A DNA stretch of 60,741 bases from PVC group bacterium (lineage in GTDB: Bacteria > Auribacterota > Erginobacteria > Erginobacterales > PUNC01): contig PUNC01000243.1 of assembly GCA_003551625.1 (NCBI GenBank), positions 1-60,741 of the forward strand, given 5' to 3'. Positions 1 through 60,741 of the stretch are shown one piece after another; the stretch's first letter is position 1, and the number at the start of each line of letters is the position of its first letter. The notes under the pieces were generated by a model, which did not search any database, was not told the origin of the DNA, and saw nothing but the letters and a program-made list of their open reading frames with translations. The position numbers and the translations under genes are program-made.

Positions 1-1155
1 CCCGGCCAGTCTCTCCAGGTCTTCCCGCTCTTCCCCGGGAAGGCCGATCAGAAAATAAAGTTTGGCCCGGCGGAATCCGGCGGCGGCGGCCCGGTCCAGC
101 ACTTCCAGAAAACGCTCGCCGGAAACATCCTTGTTGATAAGCCGCCGGAGACGGGCGCTGCCGGCTTCCGGCGCCAGCGTCAGGGTCCGCTGCCCCCCCG
201 CGGCCAGAAGCGAGAGCAGGCGGGGAGTGACCGTTTCCACCCGGAGAGAGGAGACCGAGACCGAGGAACCGGAGGAGGTCAGACCTTCCAGGATATCGTC
301 GATTTCGGGATGGTCGGAAACCGCGGGAGCGATCAGACCGAAAGAATCCGCGCCCAAGCGCCGGAGGGAGAGAACGGTTTCGGCCCGCAGCCGCCGGGGA
401 GGACGGTAATGATGACTGGCCGCGCAGAAGCGGCATCCCCTCCCGCAGCCCCGGGCGATCTCGACCAGGACCCGGTCGGGGAATACCGTTTTCGGAGTCA
501 GAACCCGGGAATAGGCGGGAAAGGTTTCCAGGGAAGAGACCGGCCGCCGGTTTATCCGGGGCGGGAAGCCCGGGTCGGGGAGCAGGCGGGGGGATTCTCC
601 CCATTCCTTCAGGCGGTATCCGCCGGGAACGTATACGCCCGCGATCCCGGCCAGCTTCAACAGCCGTTCCCGGCGCGGTAGACCTTCCGTCTCCGCCAAC
701 CCTCGCAGAAGGTCGGGGAGGGTCTCTTCGGCTTCACCCGGAATCACCAGGTCCAAAAAATCGGCGGCCGGCTCGGGATTGATACTTAAAGCCGCCCCCC
801 CGGCCAGCACCAGCGGGAATCCCCGGCCGCGGTCGCGCGACCGCGGGGGCAGGCCGCCGGCGGCAAGTATTCCCGGCAGGGAGAGATAATCAAGCTCATA
901 GGAAATGGAGAAGGCGACCAGGTCGAAATCGCCGAAGCTTCGGCCGCTTTCCAGGGAAAACGGCCGTCCCGAAAACGCCCTCTCCGAATGCCAGTCCTCA
1001 ACCGAATCCACGATCGCGAGCACGTGCTGATATCCCAGACTGCTCATCCCGACCCGGTAGGAGTTGGGATAGACCAGCAGGAGGGAAAACCGGGAGTGCA
1101 GTTTCTTCGGCTCGAGGAAACGTTCGTTCCGCTTCGGTTCCGCGGGCGGGGACAT
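1..1155 (-). CDS. Radical SAM protein with B12-binding-like N-terminal domain (C-terminus outside window)
   Basis: Own reverse-strand translation. ATG at 1155-1153, frame open to the window edge, so it is absent from the ORF track. N-terminus MSPPAEPKRNERFLEPKKLHSRFSLLLVYPNSYRVGMSSLGYQ. EIARGCGRGCRFCAA gives a CxxxCxxC motif (Cys codons 447-424). Confidence 0.8.
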   Translation of the reverse strand, partial: MSPPAEPKRNERFLEPKKLHSRFSLLLVYPNSYRVGMSSLGYQHVLAIVDSVEDWHSERAFSGRPFSLESGRSFGDFDLVAFSISYELDYLSLPGILAAGGLPPRSRDRGRGFPLVLAGGAALSINPEPAADFLDLVIPGEAEETLPDLLRGLAETEGLPRRERLLKLAGIAGVYVPGGYRLKEWGESPRLLPDPGFPPRINRRPVSSLETFPAYSRVLTPKTVFPDRVLVEIARGCGRGCRFCAASHHYRPPRRLRAETVLSLRRLGADSFGLIAPAVSDHPEIDDILEGLTSSGSSVSVSSLRVETVTPRLLSLLAAGGQRTLTLAPEAGSARLRRLINKDVSGERFLEVLDRAAAAGFRRAKLYFLIGLPGEEREDLERLAG

Positions 1156-1189
1156 CAGAATGAAAAGAGGGAGGCGGGAGGGGCGGGTT

Positions 1190-1858
1190 TCAAGTTTTCG
1201 CCGCCCCGGCGCGGGAAGAAGTCCGGGGCAAACGGGCTTTCAGAATACGCTTGTGCCGATCGGTCAGTTCGGTGAAGTAAAGCGTCAGATCGAATCTCCC
1301 GCCCCGCTTCTCCCGGGCGCAATTGACCACCACCGCCGGGAGCCGGACCGGATCCTTCCCCGTCGAGGAGCCCCCCTCCCCCGCCACCATCTCAACCTCA
1401 ACCTCCTGGAAGAGGGGGATTTCCCGGTCGGACTTGCAGGTGACGCCGTTGCGGGCGAGATTGGCCTGGTGGGAAACCATCGGCTTTTCGCCGGGCCGGC
1501 GGTTCCGCTTCGACCAGGCCAGGTATTCGTCGATCTTCCGGCGAACCCCCGCCGGCAGCCGCCGGAAGTTGAAGTCAATCTCGAATCCCCCGGTTCCGCG
1601 GCGCGCGGAGGCCGGACGGGCGAGGCAGACCACCTCCTGCCGGCCGTCGCCGGAACCGGGAGAAGGCAGCAGGAGTTTGATCTCCACGGGGGAGTCGGCG
1701 GAAAACTCGGTATCGAACAAGCAGGAAATACCCTTGGGAGTGAGCTTGCAGCCGCGGCCGTTGAACCGGCTTCGGCCCCGGCGAATCTCGATCGGGAAGA
1801 ATTCGGAATCGGGAACGGCGCCGTCCTCTTCCTTGGAAAGAACGGCGATGTCAGCCAT
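1190..1858 (-). CDS. Hypothetical protein, possibly tandem PilZ-like domains
   Basis: 222-aa ORF with ATG start (1858). Two similar halves with Arg-rich segments (IEIRRGRSRF). The PilZ assignment is only a weak resemblance. Confidence 0.45.
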   Translation of the reverse strand: MADIAVLSKEEDGAVPDSEFFPIEIRRGRSRFNGRGCKLTPKGISCLFDTEFSADSPVEIKLLLPSPGSGDGRQEVVCLARPASARRGTGGFEIDFNFRRLPAGVRRKIDEYLAWSKRNRRPGEKPMVSHQANLARNGVTCKSDREIPLFQEVEVEMVAGEGGSSTGKDPVRLPAVVVNCAREKRGGRFDLTLYFTELTDRHKRILKARLPRTSSRAGAAKT

Positions 1859-2086
1859 TTTTTATCAGCGTTATCACGATAAGACCCAGAAAAAAGCGCG
1901 GGGGCGGCCCCGGCCATCCGCCGCCCCGGCGGGTATCGTATCCGAAAGGAAATACTCCGAACCCGCGCCCCCAAATCCGCCGTTCCGGGCGATGCCGATT
2001 GCCGAAAGGGGGCCGCGACTGTTTGCTAACCTACTCATATCATTTAAACTCACGGCTGTCAAGAATCTGGAGGACAAATTCCGGGA

Positions 2087-2485
2087 TTATTTTTCCGGGA
2101 TACCTGTCTCCGGCGGTCTCTCTTCTCCGGCCAGAGGATTGACCGCGATCCGGATTTCAAGATCTTCGCCCCCGAAGTCCAGGGCGAAATCGGTCGTCAG
2201 CCGGTGAAGCAGAAGATTGAAGGGCATCTCCGCTCTTCCGGCCTCGCTCTCCACCACCAGCCGGGCCCGGCCCAGAATGGGCCCGGCCCGCCGGATCGCG
2301 GAGAGCAGCTCCCGGAGAAGGCCGAGCCTCTCCGCCGTCCGGTCGTCAAGCCGTTCAACCCGGCCGCAGGCCGGACAGCGGATCCCGCGGTCTTCCCCGA
2401 TGGTCTCGAAATCGAATCGAACCGGGAGCCGGCATCGCTCATTCCGGCAAAGGAGTTCGGCGGTCGGCGGCTTTTCCTGGCTCAT
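2087..2485 (-). CDS. Hypothetical small zinc-ribbon protein
   Basis: ORF 2087-2503. The second ATG (2485) has a GAGGTG 6 nt upstream, so it is preferred. Two Cys pairs: CRNERC and CPACG. Confidence 0.5.
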   Translation of the reverse strand: MSQEKPPTAELLCRNERCRLPVRFDFETIGEDRGIRCPACGRVERLDDRTAERLGLLRELLSAIRRAGPILGRARLVVESEAGRAEMPFNLLLHRLTTDFALDFGGEDLEIRIAVNPLAGEERPPETGIPEK

Positions 2486-2528
2486 CACGCTCACCTCTTT
2501 CATAAATAATCCGGTTTCAGGCCGCCGA

Positions 2529-3407
2529 TCAATCGGCGGGGTAGAGACTCAACTGGCCCGCGGCCCGGACCCGTTCCAGGCGGGGATAATAAACCGCCAG
2601 CGCGTCGGGGACCGCTACCGGCCCGCCCTCGAGCCGGGACCGGAGTTCCAGGCAGTTGCAGACCGCCTGCCCCCGGAAATGGTTGTTGGCGATCACATAG
2701 ACCGCGGCGGCGGCCTCTTTCAGGGAGTTTATTCGACCCACCCATTCTTCGAGTTCCTCCTCCGGGTAGAGATAGTCGTAGCGCTCGTCCCGGCCGGCGT
2801 CTTCCCGGAACCAGTTCGCGGCGTTCCTCCCGTGAAGACGGACATAGGCCGTCGGGGCGGTGACGACCGCGGTCGGCGGCAGCGAATATGAAACCGGAGG
2901 CTGATCGATGTTGCAGAAGCCGATCCCTTCGTCCCGGAGAAAGCCGAAGACCTCCTCCCGGGCCCAGGAACGATGACGGAATTCGGCGACCAACGGCCAG
3001 TCGGCGAAACGCTCTTTCAGCCGCTTCAGATAAGCGGTGTTCTCCGCCCGACGGTGAAACGAGTAGGGAAACTGGGCGAGCAGGGCCCCCAGCCGGCCCG
3101 ACTCCAGCAGCAGGGCCATCCCCTTCTCCCACTCTTTTCCTTCCCGCCCCGGATCCGCTTCCCGCGTATGGGTGAACCCCCGCCAGAGCTTGGCGGTAAA
3201 ACGAAAATCGGCCGCGGCGGCGGTATCGCTCAACCACCGGAGAAGATTCTCCTTTCGGGGCGGGCGGTAAAAAGTCACGTTGATCTCGACGGCCTGCAGA
3301 TACCGGCTCAGATACGCCAGGCGGTTGGAAGCGGGGCGGGGGTAAACGATCCCGTCCCAATCGGGATAATGCCATCCCGCCGTTGCCGCTCTCACCCGGG
3401 CGGTCAT
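2529..3407 (-). CDS. DUF72 (YecE-like) family protein
   Basis: C-terminal 292 aa of the 513-aa track ORF, starting MTARVRAATAGWHYPDWDGIVYP. Contains VEINVTFYRPP, YVRLHGRN and VIANNHFRGQA, typical of DUF72. The ATG at 3407 overlaps the upstream stop as ATGA. Confidence 0.85.
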   Translation of the reverse strand: MTARVRAATAGWHYPDWDGIVYPRPASNRLAYLSRYLQAVEINVTFYRPPRKENLLRWLSDTAAAADFRFTAKLWRGFTHTREADPGREGKEWEKGMALLLESGRLGALLAQFPYSFHRRAENTAYLKRLKERFADWPLVAEFRHRSWAREEVFGFLRDEGIGFCNIDQPPVSYSLPPTAVVTAPTAYVRLHGRNAANWFREDAGRDERYDYLYPEEELEEWVGRINSLKEAAAAVYVIANNHFRGQAVCNCLELRSRLEGGPVAVPDALAVYYPRLERVRAAGQLSLYPAD

Positions 3408-4240
3408 CGCCCGCGCCTCCCCTTCGGAACGGCCCGGCGGATCTCTACCCGGTCCCCCGGCCGGAGACCGAACTCTTTGGCGGCCGAGCCGCCGTTGACG
3501 GCGATCTCCAGGTAGCCGGAACTTCCCCACAGGGCCGCCCGGCCGCCTTTGGGAACGGAACCGTAACTGGCCGCGAGGGGAAGTTCCCCGGGATCGGGAC
3601 CGGAGGAAGTCGCGACGGTCAGCCGGGCCGGCGGCCGGAAAAGGGCGGCGGCCCGGGCGGCGGCGATCGAAGTGATCAGATTGCCGAAACGATCGACGTA
3701 AACGATCTCGCCGCTCCACCCCTTTCCGCCGAGGCGGCGCGAACGGGGACGGGGCAGCAGCACCGGATCGGAGACCGCGGGGCCCAGCTCGGAAGGTTCC
3801 AGACCCCGGGCCAGGCGGGCGGCCACCGGCGCGAAGATATCGCGTCCGTGAAATGTCCGGCTCACTACGGGCAGAAACAGGCTCCGGTCGCGGACGGAAT
3901 ATACTTTCGCCCGCGGAGACGACCGGAGGGGGAAGGAGAGGAGGCCGTTGTCGGGCGCGATGAAACGGCTCCGGCCCCGCCGGAAGGCGATAATCCGGCG
4001 CGAGGTTCCCACGCCCGGATCCACCACGGCCAGGAAGACCGTCTCCGGGGGAAAGAAACGGCGGCAGCATTCGAGAACGAAAGCCGCGGACCGGATGTCG
4101 CCCGGTTCGATCTGATGGGTGATATCGGCCAGCCTCGCCCCCGGAACGAGGGAGAGAATCACCCCTCTCATCGCGCCGACAAACCAGTCCCGCTCGCCGA
4201 AATCGGTGAGCAGGGCGATCGGTGCCGGCGGTTTATTCAT
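3404..4240 (-). CDS. SAM hydrolase / SAM-dependent halogenase family protein (DUF62, SAM hydroxide adenosyltransferase-like)
   Basis: Starts at the internal ATG 4240 (MNKPPAPIALLTDFGERDWFVGAMRGVILSL). Also VVDPGVGT and YVDRFGNLITS. The N-terminal track extension overlaps ridA and is Pro/Arg-rich junk. Confidence 0.85.
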   Translation of the reverse strand: MNKPPAPIALLTDFGERDWFVGAMRGVILSLVPGARLADITHQIEPGDIRSAAFVLECCRRFFPPETVFLAVVDPGVGTSRRIIAFRRGRSRFIAPDNGLLSFPLRSSPRAKVYSVRDRSLFLPVVSRTFHGRDIFAPVAARLARGLEPSELGPAVSDPVLLPRPRSRRLGGKGWSGEIVYVDRFGNLITSIAAARAAALFRPPARLTVATSSGPDPGELPLAASYGSVPKGGRAALWGSSGYLEIAVNGGSAAKEFGLRPGDRVEIRRAVPKGRRGR

Positions 4241-4616
4241 CGCCCCGCCAGGCCACGGCTTCAAGCTCAACCCGGGCGCCCTTCGGCAGGGCCGCGACCT
4301 GGAAAGCCGCGCGGGCGGGCGGGCGGGAGACGAAGTAATCGGAGTAAACCCGGTTGAAGGCGGGATAGTCGTCAAGGTCCCACAGGTAAACGGTGGTCTT
4401 GACCACGTCCTCCAATCCGTAACCGGCGGCTTCCAGGACCGCCTTGAGGTTTTCCAGGACGGCGACGGCCTCATCCTCGATCCCGCCGGCTACCCGGGCG
4501 CCGTCGGCCTTAAGCGGCAGTTGGCCGGAGACGAACAGAAATCCTCCCGCCGCGACCGCCTGGGAATAGGGACCGATGGCGGCCGGAGCTCTTTCGGTGG
4601 CGATTATCTTCTTCAT
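4233..4616 (-). CDS. ridA: RidA family reactive-intermediate deaminase (YjgF/L-PSP)
   Basis: 127 aa: MKKIIATERAPAAIGPYSQAV..FVSGQLP..VKTTVYL..PARAAFQVAALPKGARVELEAVA. Confidence 0.9.
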   Translation of the reverse strand: MKKIIATERAPAAIGPYSQAVAAGGFLFVSGQLPLKADGARVAGGIEDEAVAVLENLKAVLEAAGYGLEDVVKTTVYLWDLDDYPAFNRVYSDYFVSRPPARAAFQVAALPKGARVELEAVAWRGDE

Positions 4617-5953
4617 TATTTCACCTCCTTCTCCCCGGATTTTACCAGCAGCGCGCAGTAATAGCCATCCCCGGGACCGTCTCCCGGCAGGGCGGACCCG
4701 GCGGAGGCGAGAACGAAATCCTTCCGGTCCCGAAGAAAGCCGTCGACCACTTCCCGGTTTTCCTCCGGCTCGATCGAGCAGGTGCTGTAAACCAGGCGGC
4801 CGCCGGGTTTGACCGTTCCGGCGGCGGCGGCCAGCATCCGGCCGGCCCGGCGGGCCAGACGGTCCGGATCGGAAGGGCGCAGTCGCCAGCGGGCGTCGAC
4901 CCGGCGGCGGAAAACCCCGGTATTGGAACAGGGGACGTCGAGCAGCGCCGCGTCGGCGGCGGAGAGAGCGACGGCGGGCCGGAAGGCGTCCATCCGCGCC
5001 GGCCGGGCGCAGGCGATTTTAAGCCGGGAGATGTTTTCCACCAGGAGCTTGATCCTTTCCGGTGAACGATCGGCGGCGAGCACTACTCCCCGTCCACCCA
5101 TCTTCTCGGCCGCGTAGGTTGCCTTTCCCCCGGGTGAAGCGCAGAAATCGACCACCAGCTCCCCGGGGCGGGGGTCGAGAAGTTTTACCGCCTCCAGGGT
5201 GGATGGATCCTGCACCTGGAACCATCCTTCCCGAAAGGGCTCCAGTTCGGAAAGCGACCCCGCCGGCTCAAGCACACCGATATTCGGCCTCCCCGGGAGG
5301 GGGAGATAGCTCCGCCCGGCGCGGGCCAGCTTCTCCCGCAAAGCCCGGGGTTCGGCGACCAACCGGTTTACCCGGATGTAAACCGGGGGGGGAGAGTTGC
5401 CGGCGCGGCAGATCTCCTCCGTCCGGGCCCGGCCCCATCTTTTCAGCCAGCGATCGACAAGCCAGCGGGGATGGGAATGAACCGCCGCCAGCCTATCGAC
5501 AACCCCTTCCTCCGGCCACTCCGGAGAAAAATCCGGTCGGGAAAAACGCCGCAGGAGAGCGTTGAGATAGGCGCGTTCGGGCCGGGAGAGAAATTCCCGG
5601 GCCAGTTCGCCGGCCTGGTGGACGACGGCGTGGGGAGCCGGTGCCAAAATTTCCTCCCGGAGATGGAAGACGGACAGGCGGAGAATCTGCCGGGCGTAGG
5701 AAGCCGGCGGCGGCCGGCGGCGGGGCGAATAAAGATCGATCAGCCGGTCAAGCCGCCCCCGCAGGCGGAGCACGCCGTAAACCGAGGAGACGACCAGCGC
5801 GCGGTCGGACGGAGAAAGTCCTGAACCGGGAAGAGCTTCCTCAAGCAGATCGCGGGCGAAGCGGCCCTTCTGTTCCCAATCGCGTAGAATACGGACGATC
5901 AGCCGGCGCGCCGCGGTCGCCGAGGAGGAGGGGTTGGTGGAGCGCGGTTTCAA
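4616..5953 (-). CDS. rsmB: 16S rRNA (cytosine967-C5)-methyltransferase
   Basis: NusB-like N-terminus plus methyltransferase motifs FCASPGGKATY, DVPCSNTGV and YSTCSIEPEEN. The first codon is TTG (no nearby ATG). The stop overlaps the ridA ATG by 1 nt. Confidence 0.9.
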   Translation of the reverse strand: MKPRSTNPSSSATAARRLIVRILRDWEQKGRFARDLLEEALPGSGLSPSDRALVVSSVYGVLRLRGRLDRLIDLYSPRRRPPPASYARQILRLSVFHLREEILAPAPHAVVHQAGELAREFLSRPERAYLNALLRRFSRPDFSPEWPEEGVVDRLAAVHSHPRWLVDRWLKRWGRARTEEICRAGNSPPPVYIRVNRLVAEPRALREKLARAGRSYLPLPGRPNIGVLEPAGSLSELEPFREGWFQVQDPSTLEAVKLLDPRPGELVVDFCASPGGKATYAAEKMGGRGVVLAADRSPERIKLLVENISRLKIACARPARMDAFRPAVALSAADAALLDVPCSNTGVFRRRVDARWRLRPSDPDRLARRAGRMLAAAAGTVKPGGRLVYSTCSIEPEENREVVDGFLRDRKDFVLASAGSALPGDGPGDGYYCALLVKSGEKEVK

Positions 5954-5965
5954 GATCCGGAGAGA

Positions 5966-6421
5966 CTAGCCTTCTTTCAGCAGGCGCCGCAACACCGCCT
6001 CCACCTCGGCCGGATCCACCCGGGTATCCCGGCAGGGACCGTGGGGGCGGAGGTTGATTACCGCCAGGGCCGGCTTGCGGCCCTTGCGGAGGAGTCCGGA
6101 GACAATCTCCTTCTCGCAGGCGACCGCCACCACGGCCTTGATCTCCGGTTTTTTGAGCAGCTCGAGAGCGATTCCCCCGCCGGTGGCCATCTCCAGGCGG
6201 GCGCCGTGTTTTTTCGCCAGTTCCGCCAACCCCCCGAAATCGCACCTGCCGCACCGAAGGCAGTTGCCGGAATCGGCGACCACGTTCCGGTCGCAGCCGC
6301 TGTACTGAAGACAGCGGGGAGTCAAGATCAGGATCTCGTTTCCCGAAAAAGACCCTCCCCGCCTCCCCGTCCATCGGTTATGCGCCCGGATAACAGCCCT
6401 GCGGAGGCGGTCGAGGTTCAC
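5966..6421 (-). CDS. DUF116 family protein (short form)
   Basis: Cys-rich C-terminal region (PRCLQYSGCD..NCLRCGRCDFG..VAVACEKE). This is the usual position between fmt and rsmB. A GTG at 6421 overlaps the fmt TGA (GTGA). The longer 233-aa track ORF would overlap fmt by about 250 nt. Confidence 0.6.
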   Translation of the reverse strand: MNLDRLRRAVIRAHNRWTGRRGGSFSGNEILILTPRCLQYSGCDRNVVADSGNCLRCGRCDFGGLAELAKKHGARLEMATGGGIALELLKKPEIKAVVAVACEKEIVSGLLRKGRKPALAVINLRPHGPCRDTRVDPAEVEAVLRRLLKEG

Positions 6422-7353
6422 AAGCGGTCTCCCGGACGCAGGCGCCGGCCTCTTAAATATTCCCCCGCCGTCATCGCGCCGCCGCCCGCGGGCTGAAGCC
6501 GCTCGACCCGAACCGTCCCCTCCCCGGCCGCGATCTCGAGGAGATCGCCGGCGGCGCGCAACACCGTACCGGGGCTTCCTTTCTCCGCGGGCATCGGCCG
6601 GACGGCGAGAATCCTCACCCTTTCGCGGCCGGAAGCGCGGGGGAAAAAGGTGTGGGTTCCCGGCCACGGGTTGAGGGCCCGGACCAGCCGGTCGATCCGC
6701 GCGGCGGAAAGTTTCCAGTCGATCAAAGCGTCGGACTTGGTGAAGGCGGGCGCCCAGGTGACCTCGCTTTCGGCCTGGGGAACAGCGCGGGCGCCCCCCC
6801 GCTCGATCTCCCCCACCACCTTTACCAGAACCGCGGCGCCCATCTCCGCCAACCGGGCGCAGAGAGATGGGTAGTCTTCCCGCTCCCCGATCGGCGTCCT
6901 CTCCCGGGCGAAAATTTCACCGGCGTCGAGTTCGGGAGTGAGCCGGATTACGCTGACCCCGGTCTCCCGGTCGCCTTCGATCAGGGCCCATTGAATCGGC
7001 GCGGCGCCCCGCCAGCGGGGAAGCAGGGAGGGGTGGAGGTTGATCGCGGCCGCCGGAAACTGCGCGACCACCCCGCCGGGAATATACTTTCCGTAAGCGG
7101 CCACCGCCATCAGCTCGCCTCCCGCGGCCGCGAGTTTCTCTCTGAACTCCGGGGAAGTGAGCTTCTCCGGCTGGAAGACCGGCAACCCCAACTGCCGGGC
7201 GCGAAGCTTGACCGGGGGCGGCAGCACCCTCCCCCCGCGGCCGCGGGGACGGTCGGGACGGGTAACGACCGCGGCCACCGGGTGCGGCCCGGCGGCCAGG
7301 GCGTCGAGCGACGGCAGGGAAAACTCCGGAGTTCCCCAGAATATTACCTTCAT
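6418..7353 (-). CDS. fmt: Methionyl-tRNA formyltransferase
   Basis: Starts at ATG 7353 (MKVIFWGTPEFSLPSL). Also INLHPSLLPRWRGAAPIQ. ATGA overlap with the upstream gene. Confidence 0.92.
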   Translation of the reverse strand: MKVIFWGTPEFSLPSLDALAAGPHPVAAVVTRPDRPRGRGGRVLPPPVKLRARQLGLPVFQPEKLTSPEFREKLAAAGGELMAVAAYGKYIPGGVVAQFPAAAINLHPSLLPRWRGAAPIQWALIEGDRETGVSVIRLTPELDAGEIFARERTPIGEREDYPSLCARLAEMGAAVLVKVVGEIERGGARAVPQAESEVTWAPAFTKSDALIDWKLSAARIDRLVRALNPWPGTHTFFPRASGRERVRILAVRPMPAEKGSPGTVLRAAGDLLEIAAGEGTVRVERLQPAGGGAMTAGEYLRGRRLRPGDRL

Positions 7354-7820
7354 TGCCCCCCCGGTTCGATTCCGTCGAGATTCAGCCGGTCTCCGACCCG
7401 GACCCCGGCCGCGGCGAACCATCCCCGGTTCATCTCCAGGGCGAACCGGTAAGGCAGCGGAGACCGGTAGCGCTTCTCCCCTCCGTCGGGGACCATCTCC
7501 TGGATACTGAGGATATACCCGTCGGCGTTGATGAAGGCGATCGAAAGCGGGATGGGAACCCCGCGCATCCAGAAGGCCCCCTGAGTCGGTTCGGGAAAAA
7601 CAAAGAGCATCCCCTCGTTCTCGCCGAGACGGGCCCTTCCCTGCAGGCCGCGGGTTCGCGCCTCCGGGGTGGCGGCCACTTCCACTTTTACCCGCCTACC
7701 GCCGATCTCCAGCGAGCGCTCCGGCAGGACAGCGTCTTCCCGGCCGCAACCGGCCGCCACCAGGACGTGGACCAGCGCGAACCCGGCCGTCAGAAAGCGG
7801 AAAACCAAGCGCCGGCTCAT
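7350..7820 (-). CDS. DUF192 domain lipoprotein
   Basis: Internal ATG 7820 (MSRRLVFRFLTAGFALVHVLVAAGC, a lipobox-like signal). Then EVAATPEARTRGLQGR..GMLFVF..FWMRGVPIPLSIAFI, typical of DUF192. ATGA overlaps at both ends. Confidence 0.75.
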   Translation of the reverse strand: MSRRLVFRFLTAGFALVHVLVAAGCGREDAVLPERSLEIGGRRVKVEVAATPEARTRGLQGRARLGENEGMLFVFPEPTQGAFWMRGVPIPLSIAFINADGYILSIQEMVPDGGEKRYRSPLPYRFALEMNRGWFAAAGVRVGDRLNLDGIEPGGQ

Positions 7821-8890
7821 CGCTGAACGCAGACCGCCCGGGTTGCCTTCCAGACATAGAAGAAGTAAACCGCGAAGAAGATCACGAAGAAAAAGGCCAT
7901 CCCGGCGGGCAGCAGCCGGTCGATCACGCCCAGGATCACGGCCGGAATCAGGGCGTGAACCGCGATCGAGAAGAGAGCCGGAAACTTCAGCCGGGAGGTC
8001 CCGGAACAGGCCAGCGCCGCCACCGCGCAGCCCACCAGGGCCTGGAAAATACGGGAGACGAAATACAGAAAATAGAACAGGACCAGCAGTAACGGGGAGA
8101 AGATCCACCCGGCCAGCCGCCGCCAGCGGTCGAGGGTTTCGTCGTCGAGACGATAGGTTCTCTCCCCGGCAAGACTTTCCAGGTCACGCACCATCGGCCG
8201 CCCCAGGAAACCCGCGGGGGCGCGATCCCCTTCCTCCCGGTCGGTGAAATCCGCGAACGGCTGGAAGCGGACCTCGTCCCGGGTGAGGAGAAATCCTTCC
8301 GAACGCGGGGGAAAACCCGGGTCCTCGCCGGTAAGATCCACCTTGAAGACAAACCTCCCGAAGTCGGAACGGTCCCGGAGATAATCCTCCGCCTCCGGCT
8401 CCAGAACCGGGCGTTCTTCGATCTTGCGGGCCACCTCGGAAGGGGTGATCTCCCGGTCCGGGTCGGGAAACGTCTCCTCCAGCCACTCCAGAACCGGCGC
8501 GGTAACCTCTTCCGGGGCCGCCCGGTCGTGCGAGATCCTTCTTTTGAGAATCCCGGCCGGATAGGAATGCTCCTCTTCCAGGAGAAAATAATCATCCTCC
8601 ATCTCCACCCGCCCGTTCCGGATGACGATATGGGAAAGCCTTCCTTCAACAAGGGAATAAATCCGGCCGAGATACCTCCGGTTGAAAAAGTAAACGTCCC
8701 GGCCGCCCAGAATCAGGGTTACCGCCAGGACCAAAAAGGCGAGATTCCGGAAGGTGAACCCCAGCGGGCGGTCGGCCAGCCGGCGATAGAAGGAAAAACT
8801 GGTAACGCAGCCCCGGATCAGCTCGAACGGACCGATCGACGGCGCTTTCCCCGAAAGCGGTTGTTTCTCACCGGTCTCCAAGTTCAACAC
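7817..8890 (-). CDS. Hypothetical integral membrane protein
   Basis: 357-aa ORF. One TM segment near residue 50 and several C-terminal TM segments (LLLVLFYFLYFV, AVILGVI, FFFVIFFAVYFFYVW), with an acidic middle region. Confidence 0.6.
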   Translation of the reverse strand: MLNLETGEKQPLSGKAPSIGPFELIRGCVTSFSFYRRLADRPLGFTFRNLAFLVLAVTLILGGRDVYFFNRRYLGRIYSLVEGRLSHIVIRNGRVEMEDDYFLLEEEHSYPAGILKRRISHDRAAPEEVTAPVLEWLEETFPDPDREITPSEVARKIEERPVLEPEAEDYLRDRSDFGRFVFKVDLTGEDPGFPPRSEGFLLTRDEVRFQPFADFTDREEGDRAPAGFLGRPMVRDLESLAGERTYRLDDETLDRWRRLAGWIFSPLLLVLFYFLYFVSRIFQALVGCAVAALACSGTSRLKFPALFSIAVHALIPAVILGVIDRLLPAGMAFFFVIFFAVYFFYVWKATRAVCVQR

Positions 8891-8902
8891 CCGGCGGCCG
8901 GT

Positions 8903-10324
8903 TTAATCCGCCGCCTCCACGACCTCGATCATCGCGGGATCGTCGATCACGATCTGAACCTGATCCCGGTGAGTGTCCACCATTCCGGTGACCCGGACGG
9001 TTTTATTGAGGTAGTTGGCCCGGAGGGAGCCGAAGGCTTCGGTGTCGAAAATCGCCACGGTCAGCCGATCCCGGGAGTCGCGGTAGAAGTTCAGGCGGGA
9101 GGGGGCTCTGGTTCGGCTGATATAAACGTCGACGATCTGGCCTTCAACAACCACCGTTTCTCCCACCCGGTCCATCGCTTCTTCCGGCGTCACCACCGGG
9201 AGCTCCACATCCAGAATCTCGATGTCTTCGGGGGAACGCAGCATAATCTGTTTCTGTCCCCGGTGCTCGTCCACCCGGCCCCGGACGCGGACCTTCTGGT
9301 TTAAAAACCGGCTGGGGTCGCCAAAGCCGCGGTCGGCGCCCTCCCGGGTCAGGGGGAAGAAGGCGATGGTAAGGCTTTCGCGAAAATCGCGGTGCGTGTT
9401 CAATCTCACCGGGCCGGTCTGGCCGCGGGCGGCCGGATCGTAGAGATTGACGATCCTGGCCTCGACCACGACCTCCTGTCCCAGGCGGTCCATCGCCTCC
9501 CGCCAGGTCAGCGGTTCCGAAGGGTCGGCCTCCACTTCCACCTCCGCCTCTTCCGTCTCGATGATCTCGATGTCGTCGGGCGAGTTCAGCATAATCTGCT
9601 TCCGGCCCTGATAGTCGGCGACCCGGCCGCGGACGCGGACCACCTGGTTCAGAAACCGGTTGGGATCGCCGAAACCGCGGTCGGCGCCCTCCCGGGTCCG
9701 GGGGAAGTAAACAAAGGAGAGGCTTTCCCGGAAATCGCGGTGCGTGTTCAGGCTGACCGGTCCCGTGCGGCCGCGGGCCTCCGGGTCGTGAACCCCGACA
9801 ATCCGGGCCTCGACGGTGACGGTCTGCCCGACCCGGTCCATCGCCTCCTGCCAGGTCAGCGGCTCCGACGGATCGGAAGGTTCTTCCGGTTCCGCGTCCG
9901 CTTCCTCGACGCGCGAAGGCAGGGCGCCGACGATCTCGATATCGCCGGGAGAGCGGAGCATAATCTGTCTCCGCCCCTGGTGATCGGCCACCCGGCCGCG
10001 GACGCGGACTACTTGGTCGCGGAAACGTTCCGGGTCTCCGAAACCCTGCTCGGCGCCCGAACGGTCGCGCTTGAAGAAGACAAACGAAAGACTGGTGCGG
10101 TGGTCGTCGTCGGTATTCAGGCTCACCGGCCCGCTCCGGCCGTGTTCCTCGGGGTCGTAAACGTCGACAATCATCGCCTCGACGGTGACGGTCTGCCCGA
10201 CCCGGTCCATCGCCTCCTGCCAGGTCAGAGCCTCGCTCGCGGAACCGGCGGGCGGAAAGGACAGCAACGCGAAAGACAGCAGGCCGGCAAAGACGGCTCC
10301 AGCGGTTCTTCCGATAACGCTCAT
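8903..10324 (-). CDS. Secreted protein with four tandem OB-fold-like repeats
   Basis: Signal peptide MSVIGRTAGAVFAGLLSFALLSFPPAGSASEA. Then 4 repeats of LTWQEAMDRVGQTVTVEA.IV....GPV.LN......L..V.F......FGDP.RF..Q.VRVRGRV....G..QIML.SP.DIEI. GGGAGG sits 7 nt before the ATG. Confidence 0.8.
   Translation of the reverse strand: MSVIGRTAGAVFAGLLSFALLSFPPAGSASEALTWQEAMDRVGQTVTVEAMIVDVYDPEEHGRSGPVSLNTDDDHRTSLSFVFFKRDRSGAEQGFGDPERFRDQVVRVRGRVADHQGRRQIMLRSPGDIEIVGALPSRVEEADAEPEEPSDPSEPLTWQEAMDRVGQTVTVEARIVGVHDPEARGRTGPVSLNTHRDFRESLSFVYFPRTREGADRGFGDPNRFLNQVVRVRGRVADYQGRKQIMLNSPDDIEIIETEEAEVEVEADPSEPLTWREAMDRLGQEVVVEARIVNLYDPAARGQTGPVRLNTHRDFRESLTIAFFPLTREGADRGFGDPSRFLNQKVRVRGRVDEHRGQKQIMLRSPEDIEILDVELPVVTPEEAMDRVGETVVVEGQIVDVYISRTRAPSRLNFYRDSRDRLTVAIFDTEAFGSLRANYLNKTVRVTGMVDTHRDQVQIVIDDPAMIEVVEAAD
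8906..10228 (-). repeat. Intragenic tandem repeats (about 369, 348, 318 and 288 nt units)
   Basis: Units at 9860-10228, 9512-9859, 9194-9511 and 8906-9193. Units 1-3 are highly similar at DNA level (for example the recurring ccatcgcctcc.gccaggtcag). Unit 4 is divergent. Confidence 0.85.
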
Positions 10325-10493
10325 TTCAAACCTCCCGTGGATTTGGCTCCCGCTGAAAAGGGAGCTTCGAGCTTCTTGAGTTTTAATCTTGGCACGGCCC
10401 CCGGCGAATCCGGGGATGCCTGCCCGTTATAGTTTATCCCAACCTTCCGGGCGGCGCAAACCCTAACCCCGACCCAAGCAATTCGGCCCTTGA

Positions 10494-11573
10494 TCACGTG
10501 TGCACCTTCACCGGGGCGACGTTGTCGGGGTAATCCCGGGCGATCAGGTAGTCGATCTCGGCCAGCGAGGACTTGAGCAATCTGACTTTGTCGTTGTAGG
10601 GGAGGAAGGCGCTCTTGAATCCATTGATCAGGATGTCCCGGAGGGCGATCAGGCTGAGGTTGAAGTGGCGGCAGGCGATATGGAGTTCCTTGCTCACGGT
10701 GGTATTGGATATCAGGCGGTTATCGGTGTTCAGGGTGACCCTGACCCCGTATTCGTAGTAATACTTGAAGGGGTGATCGCTCATTTTTTTGACCACTCCG
10801 GTCTGCAGGTTGCTGGAGAGGCATAGTTCCAGGGGGATCCGGTGGTCGGTGACATAGTTGAGGAGTTCCGCGTCCTCCCTCAGCCTCACCCCGTGGCCGA
10901 TCCGGTGGGCCCCGCAGTAATGCAGGGCCTGAGCGATGGAACCGGGCCCGAAAGCTTCCCCGGCGTGAACCGTGGAGTTGATATTCTGATTAATAATCAG
11001 GTTGAAGGCCCGGCGGTGATTTTTGGCCGGAAAATCCTTCTCGGCGCCGGCCAGGTCGAATCCCACCACTCCCCGCCGCTTGTAAGCCACCGCCAACTCG
11101 GCCAGCTGGTAGGAAAGACGGGGCGTGATGTGGCGGATACCGCAGAGGATCAATCCGGTTCTGATCCCGAAATCCCGCTCGGCTTTTTTCAGCCCGGCGT
11201 TCACGCTTTCCACCACTTCCGGCAGTTTCAGCTTCTCCTCCAGGTGCAGCAGGGGGGAGTAGCGAACCTCGACATACTTGACGTTCTCGGCGGCGCAGTC
11301 TTCGGCCAGCTCATACGCCGTCCTCATCAACGCTTCCCGCGTCTGCAGGACCGAAAGGGTGATCTCGAAATTCTTCAGGTATTCCACCAGGCTCCGGTAT
11401 TTCTTCCCCGGCTTGAGCAGCTTCTTGATCTCCGCGGAAGAATACCTCCTCTTCCCTTTCCGGGCGGGCAGGTCCCGGGCCAGTTCCAGGACCGTCTCCA
11501 TTCTCAACGATCCGTCCAGGTGGACGTGCAGGTCCACCTTGGGCAGCTTTTTGATGAATTCCAGGGTGATCAT
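10494..11573 (-). CDS. add: Adenosine deaminase
   Basis: LPKVDLHVHLDGSL, VKYVEVRYSP, HAGEAFG, LNTDNRLISNT. Confidence 0.92.
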   Translation of the reverse strand: MITLEFIKKLPKVDLHVHLDGSLRMETVLELARDLPARKGKRRYSSAEIKKLLKPGKKYRSLVEYLKNFEITLSVLQTREALMRTAYELAEDCAAENVKYVEVRYSPLLHLEEKLKLPEVVESVNAGLKKAERDFGIRTGLILCGIRHITPRLSYQLAELAVAYKRRGVVGFDLAGAEKDFPAKNHRRAFNLIINQNINSTVHAGEAFGPGSIAQALHYCGAHRIGHGVRLREDAELLNYVTDHRIPLELCLSSNLQTGVVKKMSDHPFKYYYEYGVRVTLNTDNRLISNTTVSKELHIACRHFNLSLIALRDILINGFKSAFLPYNDKVRLLKSSLAEIDYLIARDYPDNVAPVKVHT

Positions 11574-11595
11574 CGGCGTTTCCCGGGTTTAAGGT

Positions 11596-11613
11596 TTCAT
11601 CGCGCGCCCTTCG
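11596..11613. other. Perfect 18-nt GC-rich palindrome (stem-loop) between the kinase-like gene and add
   Basis: gcccttcggccgaagggc is its own reverse complement. There is no convincing U-run on the minus strand, so a terminator role is uncertain. Confidence 0.4.
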
Positions 11614-11696
11614 GCCGAAGGGCCTTTTGGCCGGGCATTTTACCAGCAAATACGCGGCAGGGCAAGACTTGGAAGACGCGAAGCGGCCGCGGCCGG

Positions 11697-13340
11697 CTAT
11701 ACGTTCCGGCCGGGGGGGATGAAATCGCGCAGTACCGAACCTTCGGGAACCAGGGCGGGGTCCAGGGGGCTGACGAATTTCAAGAAATCCCGGAAACGGT
11801 CCACCTCCAGGCGGGCCTGGGGGTCTTCCCGGGCTTTTTCGAGCAGTGGCCCGGCCAGCTTCTTCAGGACCGCCGGTTCGTAGGCCAGGGCGGTATTGAA
11901 GACCAGATCGGCGGCATCCTGAAAGGGGAGGATCCGGCGGTTCTCGTATCTCCGCACCACCGACCAGGAAAGCACCGAATCGGCCGGACGGCGGCAGGAG
12001 AGAACCCGGCCCTTGGCGATCCAGCGGAGACAACGCAAATCGGAGGAGAAGATCCGGTTGTGATTGTCGATCAGGATCTGGGGGAAGCAGGTGACAAAAA
12101 CCGCGCGCGTGTCGGTGCGGCGAAGAACCGGGTAAAGTTCGCGGTCCAGCCCCTCGTTGAGGCCGACCAGCAGAATCGAATCTTCCGGGAGGCGGAAAAG
12201 GGTCCCCGCTTTTCCGGAGGTGGCGGGGAAAGAAACCTCCCGGCCCAGGATCAGATCCCTCAGGAAAAGGCTGAACTTTTCGCCCCCCCGCTTTCCGGCC
12301 GGTTCCGGGGACGAAAGCGCGGCCAGATATCCCGGAGGATGAAACTCCGATTCGCGGATCAGCCGGCAGGACCGCCCGGCGGCCCGGAGATCTTCCGCCA
12401 GGCGCCGGCAGAAACGGTCGGTCCCGGAGGAGGCCAGCCCGCAGACGGCGATCGCCTTGAGGCGGTTGCCGACGTCAAGCTCACGGACCAGGTCCTTGAG
12501 CCGTTGATCGAAGGCCTCCTCGGAGGCCGAGACCGTCTTCTCCGCCTCTCCGGAGGAGATCAGGCGGTTGAGGTCCCCCACGGTCTCGATCCCGATATTT
12601 TTGTTGGCGTTCCTGGTCTCGCGGTAGGCGCCGAACAGCTTGGCGTTCCGGCGGGTCAGCTTGAGTTTCCCCCTTCGGGTCGCCCAGGAAGGAAACCGCT
12701 GAAGCTCGTCGAGAGTGGGAAAGCGCAGAACCATCCCGTCCCGGTAAGGAACCAGGGAGAATTCGCCTATCAGCCCGCTCGTGGGGGCGAAGGGTCCGAG
12801 ACGGATCTCCAGAAATTCCCCGTAACCGGCCAGCGTGATCCGGGGAAAATCGGCCGCCCGGAGCAGGGCCGCCTTGTCGGGAAAGCCGGTATGCCGGTAA
12901 TAATCCTCCGCCGCAGTCGGCGAAACCCGGAGAAGGGAAAGCGGCAGATCGAATTCCACCAGCCTTTTCATCTCCCGCTCGACTTTGAAAACATCAAGTT
13001 CGGTCGGAGAGAGGCCGGAGGAGAGAGCGAAATAATACCCTTCCGATATGGAAGGACCGATCACCAGGCGGTCGCGGGGGAAAAGGTTGAGGAACGCCTC
13101 GATGAGGAGGAGGGCCGCGCTGCGGCGGTAAATGCTGAAACCGCTGAAGTCGTTGTAGGCGACCGGTTTCAGGTCGCTGTCGGATTCCAGGACGAAATCG
13201 TGGTCCCGAAGGCGTCCGTCCACGATCGCTCCCAGCGGGGGAAAGGTCGAGCGCGAAGCCAGGCGCCGGAGAACCCGGCCCAGCGTGGTCCCGGCCGGAA
13301 GGCGCTCGGCCTTCCCTTCGATATTTACCCTGACATTCAT
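11697..13340 (-). CDS. TGS / ThrRS-SAD-like / uridine-kinase-like protein with degenerate P-loop
   Basis: N-terminus MNVRVNIEGKAERLPAGTTLGRVL (TGS-like). Then a ThrRS second-additional-domain-like region. Then a PRK/uridine-kinase-like C-terminal half in which the Walker A position reads CGLASSGTD (12417-12443). ATG 13340 is preferred over the track TTG at 13367. Confidence 0.7.
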   Translation of the reverse strand: MNVRVNIEGKAERLPAGTTLGRVLRRLASRSTFPPLGAIVDGRLRDHDFVLESDSDLKPVAYNDFSGFSIYRRSAALLLIEAFLNLFPRDRLVIGPSISEGYYFALSSGLSPTELDVFKVEREMKRLVEFDLPLSLLRVSPTAAEDYYRHTGFPDKAALLRAADFPRITLAGYGEFLEIRLGPFAPTSGLIGEFSLVPYRDGMVLRFPTLDELQRFPSWATRRGKLKLTRRNAKLFGAYRETRNANKNIGIETVGDLNRLISSGEAEKTVSASEEAFDQRLKDLVRELDVGNRLKAIAVCGLASSGTDRFCRRLAEDLRAAGRSCRLIRESEFHPPGYLAALSSPEPAGKRGGEKFSLFLRDLILGREVSFPATSGKAGTLFRLPEDSILLVGLNEGLDRELYPVLRRTDTRAVFVTCFPQILIDNHNRIFSSDLRCLRWIAKGRVLSCRRPADSVLSWSVVRRYENRRILPFQDAADLVFNTALAYEPAVLKKLAGPLLEKAREDPQARLEVDRFRDFLKFVSPLDPALVPEGSVLRDFIPPGRNV

Positions 13341-13374
13341 CGGCTTATTCTCTTCGATCAAATCCAAAACGGCG

Positions 13375-13402
13375 ATTATACCCGAGATTCTCCTCCCGGC
13401 AA
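13375..13402 (-). promoter_or_regulatory. Candidate sigma70-type promoter (TTGCCG-16-TATAAT)
   Basis: The minus strand reads gataactgTTGCCGggaggagaatctcgggTATAATcgcc, about 35 nt upstream of ATG 13340. Confidence 0.35.
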
Positions 13403-13506
13403 CAGTTATCGGCCGCCGGCGCCGACGGACGGAGGTTTGACCTTGCCATCGTCGGGATGATCAATGATAATCTCCTGCTGCGCGAAACGAACGCGATCTT
13501 GCGTCG

Positions 13507-15702
13507 ATGAACCCGATCAAATCGAAAAAGGTTAACGATTTTTACGAAGCGCTGCTCCGGGACCTGATCCGGCCGGACGAGGCCGCCTTCCGGCAGGACC
13601 GGATCCGGATCCAGGTGGGAAGCGCCACCTGTGAGCTGGCCGCCGGAGCCGGGGAGGTGCTCGACGAGCTGAAGAAACACATCGCCGCTTCCGAGCGCGA
13701 CGATATCGTGGTGCGGGAGGTCGGCTGCACCGGGCGCTGCAGCCGCGAACCCCTGCTCGGGGTGGTCATTCCCGGCCGGATGCCGGTGACCTACGAAAAA
13801 GCCGACCGGGAACTCGTCCACCGCGTATTTATCGAGCACGTCCAGGGCGGCCGGCCGCTCTACGAGAATATGCTCGACGGTCCCGGCCGGCAGATCTCCC
13901 GCCGCGAGGTCCTCTTCTGCCGGTCCCGCCGCTGCCTCCGACCGGATGGGGCCGGCTGGGAACGGGACTTCCGGGATATGCTCGACCGGTCCGGAATCAG
14001 CCGCGAGGAGATCGACATCCTTTCCGCCAGCTGCTTCGGCGCCTGCCGGGGCGAGGCCGCGACCGACGCCTCCACCATTCTGGTCCGCCCCGACAAGGTG
14101 CTCTACCGGATCAGGAACCGCTCCGACCTGGAAGAGATCATCGAATCCCATCTCCGCCGCGGTGAGGTGGTCGAAAGACTGCGCTGGAAGCTACCCCCGC
14201 TGAACCGCAGTTTCTTCGATCTTTACGGCGACGTCGCCTTCTTCAACCGCCAGAGCCGGGTTTCGCTGAGAAACAGCGGGGTGCTGGATCCCGAGAGCCT
14301 GGCCGAGTACGTGAACTTCCGGGGCTTCCGGGCGCTGGCGGTGGCGCTGGGCGGCGGAGATCCGTTGTGGGTGATCGACCAGGTCAGCCGCGCGCGGCTC
14401 CGGGGCCGAGGCGGGGCCGGTTACCCCACCGGACAGAAGTGGATCGACACCCGGGAGCCGGCGGCCGAGAACAGGTATATCGTCTGCAACGCCGACGAGG
14501 GGGATCCGGGCGCTTTTATGAACCGTTCGATGCTGGAGTCGGACCCCTTCAATATCGTGGAGGGGATGATCATCGGGGGCTTCGCGATCGGGGCGAAGAA
14601 GGGTTTCTTCTACATCCGCGCCGAATATCCCCTGGCGATCGCGCGGATCCAGAAGGCGATCGACATCTGCCGGGAAAAAAGGCTGCTGGGAAAGAACATT
14701 ATGGATTCCGGTTTCGATTTCGAGATCGAGATCCGGTTGGGGGCCGGGGCCTTCGTCTGCGGGGAGGAGACCGCCTTGATCCACTCGATCGAGGGCGAGC
14801 GGGGGCAGCCCCGCATCCGCCCCCCCTACCCTTCCGAGCGGGGCCTGTGGGGAGAACCGACGGCCATCAACAACGTGGAAACGCTAGCCGGCGTGACCGG
14901 GATCATCAACTACGGGTGCGACTGGTTCCGAAGCCTGGGGACCGATAAAAGCGGAGGGACCAAGGTCTTCGCCCTGGCCGGCACCATCCGCCATACCGGG
15001 CTGGTCGAGGTCCCGCTGGGAACCACGCTCAAGGAGATCGTCTTCGAAATCGGAGGCGGTATGCCCGAGGGAAGCGAATTCAAGGCGGTCCAGACCGGAG
15101 GGCCCGCCGGCGGGTGTCTGCCGCTGGAGTTGATCGACCTCCCCGTGGATTATGACAGTCTCAACCGGGCCGGCACCATTATGGGCAGCGGGGGGATGAT
15201 CGTCCTCGGACAAAACGATTGTATGGTGGACATCGCCAAGTATTACCTGTCTTTTTCCCAGGACGAATCCTGCGGCAAGTGCTCCCCCTGCCGGGAGGGG
15301 ACCACCCGAATGCTGGAGATACTGGAGAAGATATCCGCCGGGCGGGGAACCCGCCGGGAGATCGAGAACCTCGAGCGGCTGGCGAAACTGGTCAAAAAAA
15401 GCTCGCTCTGCGGGCTGGGCCGGGCCGCCCCCAATCCGGTATTGAGCACGTTGACCCACTTCCGGGACGAATACCTGGCCCACGTCGACGACAAGCGCTG
15501 CCCCGCCGGCAGGTGCACCGGCCTGCTCCGCTATTCGGTGGACCCGGAAAGCTGCGTCGGTTGCGGCCTCTGCGCCCGCGACTGCCCGGCCGCCTGTATC
15601 TCCGGCGAAAAACGCCGGCCCCACGAGATCGACCAGGAACGCTGTATCAAGTGCGGCCGCTGCCTGGAGGTCTGCCGCTTCCAGGCGGTGAAGGTCTCCT
15701 GA
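13507..15702 (+). CDS. hydB: [FeFe]-hydrogenase flavoprotein subunit (NuoF-like, HydB/HndC type)
   Basis: Two N-terminal thioredoxin-like modules. NuoF core (GRGGAGYPTGQKW, NADEGDPGAF, SLCGLG). C-terminal 2x[4Fe-4S] region (CVGCGLCARDCP, CIKCGRCLEVC). Confidence 0.9.
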   Translation: MNPIKSKKVNDFYEALLRDLIRPDEAAFRQDRIRIQVGSATCELAAGAGEVLDELKKHIAASERDDIVVREVGCTGRCSREPLLGVVIPGRMPVTYEKADRELVHRVFIEHVQGGRPLYENMLDGPGRQISRREVLFCRSRRCLRPDGAGWERDFRDMLDRSGISREEIDILSASCFGACRGEAATDASTILVRPDKVLYRIRNRSDLEEIIESHLRRGEVVERLRWKLPPLNRSFFDLYGDVAFFNRQSRVSLRNSGVLDPESLAEYVNFRGFRALAVALGGGDPLWVIDQVSRARLRGRGGAGYPTGQKWIDTREPAAENRYIVCNADEGDPGAFMNRSMLESDPFNIVEGMIIGGFAIGAKKGFFYIRAEYPLAIARIQKAIDICREKRLLGKNIMDSGFDFEIEIRLGAGAFVCGEETALIHSIEGERGQPRIRPPYPSERGLWGEPTAINNVETLAGVTGIINYGCDWFRSLGTDKSGGTKVFALAGTIRHTGLVEVPLGTTLKEIVFEIGGGMPEGSEFKAVQTGGPAGGCLPLELIDLPVDYDSLNRAGTIMGSGGMIVLGQNDCMVDIAKYYLSFSQDESCGKCSPCREGTTRMLEILEKISAGRGTRREIENLERLAKLVKKSSLCGLGRAAPNPVLSTLTHFRDEYLAHVDDKRCPAGRCTGLLRYSVDPESCVGCGLCARDCPAACISGEKRRPHEIDQERCIKCGRCLEVCRFQAVKVS

Positions 15703-15709
15703 AACTTAT

Positions 15710-17491
15710 ATGAAGACGGATCAAGGAAACAGCGAAAGCGCGACCGTCCGGCTGACCATCGACGGGCAGCGGGTGGAGGTCCCCGATGGCTCCGTGGTGC
15801 TCCAGGCCGCCGAGAAGATCGGGATCAAGATCCCCCGGCTCTGCTATCATCCCGACCTGAGCCTGGAAGGCGCTTGCCGGGTCTGCATCGTGGAGGTGGA
15901 GGGGATCGACTTTTACGTCGCCTCCTGCAGCGTCCCGGTCCGGGAGGGAATGGTGGTGGCTACCAACTCGCCGGCGATCCGCCGGGCCCGGCGGGACATC
16001 GTGGAGCTGCTGCTGGACAACCACCCCCGGGACTGCCAGACCTGCGAGCGGGACGGAAACTGCGAACTCCAGAACCTGGCCTACGCGATGGGGGTCCGGG
16101 AAAGGCTGTTCGAGGGAAGAAGAAAGAACCCGACCGCGGACGAATCCGGCAGCGCGGTGGTCCGGCACCCCGAAAAGTGCATCCTCTGCGGACGCTGCGT
16201 CCGCGTCTGCTCCGAGATCCAGGGCGTCTTCAACCTCAGCCAGCACTACCGGGGTTTCAACACCGTGGTCGGACCGGCCGAACTCGGGCCGATGGACGAG
16301 TCGGTCTGTATCCAGTGCGGCCAGTGCATCAACGTCTGCCCCACCGCCGCTTTTCTGGAAAAAAACAACACCGAGGCGGTCTGGGCGGCGCTGGCCGATC
16401 CCGAAGTTCACGTGGTGGTCCAGACCGCCCCTTCGATCCGGGCCGCCATCGGGGAAGGATTCGGCCTTCCGGTGGGAACCCCGGCCACCGGAAAAATGAT
16501 CACCGCCCTGAGAAGACTCGGCTTCGACGCCGTCTTCGACACCAACCTGGGCGCCGACCTCACGATTGTCGAGGAGGCTCACGAATTGGTCCGGAGGCTC
16601 GAGGGCGGCGGGCCGCTGCCGCTGCTGACCTCCTGCTCGCCCGGCTGGATCAACTTCCTGGAAAAGTTCTACCCGGAACTGATCGAGCACGCCTCCACCT
16701 GCAAGTCGCCGATGAGTATGCTTTCGACCCTGGTCAGGGAGTATTACGCCCCCCGCCACAAGATCGATCCGAAACGGATCTTCTCGGTGGCGGTTATGCC
16801 CTGCGTCGCCAAGAAATACGAGGCCGCCCGTCCGGAGCATCTCGCCCCCGACGGTCGCCCCTACACCGACGCGGTTCTCACCACGCGGGAGTTGATCTGG
16901 ATGATCCAGTGCTACGGCATCGACTTTTCCCGGCTGCCGAACGATCTCTTCGACCGCCCCCTGGGGCTCTCGTCCGGCGCCGGCGACATTTTCGGAACCA
17001 CCGGGGGGGTGACCGAAGCCGCCCTGCGCACCGCCGCCGAGATGGTCGGCGGCGAGACCGTCGGACGGATCGAATTCCTCTCCGTCCGGGGCGTGGAGGG
17101 GCTGAAGGAGGCGCCGGTCCGCCTGGGAGACAAGGAACTTCTGGTCGCGGTGGCCAACGGCCTCAACAATGCCAAACGGGCGCTGGAAGCGGCGGCGGCA
17201 GGCCGCCGCCGGTATCACCTGGTCGAAGTTATGGCCTGTCCGGGCGGCTGTATCGGCGGCGGCGGCCAGCCCTACCCGCCGCGGGGGACCAAGATTCTCG
17301 ATCCCGAAATTCTCCAGCGCCGGGCGGCGGCGCTCTACCAGATCGACGACAACAAGCAGCTGCGCCGGTCCCACGATAACCCCGCGGTCAAAGAGCTTTA
17401 CGCCGACTTTCTCGGCCGGCCCGGGGGCGAAGTTTCCCACCGCCTGCTTCACACCGAATACCGGGCCCGGGAACCGAGGGGAATCAGATGA
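15710..17491 (+). CDS. hydA: [FeFe]-hydrogenase catalytic subunit (M3-type with C-terminal SSU-like tail)
   Basis: 2Fe-2S N-terminus (CYHPDLSLEGACRVC). HPRDCQTCERDGNCELQ. Two ferredoxin motifs. H-cluster motifs TSCSPGW (non-canonical), MPCVAKKYE and EVMACPGGCIGGGGQP. Confidence 0.92.
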   Translation: MKTDQGNSESATVRLTIDGQRVEVPDGSVVLQAAEKIGIKIPRLCYHPDLSLEGACRVCIVEVEGIDFYVASCSVPVREGMVVATNSPAIRRARRDIVELLLDNHPRDCQTCERDGNCELQNLAYAMGVRERLFEGRRKNPTADESGSAVVRHPEKCILCGRCVRVCSEIQGVFNLSQHYRGFNTVVGPAELGPMDESVCIQCGQCINVCPTAAFLEKNNTEAVWAALADPEVHVVVQTAPSIRAAIGEGFGLPVGTPATGKMITALRRLGFDAVFDTNLGADLTIVEEAHELVRRLEGGGPLPLLTSCSPGWINFLEKFYPELIEHASTCKSPMSMLSTLVREYYAPRHKIDPKRIFSVAVMPCVAKKYEAARPEHLAPDGRPYTDAVLTTRELIWMIQCYGIDFSRLPNDLFDRPLGLSSGAGDIFGTTGGVTEAALRTAAEMVGGETVGRIEFLSVRGVEGLKEAPVRLGDKELLVAVANGLNNAKRALEAAAAGRRRYHLVEVMACPGGCIGGGGQPYPPRGTKILDPEILQRRAAALYQIDDNKQLRRSHDNPAVKELYADFLGRPGGEVSHRLLHTEYRAREPRGIR

Positions 17492-18039
17492 ATCGATCCT
17501 CCACCGACAACTGGCCCGCGGTCCGGGAAGCCAGCCGGAAGGCGCTTCCCCCGGCGGTACTTGATTTTATCGAGGAGTGCCGGGAGAGGGAACATCCCAA
17601 AAGCGCCCTCATCGCCGTGCTCCACCGCGTCCAGGACGAATGCGGACACCTGGGAAGAGACCAGCTCAACGCGGTGGCCCAGCTCCTCCAGGTCCCGACC
17701 GCCCGGGTTTACGGCGCCGCCACCTTCTACCACTTCTTCCGGCTGCGCCCGCGGGGCCGTTTCCTGATCAGCGTCTGCCTGGGCACGGCCTGCTACGTCA
17801 AGGGGGCCGACCAGGTCAACCGCCGCCTGATGGAGGAACTCGGGGTCGGGCTCGGCGAGACGACGGCCGACGGCCTGTTCAGCCTGGAGACCACCCGCTG
17901 CCTGGGGACCTGCGGATTGGCGCCGGTGATAATGATCAACGACAACGTCCACGGACCCCTCAAACCCGACGATATCCCCGGACTGCTGGAGAGATACATC
18001 CAACGGGCCCGGAAGGAAGAGGCGGGAGGCAAAACGTGA
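17488..18039 (+). CDS. hydC: [FeFe]-hydrogenase NuoE-like 2Fe-2S subunit (HydC/HndA type)
   Basis: CLGTACYVKGA .. TRCLGTCGLAPV. ATGA overlap with the hydA stop. Confidence 0.88.
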   Translation: MNRSSTDNWPAVREASRKALPPAVLDFIEECREREHPKSALIAVLHRVQDECGHLGRDQLNAVAQLLQVPTARVYGAATFYHFFRLRPRGRFLISVCLGTACYVKGADQVNRRLMEELGVGLGETTADGLFSLETTRCLGTCGLAPVIMINDNVHGPLKPDDIPGLLERYIQRARKEEAGGKT

Positions 18040-18066
18040 TCCCTAAACCGGGAAAGGAGCGGCGGA

Positions 18067-18636
18067 ATGGAGCTGTTTGAAGCCATCGAGAAGCGACACA
18101 GTTACCGGGGAGAGTTCCGGGAGCAGCCGGTGGAACGGGGCGACCTGGCCCGAATCGTCGAGGCCGGCCTGAAGGCGCCGTCGGGACGCAACGCCCAGAC
18201 CACCACCTTCGTGATCGTGGACGAGCCCGGGACGGTCCGCGAGATCGCCGCCCGGCATCCGACCAACCGGGCCGTGAAGACCGCCCGGGCTTTCATCGCC
18301 TGCGTGGTGGACCGCGCGCCGAAACCGGTTTACGAAGGCCACTCCTTCATCGTCGAGGACTGCGCGGCCGCGGCGGAAAATATGCTGCTGGCGATAACCG
18401 CTCTCGGTTACGCCTCGGTCTGGATCGACGGCTGGCTCCGGGTCGAGGGAAACGCCGAGAAGATCGGCCGGCTGCTGGCGCTGCCCCCGGGAAAAACGGT
18501 CCGGGTGATCCTGCCGGTGGGAAGGCCCGCGGAGCGATGGCCGCGGAAGGAGAAGAAGCCGTTCGGGGAAAGGGCGTTCTTCAACCGCTACCCCGAAGGC
18601 GGACAGCGGCGGGAAGCCGGCCCTTCCGACGGTTGA
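18067..18636 (+). CDS. Nitroreductase family protein
   Basis: MELFEAIEKRHSYRGEF..AGLKAPSGRNAQTTTFVIV..AAENMLLAITALGYASVWI. Confidence 0.85.
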   Translation: MELFEAIEKRHSYRGEFREQPVERGDLARIVEAGLKAPSGRNAQTTTFVIVDEPGTVREIAARHPTNRAVKTARAFIACVVDRAPKPVYEGHSFIVEDCAAAAENMLLAITALGYASVWIDGWLRVEGNAEKIGRLLALPPGKTVRVILPVGRPAERWPRKEKKPFGERAFFNRYPEGGQRREAGPSDG

Positions 18637-18649
18637 TGGAGAAGACGGA

Positions 18650-20794
<2,145 letters not shown>

Positions 20795-20803
20795 TCCGTA
20801 ATC

Positions 20804-20829
20804 GGTCCCGACGAAAGACTGTCGGGATC
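20804..20829 (+). terminator. Stem-loop just after glgX (weak terminator candidate)
   Basis: ggtcccgac-gaaagact-gtcgggatc gives a 9-bp stem with one G-U pair. No U-run follows. Confidence 0.25.
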
Positions 20830-20949
20830 TCCGTCGAAGCCGGACAGTTCCGCTTCGCTACGATGATCCGTGATCAGGAAAAGGCCCAGTCCCTCGCCCC
20901 CTTTTTGTTAACTACGAATCACGCAGATAGGCACAGATGCTAACCGGGC

Positions 20950-21185
20950 TGGACTGACAGGTTTGGAAAATATATTAACTCTGGAGCCATAGAGAACACG
21001 TACTCTTACACGTACTCTTACACATACTCATTCAAACCGGGTTATTCCGACAGGATTGGAAAAGCGTGTATATCTTAGGAAGATTGGATATTTTTAACCC
21101 GCGGTGAAACTTTGCGGGTCGATATTCGCCGCTCCCCGAACCTTGAACCCGGAACCTTTGAACCCCGGCACTTATCAACTTTTTT
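20950..21185. repeat. Mosaic intergenic repeat island, copy 1
   Basis: Modules shared with 46.9-47.1, 54.4-54.76 and 55.9-56.09 kb: 12-nt units tcttacacRtac (20992-27), an identical 30-mer (21092-21121 = 54695-54724), and an identical 35-mer (21146-21180 = rc of 54541-54575). Confidence 0.85.
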
Positions 21186-21199
21186 AAGAGGAGGTTATC

Positions 21200-22444
21200 A
21201 TGCCCGAGATCAGACCGTTCGCGGCCGTCCGGCCGAAACCGGAACTGGCGGCAAAGGTGGCCAGTCCGCCCTACGACGTGCTCGACAGCGATGAAGCCCG
21301 CCGGATGGCCGAAGGAAATCCTTTGAGTTTTTTGCACGTGACCAAGCCCGAAATCGACCTCGATCCCGCCATCGATCTCTACGACGACCGGGTCTACGCC
21401 GCCGGGAAGGCTAATTTCGAAAAACTTATCGGCCAAAAGGTCCTCATTCGCGAAGAGAGGCCCGCCTATTACTTCTATCGCCTGGTCTGGAAGGGCGCGG
21501 CCCAGACCGGGCTGGTGGCGGCGGCCTCCACCCTCGACTACGACCGGGACCGGATCAAAAAACACGAGCTTACCCGGCACGACAAGGAGACCGACCGGGC
21601 CCGCCACATCAGCTCGCTCAACGCCAATACCGGCCCGGTCTTCCTGACTTACCGGGCCCGCGAAGACCTCAACCGGATAGCCGAAGACGCCGCCGGGAGC
21701 GATCCGCTCTACGACTTCACCGCCGACGACGGAATCCGCCACACCGTCTGGAAAGTCGAAGCGGCCGCGGCGATCGGGGAGATCACCTCCATCTTCGCCG
21801 AGCTCGAGCACCTCTACGTCGCCGACGGCCATCACCGCTCGGCTGCCGCGGCGCGGGTGGCCCGGGCGCGGCGCGAAAAAAATCCCGGCGCGGACGGGAA
21901 GGAGGAATACAACTATTTCCTGTCGGTGATCTTTCCCCACGATCAGCTCCGGATCCTCCCTTACAACCGGGTGGTGGCCGACCTCGGGGGACTTTCCCCG
22001 AAAGAGTTCATCCGCGCGGTCGAAAAAAGTTTTTCGGTCGCCGATTCGCCGGGCGGCCGGCCTTTCCAACCGGACGGCCCGAGACTTTTCGGAATGTACC
22101 TGGAAGGCGGCTGGCGGAAGCTTTCCGCCCGGCCGGACAGTTTCCCGGAAGACGATCCCGTCGGATCCCTGGACGTCTCGATCCTCCAGGATAATCTCCT
22201 GGCCCCCGTTCTCGGCATCGCCGACCCGCGCCGGGACCAGAGGATAGATTTCGTCGGCGGGATCCGGGGGCTGGAAGAGCTGGAGCGCCGGGTGAACGCC
22301 GGCGGGGGGGTCGCCTTCTCGCTCTACCCCACCTCGGTGGATCAGCTGATGAAGATCGCCGACGCCGGCTCGATTATGCCCCCGAAATCAACCTGGTTCG
22401 AGCCCAAGCTTCGTTCGGGGCTGCTGATCCACCAGCTCGATTGA
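21200..22444 (+). CDS. DUF1015 domain-containing protein
   Basis: MPEIRPFAAVRPKPELAAKVASPPYDVLDSDEARRMAEGNPLSFLHV is the typical DUF1015 N-terminus. Strong SD aagaggagg 6 nt upstream. Confidence 0.85.
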   Translation: MPEIRPFAAVRPKPELAAKVASPPYDVLDSDEARRMAEGNPLSFLHVTKPEIDLDPAIDLYDDRVYAAGKANFEKLIGQKVLIREERPAYYFYRLVWKGAAQTGLVAAASTLDYDRDRIKKHELTRHDKETDRARHISSLNANTGPVFLTYRAREDLNRIAEDAAGSDPLYDFTADDGIRHTVWKVEAAAAIGEITSIFAELEHLYVADGHHRSAAAARVARARREKNPGADGKEEYNYFLSVIFPHDQLRILPYNRVVADLGGLSPKEFIRAVEKSFSVADSPGGRPFQPDGPRLFGMYLEGGWRKLSARPDSFPEDDPVGSLDVSILQDNLLAPVLGIADPRRDQRIDFVGGIRGLEELERRVNAGGGVAFSLYPTSVDQLMKIADAGSIMPPKSTWFEPKLRSGLLIHQLD

Positions 22445-22453
22445 CCCGGCGGA

Positions 22454-25400
22454 TCAATAATCCCAGCTCCAGCTGAACCCCATACCGGAGCCGGTTTCGG
22501 TGGAGGTGCTGGTCTCCAGGTGGAATCCGGGAAAGATCTCGATCTTGATCACCAGGCGGCCGTAATCGTCGGCCACCCCCTGCTCGTATTCCACGAATAC
22601 CCGGTCGCCGATATACTTGCCGACGCTGACGGCGGTCGAACCCGGTTCCTCCTCCCGGTCGCGGATCTCGAGGACGTCAACTCCCAGTAATCGACGGCCG
22701 AAGGCCGTGATATCGGCCGCGGGACGGCCGGTGGCGAGGGCGTGCAGGGCCTGGGCGAAAGTTACCGCCTGCAGGGGGCTCATCCGGGCCACTTCCCGCC
22801 CGAAGAGCAGCCTCGAAAGAATCTCGTCCTCCGGCAGGGGTGGGTCCGAGGAGATATTGAAGGCCAGGGAATCGGCCTCCCCCGCGACCGCCAATCTGGC
22901 GGTAATGCCGGCCGTGACGGTTTCGGCCTCCGCGCTGATCACCGGGGATACCGGCCAGCGGCCGTCCAGGAACAGCGAGCCGCGCGAGAGGACCAGCCTC
23001 CTCCCGAAGAAGACATAGCGTCCCCGCACCACGTTCAACTGGCCGAAGACGCGGGGTTCCGAGGCATTGCCTTCGACCCGCAATTCCCCTTCCCATTCCG
23101 AATCGAGCCCCTGGCCGCGGACAAAAAGGCGGGCGGGAATCCTCACCCTCAGGTCGAATTCGATCTGGTGCGGCGGGGGCCCGGGAGGGGGCGGCGGCGG
23201 CGGGCGGGGAAGCCCGACCTCTTCCACCTCCAGTTCCGTGATGTGAACGGGCAGCCGGTCCGGAATCCTGATCTCGGCGCTGGAAACCCGCAGCGATCCT
23301 GAGAGCTTGCTGGCGGAACGATCGCCTTCCCAGCGGATATCGCCGCGGGAGACGGCGGTGAAAAGATCGTGCCGGGGAACGCGGAAATCGGAGAGGTTGA
23401 CGCCGAACCGGAAGGGAAACTCCCCGAGGTGGGCCAGATCGACCCCGCCTTCGACGCCGAGCCTCCCCTCCCCCCCGTCGCCGGCCGAGGCGGTTACGGC
23501 CAGCTCCGATTCCCGGCCGGTAATCAGCGCCTCCAGGCTCCGGATCACCAGCCCCAGTTCCGGGTCTTCGAAGGCGCCATCGGCAAGCTGGAGGTAACCG
23601 TTGAGCCGAAGGGAATCCAGGGTTCCGGAGGCTTCCAGGTCGGCCTCCAGTTCCCCCTCCAGCGACAGGTATTCGGGCAGCAGGGCCGCGGCGACCGGCG
23701 CCAGCCCGATCCCCCCGGCAATGTGAACCCGGAACTCCCGCCGGGGATCGGGCTGGAAGCGCGCGGGCAGCAGCGCTACCTGGAGCGGAAGGTCGAAGCT
23801 TGCGGCCAGCGGTCTCTCCTCCGAGACCACGCCGGAGAGTAGGCCGGAGAGCCGCTCTTCCTCCAGCCGGGCGTTCAGGGTCAGCCCCAGTTCCGGAACC
23901 GGTGCGGCGGCGCCCCCGGGGACCTTTTCCAGTCCGAAGAGTTCCAGGCCGAGCTCGCCTTCGGGGGAATCCGCCCGGCCGCGCAGTTCCAGTTCCAGGT
24001 TGAGCCCGGCCTCCGGGCCGGCGCCGGGAAAGAGAAACGGCAGGGCGAGGGGCAGTCTCTCCACCGTCGCCGCCAGGCGGCTCTCCTCTTCTTTCAGGCT
24101 CCCCGCGGCGATGAAGCCGCCCCCCTCCCAGGCCAGAGCGAGCTCTTCGATCTCGAACCTCCCCGGCGCCACCCGGAGAGAGGAAGGAGCGGCCAGCGAC
24201 GTCTTCCAGTCGCCCATCTCGAAGTTCAGGCCCCGGAGAAAGAGGCGAAGATCACGCCGCCGCAGGAAATGATATCCGGAGAATTCCAGCTGGACCGGCT
24301 CCTCGCGATAACCGCTAATCTCCCCCTGAAAGAAAGCCGAATCGGGAGCTCCCAAAAGCCGGATCATTCCGTCTCCGAGGTGAATCCCCGGGACCCGGCC
24401 GTCGTCGAAGGCGATCTCCAGGAAACCGCGGGGAAGAGGAAGCGGATCCCCGGTCCGGGCCTGCGCGTTGAGGGCCCCGACCGCCGCCCAGGGCGTGGCC
24501 AGCGAATCGGCGGTCAGGTCGGCCGCGAGCCGGCCTCCTTCCGGAACCGGAACCAGGCTTAAGCTCGCCCGCGCCTCCCCCGCCCAGGGGGAAAGGCCCG
24601 TGACCGTCTCCAGCAGGGCAAGATCATCGGCGAACGCCGTCAGCTCGATCCCGGGAGTCTCCTCTCCCGGCGCGAAACGCAGGTTTCCGGAAAGGCCCAG
24701 GCCGGGACCGCTCAATTCCAACGGATCGACCGTCAGCGCCCCCTCCCGCAGAATCGCCCGGGAGGCGAGCCGAAACGGGAGCTCCCGGTGGGAGAAGCCG
24801 GATTGGAGCGAGAGGCGGACTTCCTCCGGCCGCGGGACCGCCTCCAGTTCCGAGCTCAACCCGTCCAGACGGAATCCGGCGATGGAGACCTCCTCCGATT
24901 CCGCTTGCAGGCGAAGAAGGGGAAGCGCCGGGCTTCCGGAGACCCGGAAGCGGGCCCGGGCGGTACCGAAGATTCCCAGCGGCGCCAGATCGCTGAAATC
25001 GGCCCGGCCGGAAAAATCCACCTCCTCGCGCTCGAGGTCGGCGGTTCCGGAAGCGGCGAGCCGAAAGACGGGCGAGGAGAGGGCGAACTCCTCGAACTCC
25101 AGCCGGCCGGGAGGGGCGGTGCGGGCCCTGAGCTCAAACCGGGCGACCGGGGCGAGCAAGCCGGAAGGAGCGGGCAGCAACTCGTCGAGGCCGCCGGCCG
25201 CCGACCGGAGAATCAAACGTTCCCCCTCGTCCGCCCCGCGGCTCAACTCCGCCCGGACGGATACCTCCGCCGGCCGGGCGTGATCGCCGGCGGCGATTCC
25301 GCCCCGAAGCGTCAGGGTGGAACGATCGAGCCGGGGAGAATCCGCCAGCGAACCTTCCAGCCGCAGTTCCGGCCCGCCGGCCCCTTCCCGGACGGCCGGC

Positions 25401-25870
25401 CGGAAGCTCTCGACCCGAAAGTAGGCCACGCGCAAGCGGTAGATGAACGACGGAAGGGCGACCGATCCCCGCCCCCCGCGGGCGGGCGGATCTTTTTCGG
25501 GGGGCGGCGAATAATGAAGCGAGCGGAGGCGAAACCGGTCGATCTGGAGCCGGCCTCCGAACAGCCGAACCGGCGACCAGCTCATCTCCAATCCCTCCAG
25601 GCGCAACCAAGGATCCTCCTCATCCCCGACGGACGCTTCCTCCAGGCTGAAGGAAAACGGCAGCCAGCCCCCCACCGGGGAAATGCTGACCGGATGATCC
25701 AGCCGGCGGGCCAGGAAGCGGGAGAGGCCGGCCGCCAGGAAACTCCGGAAGAGCGGAGTCTGCGCCAGCAGCAGGAGCGCGGCCGTCCCTCCGAAAACCC
25801 GCAGAAGAATCTTTACCGACCGGCGCACCCGGATCGCGCCGAACGCGGTTTTTCTTTTTGCAGCGCTCAT
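22454..25870 (-). CDS. tamB: Translocation and assembly module protein TamB-like (DUF490)
   Basis: About 1138 aa. N-terminal TM anchor, long beta-rich body, DUF490-like C-terminus ending FHLETSTSTETGSGMGFSWSWDY. Directly downstream of the tamA-like gene. ATG 25870 is preferred over the track GTG at 25876. Confidence 0.8.
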   Translation of the reverse strand: MSAAKRKTAFGAIRVRRSVKILLRVFGGTAALLLLAQTPLFRSFLAAGLSRFLARRLDHPVSISPVGGWLPFSFSLEEASVGDEEDPWLRLEGLEMSWSPVRLFGGRLQIDRFRLRSLHYSPPPEKDPPARGGRGSVALPSFIYRLRVAYFRVESFRPAVREGAGGPELRLEGSLADSPRLDRSTLTLRGGIAAGDHARPAEVSVRAELSRGADEGERLILRSAAGGLDELLPAPSGLLAPVARFELRARTAPPGRLEFEEFALSSPVFRLAASGTADLEREEVDFSGRADFSDLAPLGIFGTARARFRVSGSPALPLLRLQAESEEVSIAGFRLDGLSSELEAVPRPEEVRLSLQSGFSHRELPFRLASRAILREGALTVDPLELSGPGLGLSGNLRFAPGEETPGIELTAFADDLALLETVTGLSPWAGEARASLSLVPVPEGGRLAADLTADSLATPWAAVGALNAQARTGDPLPLPRGFLEIAFDDGRVPGIHLGDGMIRLLGAPDSAFFQGEISGYREEPVQLEFSGYHFLRRRDLRLFLRGLNFEMGDWKTSLAAPSSLRVAPGRFEIEELALAWEGGGFIAAGSLKEEESRLAATVERLPLALPFLFPGAGPEAGLNLELELRGRADSPEGELGLELFGLEKVPGGAAAPVPELGLTLNARLEEERLSGLLSGVVSEERPLAASFDLPLQVALLPARFQPDPRREFRVHIAGGIGLAPVAAALLPEYLSLEGELEADLEASGTLDSLRLNGYLQLADGAFEDPELGLVIRSLEALITGRESELAVTASAGDGGEGRLGVEGGVDLAHLGEFPFRFGVNLSDFRVPRHDLFTAVSRGDIRWEGDRSASKLSGSLRVSSAEIRIPDRLPVHITELEVEEVGLPRPPPPPPPGPPPHQIEFDLRVRIPARLFVRGQGLDSEWEGELRVEGNASEPRVFGQLNVVRGRYVFFGRRLVLSRGSLFLDGRWPVSPVISAEAETVTAGITARLAVAGEADSLAFNISSDPPLPEDEILSRLLFGREVARMSPLQAVTFAQALHALATGRPAADITAFGRRLLGVDVLEIRDREEEPGSTAVSVGKYIGDRVFVEYEQGVADDYGRLVIKIEIFPGFHLETSTSTETGSGMGFSWSWDY

Positions 25871-25882
25871 CAACACTTGCCT

Positions 25883-27685
25883 TCAGAAAGCCTGCCCGAT
25901 GCTCACGTAAACCTGGTAGGAAGCGTCGATCCCGGGCCGGCGGTCAAGAGGGAAAGCCAGGTCGAGACGAATCGGCCCCACCGGGGTGAAATAGCGGAAA
26001 CCGCCCCCCGCCCCCCAAAAGAGATCTTCGCCCCAGCGGGGCAGCGTCTCCTCGTAAACCGTCCCGCCGTCGATGAAGAAGACCAGCCCCCACGATTCCG
26101 CCGGGCGGATTCTCAACTCCCCGCCGACGGTGGTGATCGACCGTCCCCCGGCGGGGTTCCCGGCCGTCAGCGGGCCGGCGAACTGATAGCCGTAGCCCCG
26201 AACCGAGGCTCCGCCCCCGGCGTAAAAACGTTCGTCGGCGGGAATACTCAGGCGGCTCCGCCCGCCGACGCTCCCCGCTGCCACCCGAAAAGCCAGGTCG
26301 GCCTGCCGGATGAGCCTCAGGTAGGCGCTGGCCTGAAGATGGGTCCGGAAGAACCGGAGATCGGGATCGGTCACGTCCTGGAAGGGAGTGAAGCCCAGGT
26401 TTATCCTCCAGCCGCGGCGGGGGTCGAGCAGATCGTCGCTGCGGTCCCAGAAAAGGCGAAGCGGGAGGGAGAGAAGACTGAAATACTCCCAGGCCTGTTC
26501 GTCCCGGACCCGGGAATATTTGAAATCAATCGCCGCCCCCCCGACCAGGTCGGGTCGGAGTCCGCGGTCGATCCCCACCCTCACCCCGGCCTGCCGGGAT
26601 TGATAGGCGTCGGTCTCTTCCTCTCCCAGCCGGGTCCGCAGCAGCAGGGTCTGGTCATACCGCAGGTAGTCCGGCCGGCGGAACTCGGCTTCGGCCGAGT
26701 AGCCGATCTCCGAACCCGTCACCCGAAGATCCAGCCTTTCCCCCCGCCGGACCAGGTTCCGGTGGGTCCAGTTTATCTTTCCGCCTATCCCTTCGTCGGT
26801 ATTGTAGGCCAGCCCCAGGCCCACCGTCCTTCGTTTCCGCCGGCGGACCTCGACCTCGATCGGAGAGACGTTTTCGCCCGGAGGAGGAGGCGCCGGCTCG
26901 ACCCGGACCAGGCTGAACAGGTCGGCGGCGATCAAGCGGCGGCGATATTCGGCGAGCAATCCGGCGTCGAAGAGGTCGCCTTCCTCCCAGGGCAGCTTCC
27001 CCAACAGGAAATCCTCTTCGATCCCCACGGCTCCCTCAAACGAGACCGGGCCGAAAAACACCCGCGGGCCGAGGCTCACCCGGTAGGTCACCGTCACGCT
27101 CCGGGCGTCGTGGTCGGCCCTCACCAGCCTCTCCTCGACCGTGGCGAAGGCGAACCCCGCCCCGGCGAGGAAGCGCTCCAGCCGCTCTTCGGCGCGCTTG
27201 ATTTCCAGGAAACGCGCCCGCTCTCCGATCTTCAGCCCCAGCCGTGCGGGGTCGGGACGCCGACGATGGAGAAGTTCGTCGCCGTCGACAAGTTCGAACT
27301 CAACCGCGGCCAGGTCGAACGGCTCCCCGGGGTACACCTCGAAGACCACCCGGACGGGGTCCCGTTCGAAGTCCATCAGCAATTCGACCCGGGACTGGAA
27401 ATAACCTTCCGATCGCAGCCAGAGGCCGAAGCGCTCCCGGTCCCTTTCCGCCCGCCGGCGCAACAGCCCCCGGCCGGCCGGGGGCTCGTGACGCAGGGCG
27501 TGCGTATCGGATATCTCCCTCAGGCTGGAACGCTGGCGGCGATCGATTTCACCACGAATCCTGACCCGGTAATTGACCCCTTCCGGGCGGCAGGACAAGC
27601 TGAAAAGCAGCAGCGCCAACAGCGTTCCCGCCGCGACTATCCGCCCCGGGGCGGCAAAATGAATATTTTTCAGCCGTCGTTTCAA
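25883..27685 (-). CDS. tamA: Omp85/BamA-family outer-membrane protein, TamA-like
   Basis: Signal/lipobox-like N-terminus (LLFSLSC). POTRA-like repeats. Beta-barrel ending YQVYVSIGQAF (C-terminal Phe). TTG start. Confidence 0.8.
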   Translation of the reverse strand: MKRRLKNIHFAAPGRIVAAGTLLALLLFSLSCRPEGVNYRVRIRGEIDRRQRSSLREISDTHALRHEPPAGRGLLRRRAERDRERFGLWLRSEGYFQSRVELLMDFERDPVRVVFEVYPGEPFDLAAVEFELVDGDELLHRRRPDPARLGLKIGERARFLEIKRAEERLERFLAGAGFAFATVEERLVRADHDARSVTVTYRVSLGPRVFFGPVSFEGAVGIEEDFLLGKLPWEEGDLFDAGLLAEYRRRLIAADLFSLVRVEPAPPPPGENVSPIEVEVRRRKRRTVGLGLAYNTDEGIGGKINWTHRNLVRRGERLDLRVTGSEIGYSAEAEFRRPDYLRYDQTLLLRTRLGEEETDAYQSRQAGVRVGIDRGLRPDLVGGAAIDFKYSRVRDEQAWEYFSLLSLPLRLFWDRSDDLLDPRRGWRINLGFTPFQDVTDPDLRFFRTHLQASAYLRLIRQADLAFRVAAGSVGGRSRLSIPADERFYAGGGASVRGYGYQFAGPLTAGNPAGGRSITTVGGELRIRPAESWGLVFFIDGGTVYEETLPRWGEDLFWGAGGGFRYFTPVGPIRLDLAFPLDRRPGIDASYQVYVSIGQAF

Positions 27686-27810
27686 GGGTCGCTTCCGCCG
27701 GTTTCCTGTCCGGCCGGACGGTACTCCGGCCGAGGATTTTTATTTTACCCGCAAAACCCGGGCAATGGTATCCTTGCTTCCCGAGAATCCAGCCGCCAAG
27801 GGAGAAAGAG

Positions 27811-28389
27811 ATGAAACTGAAGAATATCCACCCGGGAGAAATGCTCAAGCCTTCTTCCTCGATTCTGATGGTCCTGGCCGAGTTCAACCACCTAAAAAAC
27901 CTTTACCGGCAGGGCTGGCTGAAAAGACACGTCCGGCCGGAGAAATGCGAAAGCGTGGCCGAGCACAGCTTCTCGGTCACCCTCCTGGCGATGTTCCTGG
28001 CGGAAAACCTCTTCCCCGAAGCGGACCTGCTCAAGGTCGTCCGCATCGCCCTGATTCACGAGGCCGGCGAGATCCACGCCGGAGACATCACCCCGGTCGA
28101 CGGGGTAAGCCCGGAAGAGAAATACCGCCGGGAGCAGGAATCGGTGATCCGGGTCTTCGACGGCCTCGGCCGGGCCGAAGAGTATATCGACCTCTGGGAG
28201 GAGTTCGAACTGAACCGGAGCCTGGAAGCGAAGCTGGTCCGGCAGGCCGACCGTCTGGAGATGCTGCTGCAGGCTAAATACTATGAAAAGCTGGGCTACT
28301 GGGACTTCGCCGAATTCTTCCGCAACACCGACCCGCTGATCGACTCGCCGCGACTCCGCCCCCTCTTTGAAGAGCTGAAAATGCTTTAA
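27811..28389 (+). CDS. HD domain phosphohydrolase (YfbR-like 5'-nucleotidase family)
   Basis: LKNLYRQGWL..ESVAEHSFSV..ALIHEAGEIHAGDITP..RQADRLEMLLQA. Confidence 0.8.
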   Translation: MKLKNIHPGEMLKPSSSILMVLAEFNHLKNLYRQGWLKRHVRPEKCESVAEHSFSVTLLAMFLAENLFPEADLLKVVRIALIHEAGEIHAGDITPVDGVSPEEKYRREQESVIRVFDGLGRAEEYIDLWEEFELNRSLEAKLVRQADRLEMLLQAKYYEKLGYWDFAEFFRNTDPLIDSPRLRPLFEELKML

Positions 28390-28453
28390 CCATCGCTTAC
28401 CCGAAAAGCCCACAGCCCCCCTCACCCTCCCTCGACAAGCTCGGGACAAGTTG

Positions 28454-28485
28454 CCCTCTCCCCCCGTCGGGGGGCGAGGGTTTTA
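28454..28485 (+). terminator. Rho-independent terminator after the HD gene
   Basis: ccctctcccccc-gtc-ggggggcgaggg followed by tttt. Confidence 0.6.
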
Positions 28486-28503
28486 ATCGAGATGCCGCTA
28501 CCG

Positions 28504-29844
28504 CTAGCTTTTCTCCCCGCTCCGGTCGGTTCGGCCGGCCCGGAATTCAAGCCGCAAGGGAACGCCTTCAAAACCCAGCGCGCGGCGGATCTGGTTGATC
28601 AGGTAGATCCGGCCGGAGGAGGCAACCAGACGGGGATGGCTGACATACAGCCGGAATCTCGGCGGCGCCGTCGCTACCTGGACGGCGTAAAATATCTTCG
28701 GCCGCTTTCCCGACCGCGACGGCAGCGGCGACCGGGCCTGGGCCAGCTGCACCACCCGGTTTAAAACCGGGGTGCGGACCTTTCTTTCCCTCTGCGCGGC
28801 GACGTATTCGCAGGCTTCCAGCAGACGGGCGACCCCCTGCCCGGTGAGGGCGGAGAAGAAGACCAGGGGGATGAAACCGGCGTAAGGCAGCAGCCCGCGA
28901 AGCCGGCGGTGGTATTCCCGGAAAGAGAGATCGCCGGGAAGGTCCCACTTGTTGACCCCGATCACGCACCCCTTTCCCGACTCCAGGGCCTGATGGATGA
29001 TCGCCGCGTCGGCCCGAGTGGGCGGCTGGAACTTTTCGAGCAGCAGCAGCACCAGGTCGGAGCGGGCGATCGAATCCTGGACCCGGTTGAGGCTGTATCT
29101 CTCCACCGCCGAACGGCTGGAGGGTTTTCGAAAGACGCCGGCGGTATCGATCAGAAGCCAGGGCCGCCCCTCCAAAGTGAAGGCGGCGGCGACCGCGTCC
29201 CGGGTGGTGCCGGGGAGGCTGTCGACCAGAACTCTCTCTTCATTCAGGATCCGGTTGGCCAGGGTCGATTTGCCCACGTTCGGGCGGCCGACCAGGGCGA
29301 TCGTCGCCCTCGGCGGCAACGGCGGCGGCGCGGCGGCGGGCAGCCGGGCCGCCAGCCCGTCAAGCAGCCGCCCGGTTCCCAGACCGTGCACGGCGGATAC
29401 CGGATAGATTTCCGGAAAGCCGAGACGCGAGAACTCGGGCCCGGCCGCGGAGCGGAGATCTTCGTTGTCGGCCTTGCCCGCCGCCACCAGAACCGGTTTC
29501 CCGGTTCGGCGAAGGAAAGCGGCCGCCTGGGAGTCGGAAGGATGGAGGCCGGCCTGGGCGTCTACCGCCAGGACGCACAGATCGGCCGCGGCGATCGCCT
29601 CCCGAAGCTGCTTCATCATCCCCTCCTCCAGCGGCGTGCCGGGATCGATCATCCCTCCGGTATCGACCAGCTGAAAACGGCGTCCCTCCCACTCGACCTC
29701 GCCGAAGATCCGGTCGCGGGTGGTGCCGGCTTCACCGTGAACCACCGCCACCCTTCTTCCAACCAGGCGGTTGAAGAGCTGCGATTTTCCCACGTTCGGG
29801 CGGCCGACAATCGCCGCCAGGGGAAGAGGAGAGGTGTCTGCCAT
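28504..29844 (-). CDS. der: Ribosome biogenesis GTPase Der (EngA)
   Basis: Two GTPase domains (GRPNVGKSQLFN, DTGG; GRPNVGKSTLAN, DTAG) plus a KH-like C-terminus. Confidence 0.92.
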   Translation of the reverse strand: MADTSPLPLAAIVGRPNVGKSQLFNRLVGRRVAVVHGEAGTTRDRIFGEVEWEGRRFQLVDTGGMIDPGTPLEEGMMKQLREAIAAADLCVLAVDAQAGLHPSDSQAAAFLRRTGKPVLVAAGKADNEDLRSAAGPEFSRLGFPEIYPVSAVHGLGTGRLLDGLAARLPAAAPPPLPPRATIALVGRPNVGKSTLANRILNEERVLVDSLPGTTRDAVAAAFTLEGRPWLLIDTAGVFRKPSSRSAVERYSLNRVQDSIARSDLVLLLLEKFQPPTRADAAIIHQALESGKGCVIGVNKWDLPGDLSFREYHRRLRGLLPYAGFIPLVFFSALTGQGVARLLEACEYVAAQRERKVRTPVLNRVVQLAQARSPLPSRSGKRPKIFYAVQVATAPPRFRLYVSHPRLVASSGRIYLINQIRRALGFEGVPLRLEFRAGRTDRSGEKS

Positions 29845-29876
29845 TTTGCTTGAGATCTTAAGGCCAAATACCGGGT

Positions 29877-30443
29877 TTAGTGGAGGAGCCTGCCTTCCAG
29901 CTGTCTCAGGCCGAAACGCAGGTAGGGGACGATGGAGGCGGCGGTGAGCGCCGTGGCCGCCCAGACCGGGAGAACGGGCAGCGGCAAACGCACCAGCACC
30001 CAGGCGACGACGGTCATCTGGCTGACCGCCGCGAACTTGCCGACCCGGGTCGGCCGGACTTCAACGTTGCCCCGCATCAGAGCGATGATCACCGCCCCCC
30101 CGATGATCATCAGGTCCCGGCTGATCACCAGGATGGCGAACCAGGGCGGCAGGCGGAAGAGTTCCCCGATCCCCAGGGTCAGCAGGATGACGGCGCTGTT
30201 GAGCAGGAGCTTGTCGGCCAGGGGATCGATGATCCGCCCCAGTTCCGTATGCAGCCTCCGGGACCGGGCGATATACCCGTCCAAACCGTCGGAGATCACG
30301 GCGACGACGAATATTCCCAACGCCGCCAGATAGTAGCCCCCCCGGCCGGTCCGGTCGTAGTAAAGCATCGCCATCACGAAAAACGGGATGGCGACGAACC
30401 GGAAGATGGTGATCTTATTGGGAAGGGACAGTCGCGTCTTCAC
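29877..30443 (-). CDS. pgsA: CDP-diacylglycerol--glycerol-3-phosphate 3-phosphatidyltransferase
   Basis: LPNKITIFRF..DGLDGYIARS..G..IDPLADKLL is the CDP-alcohol phosphatidyltransferase motif. GTG start, 29-nt overlap with the gltX end. Confidence 0.85.
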   Translation of the reverse strand: MKTRLSLPNKITIFRFVAIPFFVMAMLYYDRTGRGGYYLAALGIFVVAVISDGLDGYIARSRRLHTELGRIIDPLADKLLLNSAVILLTLGIGELFRLPPWFAILVISRDLMIIGGAVIIALMRGNVEVRPTRVGKFAAVSQMTVVAWVLVRLPLPVLPVWAATALTAASIVPYLRFGLRQLEGRLLH

Positions 30444-31782
30444 CGGAGCCTCCGTTTTCCTTGATCCGGGTGAGAGCTCGGTCGAGGCGGGCCAGAACCC
30501 GCTCCCGGCCCAGGACCGTCATCGTCTCGAAGATGCCGGGGCTGACGCTCATCCCCGTCAGCGCCACCCGGAGCGGATGAATCACCTCCCCGCCCTTGAC
30601 CCCCATCTCCTCGACCAGGGAACGCAGCGCTTTTTCCAGCTCTTCGGCCGTAAACCGCTCGCACCCGGCGAAAACCGTCTTCAGCCGGGATAGCAGTTCG
30701 GCGGTGGCCGCTCCTTTCCAATGACGGGCGGTCGCTTCCGGATCGTATTCGAAATCGTCGCGGAAGAAATACCCTCCCTTGACGGAAAAATCCCTGAGGG
30801 TCCGGGTCCGCTCTCCCATCACCTCCGCCACCGCCGTCAGCAGTCTCCGGTCCGCGCGCTCCAGCCCTTCCTCGGCCTTCAGGTATTCGCCGAGCAGCTC
30901 CGCCTGCCGAGCGGGCGGCAGCCGCCGCAGATGCTGGGAGTTTATCCATTCGAGCTTCCGGTAATCGAAGATCGCCGCCCGCTTGATCACCCGTTCCAGG
31001 GAAAATTCGGCGATCAGTTCCTCGGTGGCCAGGACCTCGCGGTCGTCCCCCGGCGACCAGCCCAGCAGGGCCAGGTAATTGCGCAGTCCGGAGGGCAGAA
31101 ACCCGTCCCGGCGAAACGCGTCCACCGAGGCGGCCCCGTGACGCTTGCTCAGGGGAGCGCGATCCGGCCCCAGGATCAGCGGCAGGTGAGCGAATGACGG
31201 CGGTTCCCACTCCAGGGCGCGCCAGAGAAGTATCTGCTTGGGAGTGTTGGGAAGGTGATCGTCTCCCCGGATTACGTGATCCACCTTCATATCGTGATCG
31301 TCGACCGCGCAGGCGAAATTATAGGCCGGGGCGCCGTCGGACTTGATCAGGACGATATCCTTGATCTCGGCGGTCGATACCGTTATCGGGCCGTAAACCA
31401 GATCCCGGAATTCAACCTCCCCTTCCGGGACCCGGTAGATCAGGGCCCGGCCCCCGCCGGGCGAATCTTCGCGGTAGGCCAGACCCCGGTCCCGGAGGCG
31501 CTCGGCCAGTTCGCGATAGCGGGCGAACCGCTCCGACTGGTAGCTGGGCCCCTCATCCCAATCCAGTCCCAGCCACCCGAGTTCCTCGAGAATCCGTCGG
31601 CTTAAAGCGGGATCCGAACGTTTGAGATCGCTGTCCTCGATCCGGAGGATGAAACTCCCCCCGTGGCGGCGGGCGAACAGCCAGTTGAAGAGCGCCGTCC
31701 GCGCTCCGCCGACGTGGAGATGTCCGGTCGGGCTGGGGGCGAAACGAACCCGGGGCTTCCGGTCGGGGCTGGAATCTTTCAC
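30415..31782 (-). CDS. gltX: Glutamate--tRNA ligase
   Basis: RVRFAPSPTGHLHVGGARTALFNW (HIGH) and PLSKRHG (KMSKS-like). GTG start. Confidence 0.92.
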   Translation of the reverse strand: MKDSSPDRKPRVRFAPSPTGHLHVGGARTALFNWLFARRHGGSFILRIEDSDLKRSDPALSRRILEELGWLGLDWDEGPSYQSERFARYRELAERLRDRGLAYREDSPGGGRALIYRVPEGEVEFRDLVYGPITVSTAEIKDIVLIKSDGAPAYNFACAVDDHDMKVDHVIRGDDHLPNTPKQILLWRALEWEPPSFAHLPLILGPDRAPLSKRHGAASVDAFRRDGFLPSGLRNYLALLGWSPGDDREVLATEELIAEFSLERVIKRAAIFDYRKLEWINSQHLRRLPPARQAELLGEYLKAEEGLERADRRLLTAVAEVMGERTRTLRDFSVKGGYFFRDDFEYDPEATARHWKGAATAELLSRLKTVFAGCERFTAEELEKALRSLVEEMGVKGGEVIHPLRVALTGMSVSPGIFETMTVLGRERVLARLDRALTRIKENGGSGEDATVPSQ

Positions 31783-31828
31783 GCGGTCGTATCCTTTTCC
31801 AAACTCAATTCCCCGCGGCGCGCCAACT

Positions 31829-32377
31829 TCAGGACGAGAGCGGAAAATCGAGGTGAAGCGCCCGCCGGTTGATCTCGAGCAGTTTCCGGTGCCGGGCGGG
31901 CAACAGGGATTTCAGGGCCTCTTCCACCGCCCCCGGGTTAAGCAGGCGGGAGAAGCGGAGATAGGCCCCCAGCATCACCATATTGGCGGCCTTGGCGCTG
32001 CCCGCCTCTTCCGCCAGCCGGTTCGCCTCGACCCCGTATATCTCCAGGTCGTCCCGGCCGAGAGGAGCGGCGGCCAGCGAACTGTTGACCAGCAGAATCC
32101 CCCCCCGCCGCACCCGGGTTTGAAATTTTTCCAGCGAGGGGCCGTTCATAACGACGGCGGCATCGGGAGATTCGATGACCGGGGAAGGGATCTCGTCTTC
32201 GGAGATTATCACGTGACAGTGGGCGGTTCCCCCCCTGACCTCGGCCCCGTAGGACGGCAGATAGGTCACGTTCCGGCCCAGCAAGTGTCCCGCCTGAGCC
32301 AGGATCTTTCCGGCCAGCATAATCCCCTGGCCGCCGAAACCGGCGACGATGATCTTTTCCTGGCCGTCAGCCTTCAT
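31829..32377 (-). CDS. 2-oxoacid:ferredoxin oxidoreductase gamma subunit
   Basis: IIVAGFGGQGIMLAGKILAQAG..YGAEVRGGTA. ATG 32377 is preferred over the track start at 32407. Confidence 0.85.
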   Translation of the reverse strand: MKADGQEKIIVAGFGGQGIMLAGKILAQAGHLLGRNVTYLPSYGAEVRGGTAHCHVIISEDEIPSPVIESPDAAVVMNGPSLEKFQTRVRRGGILLVNSSLAAAPLGRDDLEIYGVEANRLAEEAGSAKAANMVMLGAYLRFSRLLNPGAVEEALKSLLPARHRKLLEINRRALHLDFPLSS

Positions 32378-33152
32378 CTTCACCGCCCCCGTCCCGGTTT
32401 CCGGCACCCTCCTTGATCACCCCGATGGGATAATGGGGAATAACGACTTCGCTTATCCGCCGGGCGCCGGCGGTCGGGCTGAGCGCCCAGTAGGTCGGGC
32501 AGGCGGAAAGAAGCTCGACCAGGGAAAGCCCCTGCCCGGAGAACTGATTCTCGAAAGCGCGGCGGATGAATTTCTTGGCCTTGAGAATATTGGCCGGCCG
32601 ATCGAGGGCTCCCCGCGCCACGTAGCCGGTCCCCTCCAGCTGGGCCAGGACCTCGCAGACCCTGATCGGGGGGCCGGTCAGGGAGAGGTCCCGGCCGGCG
32701 GGAGTGGTCCTGGTCTTCTGCCCGATCAGGGTGGTGGGGGCCATCTGCCCTCCCGTCATCCCGTAGATGCCGTTGTTGACGAAGATCACCGTTATCCGTT
32801 CTCCCCGGTTGGCGGCGTGGATGATCTCCGCGGTGCCGATCGCCGCCAGGTCACCGTCCCCCTGGTAGGTGAAGACCGCCAGATCGGGACGAAACCTCTT
32901 CATCCCGGTGGCGACCGCCGGGGGGCGACCGTGCGGGGCCTCGCAGACATCGAAGTTGAAGTAATCGTAGGCCAGAACCGCGCAGCCGACCGGAGCCACC
33001 CCCACCGTCTTTTCCCTGATCCCGAGTTCGTCGATCACCTCCGCGATCAACCGGTGAGCGACACCGTGGCCGCAGCCGGAGCAGTAGTGTGTGCAAGCCG
33101 GGGTCAGACTCTCCGGAGCGCGGTATAAGCTCTGGTCGTTATTCCGGCTCAA
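32367..33152 (-). CDS. 2-oxoacid:ferredoxin oxidoreductase beta (TPP-binding) subunit
   Basis: CSGCGHG..GDGDLAAIG..NNGIYGMTGGQ. The TTG start overlaps the alpha-subunit stop (TTGA). Confidence 0.88.
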   Translation of the reverse strand: MSRNNDQSLYRAPESLTPACTHYCSGCGHGVAHRLIAEVIDELGIREKTVGVAPVGCAVLAYDYFNFDVCEAPHGRPPAVATGMKRFRPDLAVFTYQGDGDLAAIGTAEIIHAANRGERITVIFVNNGIYGMTGGQMAPTTLIGQKTRTTPAGRDLSLTGPPIRVCEVLAQLEGTGYVARGALDRPANILKAKKFIRRAFENQFSGQGLSLVELLSACPTYWALSPTAGARRISEVVIPHYPIGVIKEGAGNRDGGGEDEG

Positions 33153-34231
33153 CTTCCCCCTCCTTCCAGAAAATTGGTGATGAATCCCTCGATCTCTTCC
33201 ACCGTCAGAATCTCGCCGCCGCCGCGGCCGAAAAATTCCACCGGGGCGCGGCCGCAGACCGCCAGCCTCACGTCCTCGACCATCTGACCGAAGCTCATCT
33301 CCACGGCCGCGAAGGAGACGCCCCCCCCGCCGGCCAGTTCGGCCAGGCGTCGGCGCGGGAAAGGCCAGAGGGTAAGCGGCTGAAAATACCCGATCTTGAC
33401 CCCCCGCCGGCGCAGCTTGCGGACCACGTGGCGGCAGATCCGGGCGCTGATCCCGTAAGCCACCAGGACCAGCTCGGCGTCGGCGGTCTCCTCCTCCCGC
33501 CAGCGGGCCTCCTTCTCCTCGATCCGGTGGTATTTTTCCTGCAGACGGAGATTGTGGCCCTCCAGAACCCGGGTCCCGAGGTAGAGGGAGCGTATCACCC
33601 GGGGGGGGCGATCCCGCGCTCCGGTCAGGTTCCAGTCGGCGGCATGCCGGTCGAGCGGAGAAAAAGCCGGCAGAAAGACCGGCTCCATCATCTGCCCCAG
33701 AATGCCGTCCCCCAGCACCATCACCGGCGTGCGGTAACGATCGGCCAAGTCAAAAGCCAGAACGGTCAGGTCGGCCATCTCCTGGACGGTGGCTCCGGCC
33801 AGAACCGGGGTGTAGTAATCGCCGTGGCCGCCGCCCCGGGTGGCTTGGAAATAATCGGACTGAGCGGGACCGATATTCCCCAGGCCGGGGCCTCCCCGGA
33901 CCATATTGACGATTACCGCCGGCAGCTCCATCCCCGCCATATAGGAGATGCCCTCCTGCTTGAGGCTGATCCCGGGGCTGGAGGAAGAGGTCATCGCCCG
34001 GGCGCCGAGGGCCGAAGCTCCCAGGACCATATTGATCGCCGCCACCTCGCTCTCGGACTGGATGAATACCCTCCCCTCCTCGGGCAACCGCGCCGACATA
34101 TAGGCGATCAGCTCGTTCTGGGGCGTGATCGGGTAACCGAAATAACACTGGCAGCCGGCCCGGATCGCCGCCTCGGCGATCGCCTCGTTACCGCAGAGCA
34201 GCACCGCTTCCCGGTTGTTCGCCGCGCTCAT
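33149..34231 (-). CDS. 2-oxoacid:ferredoxin oxidoreductase alpha subunit
   Basis: CGNEAIAEAAIRAGCQCYFGYPITPQNE. Confidence 0.88.
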   Translation of the reverse strand: MSAANNREAVLLCGNEAIAEAAIRAGCQCYFGYPITPQNELIAYMSARLPEEGRVFIQSESEVAAINMVLGASALGARAMTSSSSPGISLKQEGISYMAGMELPAVIVNMVRGGPGLGNIGPAQSDYFQATRGGGHGDYYTPVLAGATVQEMADLTVLAFDLADRYRTPVMVLGDGILGQMMEPVFLPAFSPLDRHAADWNLTGARDRPPRVIRSLYLGTRVLEGHNLRLQEKYHRIEEKEARWREEETADAELVLVAYGISARICRHVVRKLRRRGVKIGYFQPLTLWPFPRRRLAELAGGGGVSFAAVEMSFGQMVEDVRLAVCGRAPVEFFGRGGGEILTVEEIEGFITNFLEGGGS

Positions 34232-34235
34232 CGGG

Positions 34236-34439
34236 TCACCTTTCGATCTCGATCGCCACGTCCGGACAGACCACGAAACATAGCCCGCAGCCGTTGCAAT
34301 CTTCCGGGCAATCGCTGACGATGTAATGCACCCCTTTGGCGTTCACTTTCTCGGAAGGATGGAGCATCTTCTTCGGGCAGACCTGCACGCAGAGATCGCA
34401 TCCTTTGCAGAGGCCGGGGTTGATCTTTACTTTGGGCAT
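34236..34439 (-). CDS. 2-oxoacid:ferredoxin oxidoreductase delta subunit (2x[4Fe-4S] ferredoxin)
   Basis: CKGCDLCVQVCP and CNGCGLCFVVCP. The delta-alpha-beta-gamma order matches OorDABC/KorDABG-type operons, but substrate specificity cannot be determined. Confidence 0.85.
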   Translation of the reverse strand: MPKVKINPGLCKGCDLCVQVCPKKMLHPSEKVNAKGVHYIVSDCPEDCNGCGLCFVVCPDVAIEIER

Positions 34440-34492
34440 TATGAATAATCCAGGCTGCGGTTAAATAGGCTAAGATAACGGACGGCCGGAGC

Positions 34493-35377
34493 TTACTCCC
34501 CGACTTTCTTGCGATAGTGGGAACTGCCCCCCCATTTCAGTTTTCGCCGCAGAATCCCATAATAGGAAAAGCGGGGGGAGGAAAACAGCATAAGTTTGTG
34601 CCGGCTTTTCTTCACCACGACCGCGTCCCCCTTGGTGAGCGCGAAACCGGCCTGCCCGTCCATTGTGACGAAGGTGTCCGGCGGCGCCGAGACCAGACGG
34701 AACTCAACCGATTTGTTGTCCTCGATGATCAAAGGCCGATTGGTGAGCGCGTGGGAGCAGATCGGGTTGATCAGGAAACATCCGACCCGGGGGCTGACGA
34801 TCGGCCCCAGCGCGGAGAGGGAATAGGCCGTGGAGCCGGTCGGAGTGGCCAGGATCACCCCGTCGGCGGTGTAGGTGGTCAGGTAGCGCCCTTCGATCCG
34901 GGCTTCCACCCTGATCACCCGGGCCAGCCCGCCCTTTCCGATCACCACTTCGTTGACCGCCGATACCAGGCGCGCCCCGCCCGGCGTGCCGGCGATCCGG
35001 CAGTCGAGCGTGACCCGGGGATCGATGTCCAAATCGCCCTTGACCAGCTCCCCGATCGCTTCCGTCAGTCCGGGAAGGGGCACCTCGGTCATAAAGCCCA
35101 ACCCCCCCAGGTTGATCCCCAGGATCGGAAGGCTCTTCCGCCCCAGGCGGTGAAAGGCCCTGATCAGGGTTCCATCCCCTCCCAGGACCACCAGCACCTC
35201 GATCTCCTCGGCTGGCTTTTCCAGCGTGAACGTCTCGCCCCCGGCTTTCAGCCGGGAGGCGAGTTCCTGCTCCCAGAAAACCCTTCCCCGCCGGGCGGTG
35301 ATCAGTTGGGCGGTCTTCCGGGCCTGCCGGAGCGCCACCGGTTTGCTCAAATTGGAGACGATTCCGATATTCTTCAT
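34493..35377 (-). CDS. nadK: NAD(+) kinase
   Basis: VLGGDGTLIRAF, GINLGGLGFMTE, DGVILATPTGSTAYSLSA. ATG 35377 (MKNIGIV) with GGAGAG upstream. Confidence 0.9.
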   Translation of the reverse strand: MKNIGIVSNLSKPVALRQARKTAQLITARRGRVFWEQELASRLKAGGETFTLEKPAEEIEVLVVLGGDGTLIRAFHRLGRKSLPILGINLGGLGFMTEVPLPGLTEAIGELVKGDLDIDPRVTLDCRIAGTPGGARLVSAVNEVVIGKGGLARVIRVEARIEGRYLTTYTADGVILATPTGSTAYSLSALGPIVSPRVGCFLINPICSHALTNRPLIIEDNKSVEFRLVSAPPDTFVTMDGQAGFALTKGDAVVVKKSRHKLMLFSSPRFSYYGILRRKLKWGGSSHYRKKVGE

Positions 35378-35455
35378 TCGAAGACCCTCTCCTGGTCCTC
35401 TTTTCTCAACCACGCATCGCGACGATTACCGGAATGGATTTTCAAGCCCATTCCA

Positions 35456-36235
35456 TTACTTACAGTTTTTCAATTCCAACGGCCCATCATTAAAACGCTC
35501 CGGGCCGAACTCGATCAAGACAAAAAATTCCCGGTTTCCCGCCGGGCCGGGAAGCCGTGAGGGAGTCACTCTCGTTTCGGACGCCCCCAGGCGCCGGGCG
35601 CATTCTCGGATCCGGTCCACCGCCCGCCGTCGGGCTTGCTCGTCGCGCACCACCCCGCCCTTGCCGACCTCGCGGGGGGAAAGCTCGAACTGCGGCTTGA
35701 CCAGGACCAGCAGCAGCCCCTTCCCTTCCCGCAGCAGGGGGAGAAGAGCGGGAAGAACCTTTTCCAGGGATATGAACGAAAGGTCGGCGGTTATCAGGTC
35801 GAATCCCTCGGGAAAATCCTCCCGGCGCAGATAGCGCGCGTTGACCCCTTCCCGCGCCACGACCCGCTCGTCCCGCCTCAGCTTCCAGGCAAGCTGCCCT
35901 TTGCCCACGTCCACGCAATAGACCCTCGCCGCGCCCTCCTGAAGAAGGCAGTCGGTGAACCCCCCGGTCGAGGCGCCGACGTCCAGCGCCACCAGCCCTT
36001 TCGCCTCCAACCCGAGGTCCTCCAGCGCGCCCTTCAATTTCTCCCCCCCGCGGCCGACATAGGGGGGAGGTTCATTGATCTCGACCGGCGCGGAGGCTTC
36101 CACCAGGCGGCCCGGTTTGTCGATCCGCGCGCCGGCGGAGAATACCGAGCCGGCGCGGATGGCGGCCTGGGCCCGGCGGCGGGTCTCGAAAAGCCCCCGC
36201 TCCACCAGCAACTGGTCGATCCGGACCCGCCCCAT
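35456..36235 (-). CDS. tlyA: TlyA family rRNA (cytidine-2'-O)-methyltransferase
   Basis: S4-like N-terminus RIDQLLVERGLFETRRRAQAAI plus DVGASTGGFTDCLLQ. Confidence 0.88.
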   Translation of the reverse strand: MGRVRIDQLLVERGLFETRRRAQAAIRAGSVFSAGARIDKPGRLVEASAPVEINEPPPYVGRGGEKLKGALEDLGLEAKGLVALDVGASTGGFTDCLLQEGAARVYCVDVGKGQLAWKLRRDERVVAREGVNARYLRREDFPEGFDLITADLSFISLEKVLPALLPLLREGKGLLLVLVKPQFELSPREVGKGGVVRDEQARRRAVDRIRECARRLGASETRVTPSRLPGPAGNREFFVLIEFGPERFNDGPLELKNCK

Positions 36236-36239
36236 AGTC

Positions 36240-38120
36240 TCAACCCGCCGAGGCGGGGAATCGCCGGGAGATGCGCTCGGCGACCCGCTCCGGAGTCAGT
36301 CCGCAGATCTCCCTGAGCTCGGCGACGGTTCCGTGCTCTACGAAACGGTCGGGGATTCCGATCCGGAACAGCGGGGTCCGTCCTCGCCCGGAGGCATCCA
36401 GCTCTTCCCCCAGCGCGCTGCCCAGCCCTCCCGCCAGAATATGCTCTTCCAGGGAAACGATCTTGAGCCCGGCGGCGGCGGAAGAGCGCAGAAGCTCGCC
36501 GTCCAGAGGCTTGATGAAGCGGGTGTTGACGACCCCGAAACTTCTTCCCCGCTCTTTCAGGATCCCGGCCGCGGCCAGGGCGGTCTCCACCATCGGTCCG
36601 ATGGCCCAGATCTCTCCCTCGTCCCCTTCGGCGACCCGCGCGGCGCGGCCCCAGGGATACCGGCGGAACGGCTTTGTAATCTTGGTCAACCCCGTCGCGC
36701 CGCGGGGATAGCGGATCGCCACCGGGCCGTCGCGGCCCAGCGCCGCCTCGATAAATGAACTCAACTCTTCCCCGTTTCGGGGCTGAATCAGGGTCAGGTT
36801 GGGGATGTGCCGGAGAAAAGCGATATCGAAAATCCCCTGGTGGGTGGCCCCGTCCTCCCCCACCAGGCCGGCGCGGTCCACCGCCAGAATAACGGGAAGG
36901 TTCTGGAGACAGATATCGTGGACGATCTGATCATACCCGCGTTGAAGAAAGGTTGAATACACGGCCACCACCGGCCGCAAACCATCCGCCGCCATCCCGG
37001 CGGCGAAGGTAAGGGCGTGTCCTTCGGCGATGCCGACATCGAAGAAGCGGTCGGGATAACGGCGGGCGAAGCCGGTCAACCCGGTCCCGGAGCACATTGC
37101 CGCGGTAATCGCGACCAGTTCCGGCGTCTTCGGGGCCAGGGCGGTCAGGGTCCGGCCGCAGATTTCGGAGTAGCTCAAAGACGCCGGGCGGCGGAGCGGA
37201 CGGCCGGTCTTGATCCGGAAAGGGGAGGCGCCGTGAAAAGTTTCGGGATGCTCCTCGGCGGGTTGGTAACCCTTGCCTTTTCTGGTCACGGCGTGGAGCA
37301 GGACCGGCTCGTCGATCCGCCTGATGTTTTCCAGGATCTCGAGGAGGGATTCCAGATTATGGCCGTCAACCGGCCCGAAATACCGGTAGCCGAATTCCTC
37401 GAATATCAGGCCGGGGACGATCAGCCCCTTTACCGACTCTTCGAGCTTGCGGACCACCTCCACCATCTTGAAACCGATGGCCGGAATCTTTTCCACGATG
37501 GCCGAGACCTCGGCCTTGACCCGGTTGTAGAAGGGGGCCGAAAGTATCCGGCTCAAGTATTCGCTGATGGCGCCGACGCTGGGCGAGATCGCCATCTCGT
37601 TGGCGTTGAGGACCACCAGGATGTTCCGGTGGCGCCCGCCCTGGTTGAGCGCTTCCAGGGCGGTGCCGCCGGTCAGCGCGCCGTCGCCGAGAAAGGCGAT
37701 TATCTTCTCTTTGCCGCCCCGGCGGTCGCGGGCGGCCGCCATTCCCAGCGCGGCCGAGATGGAGGTGCTGGCGTGGCCGGCGCCGAAAAAATCATAGGGG
37801 CTCTCCTGCCGGCGGGGGAAGCCGCTGATCCCTCCCAGCCGGCGCAGCGTCTTGAAGGCTTCCCTCCGCCCGGTAAGAATCTTGTGGGCGTAGGCCTGGT
37901 GACCGACGTCCCAGACGATCTTGTCGGCCGGAAGGTCGAAGACGCGATAGAGGGCCAGGGTAAGCTCGACCACTCCCAGACTGGAAGCCAGGTGCCCCCC
38001 GGTGCGGGAGACGGTGGTGATGATCTCCCGGCGAAGCTCCCGGGCGAGCTGTTCCAGCTCTTCCCGGCCCAACCCCTTAAGGTCGGCCGGCTGGTCAATC
38101 CGGTCGAGAATCCTGTCCAT
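36240..38120 (-). CDS. dxs: 1-deoxy-D-xylulose-5-phosphate synthase
   Basis: Internal ATG 38120 (MDRILDRIDQPADLKGL). Also GGHLASSLG, GDGALTGG, DVGIAEGHA. Confidence 0.92.
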   Translation of the reverse strand: MDRILDRIDQPADLKGLGREELEQLARELRREIITTVSRTGGHLASSLGVVELTLALYRVFDLPADKIVWDVGHQAYAHKILTGRREAFKTLRRLGGISGFPRRQESPYDFFGAGHASTSISAALGMAAARDRRGGKEKIIAFLGDGALTGGTALEALNQGGRHRNILVVLNANEMAISPSVGAISEYLSRILSAPFYNRVKAEVSAIVEKIPAIGFKMVEVVRKLEESVKGLIVPGLIFEEFGYRYFGPVDGHNLESLLEILENIRRIDEPVLLHAVTRKGKGYQPAEEHPETFHGASPFRIKTGRPLRRPASLSYSEICGRTLTALAPKTPELVAITAAMCSGTGLTGFARRYPDRFFDVGIAEGHALTFAAGMAADGLRPVVAVYSTFLQRGYDQIVHDICLQNLPVILAVDRAGLVGEDGATHQGIFDIAFLRHIPNLTLIQPRNGEELSSFIEAALGRDGPVAIRYPRGATGLTKITKPFRRYPWGRAARVAEGDEGEIWAIGPMVETALAAAGILKERGRSFGVVNTRFIKPLDGELLRSSAAAGLKIVSLEEHILAGGLGSALGEELDASGRGRTPLFRIGIPDRFVEHGTVAELREICGLTPERVAERISRRFPASAG

Positions 38121-38361
38121 CTTCAACCTCCGGAATCGAATCCGGCTCGAAAGGTTCGGGGGATAGCTTCCCCTCCAGGGATCGGCGAAGGATCTCGATC
38201 TTCTTCTCGGCCTCGGCGAGACGGCCGAGACAGAATCGGGAGAGCTTGACGCCCTCCTCATATTTCTTCATTCCTTCTTCCAGGGGAAGCTCCCGGCTTT
38301 CCATCTCCTGCACTATCTTTTCCAGGCGCTCCAGCGCCTGGTCGAACTTAAGCTGGGCCAT
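38095..38361 (-). CDS. xseB: Exodeoxyribonuclease VII small subunit
   Basis: FDQALERLEKIVQEMESRELPLEEGMKKYEEGVKLSRFC. Confidence 0.88.
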   Translation of the reverse strand: MAQLKFDQALERLEKIVQEMESRELPLEEGMKKYEEGVKLSRFCLGRLAEAEKKIEILRRSLEGKLSPEPFEPDSIPEVEDGQDSRPD

Positions 38362-38558
38362 GGCGTTACCTCATTCTAATAACGGAAATCAGGCTGTAGG
38401 GGCTTAGACTGTTAGACTATTAGGTAACGACTGACGAACCGGGCTGAAAGAAAGGGTCCGTGGTAAAGCAAGCTGTTTAGCCTGTTAGCCTTTCAGTCTA
38501 TTAGGCAAAGCCAAGAATTAAAACTTTGCGCCTTCGTGCCTTTGTGTGAGTTTGTAGT
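38362..38558. repeat. AT-richer stutter-repeat island between xseA and xseB
   Basis: gcttagac/tgttagac/tattaggt (38402-25). ctgtttagc/ctgttagcc/tttcagtc/tattaggc (about 38474-38507). aaactttgcgccttcgtgcctttgtgtgagtttgtagttt. Confidence 0.7.
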
Positions 38559-39839
38559 TTAATTTTTTCTTTTCGCCGTATCCCGGCTCTCCCCCGCCCG
38601 CACTTCCCGGACCACGGAGACAAAGCTCCCCCGGGAAAGCGTCGTCACCACCTCCCGGCCGGCCTTCAGGGCGGCGGAGTCCCTGATTATCTTACCATCC
38701 CGCCCGCGGGTTATGCTATAGCCGCGCGAGAGCACGTTCAGGGGACTGAGCGCCTCCAGCCGCGATACCAGCGACTCCAAACGCTGCCGGTAAAACCGCG
38801 CCCGCAGCGGCGGAATCCTTCCCAACTGTCCTATGAGATCGTCAATCCGCTGCTGGTAAGGGATAAGGAGGCGGGAAGGATCGGAGAGGAAGGGGCTGCC
38901 CGAGGCCCGCTCCAGGCGCCGGCGACGATTCTCCCAGGCGAATGACCGGCTTAACTCGAGCCGCCGGGCCAGCGAGTTGACATTCTCGAGCAGGTCGTCT
39001 TTCCGGGATACCACCAGCTCGGCGGCGGCCGAAGGGGTGGGCGCCCGCAGATCGGCCGCCAGGTCGGCCAGGGTCCAGTCGATCTCGTGACCGACGGCCG
39101 AGATAACCGGTATCCGGGAGCGGGCGATCGCCCGAACGACCGCCTCCTCATTGAAGGCCCAGAGATCCTCGAGGCTGCCCCCGCCCCGGCCGACGATAAG
39201 AACTTCCACCCCGCCGATCCGGTTGAACTCGTCGATGGCCCGCGCGATCTCGCCGGCCGCTTCCGAACCCTGAACCCGGGCCGGGTTGATCAAGATCTTA
39301 AGTCCCGCGAATCGGCGATTGACCACCTGCAGGATGTCCCGGATGGCGGCCCCGGTCGGAGAGGTCACGATGCCGATCCGGCGGGGAAACGGCGGGATCG
39401 GCAGCTTGCGCTCGGCGGCGAACAACCCTTCCGCCTCGAGTTTCTTTTTAAGCTGCTCGAGAGCGAGCTGGAGCGCGCCCAAACCTTTCGGCTCGGCCGC
39501 GCTCGCCAGCAACTGGTAGTTGCCCCGCGGCGGATAGACCGTGATCCTGCCCCGGACCACGATCCGAAGACCCTCCTCAAGCTCGAATCCGATCCCGGCC
39601 GCGGCGGAACGGAAGATCACCACCGCCAGCCGGCTCCGCTCGTCCTTGAGCGTGAAATAGAGATGCCCCGACTGGGGGCGGCGCAGATTCGACACCTCCC
39701 CCTCCACCCAGACCCGGGGGAATCCGGTTTCCAGACGGTGCTTGATCAAGCCGGTGAGCGCGCTGACTGAGTATACCCGCTCCCGATCGCCGCCGCCGGC
39801 TTCCGATTCGAACAGTTCCATCCCGCCGCTCGGTCCCAT
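38559..39839 (-). CDS. xseA: Exodeoxyribonuclease VII large subunit
   Basis: VYSVSALTGLIKHRLE..VWVEGEVSN..SGHLYFTLKD OB N-terminus plus the catalytic core. Confidence 0.9.
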   Translation of the reverse strand: MGPSGGMELFESEAGGGDRERVYSVSALTGLIKHRLETGFPRVWVEGEVSNLRRPQSGHLYFTLKDERSRLAVVIFRSAAAGIGFELEEGLRIVVRGRITVYPPRGNYQLLASAAEPKGLGALQLALEQLKKKLEAEGLFAAERKLPIPPFPRRIGIVTSPTGAAIRDILQVVNRRFAGLKILINPARVQGSEAAGEIARAIDEFNRIGGVEVLIVGRGGGSLEDLWAFNEEAVVRAIARSRIPVISAVGHEIDWTLADLAADLRAPTPSAAAELVVSRKDDLLENVNSLARRLELSRSFAWENRRRRLERASGSPFLSDPSRLLIPYQQRIDDLIGQLGRIPPLRARFYRQRLESLVSRLEALSPLNVLSRGYSITRGRDGKIIRDSAALKAGREVVTTLSRGSFVSVVREVRAGESRDTAKRKN

Positions 39840-40645
39840 CAGTCCCCTCCCGGCCAGGATTCGAATATCCGGCGGATGCCGAGGGCCCGGCCGCTGTTGG
39901 TGTCGGCTTCCACGACCACCCCCTGCAGCACCGGGTTGTCCTTGGCCACCGCGAAGAACCGGGGCAGCCCGGTCACGAAGCGGTGCACCACCGGCTCTAC
40001 CTCCCGCCCCAGAATCGAGTCCCAGCTACCGGTCATACCGATATCGGTGATGTAGGCCGTTCCTCCCGGAAGGACCCTTTCATCGGCGGTGGGCACGTGG
40101 GTGTGGGTGCCGATCACCGCCGTGACCCGCCCGTCCAGGTAGCGGCCCATAGCCTCCTTCTCCGAGGTGGCCTCGGCGTGAAAATCGACCAGAATCAGCG
40201 AAGCGCGCGCTTTAAGGCGGGAGACCTCGTTGGCGGCGGCGCGGAAGGGGCAATCCGCCGGCTCCATAAAGACTCTTCCCAGCAGGTTGGCCACCCCGAC
40301 CCGCAGACCGCGCGGACCCCGGTAGACGTCCGCGCCCCGCCCGGGAGCTTCCGGCGAAAGATTGGCCGGCCGGAGCAGGCGGCGTTCCTTGTCCGCCACG
40401 TCCATCACGCCCCGGTTCCGCCAGATATGGTCCCCGGTGGTAACGACATCCGCGCCGGCGGCCAGCAGAAAGGAAAGGCTCTTTTCGTCGATCCCCGATC
40501 CCCCGGCCGCGTTCTCGGCGTTGACCACGCAGAAATCGATCCCCTCCCGGTTTTTAATGAACGGAAACAGGGCCTGGAAGGCGCGGCGACCCGGCTTGCC
40601 CACGATATCTCCCACGAACAGAATCCGGACGGTGTCGGTCGTCAT
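39839..40645 (-). CDS. ymdB: YmdB-like metallophosphoesterase (TIGR00282 family)
   Basis: RILFVGDIVGKPGR..VVNAENAAGG..DFHAEATSEK..GTHTHVPTAD. Confidence 0.88.
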   Translation of the reverse strand: MTTDTVRILFVGDIVGKPGRRAFQALFPFIKNREGIDFCVVNAENAAGGSGIDEKSLSFLLAAGADVVTTGDHIWRNRGVMDVADKERRLLRPANLSPEAPGRGADVYRGPRGLRVGVANLLGRVFMEPADCPFRAAANEVSRLKARASLILVDFHAEATSEKEAMGRYLDGRVTAVIGTHTHVPTADERVLPGGTAYITDIGMTGSWDSILGREVEPVVHRFVTGLPRFFAVAKDNPVLQGVVVEADTNSGRALGIRRIFESWPGGD

Positions 40646-40661
40646 CGAGGCTTTTCTTTCT

Positions 40662-42230
40662 TTACCGGGCGTAATCGACCGCCCGGGACTCGCGCACGGC
40701 GGTGACCTTGACCTGGCCGGGGTAGTCCATCTCGGCCTCGATCTTCTTGCTGATCCCGCGCGCGATCTGGATCGTGCCGTTATCGTCGACCGATTCCGGT
40801 TCCACCATCACCCGGATCTCGCGGCCGGCCTGGATCGCGTAGGCCTTTTTTACCCCGGGGAAAGACAGGGCGAACTGTTCGAGCCTTTCCAGGCGCTTGA
40901 TGTAGGCATCGAAGGATTCGCGGCGGGCGCCCGGGCGAGCGGCGGACATCGCGTCGGCGGCCTGACCGAGAACATCGAAGACCGAACTGGCCTCGGTTTC
41001 GCCGTGGTGGGAGGCGATCCCGTTGATCACCATCTCCGGCAGGCCGAACTTCCGGGCCAGGGCCGCGCCGATGGAGGCGTGGGGCCCTTCGATCTCGTGA
41101 TCGACCGCCTTGCCGATATCGTGGAGCAGGCCCACCTTCTTGGCGGTCTGGATGTCTTCCCCGATCTCGGCGGCCATTATCCCCATTATGTAGGCCACCT
41201 CCCGGGAGTGGTCGAGGACGTTCTGGCCGTAACTGGTGCGGTATTTCAGCCTTCCCAGCAGCTTGATCAACTCCGGTTTCAGGCCGTGGATCCCGACGTC
41301 AAAAGCGGTCCGCTCCCCCATCTCCTTCATCGCCAGCTCCACCTCTTCCTGTACCTTCTTGACGATCTCCTCGATCCGGGGCGGATGGATCCTTCCATCG
41401 CTGATCAGCCGCTCGAGGGCGATCCGGGCCACCTCTCTCCGCACCGGGTCGAAGGCGGAAAGCACCACGACCTCCGGGGTGTCGTCAACGATGACGTCAA
41501 CCCCGGTGGCGGCTTGAAACGAGCGTATGTTTCTCCCCTCGCGGCCGATGATCCTTCCCTTCATCTCATCCCCGGGCAGGGAGACGGTCGAAACGGTAAT
41601 CTCGGAAACCTGGTCGGCGGCGTAGCGCTGGATGGCCAGCGAGATGATCCGGTGGGCCTCCTTCTCGGCCTGGTCCCGGGCGTCGGTTTCGATCTGCCGG
41701 CGGAGCTGGACCGCCTCCTTCTCCGCTTCTTCCCGGAGGCTGTCGAGCAGGCTCCTCTTGGCTTCCTCCTGAGTCAGGCCGGCTATTCTCTGCAGCTGCT
41801 GGCGTTGATTTTCCAGCAGTTCCTCAGCTTCCTTCTCCTTGGCCTGGAGACCGCGTTCCCGTTCCTCGAACTTGGATTCCCGGTTCTTGAGTTCATTGTC
41901 CCGCCGTTCCAGGAAATCCACCTTCCTTTCCAGGTTCTCTTCTTTCTGGGCGATCCGGCCTTCCAGCTTCTTCAACTCCTGCCGCTTGTCCCGGCTCTCC
42001 TTTTCGAACTGGGAGCGACTCTGAAAAAGTAACTCCTTGGCCTTGAGCGCCGCTTCCTTCTCCCGGGCCGCCGCCTCTTTCTTGGCGCTTTCCACCACCT
42101 GCCGCGCGATTCGTTCGGCGGAATCCATTCTCCGGCGCGACCAGGCGCGATAGATTCCAAAGACCAGACCTCCCCCCGCCAGAACTCCCGCTAGCGCTAT
42201 CCCCGCAATCATCAGGATACTTGTATTCAT
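40662..42230 (-). CDS. rny: Ribonuclease Y
   Basis: N-terminal TM helix, coiled coil, KH ([12 protein letters not shown]) and HD (GLLHDIGKA) domains. Confidence 0.92.
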
Positions 42231-42850
42231 GGCTGTTCACCTCTTAGTTTCAATGCCGGCCCGGGGCGGGGGCGTCTCCCCCGTCCCGCGCAGTCGATCA
42301 CCCGATTTTCGGTGATCACCTTGTTCATCGGAACATCGTGTCCGAAGGAGGGAATTTGATCGTAAATCTGGTTCTCGAAGGCCAGCGCTACCCGGCCGGT
42401 CCGGGGATGGGCCTTCTTTAAAAACGAATCGTAGAAGGCCAAACCCCGTCCCAAACGGTTGCCCCGGCGGTCGAAAGCCACCCCCGGCAACACGATCAGA
42501 TCTATCTCTTCGACTGGAATCATATTCTCCGCCGACCTCGGCTCGAGGATCCCCCACCGCCCGGGAGAGAGATCCCGATCCATCTCCTCGATCAGAACCG
42601 GAACCATCTTCTCGCCTTCAACCCCGGTGAAAGGAACCGCGACCCGAAGCCCGGAGCGGAGAGCGGAACGGATCATCCGGCGCGTCCTCACCTCCTCGGG
42701 ACGGGAGACGTAGAACATCACCGTCCGCGCCCGTTTAAACTCGGGGAGCGAGAAAAGCCGGCGGGCGATCGCCCGGCTTTTCTCTTCCACCTCCCCCGGG
42801 GACAGACTCTCCCGCGCCTCAAGGGCGCGGCGTCGGATTTCAGTCTTCAT
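42227..42850 (-). CDS. 5-formyltetrahydrofolate cyclo-ligase
   Basis: [18 protein letters not shown]...[32 protein letters not shown] overlaps at both ends. Confidence 0.85.
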
Positions 42851-44154
42851 ATCTTTTCCCGGCGTCGGCCGTCCCCTTTTTTAATCTCCGACTCAAAGCC
42901 GCTGTCGGCCGGACGGTAATATTTTTTGGGGGCCGGCAGGTATTCCTGGTCGACCCGCCCGGAAGGATGACGGTGGGGATAGACATATCCTTCCCCCCGA
43001 CCGAGCTTGCCCGCTCCGGCCCAGCTCGCGTCCTGGAGGTGGGACGGAACCGGAAGGATTTCGCCCTCGTTGACGTCCCGGAGCGCTTCCTCCAGCCCCC
43101 GGTAGGAGGCGTTGCTCTTGGGCGCGCACGCCAGGTAGGTCGCCGCCTGGGCCAGCGCCAGCCGGGCTTCCGGCATCCCCACGAATTCCACCGCCCGGGC
43201 GGCGCTGACCGCCAGAACCAGGGCCCGGGGATCGGCGTTGCCCACGTCTTCCGAGGCCAGGATCACCATCCGGCGGGCGATGAAGCGGGGATCTTCCCCC
43301 GCCGCGATCATCCGGGCCAGCCAGTAAAGGGCGGCGTCGGGGTCGGAGCCCCTCAGACTCTTGATCAGAGCCGATATCAGGTCGTAGTGTTCGTCGCCGT
43401 CCCGGTCGTGCCGGATCAGTTTCTTCTGCAGGATCTCGAATAGTTCGCCGGTCCGGATCGGGACCTTTCCCTCCGGTCCGGGAGACGCGAGGCCGGACGC
43501 CAGCTCCAGGGTCTGGAGCATCCGCCGGGCGTCACCCTCGCAGCGGCGGGCCAGGGCTTCAAGCGCCCCCTCTTCAAACTCCATCCGCTCCGATCCCAAC
43601 CCCCTTTCCGGATCCGCCAGCGCCCGCTCGGCGATCCTGACCAGCGCGGAGGGGTCGAGGGGTTTGAACTCGAAAATCTGGGTCCGGGAGAGCAGGGCGG
43701 GGGCCAGGGCGAAAAAAGGATTGAAGGTGGTCAGGCCGATAAACCCGATCACGCCTTCTTCGATGTGGGGAAGCAGGACCTCCTGCTGGGCGCGGTTGAA
43801 GCGGTGAAACTCGTCGATGAAAAGGAGGGTGGACTTACCCGAGGCGGCGCGCATCCGGGCCTGGGCGATCACCGTTTTCACCTCGGCGACGTTTGAAACC
43901 ACCGCGCTCAGGCTCTCGGAATGCGCTTTGCCGGTACGGGCGATCAGGCGGGCGAGACTGGTCTTGCCGCAGCCGGGAGGCCCGAAAAAGACGGCGGAAA
44001 AGAGACGGCGGGATTCGATCAGCCGACGCAGCACCCTTCCCTTCCCCAGAAGGTGGTCCTGGCCGACGAACTCGTTCAAGCCGGCCGGGCGCATCCGCGC
44101 CGCCAGCGGCTGAAGCTCCTTGAAAGCGGACGAATGGCCGCTGAACAGGTCCAT
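42847..44154 (-). CDS. rarA: Replication-associated recombination protein A (AAA+)
   Basis: FFGPPGCGKTSLARLIA, LFIDEFHRFN, and a MgsA C-terminal domain. Confidence 0.9.
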   Translation of the reverse strand: MDLFSGHSSAFKELQPLAARMRPAGLNEFVGQDHLLGKGRVLRRLIESRRLFSAVFFGPPGCGKTSLARLIARTGKAHSESLSAVVSNVAEVKTVIAQARMRAASGKSTLLFIDEFHRFNRAQQEVLLPHIEEGVIGFIGLTTFNPFFALAPALLSRTQIFEFKPLDPSALVRIAERALADPERGLGSERMEFEEGALEALARRCEGDARRMLQTLELASGLASPGPEGKVPIRTGELFEILQKKLIRHDRDGDEHYDLISALIKSLRGSDPDAALYWLARMIAAGEDPRFIARRMVILASEDVGNADPRALVLAVSAARAVEFVGMPEARLALAQAATYLACAPKSNASYRGLEEALRDVNEGEILPVPSHLQDASWAGAGKLGRGEGYVYPHRHPSGRVDQEYLPAPKKYYRPADSGFESEIKKGDGRRREKI

Positions 44155-44438
44155 AATAATAGCCCTACCCTTCTAAAAAGCGGAAGAGCAAGGCTTGCAC
44201 CCCGGCGGCACGGAACGGTTGAAACGCCCGGAAAGAAAACAGTTTAACCGCTATTCACCCCGTGCCGGTAACGGCGCAATCCCGGTTTGCGCCGGGGTGG
44301 AGATACGCATTTCGCTGATTGAACCTTAAGTAAACAGCTTAACAGCTGCGAAACGATCATCTACAAACCTTCTTGCCTTGCCTGTATCCGCTTGAACTTT
44401 AATCCCCTTCTTGCCGGGGAGCGGTTGTAAACGGGAGG
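44155..44438. repeat. AT-richer intergenic island with short stutters (weaker member)
   Basis: taaacagc/ttaacagc/tgcgaaac (44331-54). cttcttgcc is repeated at about 44369 and 44407. Hairpin ggcgcaa-N7-ttgcgcc (44273-93). Confidence 0.4.
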
Positions 44439-46841
44439 CTACTCGCGAAAACGGCAACCCAACTCGGCCGCCAGCGCTTCCTTGAAAGCCTCGTGTATTT
44501 CCGTCACCTTCTTGTCAACAAGTGTAGCACTCTCCGAACGGTACCGCAACTTAAAAGCCAGGCTTTTCTTTCCCGCCTCCAGGGGGCGGCCGCGGTAAAT
44601 ATCGAATAGGGCCCAGTCCTCCACCAGGGGGGGTTTGAGCTTTTCGATCGCCCGGGCTACCCGCGCGTAGGGCGTGGATTCATCAACGATGACGGCGATG
44701 TCCCTGCCCACCGCCGGATACTGCGGAAGGGGCCGGTAGGCGGTCGGGGAACGATCCGGGTCCGCCAGACCGTCCACGGCGATCTCGGCGATGAAGACGG
44801 GACGCGAGATGTCGAATTTGGTCCGGGCCGCCTCCGAGGCCTCTCCGGCCCAACCCCGCCGGCGACCGTCAACGATGATTTCGGCGGTCCGGCCGGCCTT
44901 GAACAAGGGATGCCGGGCGGGGCGAAACTCCGCCCCGGAAACCCCCAGGCGGCTGAAGAACTCCTCCAACAGTCCTTTCAGGCTGAAAAAGTCGGGTTGA
45001 GGGGAAGGCCGCCACCCTTCGGGTTCCCGCCCCGGACAGAGCGCCAGGGCCAAGCGGCTCTCTTCGTCCGGCGGCGAGGCGTCCCCGGCGGAAAGATAGA
45101 CCCGTCCAAGCTCAAAGATATCCATCCGATCGGCGCTCTGGTTCAGATTGTGATGGACGGCGCGCAGCAGTCCGGTCAGAAGAGTGGTCCGGAGCCAGCC
45201 GTTTTCCCGGTTCGGAGGATTGGCGATCTCGACCAGCCGCAGCAGGGGGTCGCCCGCCTCCAGACCCAATCCCTCAAGATCCCACCGATTCATAAAGCTG
45301 TAATTGACCGCCTCGTCGAGCCCGGAAGCGGCCGCGATCTCCCGGAACCGGGCGTCCCGCCGGTGCCGGCGCGGAAGGGGGCGGGGGGAAATCTTCACCC
45401 GGGGCGTGCTCGGCGCGAAGTTCTGGTAACCGTGAAGCCGGGCGATCTCCTCGGCCAGATCGGCCTCGCGGGTCAGGTCGGGCCGCCAGGAAGGAGCCCG
45501 GAAACTAAGGCTCGCTCCCCGGCCGCCGCTGAATTCCACCCCCAGGGGGGAAAGAAGCTTCCGGCAACGGTCGGGCTCGACTTCCATCCCCAGGAATTCG
45601 GAGAGGCGCCGGCAATTAACCCTGATCGTGACCGGGCGAAAACGGCGCTTCTTCTCGTCGATCCAGCCGGCGGCCGGTATTCCGGCCGAGAGGCCGGCGA
45701 TTATTCCCGCCGCGCGATGCAGGGATTCGGGAACGGCGGCGGGATCGACCGTTCTCTCGAAACGCCGGGAAGCCTCCGTGAACAGTCCCAGTTCGCGGGC
45801 CGAACGGCGCACCGTCACCGGATTGAAGAAAGCGCTTTCCAGTAAAACCTCGCGGGTGGCGTCGGAGACCTCGGTCTCGATCCCTCCCATAATGCCCGCC
45901 GCCGCGACCGGACGGGACTGATCGGCGATGACGAGCACTTCCGGAGAAAGAACGCGTTCCACCCCGTCGATGGTTACGATCTTTTCGCCCTTCCGGGCCC
46001 GCCGGACGATGATCTTCCCCCCGCGTAAAAGCCGAAAATCGAAAGCGTGCAGGGGCTGCCCGGTCTCGAGGAGGACGTAATTGGTCGCGTCCACGATATT
46101 GTTGATCGGCCGGATCCCGCAAAGGGCGAGACGGCGACGAATCGTAAAGGGCGAAGGCGCGACCTTCACCTCCCGGATCAGACGCGCGGTATAGTTGGGG
46201 CAGCGGGTGAAATCCTTCACCTCGACCGCGGCCTCGTTTCCGATCGGGCCGCCTTCGCGAAAAGGTTCCGAGGCGGGGGGATTGAAAGCGGTGTTGAAGA
46301 CGACCGCGGCCTCCCGCGCCACCCCGCGGACGCTGAGCAGGTCCGGGCGGTTGGGCGTGACGTTGACCTCGATAACGTAGTCCGGGAGCGCCAGCGCCGC
46401 CGCGACCGGGTCCCCGGACCGGGCGGCGGCGGGGAGGTCCACGATCCCGGCCGCGTCGTCACCCAGCCCCAGTTCTTGCTCGGAACAGAGCATTCCTTCC
46501 GACACCCTTCCGCCGATCTTACGGGGCTCGATCTTTCGCCCTCCGGGCAGGACCGTTCCCGGCAGGGCCAGGGCCGACTTCATCCCCACGACCACGTTGG
46601 GAGCGCCGCAGGCGACCGTGTGCTCCGTAGTCCCGGCCGAAACCCGGCACCAGTGAATTCGGGGACGGCCGGCGTCCCTTTCCCGGGCGACCACTTTCCC
46701 CACCAGCACCCCCGGAAGGCCGGCCTCGATCTTCTCCACCGACTCCACCTCCGCCCCCGCCATAGTCAACCGCTCGGCCAACTCCTCCGGGCCGGCCTCG
46801 AGATCGACCATTTCCTTCAGCCAGTTGTAGGTGACCTTCAT
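44439..46841 (-). CDS. pheT: Phenylalanine--tRNA ligase beta subunit
   Basis: MKVTYNWLKEMVDL.. N-terminus with tRNA-binding, B3/4, B5 and FDX-ACB domains. 800 aa. Confidence 0.92.
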   Translation of the reverse strand: MKVTYNWLKEMVDLEAGPEELAERLTMAGAEVESVEKIEAGLPGVLVGKVVARERDAGRPRIHWCRVSAGTTEHTVACGAPNVVVGMKSALALPGTVLPGGRKIEPRKIGGRVSEGMLCSEQELGLGDDAAGIVDLPAAARSGDPVAAALALPDYVIEVNVTPNRPDLLSVRGVAREAAVVFNTAFNPPASEPFREGGPIGNEAAVEVKDFTRCPNYTARLIREVKVAPSPFTIRRRLALCGIRPINNIVDATNYVLLETGQPLHAFDFRLLRGGKIIVRRARKGEKIVTIDGVERVLSPEVLVIADQSRPVAAAGIMGGIETEVSDATREVLLESAFFNPVTVRRSARELGLFTEASRRFERTVDPAAVPESLHRAAGIIAGLSAGIPAAGWIDEKKRRFRPVTIRVNCRRLSEFLGMEVEPDRCRKLLSPLGVEFSGGRGASLSFRAPSWRPDLTREADLAEEIARLHGYQNFAPSTPRVKISPRPLPRRHRRDARFREIAAASGLDEAVNYSFMNRWDLEGLGLEAGDPLLRLVEIANPPNRENGWLRTTLLTGLLRAVHHNLNQSADRMDIFELGRVYLSAGDASPPDEESRLALALCPGREPEGWRPSPQPDFFSLKGLLEEFFSRLGVSGAEFRPARHPLFKAGRTAEIIVDGRRRGWAGEASEAARTKFDISRPVFIAEIAVDGLADPDRSPTAYRPLPQYPAVGRDIAVIVDESTPYARVARAIEKLKPPLVEDWALFDIYRGRPLEAGKKSLAFKLRYRSESATLVDKKVTEIHEAFKEALAAELGCRFRE

Positions 46842-47125
46842 AAAGCTTTCGTAACCAACTCTTTCGTAGCGCAGCCCTTTAGGGCTGCCCCAGTGAGGCA
46901 GGGCTAAAGCCCTGCACTACGAACTGCGAATTAAGGATGCCCGGCAGGCCGAGTTGATAAGATAATAAGTTTATAAGTTGACAAGTGCCGGGGTTCAAAG
47001 GTTCCGGGTTCTCGGAATAATCCGGTTTGAATGAGTATGTGTAAGAGTATGTGTAAAAGTACGTGTAAGAGTACGTGTTCTATATGTCTCCAGAGTTAAT
47101 ATATTTTCCAAAACTTATTAAGCGT
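46842..47125. repeat. Mosaic intergenic repeat island, copy 2 (between pheS and pheT)
   Basis: Twin hairpins 46865-46921. gataagat/aataagtt/tataagtt/gacaagtg (46956-87). 35-mer core 46976-47010. aataatccggttt 47016-28. Four 12-nt units 47035-82. ctccagagttaatatattttccaaa about 47089-47113. Confidence 0.85.
46970..46998 (-). promoter_or_regulatory. Promoter-like site inside the repeat module (TTGAAC-17-TATAAA), facing pheT
   Basis: The minus strand reads TTGAACcccggcacttgtcaactTATAAA. The same arrangement occurs at 54535-54563. Confidence 0.4.
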
Positions 47126-48145
47126 TCAGAACTGCCGGAGAAAGCGCAGGTCGTTGTCGAAAAACAGCCGGATATCGTTGATTCCGTGGCGGAGCATGGC
47201 GATTCTCTCGATCCCCATCCCGAAAGCGTAGCCGGAATAGACGCGGTGATCGTAGCCGACGGCTTTGAAAACCTCGGGATCGACCATTCCCGCTCCCAAA
47301 ATCTCCAGCCAGCCGGACGAGCCGCAGACCCGGCAGCCCCGGCCGCCGCAGACCAGGCAGGAGATATCCACCTCCGCGCTGGGCTCGGTGAAGGGGAAGA
47401 AACTGGCCCGGAACCGGGTCTTGACCCGGGGGCCGAAACACCGGGTCGCGAAAAGGTTCAACACCCCTTTGAGATCGGTGAAGCTGACGCCGCGATCCAC
47501 CATCAAGCCTTCGATCTGGTGAAACATCGGGGAATGGGAGGCGTCGGCGGTGTCGGCCCGGTAGACCTTCCCGGCGCAGATCATACGGACCGGCGGCGGC
47601 TGTTTCTCCATCACCCGGACCTGAACCGGGGAGGTATGGGTCCGCAGCAGAAGGCCGTTTTTCAGGTAGAGGGTGTCCTGCATATCCCGGGCGGGGTGAT
47701 CGGCCGGAATATTGAGGGCGTCGAAGTTGTAGTATTCCGACTCGATCTCCGGGCCCTCTTCGAGGGTGAATCCCAGCGAGCTGAATATCTCGATGATCTC
47801 ATCCAGAACGCGGGTGAGCGGGTGGAGGCGGCCGATCCGGGGGCGGGTGCCGGGAAGGGTCACGTCGAAGCGGCCCTCCCCGACCGGGGAGTCCCCTTTC
47901 CGGGCGGCAAGCTCGGCCCGGCGGGAACGGAGCGCCTCCTCGACCGAACGTTTGGCCGCGTTGGCAAGACGACCCAGACGGGGACGGTCCTTTTCCGGCA
48001 GTCCGCCGAGACCCCGAACCAGGGCCGTAAGCCGGCCCTTCCGTCCCAGATACCGGATCTGAACCGATTCCAGTTCTTTCGTTTCCGAAGCGGATGAGAT
48101 TTCGCTCAACGCCCGGGAACGTAATTCTTCAAGCTGGCTTTCCAC
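47126..48145 (-). CDS. pheS: Phenylalanine--tRNA ligase alpha subunit
   Basis: HPLTRV..FDALNIPADHPARDMQDT..LRTHTSPVQ..FFPFTEPS..GMGIERIAM. Confidence 0.92.
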   Translation of the reverse strand: MESQLEELRSRALSEISSASETKELESVQIRYLGRKGRLTALVRGLGGLPEKDRPRLGRLANAAKRSVEEALRSRRAELAARKGDSPVGEGRFDVTLPGTRPRIGRLHPLTRVLDEIIEIFSSLGFTLEEGPEIESEYYNFDALNIPADHPARDMQDTLYLKNGLLLRTHTSPVQVRVMEKQPPPVRMICAGKVYRADTADASHSPMFHQIEGLMVDRGVSFTDLKGVLNLFATRCFGPRVKTRFRASFFPFTEPSAEVDISCLVCGGRGCRVCGSSGWLEILGAGMVDPEVFKAVGYDHRVYSGYAFGMGIERIAMLRHGINDIRLFFDNDLRFLRQF

Positions 48146-48173
48146 AAAAAGATTTTCCCGGCGGGAAAGACTT

Positions 48174-48527
48174 TTACGATTGGTCTTTGACCTGATCGAC
48201 GAGACGGCTGAAGGCGGCGGGATGGTTGACCGCGAGTTCGGCCAGGATCTTCCGGTCGATCCCGATCCCGGCCTTTTTCAAGGCGTTGATGAAGCTGGAG
48301 TAAGACAGCCCGTGAGGCTGCACTCCGGCCCGGATCCGGGTGATCCACAACGACCGGAAGTTCCGTTTTCTTTCCTTTCTTCCCCGATAGGAATGGGCCA
48401 TCGCCCGCATCACGGATTCCTGGGCGCTGCGATTGAGCTTGCTGCGGGCGCCCCGGTAACCCCGGGCCTGTTTCAGCACCTTCTTCTTCCACTTCCGGGA
48501 AGCGACGTTGGTCTTTGTTCTGGTCAT
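48174..48527 (-). CDS. rplT: 50S ribosomal protein L20
   Basis: [30 protein letters not shown].. Confidence 0.93.
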
Positions 48528-48715
48528 TGCAGTCCCTTCCTGATCATCCGCGCCCGCGCGCCCTCGATCACGTTTTTGCCCCGCAGGGCCCTCTTCCGCG
48601 CCCGGCTCTTGCCGGTGAGAAGATGGCTTTTTCCGGCACGGGCGGCTTTAACCTTTCCGCGGGCCGTGACCTTGAACCTTTTCCTAACTCCTTTTTTACT
48701 CTTGATCTTGGGCAT
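48524..48715 (-). CDS. rpmI: 50S ribosomal protein L35
   Basis: [34 protein letters not shown]. Confidence 0.93.
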
Positions 48716-49271
48716 CTTTTTTCTCCTCCGCGTCCGGATTCTTCCGTAAGCGGCGGGCGGCGGGAGTCGGCGAAAGCACGACCGTGACGCGCCGGCCGAG
48801 CTTGCGGTAATCGCTGTCGACTTTGCTGTAATCCTTGAGATCGTTCACCAGGCGGTCCAGCGTCTGCCGTCCCAGGTCCTGGTGCGCCATCTCCCGGCCC
48901 CGGAAAACAAGCGTCAACCGAAGCTTGCTGCCGTCCTGGAGAAACTCGACGGCGTGGCGCAGCTTGACATCATAGTCGTGCCGATCGATATTCGGCCTGA
49001 TCTTGATCTCTTTCAGCCGGCTCTGGCTCTGCTTCTTCTTGTTCTCCCTTTCTTTCTTCTTTATTTCGTAACGGTATTTGTCGAAATCCATGATCCGGCA
49101 GACCGGAGGATCGCCCTGCGGAGAAACCTCCACCAGGTCCAGCCCTCTTTCCCGGGCGAGGTTAAGCGCCTCCTCGACCGGAATAATACCGATCTGGCCG
49201 CCGTCCTCCCCGATGGTCCGAACCTTCGGCGCCCGAATCCTGTCGTTTACCCTGATATACTTGGTTTGAAT
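48696..49271 (-). CDS. infC: Translation initiation factor IF-3 (AUU start)
   Basis: IQTKYIRVNDRIRAPKVRTIGEDGGQIGI..VEVSPQGDPPVCRIMDFDKY. The in-frame ATT at 49271 has AAGGAGGTG 7 nt upstream. The track ATG at 49322 adds a non-conserved Arg-rich extension. Confidence 0.85.
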   Translation of the reverse strand: MQTKYIRVNDRIRAPKVRTIGEDGGQIGIIPVEEALNLARERGLDLVEVSPQGDPPVCRIMDFDKYRYEIKKKERENKKKQSQSRLKEIKIRPNIDRHDYDVKLRHAVEFLQDGSKLRLTLVFRGREMAHQDLGRQTLDRLVNDLKDYSKVDSDYRKLGRRVTVVLSPTPAARRLRKNPDAEEKKDAQDQE

Positions 49272-49343
49272 CTTTAACCACCTCCTTTGACTGCTGGTTG
49301 ATTTGCGACGCGGTGCCGGCAAAAACCGACCCCAGTATATTTT

Positions 49344-51077
49344 TTACCCGCCGGCTTTTGAAGCGATTTCTTGCTTGACCCGGGAGATAAACTCATCCAC
49401 GCCCGCCGACCCCGATTCCCCCGCCGAACGCCGGCGGATGGATACCGTGCCGGCGGCCGCTTCTTTTTCTCCCACCACCAGCATATAAGGGATCTTCTCC
49501 TTCTGGGCCTGGCGGATCTTCCAGTTCAGCTTCTCCGGCCGATCGTCCAGCTCAACCCGGATCCCCTCCCCGACAAACCTTTCCTTCACTCCGGACGCGT
49601 AATCGAGCGCCTTGGCCGAGACCGGCAGTATCCGGGCTTGCACCGGGGAGAGCCACAACGGAAAAGCCCCGGCGTAATGCTCGATCAGTATTCCCAAAAA
49701 CCTTTCCACCGAACCCAGCGCCGCGCGATGGATCATTACCGGCCGGTGGCGGGCCCCGTCGGGCCCGACGTATTCCAGATTAAAACGCGCCGGCATGGAA
49801 AAATCAAGCTGGATGGTCCCGCACTGGTAGCTGCGCTTGAGGCTGTCGCGGATATGAAAATCGATCTTGGGGCCGTAGAAGGCCCCCTCCCCTTCGTTGA
49901 TCTGAAAATCTATTCCCGCTTCCCGGAGCGCGGCGGCGAGAGCGGCCGTGGCGGTTTCCCAATCCTCGACGCTCCCGATAAAGGATTCCGGACGGGTGGA
50001 AATTTCGACTTGGTATTCGCTGAAACCGACCGTGCGGTAGATCTCCAGGATCAGGGAAGCCACTTCGACGATCTCGTCTTTGATCTGTTCCGGCAGGCAA
50101 AATATGTGGGCGTCGTCGATTACGAAACTCTGAACCCGGAACAGACCGTGCAGGACTCCGGTCAACTCCCGCCGGTGAACCCTTCCCAGTTCGGCGATCC
50201 GGAGCGGAAACTCCCGGTAGGAATGCTGGGTCTGCTTGTAGTAAATGATCACGCCGGGACAGTTCATCGGCTTGAGAGCGAAACCCTGTTCGCCGAACTT
50301 GACGAAATACATATGGTCCTTGTAATGGTCCCAGTGGCCGCTCTGATGCCAGAGGCTGTCTTCGAGAACCACCGGAGTCATTATCTCCCGGTAACCTCTC
50401 GCGCGATGAACTTCTCTCCAGTATTCCACCACGGACTGATAAAGGACCACGCCCCGGGGATGAAAGAAGGGGCTGCCCGGCGCTTCGGGATGGAGGCTGA
50501 ACAGGTCCAGTTCCTTGCCCAGGCGACGGTGATCCCTTTTCCTGGCTTCTTCGACCAGCTTGAGGTATCCCTCGAGGCTTTTTCGGTCCGGGAAAGCGGT
50601 TCCATAGATCCTCTGGAGCATCGGCTTCTGCTCGTCGCCCTTCCAGTAGGCCCCGGCCAGGCTCAGCAGCTTAAAGGCCTTGATCTGACCGCCGCGCTCC
50701 AGGTGGGGGCCCTGGCAGAGGTCCACAAAATCACCGTGGCGATAAACCGTTATCTTCTCGCCTTTGAGCCCTTCCAGGAGTTCAAGCTTGTAGTCCTCTC
50801 CCAGCCGCCGGAACAGGTCGACGGCTTCCTGGTGGGAGAGTTCCCGCCGCTCGAAGGGATGGTCCTCGGCGATGATCTTTTCCATCTCCCGCTCGATCTC
50901 CTCGAACCGCTCGGGGGTGACGGCTTCGGGAATGTCGAAGTCATAGTAGAAGCCGTCCTCGATCGCCGGTCCGATGCCCAGCCGGACGGAGGGGAAGAGA
51001 CGCTTGACCGCCGCCGCCATAACGTGGGCGGCGCTGTGGCGAAGCGTATCCAATTGTTCCGAATCCCGTTTATTCAT
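49344..51077 (-). CDS. thrS: Threonine--tRNA ligase lacking the N-terminal TGS domain
   Basis: Starts MNKRDSEQLDTLRHSAAHVMAAAVKRLFP, directly at the editing/SAD HxxxH region. Class II core and anticodon-binding domain follow. 577 aa. Confidence 0.9.
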   Translation of the reverse strand: MNKRDSEQLDTLRHSAAHVMAAAVKRLFPSVRLGIGPAIEDGFYYDFDIPEAVTPERFEEIEREMEKIIAEDHPFERRELSHQEAVDLFRRLGEDYKLELLEGLKGEKITVYRHGDFVDLCQGPHLERGGQIKAFKLLSLAGAYWKGDEQKPMLQRIYGTAFPDRKSLEGYLKLVEEARKRDHRRLGKELDLFSLHPEAPGSPFFHPRGVVLYQSVVEYWREVHRARGYREIMTPVVLEDSLWHQSGHWDHYKDHMYFVKFGEQGFALKPMNCPGVIIYYKQTQHSYREFPLRIAELGRVHRRELTGVLHGLFRVQSFVIDDAHIFCLPEQIKDEIVEVASLILEIYRTVGFSEYQVEISTRPESFIGSVEDWETATAALAAALREAGIDFQINEGEGAFYGPKIDFHIRDSLKRSYQCGTIQLDFSMPARFNLEYVGPDGARHRPVMIHRAALGSVERFLGILIEHYAGAFPLWLSPVQARILPVSAKALDYASGVKERFVGEGIRVELDDRPEKLNWKIRQAQKEKIPYMLVVGEKEAAAGTVSIRRRSAGESGSAGVDEFISRVKQEIASKAGG

Positions 51078-51100
51078 AAAAAAAAACCCGCGTAGGGTAA

Positions 51101-51174
51101 TGGGCGGTACTGGATTCGAACCAGCGACCTCTACGATGTCAACGTAGCGCTCTAACCAACTGAGCTAACCGCCC
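51101..51174 (-). tRNA. tRNA-Val (anticodon GAC)
   Basis: The minus strand reads GGGCGGTTAGCTCAGTTGGTTAGAGCGCTACGTTGACATCGTAGAGGTCGCTGGTTCGAATCCAGTACCGCCCA. Cloverleaf by eye, anticodon loop TTGACAT, no encoded CCA. Confidence 0.9.
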
Positions 51175-51194
51175 GGAAAGGGTAAGCCGGGATT

Positions 51195-51223
51195 AATATT
51201 CCCGTAATTCGAAGCGAAATCAA
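51195..51223 (-). promoter_or_regulatory. Candidate promoter for tRNA-Val/thrS operon (TTGATT-17-AATATT)
   Basis: The minus strand reads ggcTTGATTtcgcttcgaattacgggAATATTaatccc, 20 nt before the tRNA 5' end. Confidence 0.3.
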
Positions 51224-51226
51224 GCC

Positions 51227-51280
51227 AAAAAAATCCCCGGCCCGGCTCACTGCTCCCAACGGGGACGGAGCCGGGCCGGG
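51227..51280 (-). terminator. Rho-independent terminator after the Pro-rich small gene
   Basis: The minus strand has cccggcccggctc ... gagccgggccgggg (13-bp GC stem) followed by aTTTTTTT. Confidence 0.7.
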
Positions 51281-51301
51281 AAGAGCGGAAGTCAGGCGGA
51301 T

Positions 51302-51562
51302 TTAATGCGGCGGTTCTTTCTTTTCTTCCGGAGACCGCTGCTCGCCTCCTTCCGGAGGCTGCGATTTCTCTTCCGCCGGGGGAGGCGGCTGATCTTCCGC
51401 CGGGGGACGCGGCCTCTCTTCCGCCGGGGGACGCGGTCTCTCTTCCGCCGGGGGACGCGGCTCTTCGGGAGACGGTTTCGATGGTTTCTTGCCCGCGTTG
51501 GCAAGCATATAAACGACTATCACAGCCACCACGGCCACGATGAAAATCCAGATAACACCCAT
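51302..51562 (-). CDS. Small membrane-anchored protein with Pro/Glu-rich 8-aa repeats
   Basis: MGVIWIFIVAVVAVIVVYMLA TM helix, then (E/D)xPxPPAE x4-5. AAGGAGG 5 nt before the ATG, with its own promoter and terminator. Confidence 0.7.
   Translation of the reverse strand: MGVIWIFIVAVVAVIVVYMLANAGKKPSKPSPEEPRPPAEERPRPPAEERPRPPAEDQPPPPAEEKSQPPEGGEQRSPEEKKEPPH
51370..51465 (-). repeat. 4 x 24-nt in-frame tandem repeat
   Basis: cttccgccggggga(c/g)gcgg.. units begin at 51370, 51394, 51418 and 51442. Confidence 0.85.
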
Positions 51563-51621
51563 AATCGGCCTCCTTTCCCGAGAACCCGGTTAAAACCGGC
51601 AACCAATCGTTATGCTGATCT

Positions 51622-51650
51622 TTTATATCTTTTCCCCCATCAAAGGTCAA
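51622..51650 (-). promoter_or_regulatory. Candidate sigma70 promoter (TTGACC-17-TATAAA) for the Pro-rich small gene
   Basis: The minus strand reads aagacTTGACCtttgatgggggaaaagaTATAAAagatc. Confidence 0.45.
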
Positions 51651-51730
51651 GTCTTTATTTCCGGGGGAGCGGCCCTCCGAAAATCGGATAAACCGGAATA
51701 ATCAGGTTTAAACCGGCCGGGCTGAAATGC

Positions 51731-51760
51731 TTTACAACCCCTGAAAATGAAAGATATACT
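51731..51760 (+). promoter_or_regulatory. Candidate sigma70 promoter (TTTACA-18-TATACT) for the 51813 gene
   Basis: gcTTTACAacccctgaaaatgaaagaTATACTtttt. Confidence 0.45.
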
Positions 51761-51812
51761 TTTTCACCGGTCGAACTGGCCGGCGCAAATAAACTAAAAG
51801 GAGGATTTGAAG

Positions 51813-52181
51813 ATGAAGAAAACCGCCCTGATCGGACTGGCCCTGCTCTTCCTGCTTGCCGCTCCCCCGCTTTATTCGCAGGTAACCGTCCCGGAGAACA
51901 TCCGGGATGTAATACCGGAACACCCGGAACAGACCCTGGTGGCGGGGTTCAGCTCCGACACCAGCGATACCGTTCTTCTTTCGATTCCGGATGGATACGC
52001 CCGGGTCACCGATTTCTACAAGAATCATTTTACCGGAAGCGGCTGGAAGGTGGAGATGGAGATGAGCCTGGAAGGCGGCAATCTTCTGTCTCTTGTCAAG
52101 GAGGGCAGGCTTCTTAACCTTATGCTCAGCCGGGACGGTGAAGCGTCGACCTCGGTCAGCATCACGTTGGAAGCCCGCTGA
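51813..52181 (+). CDS. Hypothetical secreted protein
   Basis: MKKTALIGLALLFLLAAPPLYSQ signal peptide. AAGGAGG 9 nt before ATG 51813 (the track start at 51807 is a TTG). Confidence 0.65.
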   Translation: MKKTALIGLALLFLLAAPPLYSQVTVPENIRDVIPEHPEQTLVAGFSSDTSDTVLLSIPDGYARVTDFYKNHFTGSGWKVEMEMSLEGGNLLSLVKEGRLLNLMLSRDGEASTSVSITLEAR

Positions 52182-52200
52182 CCCCTTGCCCGTGCCGCAG

Positions 52201-52698
52201 TTAGCCCCCAACGGTTCTTTTCTCCAGGGCAATCAGGTAAGACTTCCAGGCGGGACCGGCCGTAAACCCCCCGACGGAACCGTCGGCCCTGATCACCCGG
52301 TGACAGGGAATAAGGAGCGGCCAGGGGTTCATTCCCAGGGCGGTTCCCACCGCCCGCCCGGCCCGGGGGCGGCCTATCCTCCTTGCCAGCCGGCCGTATG
52401 ACTCGGTCGCCCCCCAGGGGATGGCAGCGGCCCGGAGCCATACCTGTTTGACAAATTCTCCGTAAGGCTCAAGATCGGGACGAAAATTCTCCAGGGAAAT
52501 AATCCGGGCCCAATCGCGGCCGGCGACTTCATCGACGGGGTATACCTCGGGAATCCGGGGAGGCAACCGCAATGACTCCGGTTTGCCGCCTTTCCAGATC
52601 ATCGTCAGCCTGCCGATGGGGGTATCCATCGGCTCCTCCCGCCGGCCGGAGTTGAAGCTCCCGGTTCCGAATCGGTTTTCCTCTCCCGTAATCTTCAT
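52201..52698 (-). CDS. ogt: Methylated-DNA--protein-cysteine methyltransferase
   Basis: IPWGATESYGRLA..GRAVGTALGMNPWPLLIPCHRVI (PCHRV active site). ATGA overlap with the ispH-fusion stop. Confidence 0.88.
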   Translation of the reverse strand: MKITGEENRFGTGSFNSGRREEPMDTPIGRLTMIWKGGKPESLRLPPRIPEVYPVDEVAGRDWARIISLENFRPDLEPYGEFVKQVWLRAAAIPWGATESYGRLARRIGRPRAGRAVGTALGMNPWPLLIPCHRVIRADGSVGGFTAGPAWKSYLIALEKRTVGG

Positions 52699-54392
52699 CT
52701 TCCGAAAAGAAAAGCGGCCAGGCCGGCAATCACGAACTGTCCGTCAATCAATGCCTGGAATACCGGCAGGGGATAAATCCGCCTTTGCTGGAACAGCTGT
52801 TGTAAGGCCAGGGCGTAGACGTAAGCGGCGGGGGCCAGCCAGAGCCCCAGGGTGGGAGCCGCCAACCCCCCCAGCAGCAGGATGACCCCCACCACGAAGG
52901 AGTTGAGAAGCAATACCGTGATCACCGCGTTCTTCGGCCCCATCGTCACCGGCAGCGTCCGCCAGCCCATAAAACGGTCTTTCTGGGCCATGGGAAGCGC
53001 CAACAGCGTGGAGCGGTTGAATACGATCAGGAAGATCAGCGCGAAGACGCCCCCGATCATCTTGAGAGACGCCGGCGGCGAGGCGATCGCGGGAATCAGG
53101 GCGGCGACACCGGCGATGGCGCCGGCTTTCACCGATTCCCTCACCGCGGGCAGGGCCAGCGGGCTGCCGGCCGGAAATGCCAGCGGCCGCCAGCGGCCGG
53201 CGGCCAGAATCGCCGCCGGCGGCAGAAGCGCCGCCGCCGCTCCCCACGCCGGCCGGCCGACCGCCGCCAGCGAAACGAAGACCCCCGCCGCCGACACCGC
53301 TCCCAGGACCGCCGGCAGCGGGATGCCCTTCCGCTCCACCGCCCCGCTTCCGGGCCGGGCGATGTCCGCCAGACGGCGTGCCGCGAAATACTCCACGGCC
53401 AGAAACATCCCGGCCAGGGCGGAAGCCGCCCGCGCTCCGGCCCCGAGCGTGACGGCGGCGGCGTAGGTAAGCGCCCCCATCCCCAGCCCGGGATATATTC
53501 CGCTTCCGGCCAGGAAACTCAGCAGCCGGTGAAACCAGCGGCCGAAGCGGCCGCCGCAGGAGGCGAAGAGACGGTTGACTACCTCCTGGATAACCCACTC
53601 CGGGGTCGAGGCGCCCCCGACGACGCCCACCGCCCGGAACCGCTTGAGTTTTTCCGGATCGAGTTCGGCGGCGCTCTCGACCGGAATAACCACCAGGCCG
53701 AGCGAGGCGGCCAGGCGGGCCAGACGAGCGGTGTTGGCGCTGTTTCTCCCCCCCACCACGACCATCGCCTCCACCTGGGCGGCCACCCTCTTCAGTTCAT
53801 CCTGGCGGGACGAGGTCGAGGGGCAGATGGTGTCAAAAACCACCAGGTCGCGGAACTTCGAACCGATCTTTCGGATTATATCTTCAAACTCCTCGCGATT
53901 CTGCGTCGTCTGGGAGACCAGGCAGACCTTCTCCATCGGGGGCAGATCCAGAGCTTCGGCCGCCGACGAGATAACGTGTCCCCTGCCCTCCGCGAACCCC
54001 AGCAAACCCTCGACCTCGCTATGTCCCCGGTCACCGAAGATCACGGTGGAGTACCCCCGGGCGGCGAATTTCTTGATCTTGGCCTGAACCTTTACGACAT
54101 CCGGGCAGCTGGCGTCAAAAATCCGGGCCCGGGTGGCTTTGAGTCTTTCCCTCACCCCGGGCGAGACGCCATGGGCGCTGATGAACCCGGACCCGGCGCC
54201 TTCAAAATCCGCCGGGTCCCGGCTCGCCCGGATGCCGCGGCTCTTGAGCAGTTCCACCACCTGGGGGTTGTGAATAATCGGGCCGTAGGTCATTATCCCG
54301 GAATCGGAACGCTTCTCCCGCTCGAGCACCGCCTCGAGCGCGCGCTCGACGCCCATACAGAACCCGGTATTTCGGGCGACCACAATCCTCAT
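52695..54392 (-). CDS. ispH: IspH (HMBPP reductase) fused to a C-terminal polytopic UbiA-like membrane domain
   Basis: Residues 1 to about 285 look like IspH: GFCMGVERA, HNPQVV, ASCPDV, TICPST, VVGGRNSANT. Residues about 286-565 carry 7-8 predicted TM helices with ARPGSGAV and KDRFMGWRTLPVTMG, which resemble UbiA-family loop motifs. Confidence 0.8.
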   Translation of the reverse strand: MRIVVARNTGFCMGVERALEAVLEREKRSDSGIMTYGPIIHNPQVVELLKSRGIRASRDPADFEGAGSGFISAHGVSPGVRERLKATRARIFDASCPDVVKVQAKIKKFAARGYSTVIFGDRGHSEVEGLLGFAEGRGHVISSAAEALDLPPMEKVCLVSQTTQNREEFEDIIRKIGSKFRDLVVFDTICPSTSSRQDELKRVAAQVEAMVVVGGRNSANTARLARLAASLGLVVIPVESAAELDPEKLKRFRAVGVVGGASTPEWVIQEVVNRLFASCGGRFGRWFHRLLSFLAGSGIYPGLGMGALTYAAAVTLGAGARAASALAGMFLAVEYFAARRLADIARPGSGAVERKGIPLPAVLGAVSAAGVFVSLAAVGRPAWGAAAALLPPAAILAAGRWRPLAFPAGSPLALPAVRESVKAGAIAGVAALIPAIASPPASLKMIGGVFALIFLIVFNRSTLLALPMAQKDRFMGWRTLPVTMGPKNAVITVLLLNSFVVGVILLLGGLAAPTLGLWLAPAAYVYALALQQLFQQRRIYPLPVFQALIDGQFVIAGLAAFLFGR

Positions 54393-54761
54393 CTCAAGCT
54401 TCCAGGTTCAGGGGTTCAAAAGTTATAAAGCAGATTCCAGATTCTAGATTTTGGATTTCAGTCAAGCCCGGTTCCGCCCATTTTTCATCTCGGGATAACA
54501 GAAGCCCAGCAGGCCAAGTCGATAAGATGATAAGTTTATAAGTTGATAAGTGCCGGGGTTCAAAGGTTCCGGGTTTGTTCAAAGTTATTACTCGGAGCAT
54601 AAAATAGTTTACTAAGGAGAGCATAAAATAGGTTGCACGTCATTGCGAGGAGCGAAGCGACGAAGCAATCTCATTGGACATTGCGAATTGGAAATTTTAA
54701 CCCGCGGTGAAACTTTGCGGGTCGGCATTCGCTTTTAACGCTATGCCCTATGCGCTATGCG
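54393..54761. repeat. Mosaic intergenic repeat island, copy 3
   Basis: cagattc x4 stutter (54431-58). gataag 8-nt stutter (54521-52). 35-mer (54541-75). gagcataaaata x2. cattgcgaggagcgaagcgacgaagcaatc (54641-70). 30-mer (54695-724). ctatgcS x3 (54741-61), which runs into the CDS stop. Confidence 0.85.
54535..54563 (-). promoter_or_regulatory. Promoter-like site inside the repeat module (TTGAAC-17-TATAAA), facing ispH-ogt
   Basis: The minus strand reads TTGAACcccggcacttatcaactTATAAA. Confidence 0.4.
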
Positions 54762-55863
54762 TTCTTTCAACGAATTCCCTGACCGCCCGGCAAACATACT
54801 CGATCTGCTCTTCGGTCAGCTCCGGAAAGATCGGCAGCGACAGAATCTCGGCGGCCAGCCTTTCGGCCACCGGGAAATCACCGGCCGAATAACCGAGGTC
54901 GCGGTAAGCCTTCTGAAGATGAACCGGGATCGGATAGTGTATGCCGCAACCGATCCCCCGGGCGCTCAAATCGGCCAGCAGTTCGTCCCGGCGGGTGGAG
55001 CGGATCACGAAGAGATGATAGACGTGGCGGTTGCCCGGCGTTTCGGAGGGCGGGATCACGCCGGCGGAGTCCAGAAGCTCACGGTAACGATCGGCGTGGC
55101 GACGGCGGGCGTCATTCCATCCTGAAAGACGGGGCAGCTTGACGCCGAGAACGGCGGCCTGCATTGTGTCCAGGCGGCTGTTCCATCCCACGATGTCGTG
55201 ATAATACTTGCGCGACTGCCCGTAGTTCCTGAACATCCGCGCCTGCCCGGCGACCTCTTCGTCGTCGGTGACGATGGCCCCCCCGTCCCCGTAGGCGCCC
55301 AGGTTCTTCCCCGGGTAGAAACTGAAGCATCCCGCCCTCCCCATCTTCCCGCAGCGGAGGCCCCGGTATTCGGCCCCGTGAGCCTGGGCGGCGTCTTCGA
55401 TCACGACCAGGTGATACTCTTCGGCGATCGCCGCGATCGCGTCCATATCGGCGGACTGGCCGTAAAGGTGAACCGGGATGACCGCCTTGGTCCGGGGGGT
55501 AACGGCTTTCCTTACCGCCGACGGATCGATCTGGAAAGAATCTTCCCGGCAATCCACCAGGACCGGCCGCGCGCCCGCGTAGCTGATCGCGAGTACCGTG
55601 GCGATGTAGGTGTTGGCCGCCGTGATCACCTCGTCGCCCGGACCGATCCCGCAGGCTTTCAACGCCCACAGGAGGGCGTCGCATCCACTTCCGACCCCCA
55701 CGCAGTATTTCGCGCCGCAGAATTCGGCGAAGGCCTCTTCAAACGCTTCCACTTCCTCCCCAAGTATGAACGCTCCTCGTTTCATAACACTCTCGACCGC
55801 CGGGATGATCTCCGAAGCGATATTCGCGTATTGCGTCTGCAGATCGACGAACGGTATCTTCAT
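54748..55863 (-). CDS. DegT/DnrJ/EryC1 family PLP aminotransferase (WbpE/WlbC-like)
   Basis: MKIPFVDLQTQYANI..GEEVEAFEEAFAEFCGAKYCVGVGSGCDAL.. Starts at the second ATG (55863), with AAGGAG 5 nt upstream. The 576-aa track ORF is an artefactual upstream extension. Confidence 0.88.
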   Translation of the reverse strand: MKIPFVDLQTQYANIASEIIPAVESVMKRGAFILGEEVEAFEEAFAEFCGAKYCVGVGSGCDALLWALKACGIGPGDEVITAANTYIATVLAISYAGARPVLVDCREDSFQIDPSAVRKAVTPRTKAVIPVHLYGQSADMDAIAAIAEEYHLVVIEDAAQAHGAEYRGLRCGKMGRAGCFSFYPGKNLGAYGDGGAIVTDDEEVAGQARMFRNYGQSRKYYHDIVGWNSRLDTMQAAVLGVKLPRLSGWNDARRRHADRYRELLDSAGVIPPSETPGNRHVYHLFVIRSTRRDELLADLSARGIGCGIHYPIPVHLQKAYRDLGYSAGDFPVAERLAAEILSLPIFPELTEEQIEYVCRAVREFVERTHSA

Positions 55864-55866
55864 CAT

Positions 55867-56087
55867 TTCTCCTTGGGCAGGCTTTTCATACTGCTTTCCT
55901 AAGATATCCCCGTTTTTCCAAACCTGTCGGAATAATCCGGTTTGAGTATGTGTAAGAGTACGTGTGAGAGTACGTGTAAGAGTATGGGATGGATAAGAGT
56001 TCACCTTCGACATTGGACATTGAGAATTGGGAGTTGGACATTCGCTTTTAACCCTGCGCGCTCTGCGCTTCGCGTCTTTTCCCCATC
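55867..56087. repeat. Mosaic intergenic repeat island, copy 4
   Basis: ttttccaaacctgtcggaataatccggtttga (55914-45). 12-nt units gtaYgtgtRaga (55946-93). cattgga 7-nt stutter x5 (56011-45). ctgcgcg/ctctgcg/cttcgcg (56054-74). Confidence 0.85.
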
Positions 56088-56792
56088 TCACTTCCTCAAC
56101 CCCAGCTTCAGCAGAAATATCGGCCGCAGCAGCTTCCACCAGTCGATCCCCGGCCGGATCTTGGTATAGCCGAGCTTTTTCGGCGGGTAGATCTTGGTCA
56201 CCGGGACCTCTTTTACCCGGTAGCCCAACGTTGCCGCCCGGTAGAGTATATAGGGTTCTAATTCGTAGGCGTTCAGCCACTCCTGATCGAGGTTGATCCT
56301 CGGGTCGGAGAAGATGCTCAGCCGGATGGCCCGGAAGCCGTTCGTGGTGTCGGTAAAGCGGCTTCCGGTCGCGAGGTTCATCAGCCAGGGATGAAGCCGG
56401 GTGGCCAGGCGGCGGTAGGCGGGCATTCCCCCGCTGGTTCCGCCGGCAAGATAGCGCGAACCCTGCGCGAGATCGCAACCGTCGGCGATCTCGCGAAGCA
56501 GCAGGGGTATCTCGGAAGGCCGGTCCTTGTCGTTCCCGGCCAGGATTACGATCACGTCAAAACCGTGGGAGCGGGCGTATTTGACGGCGGTCCGAATCGC
56601 AGCGCCGACACCATAACGCTTCTCGTGAGAGACCACCTCCACCCCCCGCCGCTCGACCTCCCGCCGGGTCTCATCGGTGGAGGCGTCATCCACGACGATG
56701 ATCTTGTCCACCAGCCCGGGGGTGAAACGGTCCAGGACCCGTCCGATCTTCTCTCCCTCGTTGAACGCGACCGGTGCCGCCAGCGTCCTCAC
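56088..56792 (-). CDS. Family 2 glycosyltransferase
   Basis: AAPVAFNEGEKIG..IIVVDDASTDET.. is a GT-A fold. The GTG at 56792 overlaps the upstream TGA (GTGA). Confidence 0.75.
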   Translation of the reverse strand: MRTLAAPVAFNEGEKIGRVLDRFTPGLVDKIIVVDDASTDETRREVERRGVEVVSHEKRYGVGAAIRTAVKYARSHGFDVIVILAGNDKDRPSEIPLLLREIADGCDLAQGSRYLAGGTSGGMPAYRRLATRLHPWLMNLATGSRFTDTTNGFRAIRLSIFSDPRINLDQEWLNAYELEPYILYRAATLGYRVKEVPVTKIYPPKKLGYTKIRPGIDWWKLLRPIFLLKLGLRK

Positions 56793-57388
56793 TGACCCAG
56801 CTCCGCGGGGGCGATCCCGGATTCGGTTGCCCGGTAACGCCGATCGCACTCCCGGCAGGATAATTGGGCTTTGTCAAGACCGCCTCCGCAAACACAGACG
56901 AATCCGGAAACCCGGGCCGGAACGCCGAGAACGAGCCCGAAATCGGGCACATCCTTCAGCACCAGGGCCCCGGCGGCGACCAGCGCGTAACGGCCGATGG
57001 TGACTCCGGCAAGGATCGTGGAGTTGGCCCCGATCGAGGCGCCCTCACGAACATTGGTCTTGGCCAGCCAATCCTTGGAGCGGTATCTTTCCGCGGCCGC
57101 CGGGTTGCGCGGGGAGCGGGGGCGGCGATCGTTGGTGAAGACGGCGTTGGGTCCGACGAAAACATAATCTTCCAGGATCACGCCTTCCCATATGCAGACG
57201 TTGTTCTTGACGGTCACACCGTCTCCCACCACGGCCCCGGCCTCGATAAAGGCGTGATCCCCGATGTTGCAGTCGCGGCCGATCTCGGCTCCCTTCATAA
57301 CGTGGGCGAAAGCCCAGATCCTGGTGCCGTCGCCGACCGCGGAGGATTCGTTCAGCGCTCTCTGGTGAACGAAGACCTTATCCGCCAT
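56789..57388 (-). CDS. Hexapeptide-repeat sugar N-acetyltransferase (WbpD/WlbB-like)
   Basis: Left-handed beta-helix repeats (IGDHAFIEAGAVVGDGVTVKNNVCIWEGVILEDYVFVGPNAVFTND). C-terminal CxC..CxxC tail. Confidence 0.8.
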   Translation of the reverse strand: MADKVFVHQRALNESSAVGDGTRIWAFAHVMKGAEIGRDCNIGDHAFIEAGAVVGDGVTVKNNVCIWEGVILEDYVFVGPNAVFTNDRRPRSPRNPAAAERYRSKDWLAKTNVREGASIGANSTILAGVTIGRYALVAAGALVLKDVPDFGLVLGVPARVSGFVCVCGGGLDKAQLSCRECDRRYRATESGIAPAELGQ

Positions 57389-58412
57389 AGGCCACCTCGG
57401 TCATCCGGCCGCCATCGGCCAGGGAGCGGGAAGCGGCCTCCAGGATGTCGACCACCTCCGCCCCCTCTTTCGCCGAACCGCGGACGTCCTCCTGCTCGCC
57501 GAGACAGCGTTTGAAGAAAGCCAGCGACTGGGCCATAAGCGGCTCCCGGGAAGGAATCCGGGGAAGGATGACATCCCCCTCCCTCGACAACAGCTGAAAC
57601 TCGCCGAAGGTACGGTAACGCGGCTCCCGGGTTACCTTCCGGTCATATACCGCCACCGGGCCGGGAGACCCGAGGTCGTCCCAGGTGATCATCTTATTTT
57701 CGCCCACCAGGGTGATCTGCCGGACTTTCTTGGGGTCGAGCCAGCTGACGTGAATATGGCCGAGCAGTCCGCCGGGATAGCGCAGCGTCAGGAAAACGAT
57801 GTCTTCGAGAGAATCCTGAAGATACCTGCCGCCGACCGCCGCCGCCGATTCGGGTCGGCCGGCGGCCAGGTGATTGAGAATGTAGATATCGTGCGAAGCG
57901 AGGTCCCAGGCGGCGTTGACATCGTAGCGAAAAGGCCCCAGGTTGGTCCGGACGGCGCTTATGTAGTAAAGCTTCCCGGCCTCCCCGTTCCGGGCGGCGG
58001 CGGCCAGGTAATCTATCCCGGGATTGAAAAGAAAGACGTGGCCGACCATCAGCCTCCGGCGGTGCTTCTCCGCCAGCGCGGCCAGCTCCCAGGACTGGCC
58101 GCTGTCGGCGGCGAGCGGTTTTTCGCAGAGAACGTGCTTGCCCGCTTCCAGCGCGGCCTTGACCAACCGGTAATGGGTAGAAGTCGGCGTCGCCACCACC
58201 ACCGCGTCTACGGCGGGATCGCCGATCACCCGTCCGGCGTCTTCGTGGGCTTCGACACCCGGATATGAATTAACTATGGAATCCCGCCGCGGTCCGTCCG
58301 GGTCGGCGACCGCCTTCACCCGGCAGCCGGGAATGCCGTTGAAGTTCCGAACGTGGTTAGGCCCCCAGCGTCCGACGCCAACAACCCCGACCGTCAACGT
58401 CTTCCCGCCCAT
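57378..58412 (-). CDS. Gfo/Idh/MocA family oxidoreductase (WbpB/WlbA-like)
   Basis: VGVVGVGRWGPNHVRNF Rossmann N-terminus, then EKPLA. Confidence 0.82.
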   Translation of the reverse strand: MGGKTLTVGVVGVGRWGPNHVRNFNGIPGCRVKAVADPDGPRRDSIVNSYPGVEAHEDAGRVIGDPAVDAVVVATPTSTHYRLVKAALEAGKHVLCEKPLAADSGQSWELAALAEKHRRRLMVGHVFLFNPGIDYLAAAARNGEAGKLYYISAVRTNLGPFRYDVNAAWDLASHDIYILNHLAAGRPESAAAVGGRYLQDSLEDIVFLTLRYPGGLLGHIHVSWLDPKKVRQITLVGENKMITWDDLGSPGPVAVYDRKVTREPRYRTFGEFQLLSREGDVILPRIPSREPLMAQSLAFFKRCLGEQEDVRGSAKEGAEVVDILEAASRSLADGGRMTEVAYGG

Positions 58413-59119
58413 TATTCTTCCTCTTTCGCGGAGAGTATGATCCGCGCGTCCACCACCCAGGCCTTATTCGCGTCCACCCGGAGCGGGTTGGCGTCAAGCT
58501 CGGAGATCTGCGGATAATCCGCCACCAACCGCGAAATCCGGCTGATGGCCCGCGCCAGCGCCGGAATATTCGCCGCCTCTTCGCCCCGGAATCCCTTGAG
58601 CAGCACCGCCGAACGGATCTCTTCGATCATCCCGGCCGCCTCGTCTTCCGAAACCGGAGCCGCCCGGAAAACAACGTCCTTGAAAACCTCGACGAATATT
58701 CCGCCCAGGCCGAACATCACCACCGGCCCGAACTGGGGGTCGCGGCTGGAGCCGATTATCACCTCCCGGCCGGTGGGGATCATCTTCTGAACCAGGATAC
58801 CCCGGATCTCGGCCCCGGAATCGTAATCCGCGGCGTTTTTTCTGATCGCGTCCCAGGCTTCCCGAAGCTCGGCTTCCCCGGAAATACCGACCTTGACCCC
58901 GCCGGCGTCGGATTTGTGTATTATCTGGGGGGACATAATCTTGAGCACCACCGGCCAGCCCGCTTCGGAAGCGAAGGCAACCCCGTCTTCCGGCGACTCC
59001 GCCAGGATTGCCGGGGCCACGTCAAGCCCGTATTCGGCCAGAATTTCCTCGGCTTCGTACTCGAGCAGGAACTCGCGGCCTTCTTTCAAACATCTTTCGA
59101 TGACGGCGCTGATGTTCAT
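58412..59119 (-). CDS. acdB: ADP-forming acetyl-CoA synthetase beta subunit (ATP-grasp)
   Basis: LEYEAEEILAEYGL..VVLKIMSPQIIHKSDAGGVKVGI. Confidence 0.82.
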   Translation of the reverse strand: MNISAVIERCLKEGREFLLEYEAEEILAEYGLDVAPAILAESPEDGVAFASEAGWPVVLKIMSPQIIHKSDAGGVKVGISGEAELREAWDAIRKNAADYDSGAEIRGILVQKMIPTGREVIIGSSRDPQFGPVVMFGLGGIFVEVFKDVVFRAAPVSEDEAAGMIEEIRSAVLLKGFRGEEAANIPALARAISRISRLVADYPQISELDANPLRVDANKAWVVDARIILSAKEEE

Positions 59120-60558
59120 TGCCGGCCCCTTGCCCGCCCGGCCCGTCTCAATCGGCCGTATTCATACATCGCCTTCATGGTCCAGGCGGCCATCTTCACG
59201 TCGAAGAAATTGGGGATTCCGTTCTCAAGCAGGTGCCGGATTCCGTCCTGGCTGATCATCCCCCCCATAAAGGCGGCCAGGACGGGCCGGTTGTATTTTT
59301 GTTGCAGCTCCACCACCAGGCGCGCGTCGCCCATATTGTCGGTAACCGCCTGCAGGGTCTGAATGACGATCACGCCGTCGTAGGCGTCGGAGGTCAGTAT
59401 CTCTTCCAGGACGGCGCGATAACGGTCGGGGCCGGCGTCGCCCACCAGGTCGAAGGGGTTGTTGCGCGACCAGGCCGGGTGCATCAGTCCGGTCCGGTCC
59501 AGACGCGAAATCATCTCCGGCGGCGCGTCCGGTAGTTCCAGCCCGGCTTCCTGGCAGTAGTCGGCGCACATCACCCCGCACCCACCGCCGTTGGTGACGA
59601 TGGCGATCCGGTTGCCTTCCAGGGCCGGCTGTTCGGCCAGGGCCCGGCTGACCGCCAGCATTTCGGTCAGGTTATCGGCCGCGATCACCCCGGCCTGCCG
59701 GAATACCCCCTGGTAGATCCGGTAGCTGCCCGACAGGGAGCCGGTATGAGAGGAGACCGCTTTCACCCCCTTGGGCGAGCGGCCCGCCTTCATAGCCACG
59801 ATCGGCTTGATCGGTGAAACCCGCCGCGCCGTCTCCAGAAAATAACGCCCGTCCCGAACGCCTTCGAGATAAAGCGCGATGGCCCGGGTATGGGGGTCGC
59901 GAGCGGCCCAGGCCAGCAGATCGGGGACGTCGACATCGGCCTTGTTGCCGTAGCTGACAATGGCGCTGAATCCGTATTCCTCCTTCAACGCCCAGTCGAT
60001 GACGCTGTCGACCAGGGCTCCCGACTGGCTGAAGAACGCCACCGCGCCGGCACGGGGAAGAGTCGGACCGAAACTGGCGTTGAGTTTGTTGGGGGGGTAG
60101 AAAAGCCCGAGGCAGTTGGGGCCGATGATCCGGATGCCGGCTTCGCGGGCGATCTTGAGGAATTTTTCCTGGAGTTCGGAACCGTCCTTGCCGGCTTCCT
60201 GAAAGCCGGCGGTCAGCACGATCGCGGCCTTCACGCCCTTGCGGGCGCATTCGGCCATCACCTTGGGAACCACTTTCGGGGGAACCGCGATCACCGCCAG
60301 ATCCACCGGACCTTCCACGTCAAGAACCGAGGGGCGGCAGCGCACGCCCAGGATCTCGCTCTCCTTGGGATTGATGGCGTGGATATCGCCCCTGAAACCC
60401 TCCAGTCCCTCCCGGTGAAAGACCCCGCCCTCCACCAGGCTTTTCAGAACGCCGAAGCCGACCTTGCCGGTTTTCCGGGAAGCCCCGATAACGGCCACGC
60501 CCCGCGGCGTGAAAAACGGCTGCAGCTGATCGTGGATCTTGTCGATATCGGAAACCAT
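59116..60558 (-). CDS. acdA: ADP-forming acetyl-CoA synthetase alpha subunit (CoA-binding/ligase-CoA)
   Basis: FFTPRGVAVIGAS..GKVG, GPNCLGL, SSHTGSLSG (phosphohistidine loop). ATG 60558 is preferred over the track TTG at 60564. GAGG 7 nt upstream. Confidence 0.85.
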   Translation of the reverse strand: MVSDIDKIHDQLQPFFTPRGVAVIGASRKTGKVGFGVLKSLVEGGVFHREGLEGFRGDIHAINPKESEILGVRCRPSVLDVEGPVDLAVIAVPPKVVPKVMAECARKGVKAAIVLTAGFQEAGKDGSELQEKFLKIAREAGIRIIGPNCLGLFYPPNKLNASFGPTLPRAGAVAFFSQSGALVDSVIDWALKEEYGFSAIVSYGNKADVDVPDLLAWAARDPHTRAIALYLEGVRDGRYFLETARRVSPIKPIVAMKAGRSPKGVKAVSSHTGSLSGSYRIYQGVFRQAGVIAADNLTEMLAVSRALAEQPALEGNRIAIVTNGGGCGVMCADYCQEAGLELPDAPPEMISRLDRTGLMHPAWSRNNPFDLVGDAGPDRYRAVLEEILTSDAYDGVIVIQTLQAVTDNMGDARLVVELQQKYNRPVLAAFMGGMISQDGIRHLLENGIPNFFDVKMAAWTMKAMYEYGRLRRAGRARGRQ

Positions 60559-60595
60559 CCTCAAACCTCATTCCTCAAACCATCTCATTTAGGGT

Positions 60596-60624
60596 ATTAT
60601 ATTGATCGGGGATAGGGATTCCAA
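60596..60624 (-). promoter_or_regulatory. Candidate sigma70 promoter (TTGGAA-17-TATAAT) for acdAB and the sugar cluster
   Basis: The minus strand reads attgtcTTGGAAtccctatccccgatcaaTATAATaccc. Confidence 0.45.
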
Positions 60625-60675
60625 GACAATAGTTTATCCACCCCCGATTCTGGAATACTCCGCGTCCGGAGTGTC

Positions 60676-60741
60676 CGGGGCGTAGCGCAGCCAGGTTCAG
60701 CGCGTCTGCTTTGGGAGCAGAAGGTCGGCGGTTCGAATCCG
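60676..60741 (+). tRNA. tRNA-Pro (anticodon UGG), 3' end outside window
   Basis: CGGGGCGTAGCGCAGCCAGGTTCAGCGCGTCTGCTTTGGGAGCAGAAGGTCGGCGGTTCGAATCCG. Anticodon stem TCTGC/GCAGA, loop TTTGGGA. Confidence 0.85.

Follow-up and report, generated by a model that had tools for sequence, protein, structure and literature searches.

What are the short tandem arrays that occupy the AT-rich spacers of this housekeeping region, and how did they arise? The stretch of DNA analysed, called the window below, comprises 60,741 nucleotides of a PVC group bacterium. It is chromosomal, has a GC content of 64% and carries housekeeping genes, among them thrS-infC-rpmI-rplT-pheS-pheT-mgsA, a 5-formyltetrahydrofolate cyclo-ligase gene, rny, ymdB, xseA, dxs and ispH, together with FeFe hydrogenase, PFOR and sugar-modifying genes. 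A few of its spacers fall to 44-52% GC, and the arrays listed below lie inside these spacers or at their very edges. The original prediction had described the arrays as independent, decaying runs of 7-, 8- or 12-nt words that matched no described repeat class. By PheS, the host is closest to PVC-group bacteria and to Ca. Euphemobacter frigidus (Ca. Auribacterota), which provided the top matches at 63-65% identity. The protein has no close relative: the nearest sequence, 77% identical, was found on a 1-kb contig, followed at about 65% by PVC-group MAGs and Ca. Euphemobacter frigidus.

Tandem arrays in the low-GC spacers

Arrays were called with Tandem Repeats Finder (TRF) using a score threshold of at least 30. 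For the enrichment count, periods of 6 to 13 nt and at least 2.5 copies were considered, and the null was formed by 300 dinucleotide-preserving shuffles of the low-GC intergenic DNA. The 2072 nt of low-GC intergenic DNA contained 9 arrays, against a shuffle mean of 0.04 (maximum 2), and the periods found in the AT-rich spacers were 7, 8 or 12. The remaining 57.6 kb, mostly coding, contained 12 arrays, every one of them a GC-rich low-complexity run. The resulting densities were 4.3 arrays per kb in the low-GC spacers and 0.2 per kb in coding DNA. The same pipeline applied to the spacers in the first 50 kb of E. coli K-12 gave 0.19 arrays per kb, corresponding to the shuffle level, so that the low-GC spacers of the window are about 20 times as dense in arrays as either coding DNA or E. 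coli spacers. Comparison with shuffled sequence, proposed at the outset as a refuting check, and comparison of intergenic with coding DNA thus both came out in favour of the arrays. Chance is excluded as their origin by the shuffles, and an assembly artefact by the recurrence of this grammar in independent ENA, NCBI, JGI and Logan assemblies.

The individual arrays and the hairpin module lying between two of them are as follows.

20783..20806, plus strand: 7-nt array gtaatca/gtaatcc/gtaatcg (TRF 20784-20803, 7 nt x2.9)
38402..38425: 8-nt array gcttagac/tgttagac/tattaggt in the xseA-xseB spacer (TRF 38404-38423, 8 nt x2.5, score 33)
44331..44354: claimed array taaacagc/ttaacagc/tgcgaaac in the pheT-mgsA spacer, not supported (no TRF call)
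46952..46987: 8-nt gataagtt array in the pheS-pheT spacer, sibling of the array at 54516 (TRF 46952-46986, 8 nt x4.4, score 42)
47033..47078: 12-nt array gagtaYgtgtaa x3.8, adjoining tcggaataatccggtttga; copies at 55944-55984 (x3.4) and 20996-21029 (x2.8, reverse), each also adjoining tcggaataatccggtttga (TRF scores of the three copies 71, 68 and 61)
54431..54461: 7-nt array cagattc/cagattc/tagattt/tggattt, lacking an inverted partner and preceding the ispH start (54392, minus strand) by about 70 nt (TRF 54431-54450, 7 nt x2.9, score 33)
54516..54552: 8-nt array gataagat/gataagtt/tataagtt/gataagtg, within the dispersed module M4 (TRF 54516-54551, 8 nt x4.5, score 51)
54553..54586: GGTTCA-type array of an 8-nt word (ccggggttcaaaggttccgggtttgttcaaagtt); other copies at 46988-47011, 21134-21167 (reverse) and, degenerate, 54403-54424
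54695..54732: 38-nt hairpin module ttttaac-ccgcggtgaaactttgcggg-tcggcattcgc, between the cattgga and ctatgc arrays
54739..54761: 7-nt array ctatgcS x3, with a diverged paralogue at 56054-56074 (TRF 7 nt x3.3)
56009..56045: degenerate 7-nt array cattgga x5, with a paralogue at 54672-54693 (TRF 56009-56042, 7 nt x4.9, score 31, only 68% matches)

Ten of the arrays originally proposed were reported by TRF, and two, at 44331-54 and 56054-74, remained below score 30. Though without a TRF call, 56054-56074 is the positional homologue of the array at 54739-61 in a paralogous module. The proposed progressive decay along each array was not upheld: by unit-order permutation no single array was significant (all P>0.15), and a weak tendency appeared when the arrays were pooled (P=0.036). 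The units are contiguous and head-to-tail in both the sequence and the TRF alignments, with no unique spacers between the repeats, in agreement with the view that the arrays are not CRISPR-like.

Coding sequence is overlapped in two cases (20783-806 and 54739-61), where last codons and a stop are involved. The gtaatca array includes the stop codon of a glycogen-debranching-type gene (18650-20794), and the ctatgcS array covers the last four codons and the stop (54748-50) of a DegT-type aminotransferase gene (54748-55866, minus strand). Downstream of the gtaatca array, a related array, gatgatcc gtgatcagg, follows at 20862-20878 after a 55-nt hairpin-bearing insert. The xseA-xseB array likewise has a related direct array at 38474-38505, past a 48-nt insert. 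We also considered 7-mer arrays at gene ends as suppliers of stop codons in three frames; this is true for gtaatca x3 and gcatagc x3, and not for the other arrays.

Mosaic spacers and changes in unit number

Contrary to what had been assumed, the arrays are not all independent: the 8-nt gataagtt array and the 12-mer array each belong to a dispersed, copied module, so that their independence was overstated. Modules M1-M4 are common to four spacers, in which they occur in varying combinations with 92-100% identity.

Spacer A, 20795..21199, plus strand, GC 0.49: M3 (12-mer), 38-nt hairpin and M4
Spacer B, 46842..47125, minus strand, GC 0.44: pheS-pheT, with M3 and M4
Spacer C, 54393..54747, minus strand, GC 0.45: between the aminotransferase gene and ispH
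Spacer D, 55867..56087, minus strand: between a glycosyltransferase gene and the aminotransferase gene

Module M1: 7-mer array, core cattcgcttttaac, then cattgga array; in spacers C and D, with a remnant in A
Module M3: 12-mer array and tcggaataatccggtttga; in spacers A, B and D
Module M4: GGTTCA-type array and gataagtt array; in spacers A, B and C
38-nt hairpin module: in spacers A and C

The 75-nt module at 54501-54575 is 92% identical to 46936-47010, and the copies of the GGTTCA-type array share 97-100% identity across 36-37 nt. Paralogy of the cattgga arrays extends over 61 nt at 72% identity, and the conserved core cattcgcttttaac is found at 54726-54739 and at 56039-56052. The second copy of the 38-nt hairpin module, at 21092-21129, is 95% identical to the first; the module is absent from the paralogous site 56039-56052. 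Each module was seen in 2-3 copies within these 60 kb of genome, and from so few copies no element ends, target duplications or terminal inverted repeats were evident.

Since spacer B separates pheS from pheT, the elements occur inside an operon. More generally, the spacers lie within or between housekeeping operons, and the arrays are therefore most likely co-transcribed with their neighbours. M3 and M4 keep a constant orientation with respect to transcription (3/3 copies each), and the two copies of the hairpin module differ in theirs. The fixed orientation of M3 and M4 hints at a constraint acting at the RNA level or linked to transcription, which a purely neutral model would not predict.

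Differences between copies of one module amount to entire repeat units. The 12-mer is present x2.8, x3.4 and x3.8, the 8-mer x1.6 vs x4.5, and GAAC units number 4 vs 3. In a relative, one arm of a hairpin is short by exactly one 8-nt unit. Beside the same core, paralogous arrays have diverged in concert, gcatagc x3 on one side corresponding to gcgaagc/gcagagc/gcgcagg on the other. In relatives, the long arrays have a higher-order period of three units, as is usual for minisatellites. The whole-unit differences, the concerted divergence and the missing unit of the hairpin arm argue for slippage or unequal exchange. Replication slippage, one of the origins suggested at first, is thus pointed to as the probable generator of the arrays.

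We looked for structure and signals in the same spacers. The arrays themselves are not palindromic and the only short stem lies in the 38-nt module. Within 400 nt of the window arrays, no reverse-complement partner arrays were found above the null. The predicted folds of spacers C and D do not exceed those of their shuffles in stability (z +1.0 and +1.4). That of spacer A is borderline (z -1.7), and spacer B gives z -3.5, a signal coming from GC-rich hairpins beside pheT and not from the arrays. The fold of the xseA-xseB array region was not significant (z -1.26). The pheT-mgsA spacer folds as a long rod (z -2.3); it is conserved between two of the related loci (L017 and L018), and in relatives it is a conserved element with a terminator at its end. 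Scans of three spacers for sigma-70 promoters and intrinsic terminators gave the same counts as shuffles. With Rfam 15, at gathering and E-value thresholds, the window yielded only tRNAs, and the same was true of 24 other loci, either related or array-bearing.

Arrays and hairpins in relatives and beyond

Six syntenic loci were compared with the window, making seven genomes in all: L017, L018, L019, L023 (Ca. Euphemobacter frigidus), L024 and L025. The relatives, which belong to Candidatus Auribacterota and allies, use the same grammar with other words. Spacer array densities were 3.2/kb in L017, 3.1/kb in L019, 2.2/kb in L025, 1.2/kb in L024, 0.7/kb in L018 and 0.5/kb in L023, to be compared with the 0.19/kb of E. 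coli. As the frequency of the arrays exceeds that of shuffled sequence and the arrays are not restricted to the window, the pattern is real and general: it is strongly non-random and lineage-wide.

Arrays in the relatives are mostly accompanied by their reverse complement around a loop, forming hairpins of 30-40 bp with -45 to -60 kcal/mol that often begin no more than a few bases from a stop codon. Such hairpins of array and inverted array are present in L017, L019, L024 and L025 and were not found in the window. By analogy with the role proposed for STRR, the hairpins following stop codons are probably 3'-end, processing or stability elements of the RNA.

The pheS-pheT spacer illustrates how quickly words are exchanged at a fixed position. 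It measures 284 nt in the window and 264, 214, 225, 136, 72 and 2 nt in the relatives, whose words are unrelated (e.g. caccaagg, cgcaaaga, caggaaag). A word-array hairpin, built on a different word, is found there in L017, L023 and L024, and other hairpins in L018; nothing is found in L019 (2 nt) or L025 (72 nt). The rny-ymdB and ymdB-xseA spacers are array-rich in the relatives, and these spacers are absent in the window. Most word-array hairpins of the relatives are single-copy and have locus-specific words. Some belong to dispersed families: caccaag has two copies in L017 and one in L018, and gtgtaaag is found in both L017 and L025. Apart from the GGTTCA array, the window modules are absent from all fetched loci, and neither the 12-mer nor the 38-nt hairpin was found in IMG/VR.

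Two of the window words have a wider distribution. A GGTTCA 21-mer is found inside GGTTCA-type arrays in 1 Desulfosarcina MAG and in 15 metagenome contigs of GC 0.41-0.64, several of which carry an inverted partner array 100-150 nt downstream. (GTAATCA)x3 is found in 44 IMG/VR stretches. Several such contigs have 2-4 heptamer arrays per kb, built of CAGTAAT, CAGTGAT, CAGTGGC and CAGTTAT, and the one read in detail (L090) has an array and an inverted array in every intergenic spacer. The gtaatca word of the window is a member of this widespread CAGTNAT heptamer family. Identical 21-30-mers, corresponding to the GGTTCA array and to a GTCATTGCGAGG...CAATC motif, are shared by contigs that differ widely in GC. 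Searched as literal strings, the GGTTCA array and the GTCATTGCGAGG motif gave nothing relevant in the literature.

Nature and origin of the arrays

The arrays belong to an already known, poorly understood kind of bacterial intergenic repeat and do not make a new class. The original statement that the pattern was not a described one does not hold, intergenic heptamer arrays having been published as STRR, as TAACTGA repeats and as long simple sequence repeats, and it is the fit of the window pattern to these descriptions that places it among them.

The STRR of filamentous cyanobacteria are hairpin-capable 7-bp repeats lying within operons such as hupSL (hupS-hupL). They have no known function, and a role in transcript stability or translational coupling was proposed. 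The window shares with them tandem 7-nt words in intergenic or operon-internal spacers, multiple words per genome, hairpins of array and inverted array (here in the relatives) and perhaps small hairpin elements inside arrays. It differs by its host, a PVC-group lineage instead of Nostocales or heterocystous cyanobacteria, by 8- and 12-nt units besides 7, and by unpaired arrays carried on dispersed multi-module mosaics.

The TAACTGA repeats have been described from Beggiatoaceae, Cyanobacteria and Bacteroidetes; in Microcystis they are intermixed with other heptamers (MacGregor 2015). Similarly to the window arrays, they form sets of 2-6 intergenic heptamers near start or stop codons, cross phyla and have no known vector. 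The gtaatca of the window is one mismatch from CAGTTAT, a reverse-complement rotation of TAACTGA, and it co-occurs with the CAGTTAT word in array-rich contigs. There, however, one word dominates and lies mostly just upstream of starts, whereas many words at both gene ends are found here.

For long simple sequence repeats in prokaryotes, the survey by Mrazek et al. (2007) is summarised as giving heptamers as the most abundant, with a sporadic distribution and with slippage as the proposed origin. The heptamer excess, the intergenic bias of non-triplet units, the sporadic phylogeny and the proposed slippage apply here as well, and extensive length variation between close relatives may be a further shared feature. 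Such variation is also known for the GGGAATC repeats of Xanthomonas, which may occur inverted. The published repeats are usually near-perfect runs of a single word, whereas the window arrays are short, degenerate, multi-word and set in dispersed modules, and their 12-nt unit is outside the usual 5-11 nt range.

Assembly of spacers A-D from a small vocabulary of motifs in varied order and orientation resembles BIME. BIME/REP and the intergenic mosaic elements of Neisseria reportedly consist of few short motifs in varying order and orientation. They are placed after stop codons and inside operons, and the building block of BIME is an imperfect palindrome of about 35 nt recognised by RAYT transposases. 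The window blocks, by contrast, are mostly tandem words without palindromy, and a Pfam scan of the about 40 window proteins detected no transposase or RAYT. Small dispersed repeats (SDR) are also relevant, being said to be embedded in tandem heptamers. Their hairpin measures 21-27 nt and the hairpin module of the window 38 nt, in two copies, one of which stands between two 7-mer arrays.

On this basis we consider it probable, with some reserve, that the arrays are STRR-like repeats made by slippage on BIME-like spacer modules, forming RNA hairpins in the relatives and standing here as unpaired solo arms. Arrays would arise and shift in length, by whole units, through replication slippage or unequal exchange. 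They would be restricted to AT-rich spacers presumably because non-triplet periods would ruin reading frames. Most of those seen here would be carried in a few short modules that spread to several spacers by copying and were recombined into varying orders, and the unpaired window arrays may be recombined or decayed halves of hairpins without a sequence-specific job. Slippage alone leaves two facts unexplained: the build-up of arrays in this clade and a few others and not in E. coli, and the identity of 21-30-mers across contigs of differing GC.

Possibly, but with clearly less likelihood, the modules are mobile elements, small and non-autonomous (MITE, REP/REPIN or SDR-like), whose hairpin modules would move by means of an enzyme encoded elsewhere in the genome, the tandem words being either their targets or traces left by successive rounds of insertion and excision. 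The 92-100% identity of modules at unrelated loci, the 38-nt hairpin occurring in either orientation and the families of hairpins dispersed within and between relatives (caccaag, gtgtaaag) are in line with mobility. The hairpin present at 54695-54732 is moreover missing at the junction 56039-56052, with ttttaac on both sides, and two arrangements of array, insert and array are found at 20783-20878 and 38402-38505. A precedent is provided by the SDR, reported to be very small mobile elements of cyanobacteria that insert at sites such as HIP1 (Elhai et al. 2008, as cited elsewhere). Yet 2-3 copies define neither terminal inverted repeats nor consistent target duplications, the window encodes no enzyme of the transposase or RAYT kind, and copy-and-paste does not explain why the relatives' hairpins are mostly single-copy with locus-specific words. 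This explanation overlaps with slippage on mosaic modules, and 60 kb does not separate the two.

It is doubtful, though worth stating, that word-array hairpins constitute a distinct and undescribed class of element, made of hairpins or half-hairpins whose arms are tandem word copies and present in several phyla. The spread cited for it covers the PVC clade, the Desulfosarcina MAG, other metagenome contigs and contigs of the IMG/VR viral collection. Some arm sequences (the GGTTCA array, CAGTNAT words and GTCATTGCGAGG...CAATC) are shared unchanged by genomes spanning GC 0.39-0.70. If such a class were real, slippage would be insufficient, and either horizontal spread or special machinery for generating or mobilising the elements would be implied, e.g. 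hairpin-templated fold-back synthesis or an unrecognised single-strand transposase.

Functional words appear improbable. According to this explanation the arrays would be multivalent binding sites, either for an RNA binder (S1, cold-shock or CsrA-type) or for a DNA nucleoid protein or regulator. Unpaired, structure-poor arrays in transcribed spacers (C and D, as judged by their z values of +1.0 and +1.4), the orientation of M3 and M4 and sites close to start or stop codons would suit a binding protein, and an RNA-binding-protein role was argued for the TAACTGA repeats by MacGregor (2015). At least 6 unrelated words within 60 kb and different words at the orthologous spacers of relatives speak against it, as do a copy number free to vary between paralogues, the lack of a promoter excess, and flanking genes that are unrelated housekeeping genes with no regulon-like association. 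The iteron-like arrays initially envisaged are not supported, in view of a word that differs at each locus, of orthologous spacers with unrelated words, of non-helical periods and of the exclusively housekeeping neighbours, no replication or partition genes being found near the arrays in the window.

Least of all do we expect a conserved structured RNA family or an artefact of composition, chance or assembly: strong hairpins formed by the relatives' arrays and the fold of spacer B beyond its shuffles (z -3.5) recall the former, but the window arrays lack complementary partners, the spacer B signal comes from the GC-rich hairpins on the pheT side and no Rfam family was found in the window or 24 other loci, while shuffles and independent assemblies (ENA, NCBI, JGI, Logan) exclude the latter. 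The structured RNA considered in the original prediction is unsupported for the window by partners, fold excess or Rfam; in the relatives, arrays fold into long hairpins.

With slippage-made arrays on recombining spacer modules as the preferred explanation, the window adds a candidate-phylum lineage, itself barely studied, to the hosts of heptamer-type intergenic repeats, which have so far been described for the most part from Cyanobacteria, Beggiatoaceae, Bacteroidetes and Xanthomonas. Because such arrays yield spurious open reading frames and can break assemblies, their recognition aids the annotation of MAGs. In this lineage they fill the spacers of core operons (pheST, rny-ymdB-xseAB, dxs), and across the seven syntenic genomes words are replaced very rapidly at fixed positions. 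Such turnover provides material for asking whether the arrays are selected RNA hairpins or neutral by-products of slippage, and why some lineages are prone to them. The main appeal of the system lies in this fast word turnover at fixed operon positions, together with the unexplained identity of some arm sequences across phyla.

The spacer C motif and its hairpin form

Spacer C, the mosaic intergenic stretch between the aminotransferase gene and ispH (54393-54747), carries the sequence GTCATTGCGAGGAGCGAAGCGACGAAGCAATC at 54639-54670, where it is present as one arm only. An exact 30-mer of this motif was found in 27 stretches of IMG/VR, with GC contents ranging from 0.39 to 0.70, and these copies are usually followed, 15-40 nt downstream, by the reverse complement GATTGCTTCGCTTCGCTCGCAATGAC, so that a long hairpin is formed. 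No Rfam family corresponds to this hairpin motif, and searching the literature for the motif as a sequence returned no match. The motif appears to be a hairpin repeat crossing phyla.

Two direct copies of a sequence some 22 nt long, ggagcataaaatagtttacta and ggagagcataaaataggttgcac, also lie in this spacer (54594-54640). The pair is flanked by module M4, which combines a GGTTCA-type array with a gataagtt array, and by the GTCATTGCGAGG motif.

Hairpins and arrays in relatives and in IMG/VR contigs

Many start codons in the relatives are directly preceded by a small hairpin with the pattern aaRttRgc-loop-gcYaaYtt, such as aaattagcgccggaggggctaattt, some of these hairpins having GGAG in their loop. 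Several of the word-array hairpins, in which an array of short tandem words pairs with its own reverse complement, are enclosed by a conserved frame, cttgctgcttcggaatttcaataa ... caagttgcNccgNagNNgctaacttg. The small hairpins and the conserved frame were located in three syntenic loci:

L017, 11255-11284, 6370-6396 and 2370-2394
L018, 11205-11234
L023, 11120-11156

Four IMG/VR contigs with a GC content of about 0.6, namely L090 (700-3200), L065, L067 and L082, contain heptamer arrays at a density of 3-4 per kb; the words that make up these arrays are CAGTAAT, CAGTGAT, CAGTGGC and CAGTTAT. In L090, the sole contig examined in detail, each intergenic spacer holds an array and an inverted array.

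Internally repeated coding regions and ispH

The gene at 8903-10324 encodes an internally repeated protein: a unit of about 348 nt occurs in three tandem copies at 9191-10207, with 65-76% identity. Its product matches an OB-fold and DUF5818, both weakly. Four repeats of a 24-nt unit (88% matches) were identified at 51323-51462 within an ORF (51165-51650) that adjoins a tRNA-Val (51101-51174) and has no Pfam match. The ispH (LytB) gene, at 52695-54392, encodes a product of 565 aa in which the LytB family match covers residues 3-275 only; the C-terminal half (about 290 aa) has no Pfam match at E<=0.001.

The pheT-mgsA spacer

The spacer between pheT and mgsA has a length of about 300 nt across all relatives; its positions in the window and in two of the relatives are:

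window, 44155-44438
L017, 13685-13992
L018, 13635-13940

The L017 and L018 versions are conserved with each other and a terminator is found at the end. Rfam gave no match for the spacer, and the predicted fold of the window version is a long rod (z -2.3). A 5-formyltetrahydrofolate cyclo-ligase gene lies downstream, a position that ssrS shares in E. coli, being likewise upstream of that gene. The pheT-mgsA spacer is possibly a 6S-like RNA.

Follow-up and report, generated by a model that had tools for sequence, protein, structure and literature searches.

A 221-nt patchwork of short repeats within a WbpB/WbpD/GT2/WbpE-type operon is probably an expanded gene junction rather than a cassette boundary

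Within the 60,741-nt stretch of DNA analyzed here as a whole (hereafter the window), an island of short repeats, copy 4, lies inside a tight operon, and its position raises the question of whether it marks the edge of a mobile gene cassette or has arisen in place at an ordinary gene junction. The first-pass annotation had described it as the fourth of a series of mosaic islands that splits WbpB/WbpD-GT2 genes from a WbpE-like aminotransferase and, together with copy 3, brackets that single gene in a cassette-like arrangement. The position of the island and the bracketing of one gene by copies 3 and 4 were both borne out; positions 55867 to 56087 (221 nt) proved to be the exact intergenic gap between the GT2 gene and the DegT (WbpE-like) aminotransferase gene, both on the minus strand. 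The two genes are as follows:

54748 to 55866, minus strand: DegT/DnrJ/EryC1 (WbpE-like) aminotransferase, the bracketed gene (Pfam PF01041, E 2.8e-127).
56088 to 56792, minus strand: GT2 glycosyltransferase, the upstream operon partner (Pfam PF00535).

The aminotransferase starts at 55866 or 55863, the database gene call being a 371-aa protein from 55863, and the GT2 gene ends on a TGA stop codon at 56088-56090. A hexapeptide acetyltransferase and a Gfo/Idh/MocA oxidoreductase, encoded upstream of GT2, form a WbpD/WbpB-like pair. Both the aminotransferase and the GT2 gene are intact on either side of the spacer.

All of the motifs that had been listed for the island are present. They include the 32-mer ttttccaaacctgtcggaataatccggtttga at 55914-55945, three 12-nt units (gagtatgtgtaa at 55944-55955, gagtacgtgtga at 55956-55967, and gagtacgtgtaa at 55968-55979) followed by a partial gagtatgg, cattcgcttttaaccc at 56039-56054, and the degenerate heptamers ctgcgcg/ctctgcg/cttcgcg at 56054-56074. 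Tandem Repeats Finder (TRF) reported 3.4 copies of the 12-nt unit (89% matches, score 68) and 4.9 copies of the 7-nt unit (score 31). Against 2,000 dinucleotide-preserving shuffles, the 12-nt periodicity (26 of 30 matches at lag 12) and the 7-nt periodicity (21 of 28 at lag 7) lay above every shuffle, and the ctgcgcg triple was weaker, its 11 of 14 matches being reached by 13 of the 2,000. The spacer can be read as the following succession of modules:

55864 to 55890, minus strand: single-copy leader (depth 14.6 in the source sample) comprising the Shine-Dalgarno sequence AAGGAG (55869-55874) and the start codon.
55891 to 55912, no strand assigned: module m1, ctgctttcctaagatatccccg, a single arm of a small palindrome whose full form occurs in other copies.
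55913 to 55928, no strand assigned: module m2, the 16-nt core tttttccaaacctgtc.
55929 to 55945, no strand assigned: module m3, ggaataatccggtttga, which with m2 forms a weak 6-bp stem, CAAACC/GGTTTG.
55944 to 55987, plus strand: 12-nt tandem array (GAGTAYGTGTRA), 3.4 units, its C-rich strand being the sense strand of the flanking genes.
55985 to 56010, no strand assigned: junction segment tgggatggataagagttcaccttcga.
56011 to 56045, plus strand: 7-nt stutter of five units, cattgga/cattgag/aattggg/agttgga/cattcgc.
56039 to 56081, plus strand: stop-proximal module R, cattcgcttttaac with three degenerate heptamers.

When the spacer was aligned locally, at high sensitivity, with the entire window, these modules proved to be shared with copies 1 to 3. 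Paralogues elsewhere exist for ~170 of the 221 nt, and within the window only the first 24 nt by the aminotransferase start and the last few by the GT2 stop are unique. The matches were:

55896-55977 with copy 1 (21081-20996): 88% over 86 nt, E 4e-22.
55927-55995 with copy 2 (47012-47084): 84% over 73 nt.
56011-56035 with copy 3 (54672-54696): 88%, 25 nt.
56021-56081 with copy 3 (54708-54768): 72% over 61 nt (repeat D16).

Individual modules are distributed differently among the copies. Module m1 is common to copies 4 and 1, and m3 to copies 1, 2, and the related locus L017; the full m1 palindrome is present in L017 as ATCTTAGGAAAGCAGGAG...CTCCTGCCTTCC...TCCTAAGAT, and three source-sample contigs run leftward from 55891 as L017 does. 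A second, diverged copy of m2 lies inside copy 1 (repeat I11), and the 16-mer GTACGTGTAAGAGTAC, allowing up to three mismatches, occurs eight times in the window, always in copies 1, 2, and 4, against a chance expectation of 0.01. The heptamer word cattggacattg recurs in copy 3, with a depth that points to only ~2 to 3 copies. A hairpin module of 30 nt (ttttaacccgcggtgaaactttgcgggtcg) separates the cattgga stutter from the cattcgc part of module R in copy 3; copy 1 has it in the opposite orientation (D20 versus I1-I6), indicating that modules are oriented independently. Wherever they occur among the copies, module B, the 12-mer array, and module A are oriented alike with respect to the downstream gene. 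The m3 19-mer had no match in IMG/VR, and its matches in the species genomes of GTDB and the metagenome contigs of JGI were chance coding ones only; module B is lineage specific.

Whether the island is one composite element or several families was approached through a salt-lake metagenome, X1, which is the source metagenome and contains 97% of the words. Depths were summed over the X1 contigs that aligned to the spacer at 88% likeness or more:

Leader: 14.6.
Module B: 36 to 45.
12-mer array: 390 to 860.
7-mer/R part: 23 to 46.
GT2 side: 11.6.

The array thus stands at 27 to 59 times the baseline and the other modules at ~2 to 5 times, ratios that point to tens of copies in the case of the 12-mer array alone and to ~2 to 6 for the other modules (module R, at a depth of 23 to 46, would have ~2 to 3), as rough numbers derived from community-summed contig depths in which other organisms may be included. 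Among the parts of module B, m2 has the greatest summed depth, at ~65 in X1 and 300 to 390 in X2 and X3 (baselines 9.1 to 14.6). At 80% likeness, contigs of X1, X2, and X3 break at 55891, 55912/13, 55927/28, and 55945/47 and continue differently beyond these points. Abundances ~10-fold apart and scattered break points argue for a mosaic of independent families and not for one composite element. In addition, a second source-sample locus (a 998-nt contig, depth 19.9) carries a version of 55944-56048 that differs by 9 substitutions and 12 gap letters.

The operon surrounding the island is conserved as a unit in relatives. The genes for Gfo/Idh/MocA (WbpB), hexapeptide (WbpD), GT2, and aminotransferase are contiguous in two independent relatives, L018 (70% aa identity) and L050 (69%), where the GT2-aminotransferase gap measures 33 and 57 nt, respectively. 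The window GT2 is 73% identical to the GT2 of both and shares their C-terminal end (...LGLRK*). The same four genes with such short gaps, together with the unchanged GT2 C terminus, indicate that the 221 nt are a clean expansion, with the GT2 stop and the aminotransferase start both left intact. A search with the aminotransferase alignment returned only relatives of 50 to 59% identity from many phyla, which is uninformative for taxonomy or synteny. As a separate observation, the window ThrRS is at most 72% identical to any database protein, its best named matches being to "PVC group bacterium" and Candidatus Auribacterota.

Closer lineages revealed how the spacer itself changes. In L017 (82% aa and 79.5% nt identity to the window, 55.6% identity at fourfold-degenerate sites), a 67-nt module at 94% identity lies upstream of the aminotransferase and the leader is identical at 27 of 27 nt up to the start codon; between them, L017 carries an 85-nt insert that completes the palindrome of which copy 4 keeps one arm. 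Module B and the leader together are identical at 90 of 94 positions between the window and L017 (P ~1e-18 at the neutral, fourfold rate of 55.6%). In L039/L040, assembled from two runs and closer still (94% aa, 92.7% nt), the upstream 130 nt resemble nothing in the window, the divergence of L039 beginning at the ribosome-binding site, while downstream the R module of copy 3 is present with one extra heptamer. The spacer is therefore a hot spot that changes between close lineages by insertion and deletion of modules and by change in heptamer copy number. It can be called neither invariant nor purely neutral, and in the closest lineage other sequence stands in place of module B and the leader. 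The near identity of these two parts to L017 reflects either purifying selection or recent exchange; passive junk accounts for it less well than a selected function or recent exchange does.

These comparisons bear directly on the proposal that the aminotransferase between copies 3 and 4 is an excisable, invertible, or exchangeable cassette, for which one can cite the direct repeats (D16) of the two copies on each side of a single gene, the occurrence of the aminotransferase in other contexts at larger evolutionary distance (L047, L048), and the replacement of its upstream sequence in L039. The first-pass annotation had raised the question of whether genes flanked by these islands differ in GC or codon usage; the aminotransferase (GC 0.623, GC3 0.769) is like its operon partners (GC/GC3 of 0.634/0.799, 0.635/0.760, and 0.643/0.777) and ranks 20th among the 43 window genes for the fit of its codon usage to the rest. 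It had also named perfect synteny and invariance of gene and spacers across relatives as the outcome that would speak against a cassette; the four-gene order is indeed kept in L018 and L050 with gaps of 33 and 57 nt, whereas the spacers vary. The flanking direct repeat is only 61 nt at 72%, with a longest exact run of 14 nt (by inspection), and the spacer has no palindrome or attC-like site. No R-R joint between copies 3 and 4 was found in the source-sample contigs, which drop rare variants. An apparent excision joint, 54575>C>55927 (depth 14.5), proved to be copy 2 with an extra C, where module A abuts module B (91% over 132 nt), and the other joints have short anchors (22 to 29 nt) and connect no R modules. 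No recombinase or integrase domain was detected among the ten neighboring proteins scanned. A recombination breakpoint within the 5' end of the aminotransferase was considered and rejected, as L039 diverges at the ribosome-binding site, outside the gene. With native composition, an operon order shared by relatives, weak flanking repeats, and no excision joint, the cassette idea is largely refuted, copy 4 is not a cassette boundary, and we give a movable aminotransferase very little credence. Even less probable is an assembly artefact in which GT2 and the aminotransferase were misjoined via a common repeat. The Logan contigs of the source run do split inside the island, a 1,317-nt contig ending at 56033 and a 3,448-nt contig starting at 56024 with an overlap of merely 10 nt; however, a 50-nt contig spans 56004-56053 without differences and bridges both, independent relatives show the same GT2-aminotransferase adjacency, and L017 carries the matching module upstream of its own aminotransferase.

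The origin of the 12-mer array could be followed outside the window. The 22-mer GAGTAYGTGTRAGAGTAYGTGT has six exact matches in 185,579 species genomes, against ~0.5 expected by our own estimate, and five of the six are in PVC MAGs. The 19-mer GTAYGTGTAAGAGTAYGTG has 17 matches, 14 of them PVC: five loci in Pirellulaceae (3 MAGs), five in Victivallales (2 MAGs), one in Lentisphaerales, two in Kiritimatiellae GH19, and one in a "PVC group bacterium." The array word had no match in IMG/VR. At most PVC loci, the array is an arm of a ~100-nt imperfect palindrome laid out as AGAGAT..GC-GTGTACGAGTACGTGTAAGAGTACGTG, a variable G+C-rich loop, and CC-GTACTCGTACAC..ATCTCT, with a minimum free energy of -43 to -69 kcal/mol. 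The arms are conserved in sequence, with compensatory changes in 3 of 26 pairs; alignment A2 comprises ten full hairpins. The hairpin has no Rfam family, and in the literature library searched the 12-mer words appear only as unrelated primers and the hairpin does not appear; the repeat is previously undescribed. It occurs in convergent, co-directional, and divergent spacers, and such varied contexts point to an interspersed repeat and not to a gene-specific regulator. Copy 4 itself has one arm (55944-55987), no partner arm, and no AGAGAT/ATCTCT clamp, and both the window and Kiritimatiellae GH19 contain the single arm only. The array of copy 4 thus looks like a solo-arm derivative of the PVC hairpin, as in Kiritimatiellae GH19; from the array into the junction segment, it is similar over 36 nt (78%) to the sequence where arm and loop meet in the L055 hairpin. 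Spacers of Kiritimatiellae GH19 also hold heptamer arrays of up to 26 units, so that stutter-rich spacers exist in at least one other PVC lineage.

Copy 4 was compared with the known classes of small bacterial repeats. Bacterial interspersed mosaic elements (BIMEs) are built from REP units, imperfect palindromes of 20 to 40 bp that are associated with a RAYT/TnpA_REP gene. REP elements, described with their RAYT systems by Nunvar et al. 2010 (PMC2817692) and Di Nocera et al. 2013 (PMC3733652), have a conserved tetranucleotide, GTAG or CGTC, on one side of the palindrome (PMC3733652), reach >100 copies per genome (PMC2817692), and include superfamilies reported from the PVC group (PMC3733652). 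Like BIME/REP elements, copy 4 is intergenic, between co-directional operon genes as they often are, and is a mosaic of short reusable modules that is multi-copy, lineage specific, and turned over by insertion and deletion. Unlike them, it has no palindrome of 20 to 40 bp, no GTAG/CTAC, a single CGTC (56073-56076) away from any palindrome, and no alternating REP orientation; most of its modules have ~2 to 6 copies, and tandem 7- and 12-nt repeats make up a large share of it. No inverted repeat of at least 8 nt within 60 nt exists in 55850-56100, where the sole stem is the 6-bp CAAACC/GGTTTG. Membership in REP/BIME was rejected on both palindrome and tetranucleotide.

Cyanobacterial short tandem heptamer repeats are known as STRR. 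Beggiatoaceae, Cyanobacteria, and Bacteroidetes carry TAACTGA heptamers as direct repeats in intergenic DNA (MacGregor 2015, PMC4679880). As in these systems, in which tandem heptamers are confined to intergenic spacers, typically in 2 to 6 units and sometimes in long arrays, copy 4 has intergenic tandem 7-nt repeats, five units at 56011-56045 and three degenerate ones at 56054-74. STRR/TAACTGA motifs extend across distant lineages without a known transfer mechanism, and post-transcriptional regulation has been proposed for them. Copy 4 differs in its words, in the degeneracy of its heptamers (68% matches) and their embedding among non-tandem modules, in that its best-conserved unit is a 12-mer derived from a hairpin arm, and in that its arrays do not lie directly upstream of a start codon. 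BOX elements of Streptococcus pneumoniae are built as boxA-boxB(n)-boxC, ERIC, RUP, and Correia are similar composites, and BOX-type repeats can alter the expression of neighboring genes. These composites are, like copy 4, modular, intergenic, and variable in internal unit number; BOX has a fixed module order and a stable fold, neither of which copy 4 has, and there is no sequence relation. Integron cassettes carry an attC site, an imperfect palindrome with paired core sites, and depend on an integrase with attI nearby. The setting of copy 4 recalls them in that a single gene lies between related non-coding sequences, but an attC or integron origin was rejected because the spacer has no palindrome, the ten neighbors include no integrase, and the aminotransferase is a native member of the operon. 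A MITE was likewise rejected, as there are no inverted repeats and contigs break at four places inside the island. Among the hallmarks of REP/BIME, STRR-type, attC, and MITE elements, copy 4 shows only the tandem heptamers.

Functional readings of the spacer rest on two further features:

55901 to 55930, minus strand: candidate weak promoter-like pair CCGACA (55930-55925), 18 nt, TATCTT (55906-55901), 34 nt upstream of the ATG.
55926 to 56003, minus strand: unstructured part of the sense transcript, rich in C and poor in G (27 and 6 of 78 nt, respectively).

Rho-loading sites are C-rich, G-poor, unstructured RNA with regularly spaced YC dinucleotides. On this basis, the spacer could work as a unit, array and promoter module together, to uncouple the aminotransferase from the genes before it: past the GT2 stop, the unstructured C-rich transcript, with a YC every 12 nt, would load Rho and attenuate read-through, and the module beside the leader would then supply a promoter and a conserved 5' UTR to the aminotransferase. 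We regard this insulator as unlikely. In its favor, the C/G ratio of 4.5 at 55926-56003 is the highest of all 78-nt stretches on both strands of the 60.7-kb window; copy 2, at 3.5, is among the next highest, and a true gene end at 28351-28469 is similarly C-rich. Compared with 200 shuffles, the sense RNA is less well folded than 197 (z = +2.0); in each of the three arrays of the window, the sense strand is the C-rich one; and the order from array to promoter-like module to gene is constant. As read from alignments, copy 4, copy 1, and L017 agree exactly in CCGACA, TATCTT, and the 18 nt between them in length, with four of the five differences between copies 1 and 4 falling within the intervening 18 nt, and the near identity of module B and leader to L017 far exceeds that of fourfold sites. 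Against it, the pair matches the sigma-70 consensus at just 8 of 12 positions, under the scan threshold, and was not called; metagenome copies of the 16-nt core differ where the -10 would fall; the Kiritimatiellae GH19 array (L043) is reversed relative to the flanking ORFs presumed to be the genes; the array is only ~41 nt long; and the conservation would also be expected from recent exchange or from a repeat recognized by a mobilizing protein. Doubtful to a greater degree is the broader version in which the islands are portable transcriptional insulators put into tight operons (between GT2 and wbpE, pheS and pheT, and xseA and xseB), with their 12-mer taken from the PVC-wide hairpin. If that were true, an array with a YC every 12 nt, acting as a Rho-loading site and followed by a conserved promoter-bearing module, would uncouple expression, and the conservation of the hairpin over Planctomycetota, Lentisphaerae/Victivallales, and Kiritimatiellae would point to a PVC-wide recognizing protein or a cross-phylum mobile micro-element. 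The conserved module B and leader, together with a 51-codon sense-strand ORF (55886-56041), could alternatively suggest that the spacer houses a structured non-coding RNA, be it a riboswitch, a leader, or an sRNA, or else encodes a small protein, which we consider highly improbable. Both strands fold worse than shuffles (antisense z = +0.87), and Rfam 15 gave no match at the gathering score (the best, RybB, reached 19.8 bits against a gathering score of 40, E 0.51), and a structured RNA was rejected on these grounds; the right arm of the only stem, CAAACC/GGTTTG, reads T/A/C across copy 4, copy 1, and L017 in the alignments, breaking the stem without compensation in the latter two. The ORF was rejected as a gene, for it lacks a Shine-Dalgarno sequence and its YSYTYS repeats merely translate the 12-mers.

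Altogether, copy 4 is best explained, and in our judgment probably, as a patchwork expansion of the GT2-aminotransferase junction in a tight WbpB/WbpD/GT2/WbpE-type operon and not as a cassette boundary. The patchwork would comprise at least five independent short repeat families: a single palindrome arm from a small element; the 16-nt core and its variable hairpin tail; the 12-nt tandem array, as solo arm of the PVC-wide ~100-nt hairpin repeat; the 7-nt stutter; and the stop-proximal module with its degenerate heptamers. We propose that the mosaic was built up as small non-autonomous palindromic repeats inserted repeatedly and were in part deleted, as replication slipped on the 7- and 12-nt units, and as copies recombined with one another. 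Insertion as the mechanism is inferred, and copy 4 showed no transposase, terminal inverted repeat, or target-site duplication. The spacer is probably co-transcribed with the operon, in keeping with the lack of a stable structure and of any intrinsic terminator called on the minus strand within it. The aminotransferase would be translated from its own conserved AAGGAG Shine-Dalgarno leader, and the module beside that leader may add a weak internal promoter.

The spacer is an intergenic repeat mosaic, a type well known and poorly understood in bacteria, and it is not surprising in kind. For annotation, such islands should not be taken as cassette or island boundaries, as the interrupted operon is native. 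A module and leader conserved far above the neutral rate between species constitute a candidate promoter or 5' UTR in a lineage without genetics, and the sense transcript of the array, the most C-rich and G-poor stretch of 60 kb, is a candidate Rho-loading site. Moreover, the 12-nt unit connects this genome to an undescribed ~100-nt hairpin repeat across PVC phyla, which, as with the cross-phylum TAACTGA heptamers, raises the question of how short intergenic repeats are spread or kept up.

An insert of 85 nt parts module B from the leader, the copy-4 elements nearest the aminotransferase start, in L017 (positions 61-152), a relative whose aminotransferase is 82% identical. This insert makes complete the palindrome ATCTTAGGAAAGCAGGAG ... 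CTCCTGCCTTCC ... TCCTAAGAT, and the same continuation occurs in three contigs from the salt-lake sample that yielded the window; complete copies are therefore also likely in, or close to, the window's genome. In the window itself, the aminotransferase frame stays open across all 221 nt of the spacer and into the GT2 gene, giving a 576-codon open reading frame (54748-56478, minus strand) that is probably fortuitous, but gene-calling software could produce a merged or wrongly started aminotransferase there.

Conservation at the sequence level was also found for an imperfect palindrome of ~100 nt, laid out as AGAGAT..GCGTGTACGAGTACGTGTAAGAGTACGTG - loop - CCGTACTCGTACAC..ATCTCT and common to Pirellulaceae, Victivallales, Lentisphaerales, and one "PVC group" MAG, at the following loci of other genomes:

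L041 5641-5772, palindrome
L051 2423-2554, palindrome
L052 1913-2044, palindrome
L054 3608-3739, palindrome
L055 632-763, palindrome
L056 469-600, palindrome
L057 7030-7161, palindrome
L058 3490-3621, palindrome
L061 7631-7762, palindrome

PVC genomes account for 14 of the 17 matches of its 19-mer core. This palindrome, which has no family in Rfam and no match in IMG/VR, is so far undescribed. As for the window's own affiliation, its ThrRS (49344-51077, minus strand) shares at most 72% identity with any database protein, the best named relatives (67-68%) being a "PVC group bacterium" and Candidatus Auribacterota, so the window derives from a poorly sampled PVC lineage.

Copy 3, on the other side of the aminotransferase, contains the motif cattgcgaggagcgaagcgacgaagcaatc (54639-54673), whose summed contig depth reached 1500-4900 in all three metagenomes versus 12-16 for its flanks. 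It is an extremely abundant repeat, probably common to many organisms.

In the Kiritimatiellae MAG GH19, intergenic spacers contain heptamer arrays with as many as 26 units (TTCAGTG x26, ACTGTAG x12 and x9, CAGTGTC x11, AACGTCC x6), which adjoin a solo 12-mer array:

L046 3377-3560, heptamer array
L046 3594-3678, heptamer array
L046 5251-5297, heptamer array
L046 7805-7880, heptamer array
L046 7915-7978, heptamer array

They represent a phenomenon similar to STRR in a host that is not a cyanobacterium.

Elsewhere in the window, a C-rich, G-poor stretch (28351-28469, plus strand; C/G 3.55) lies just downstream of the gene 27811-28389 on the plus strand, where two genes end convergently, and may be a Rho-type termination region. 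At the aminotransferase 3' end, two CTATGCG heptamer units encode the final four residues, THSA, together with the TAG stop codon (54741-54761), while the more distant L017 homologue ends six residues shorter (…AVAEFF*) and L039, the relative at 94% identity, carries one additional heptamer directly past the stop. Thus, the CTATGCG array of copy 3 has taken over this end of the aminotransferase gene.
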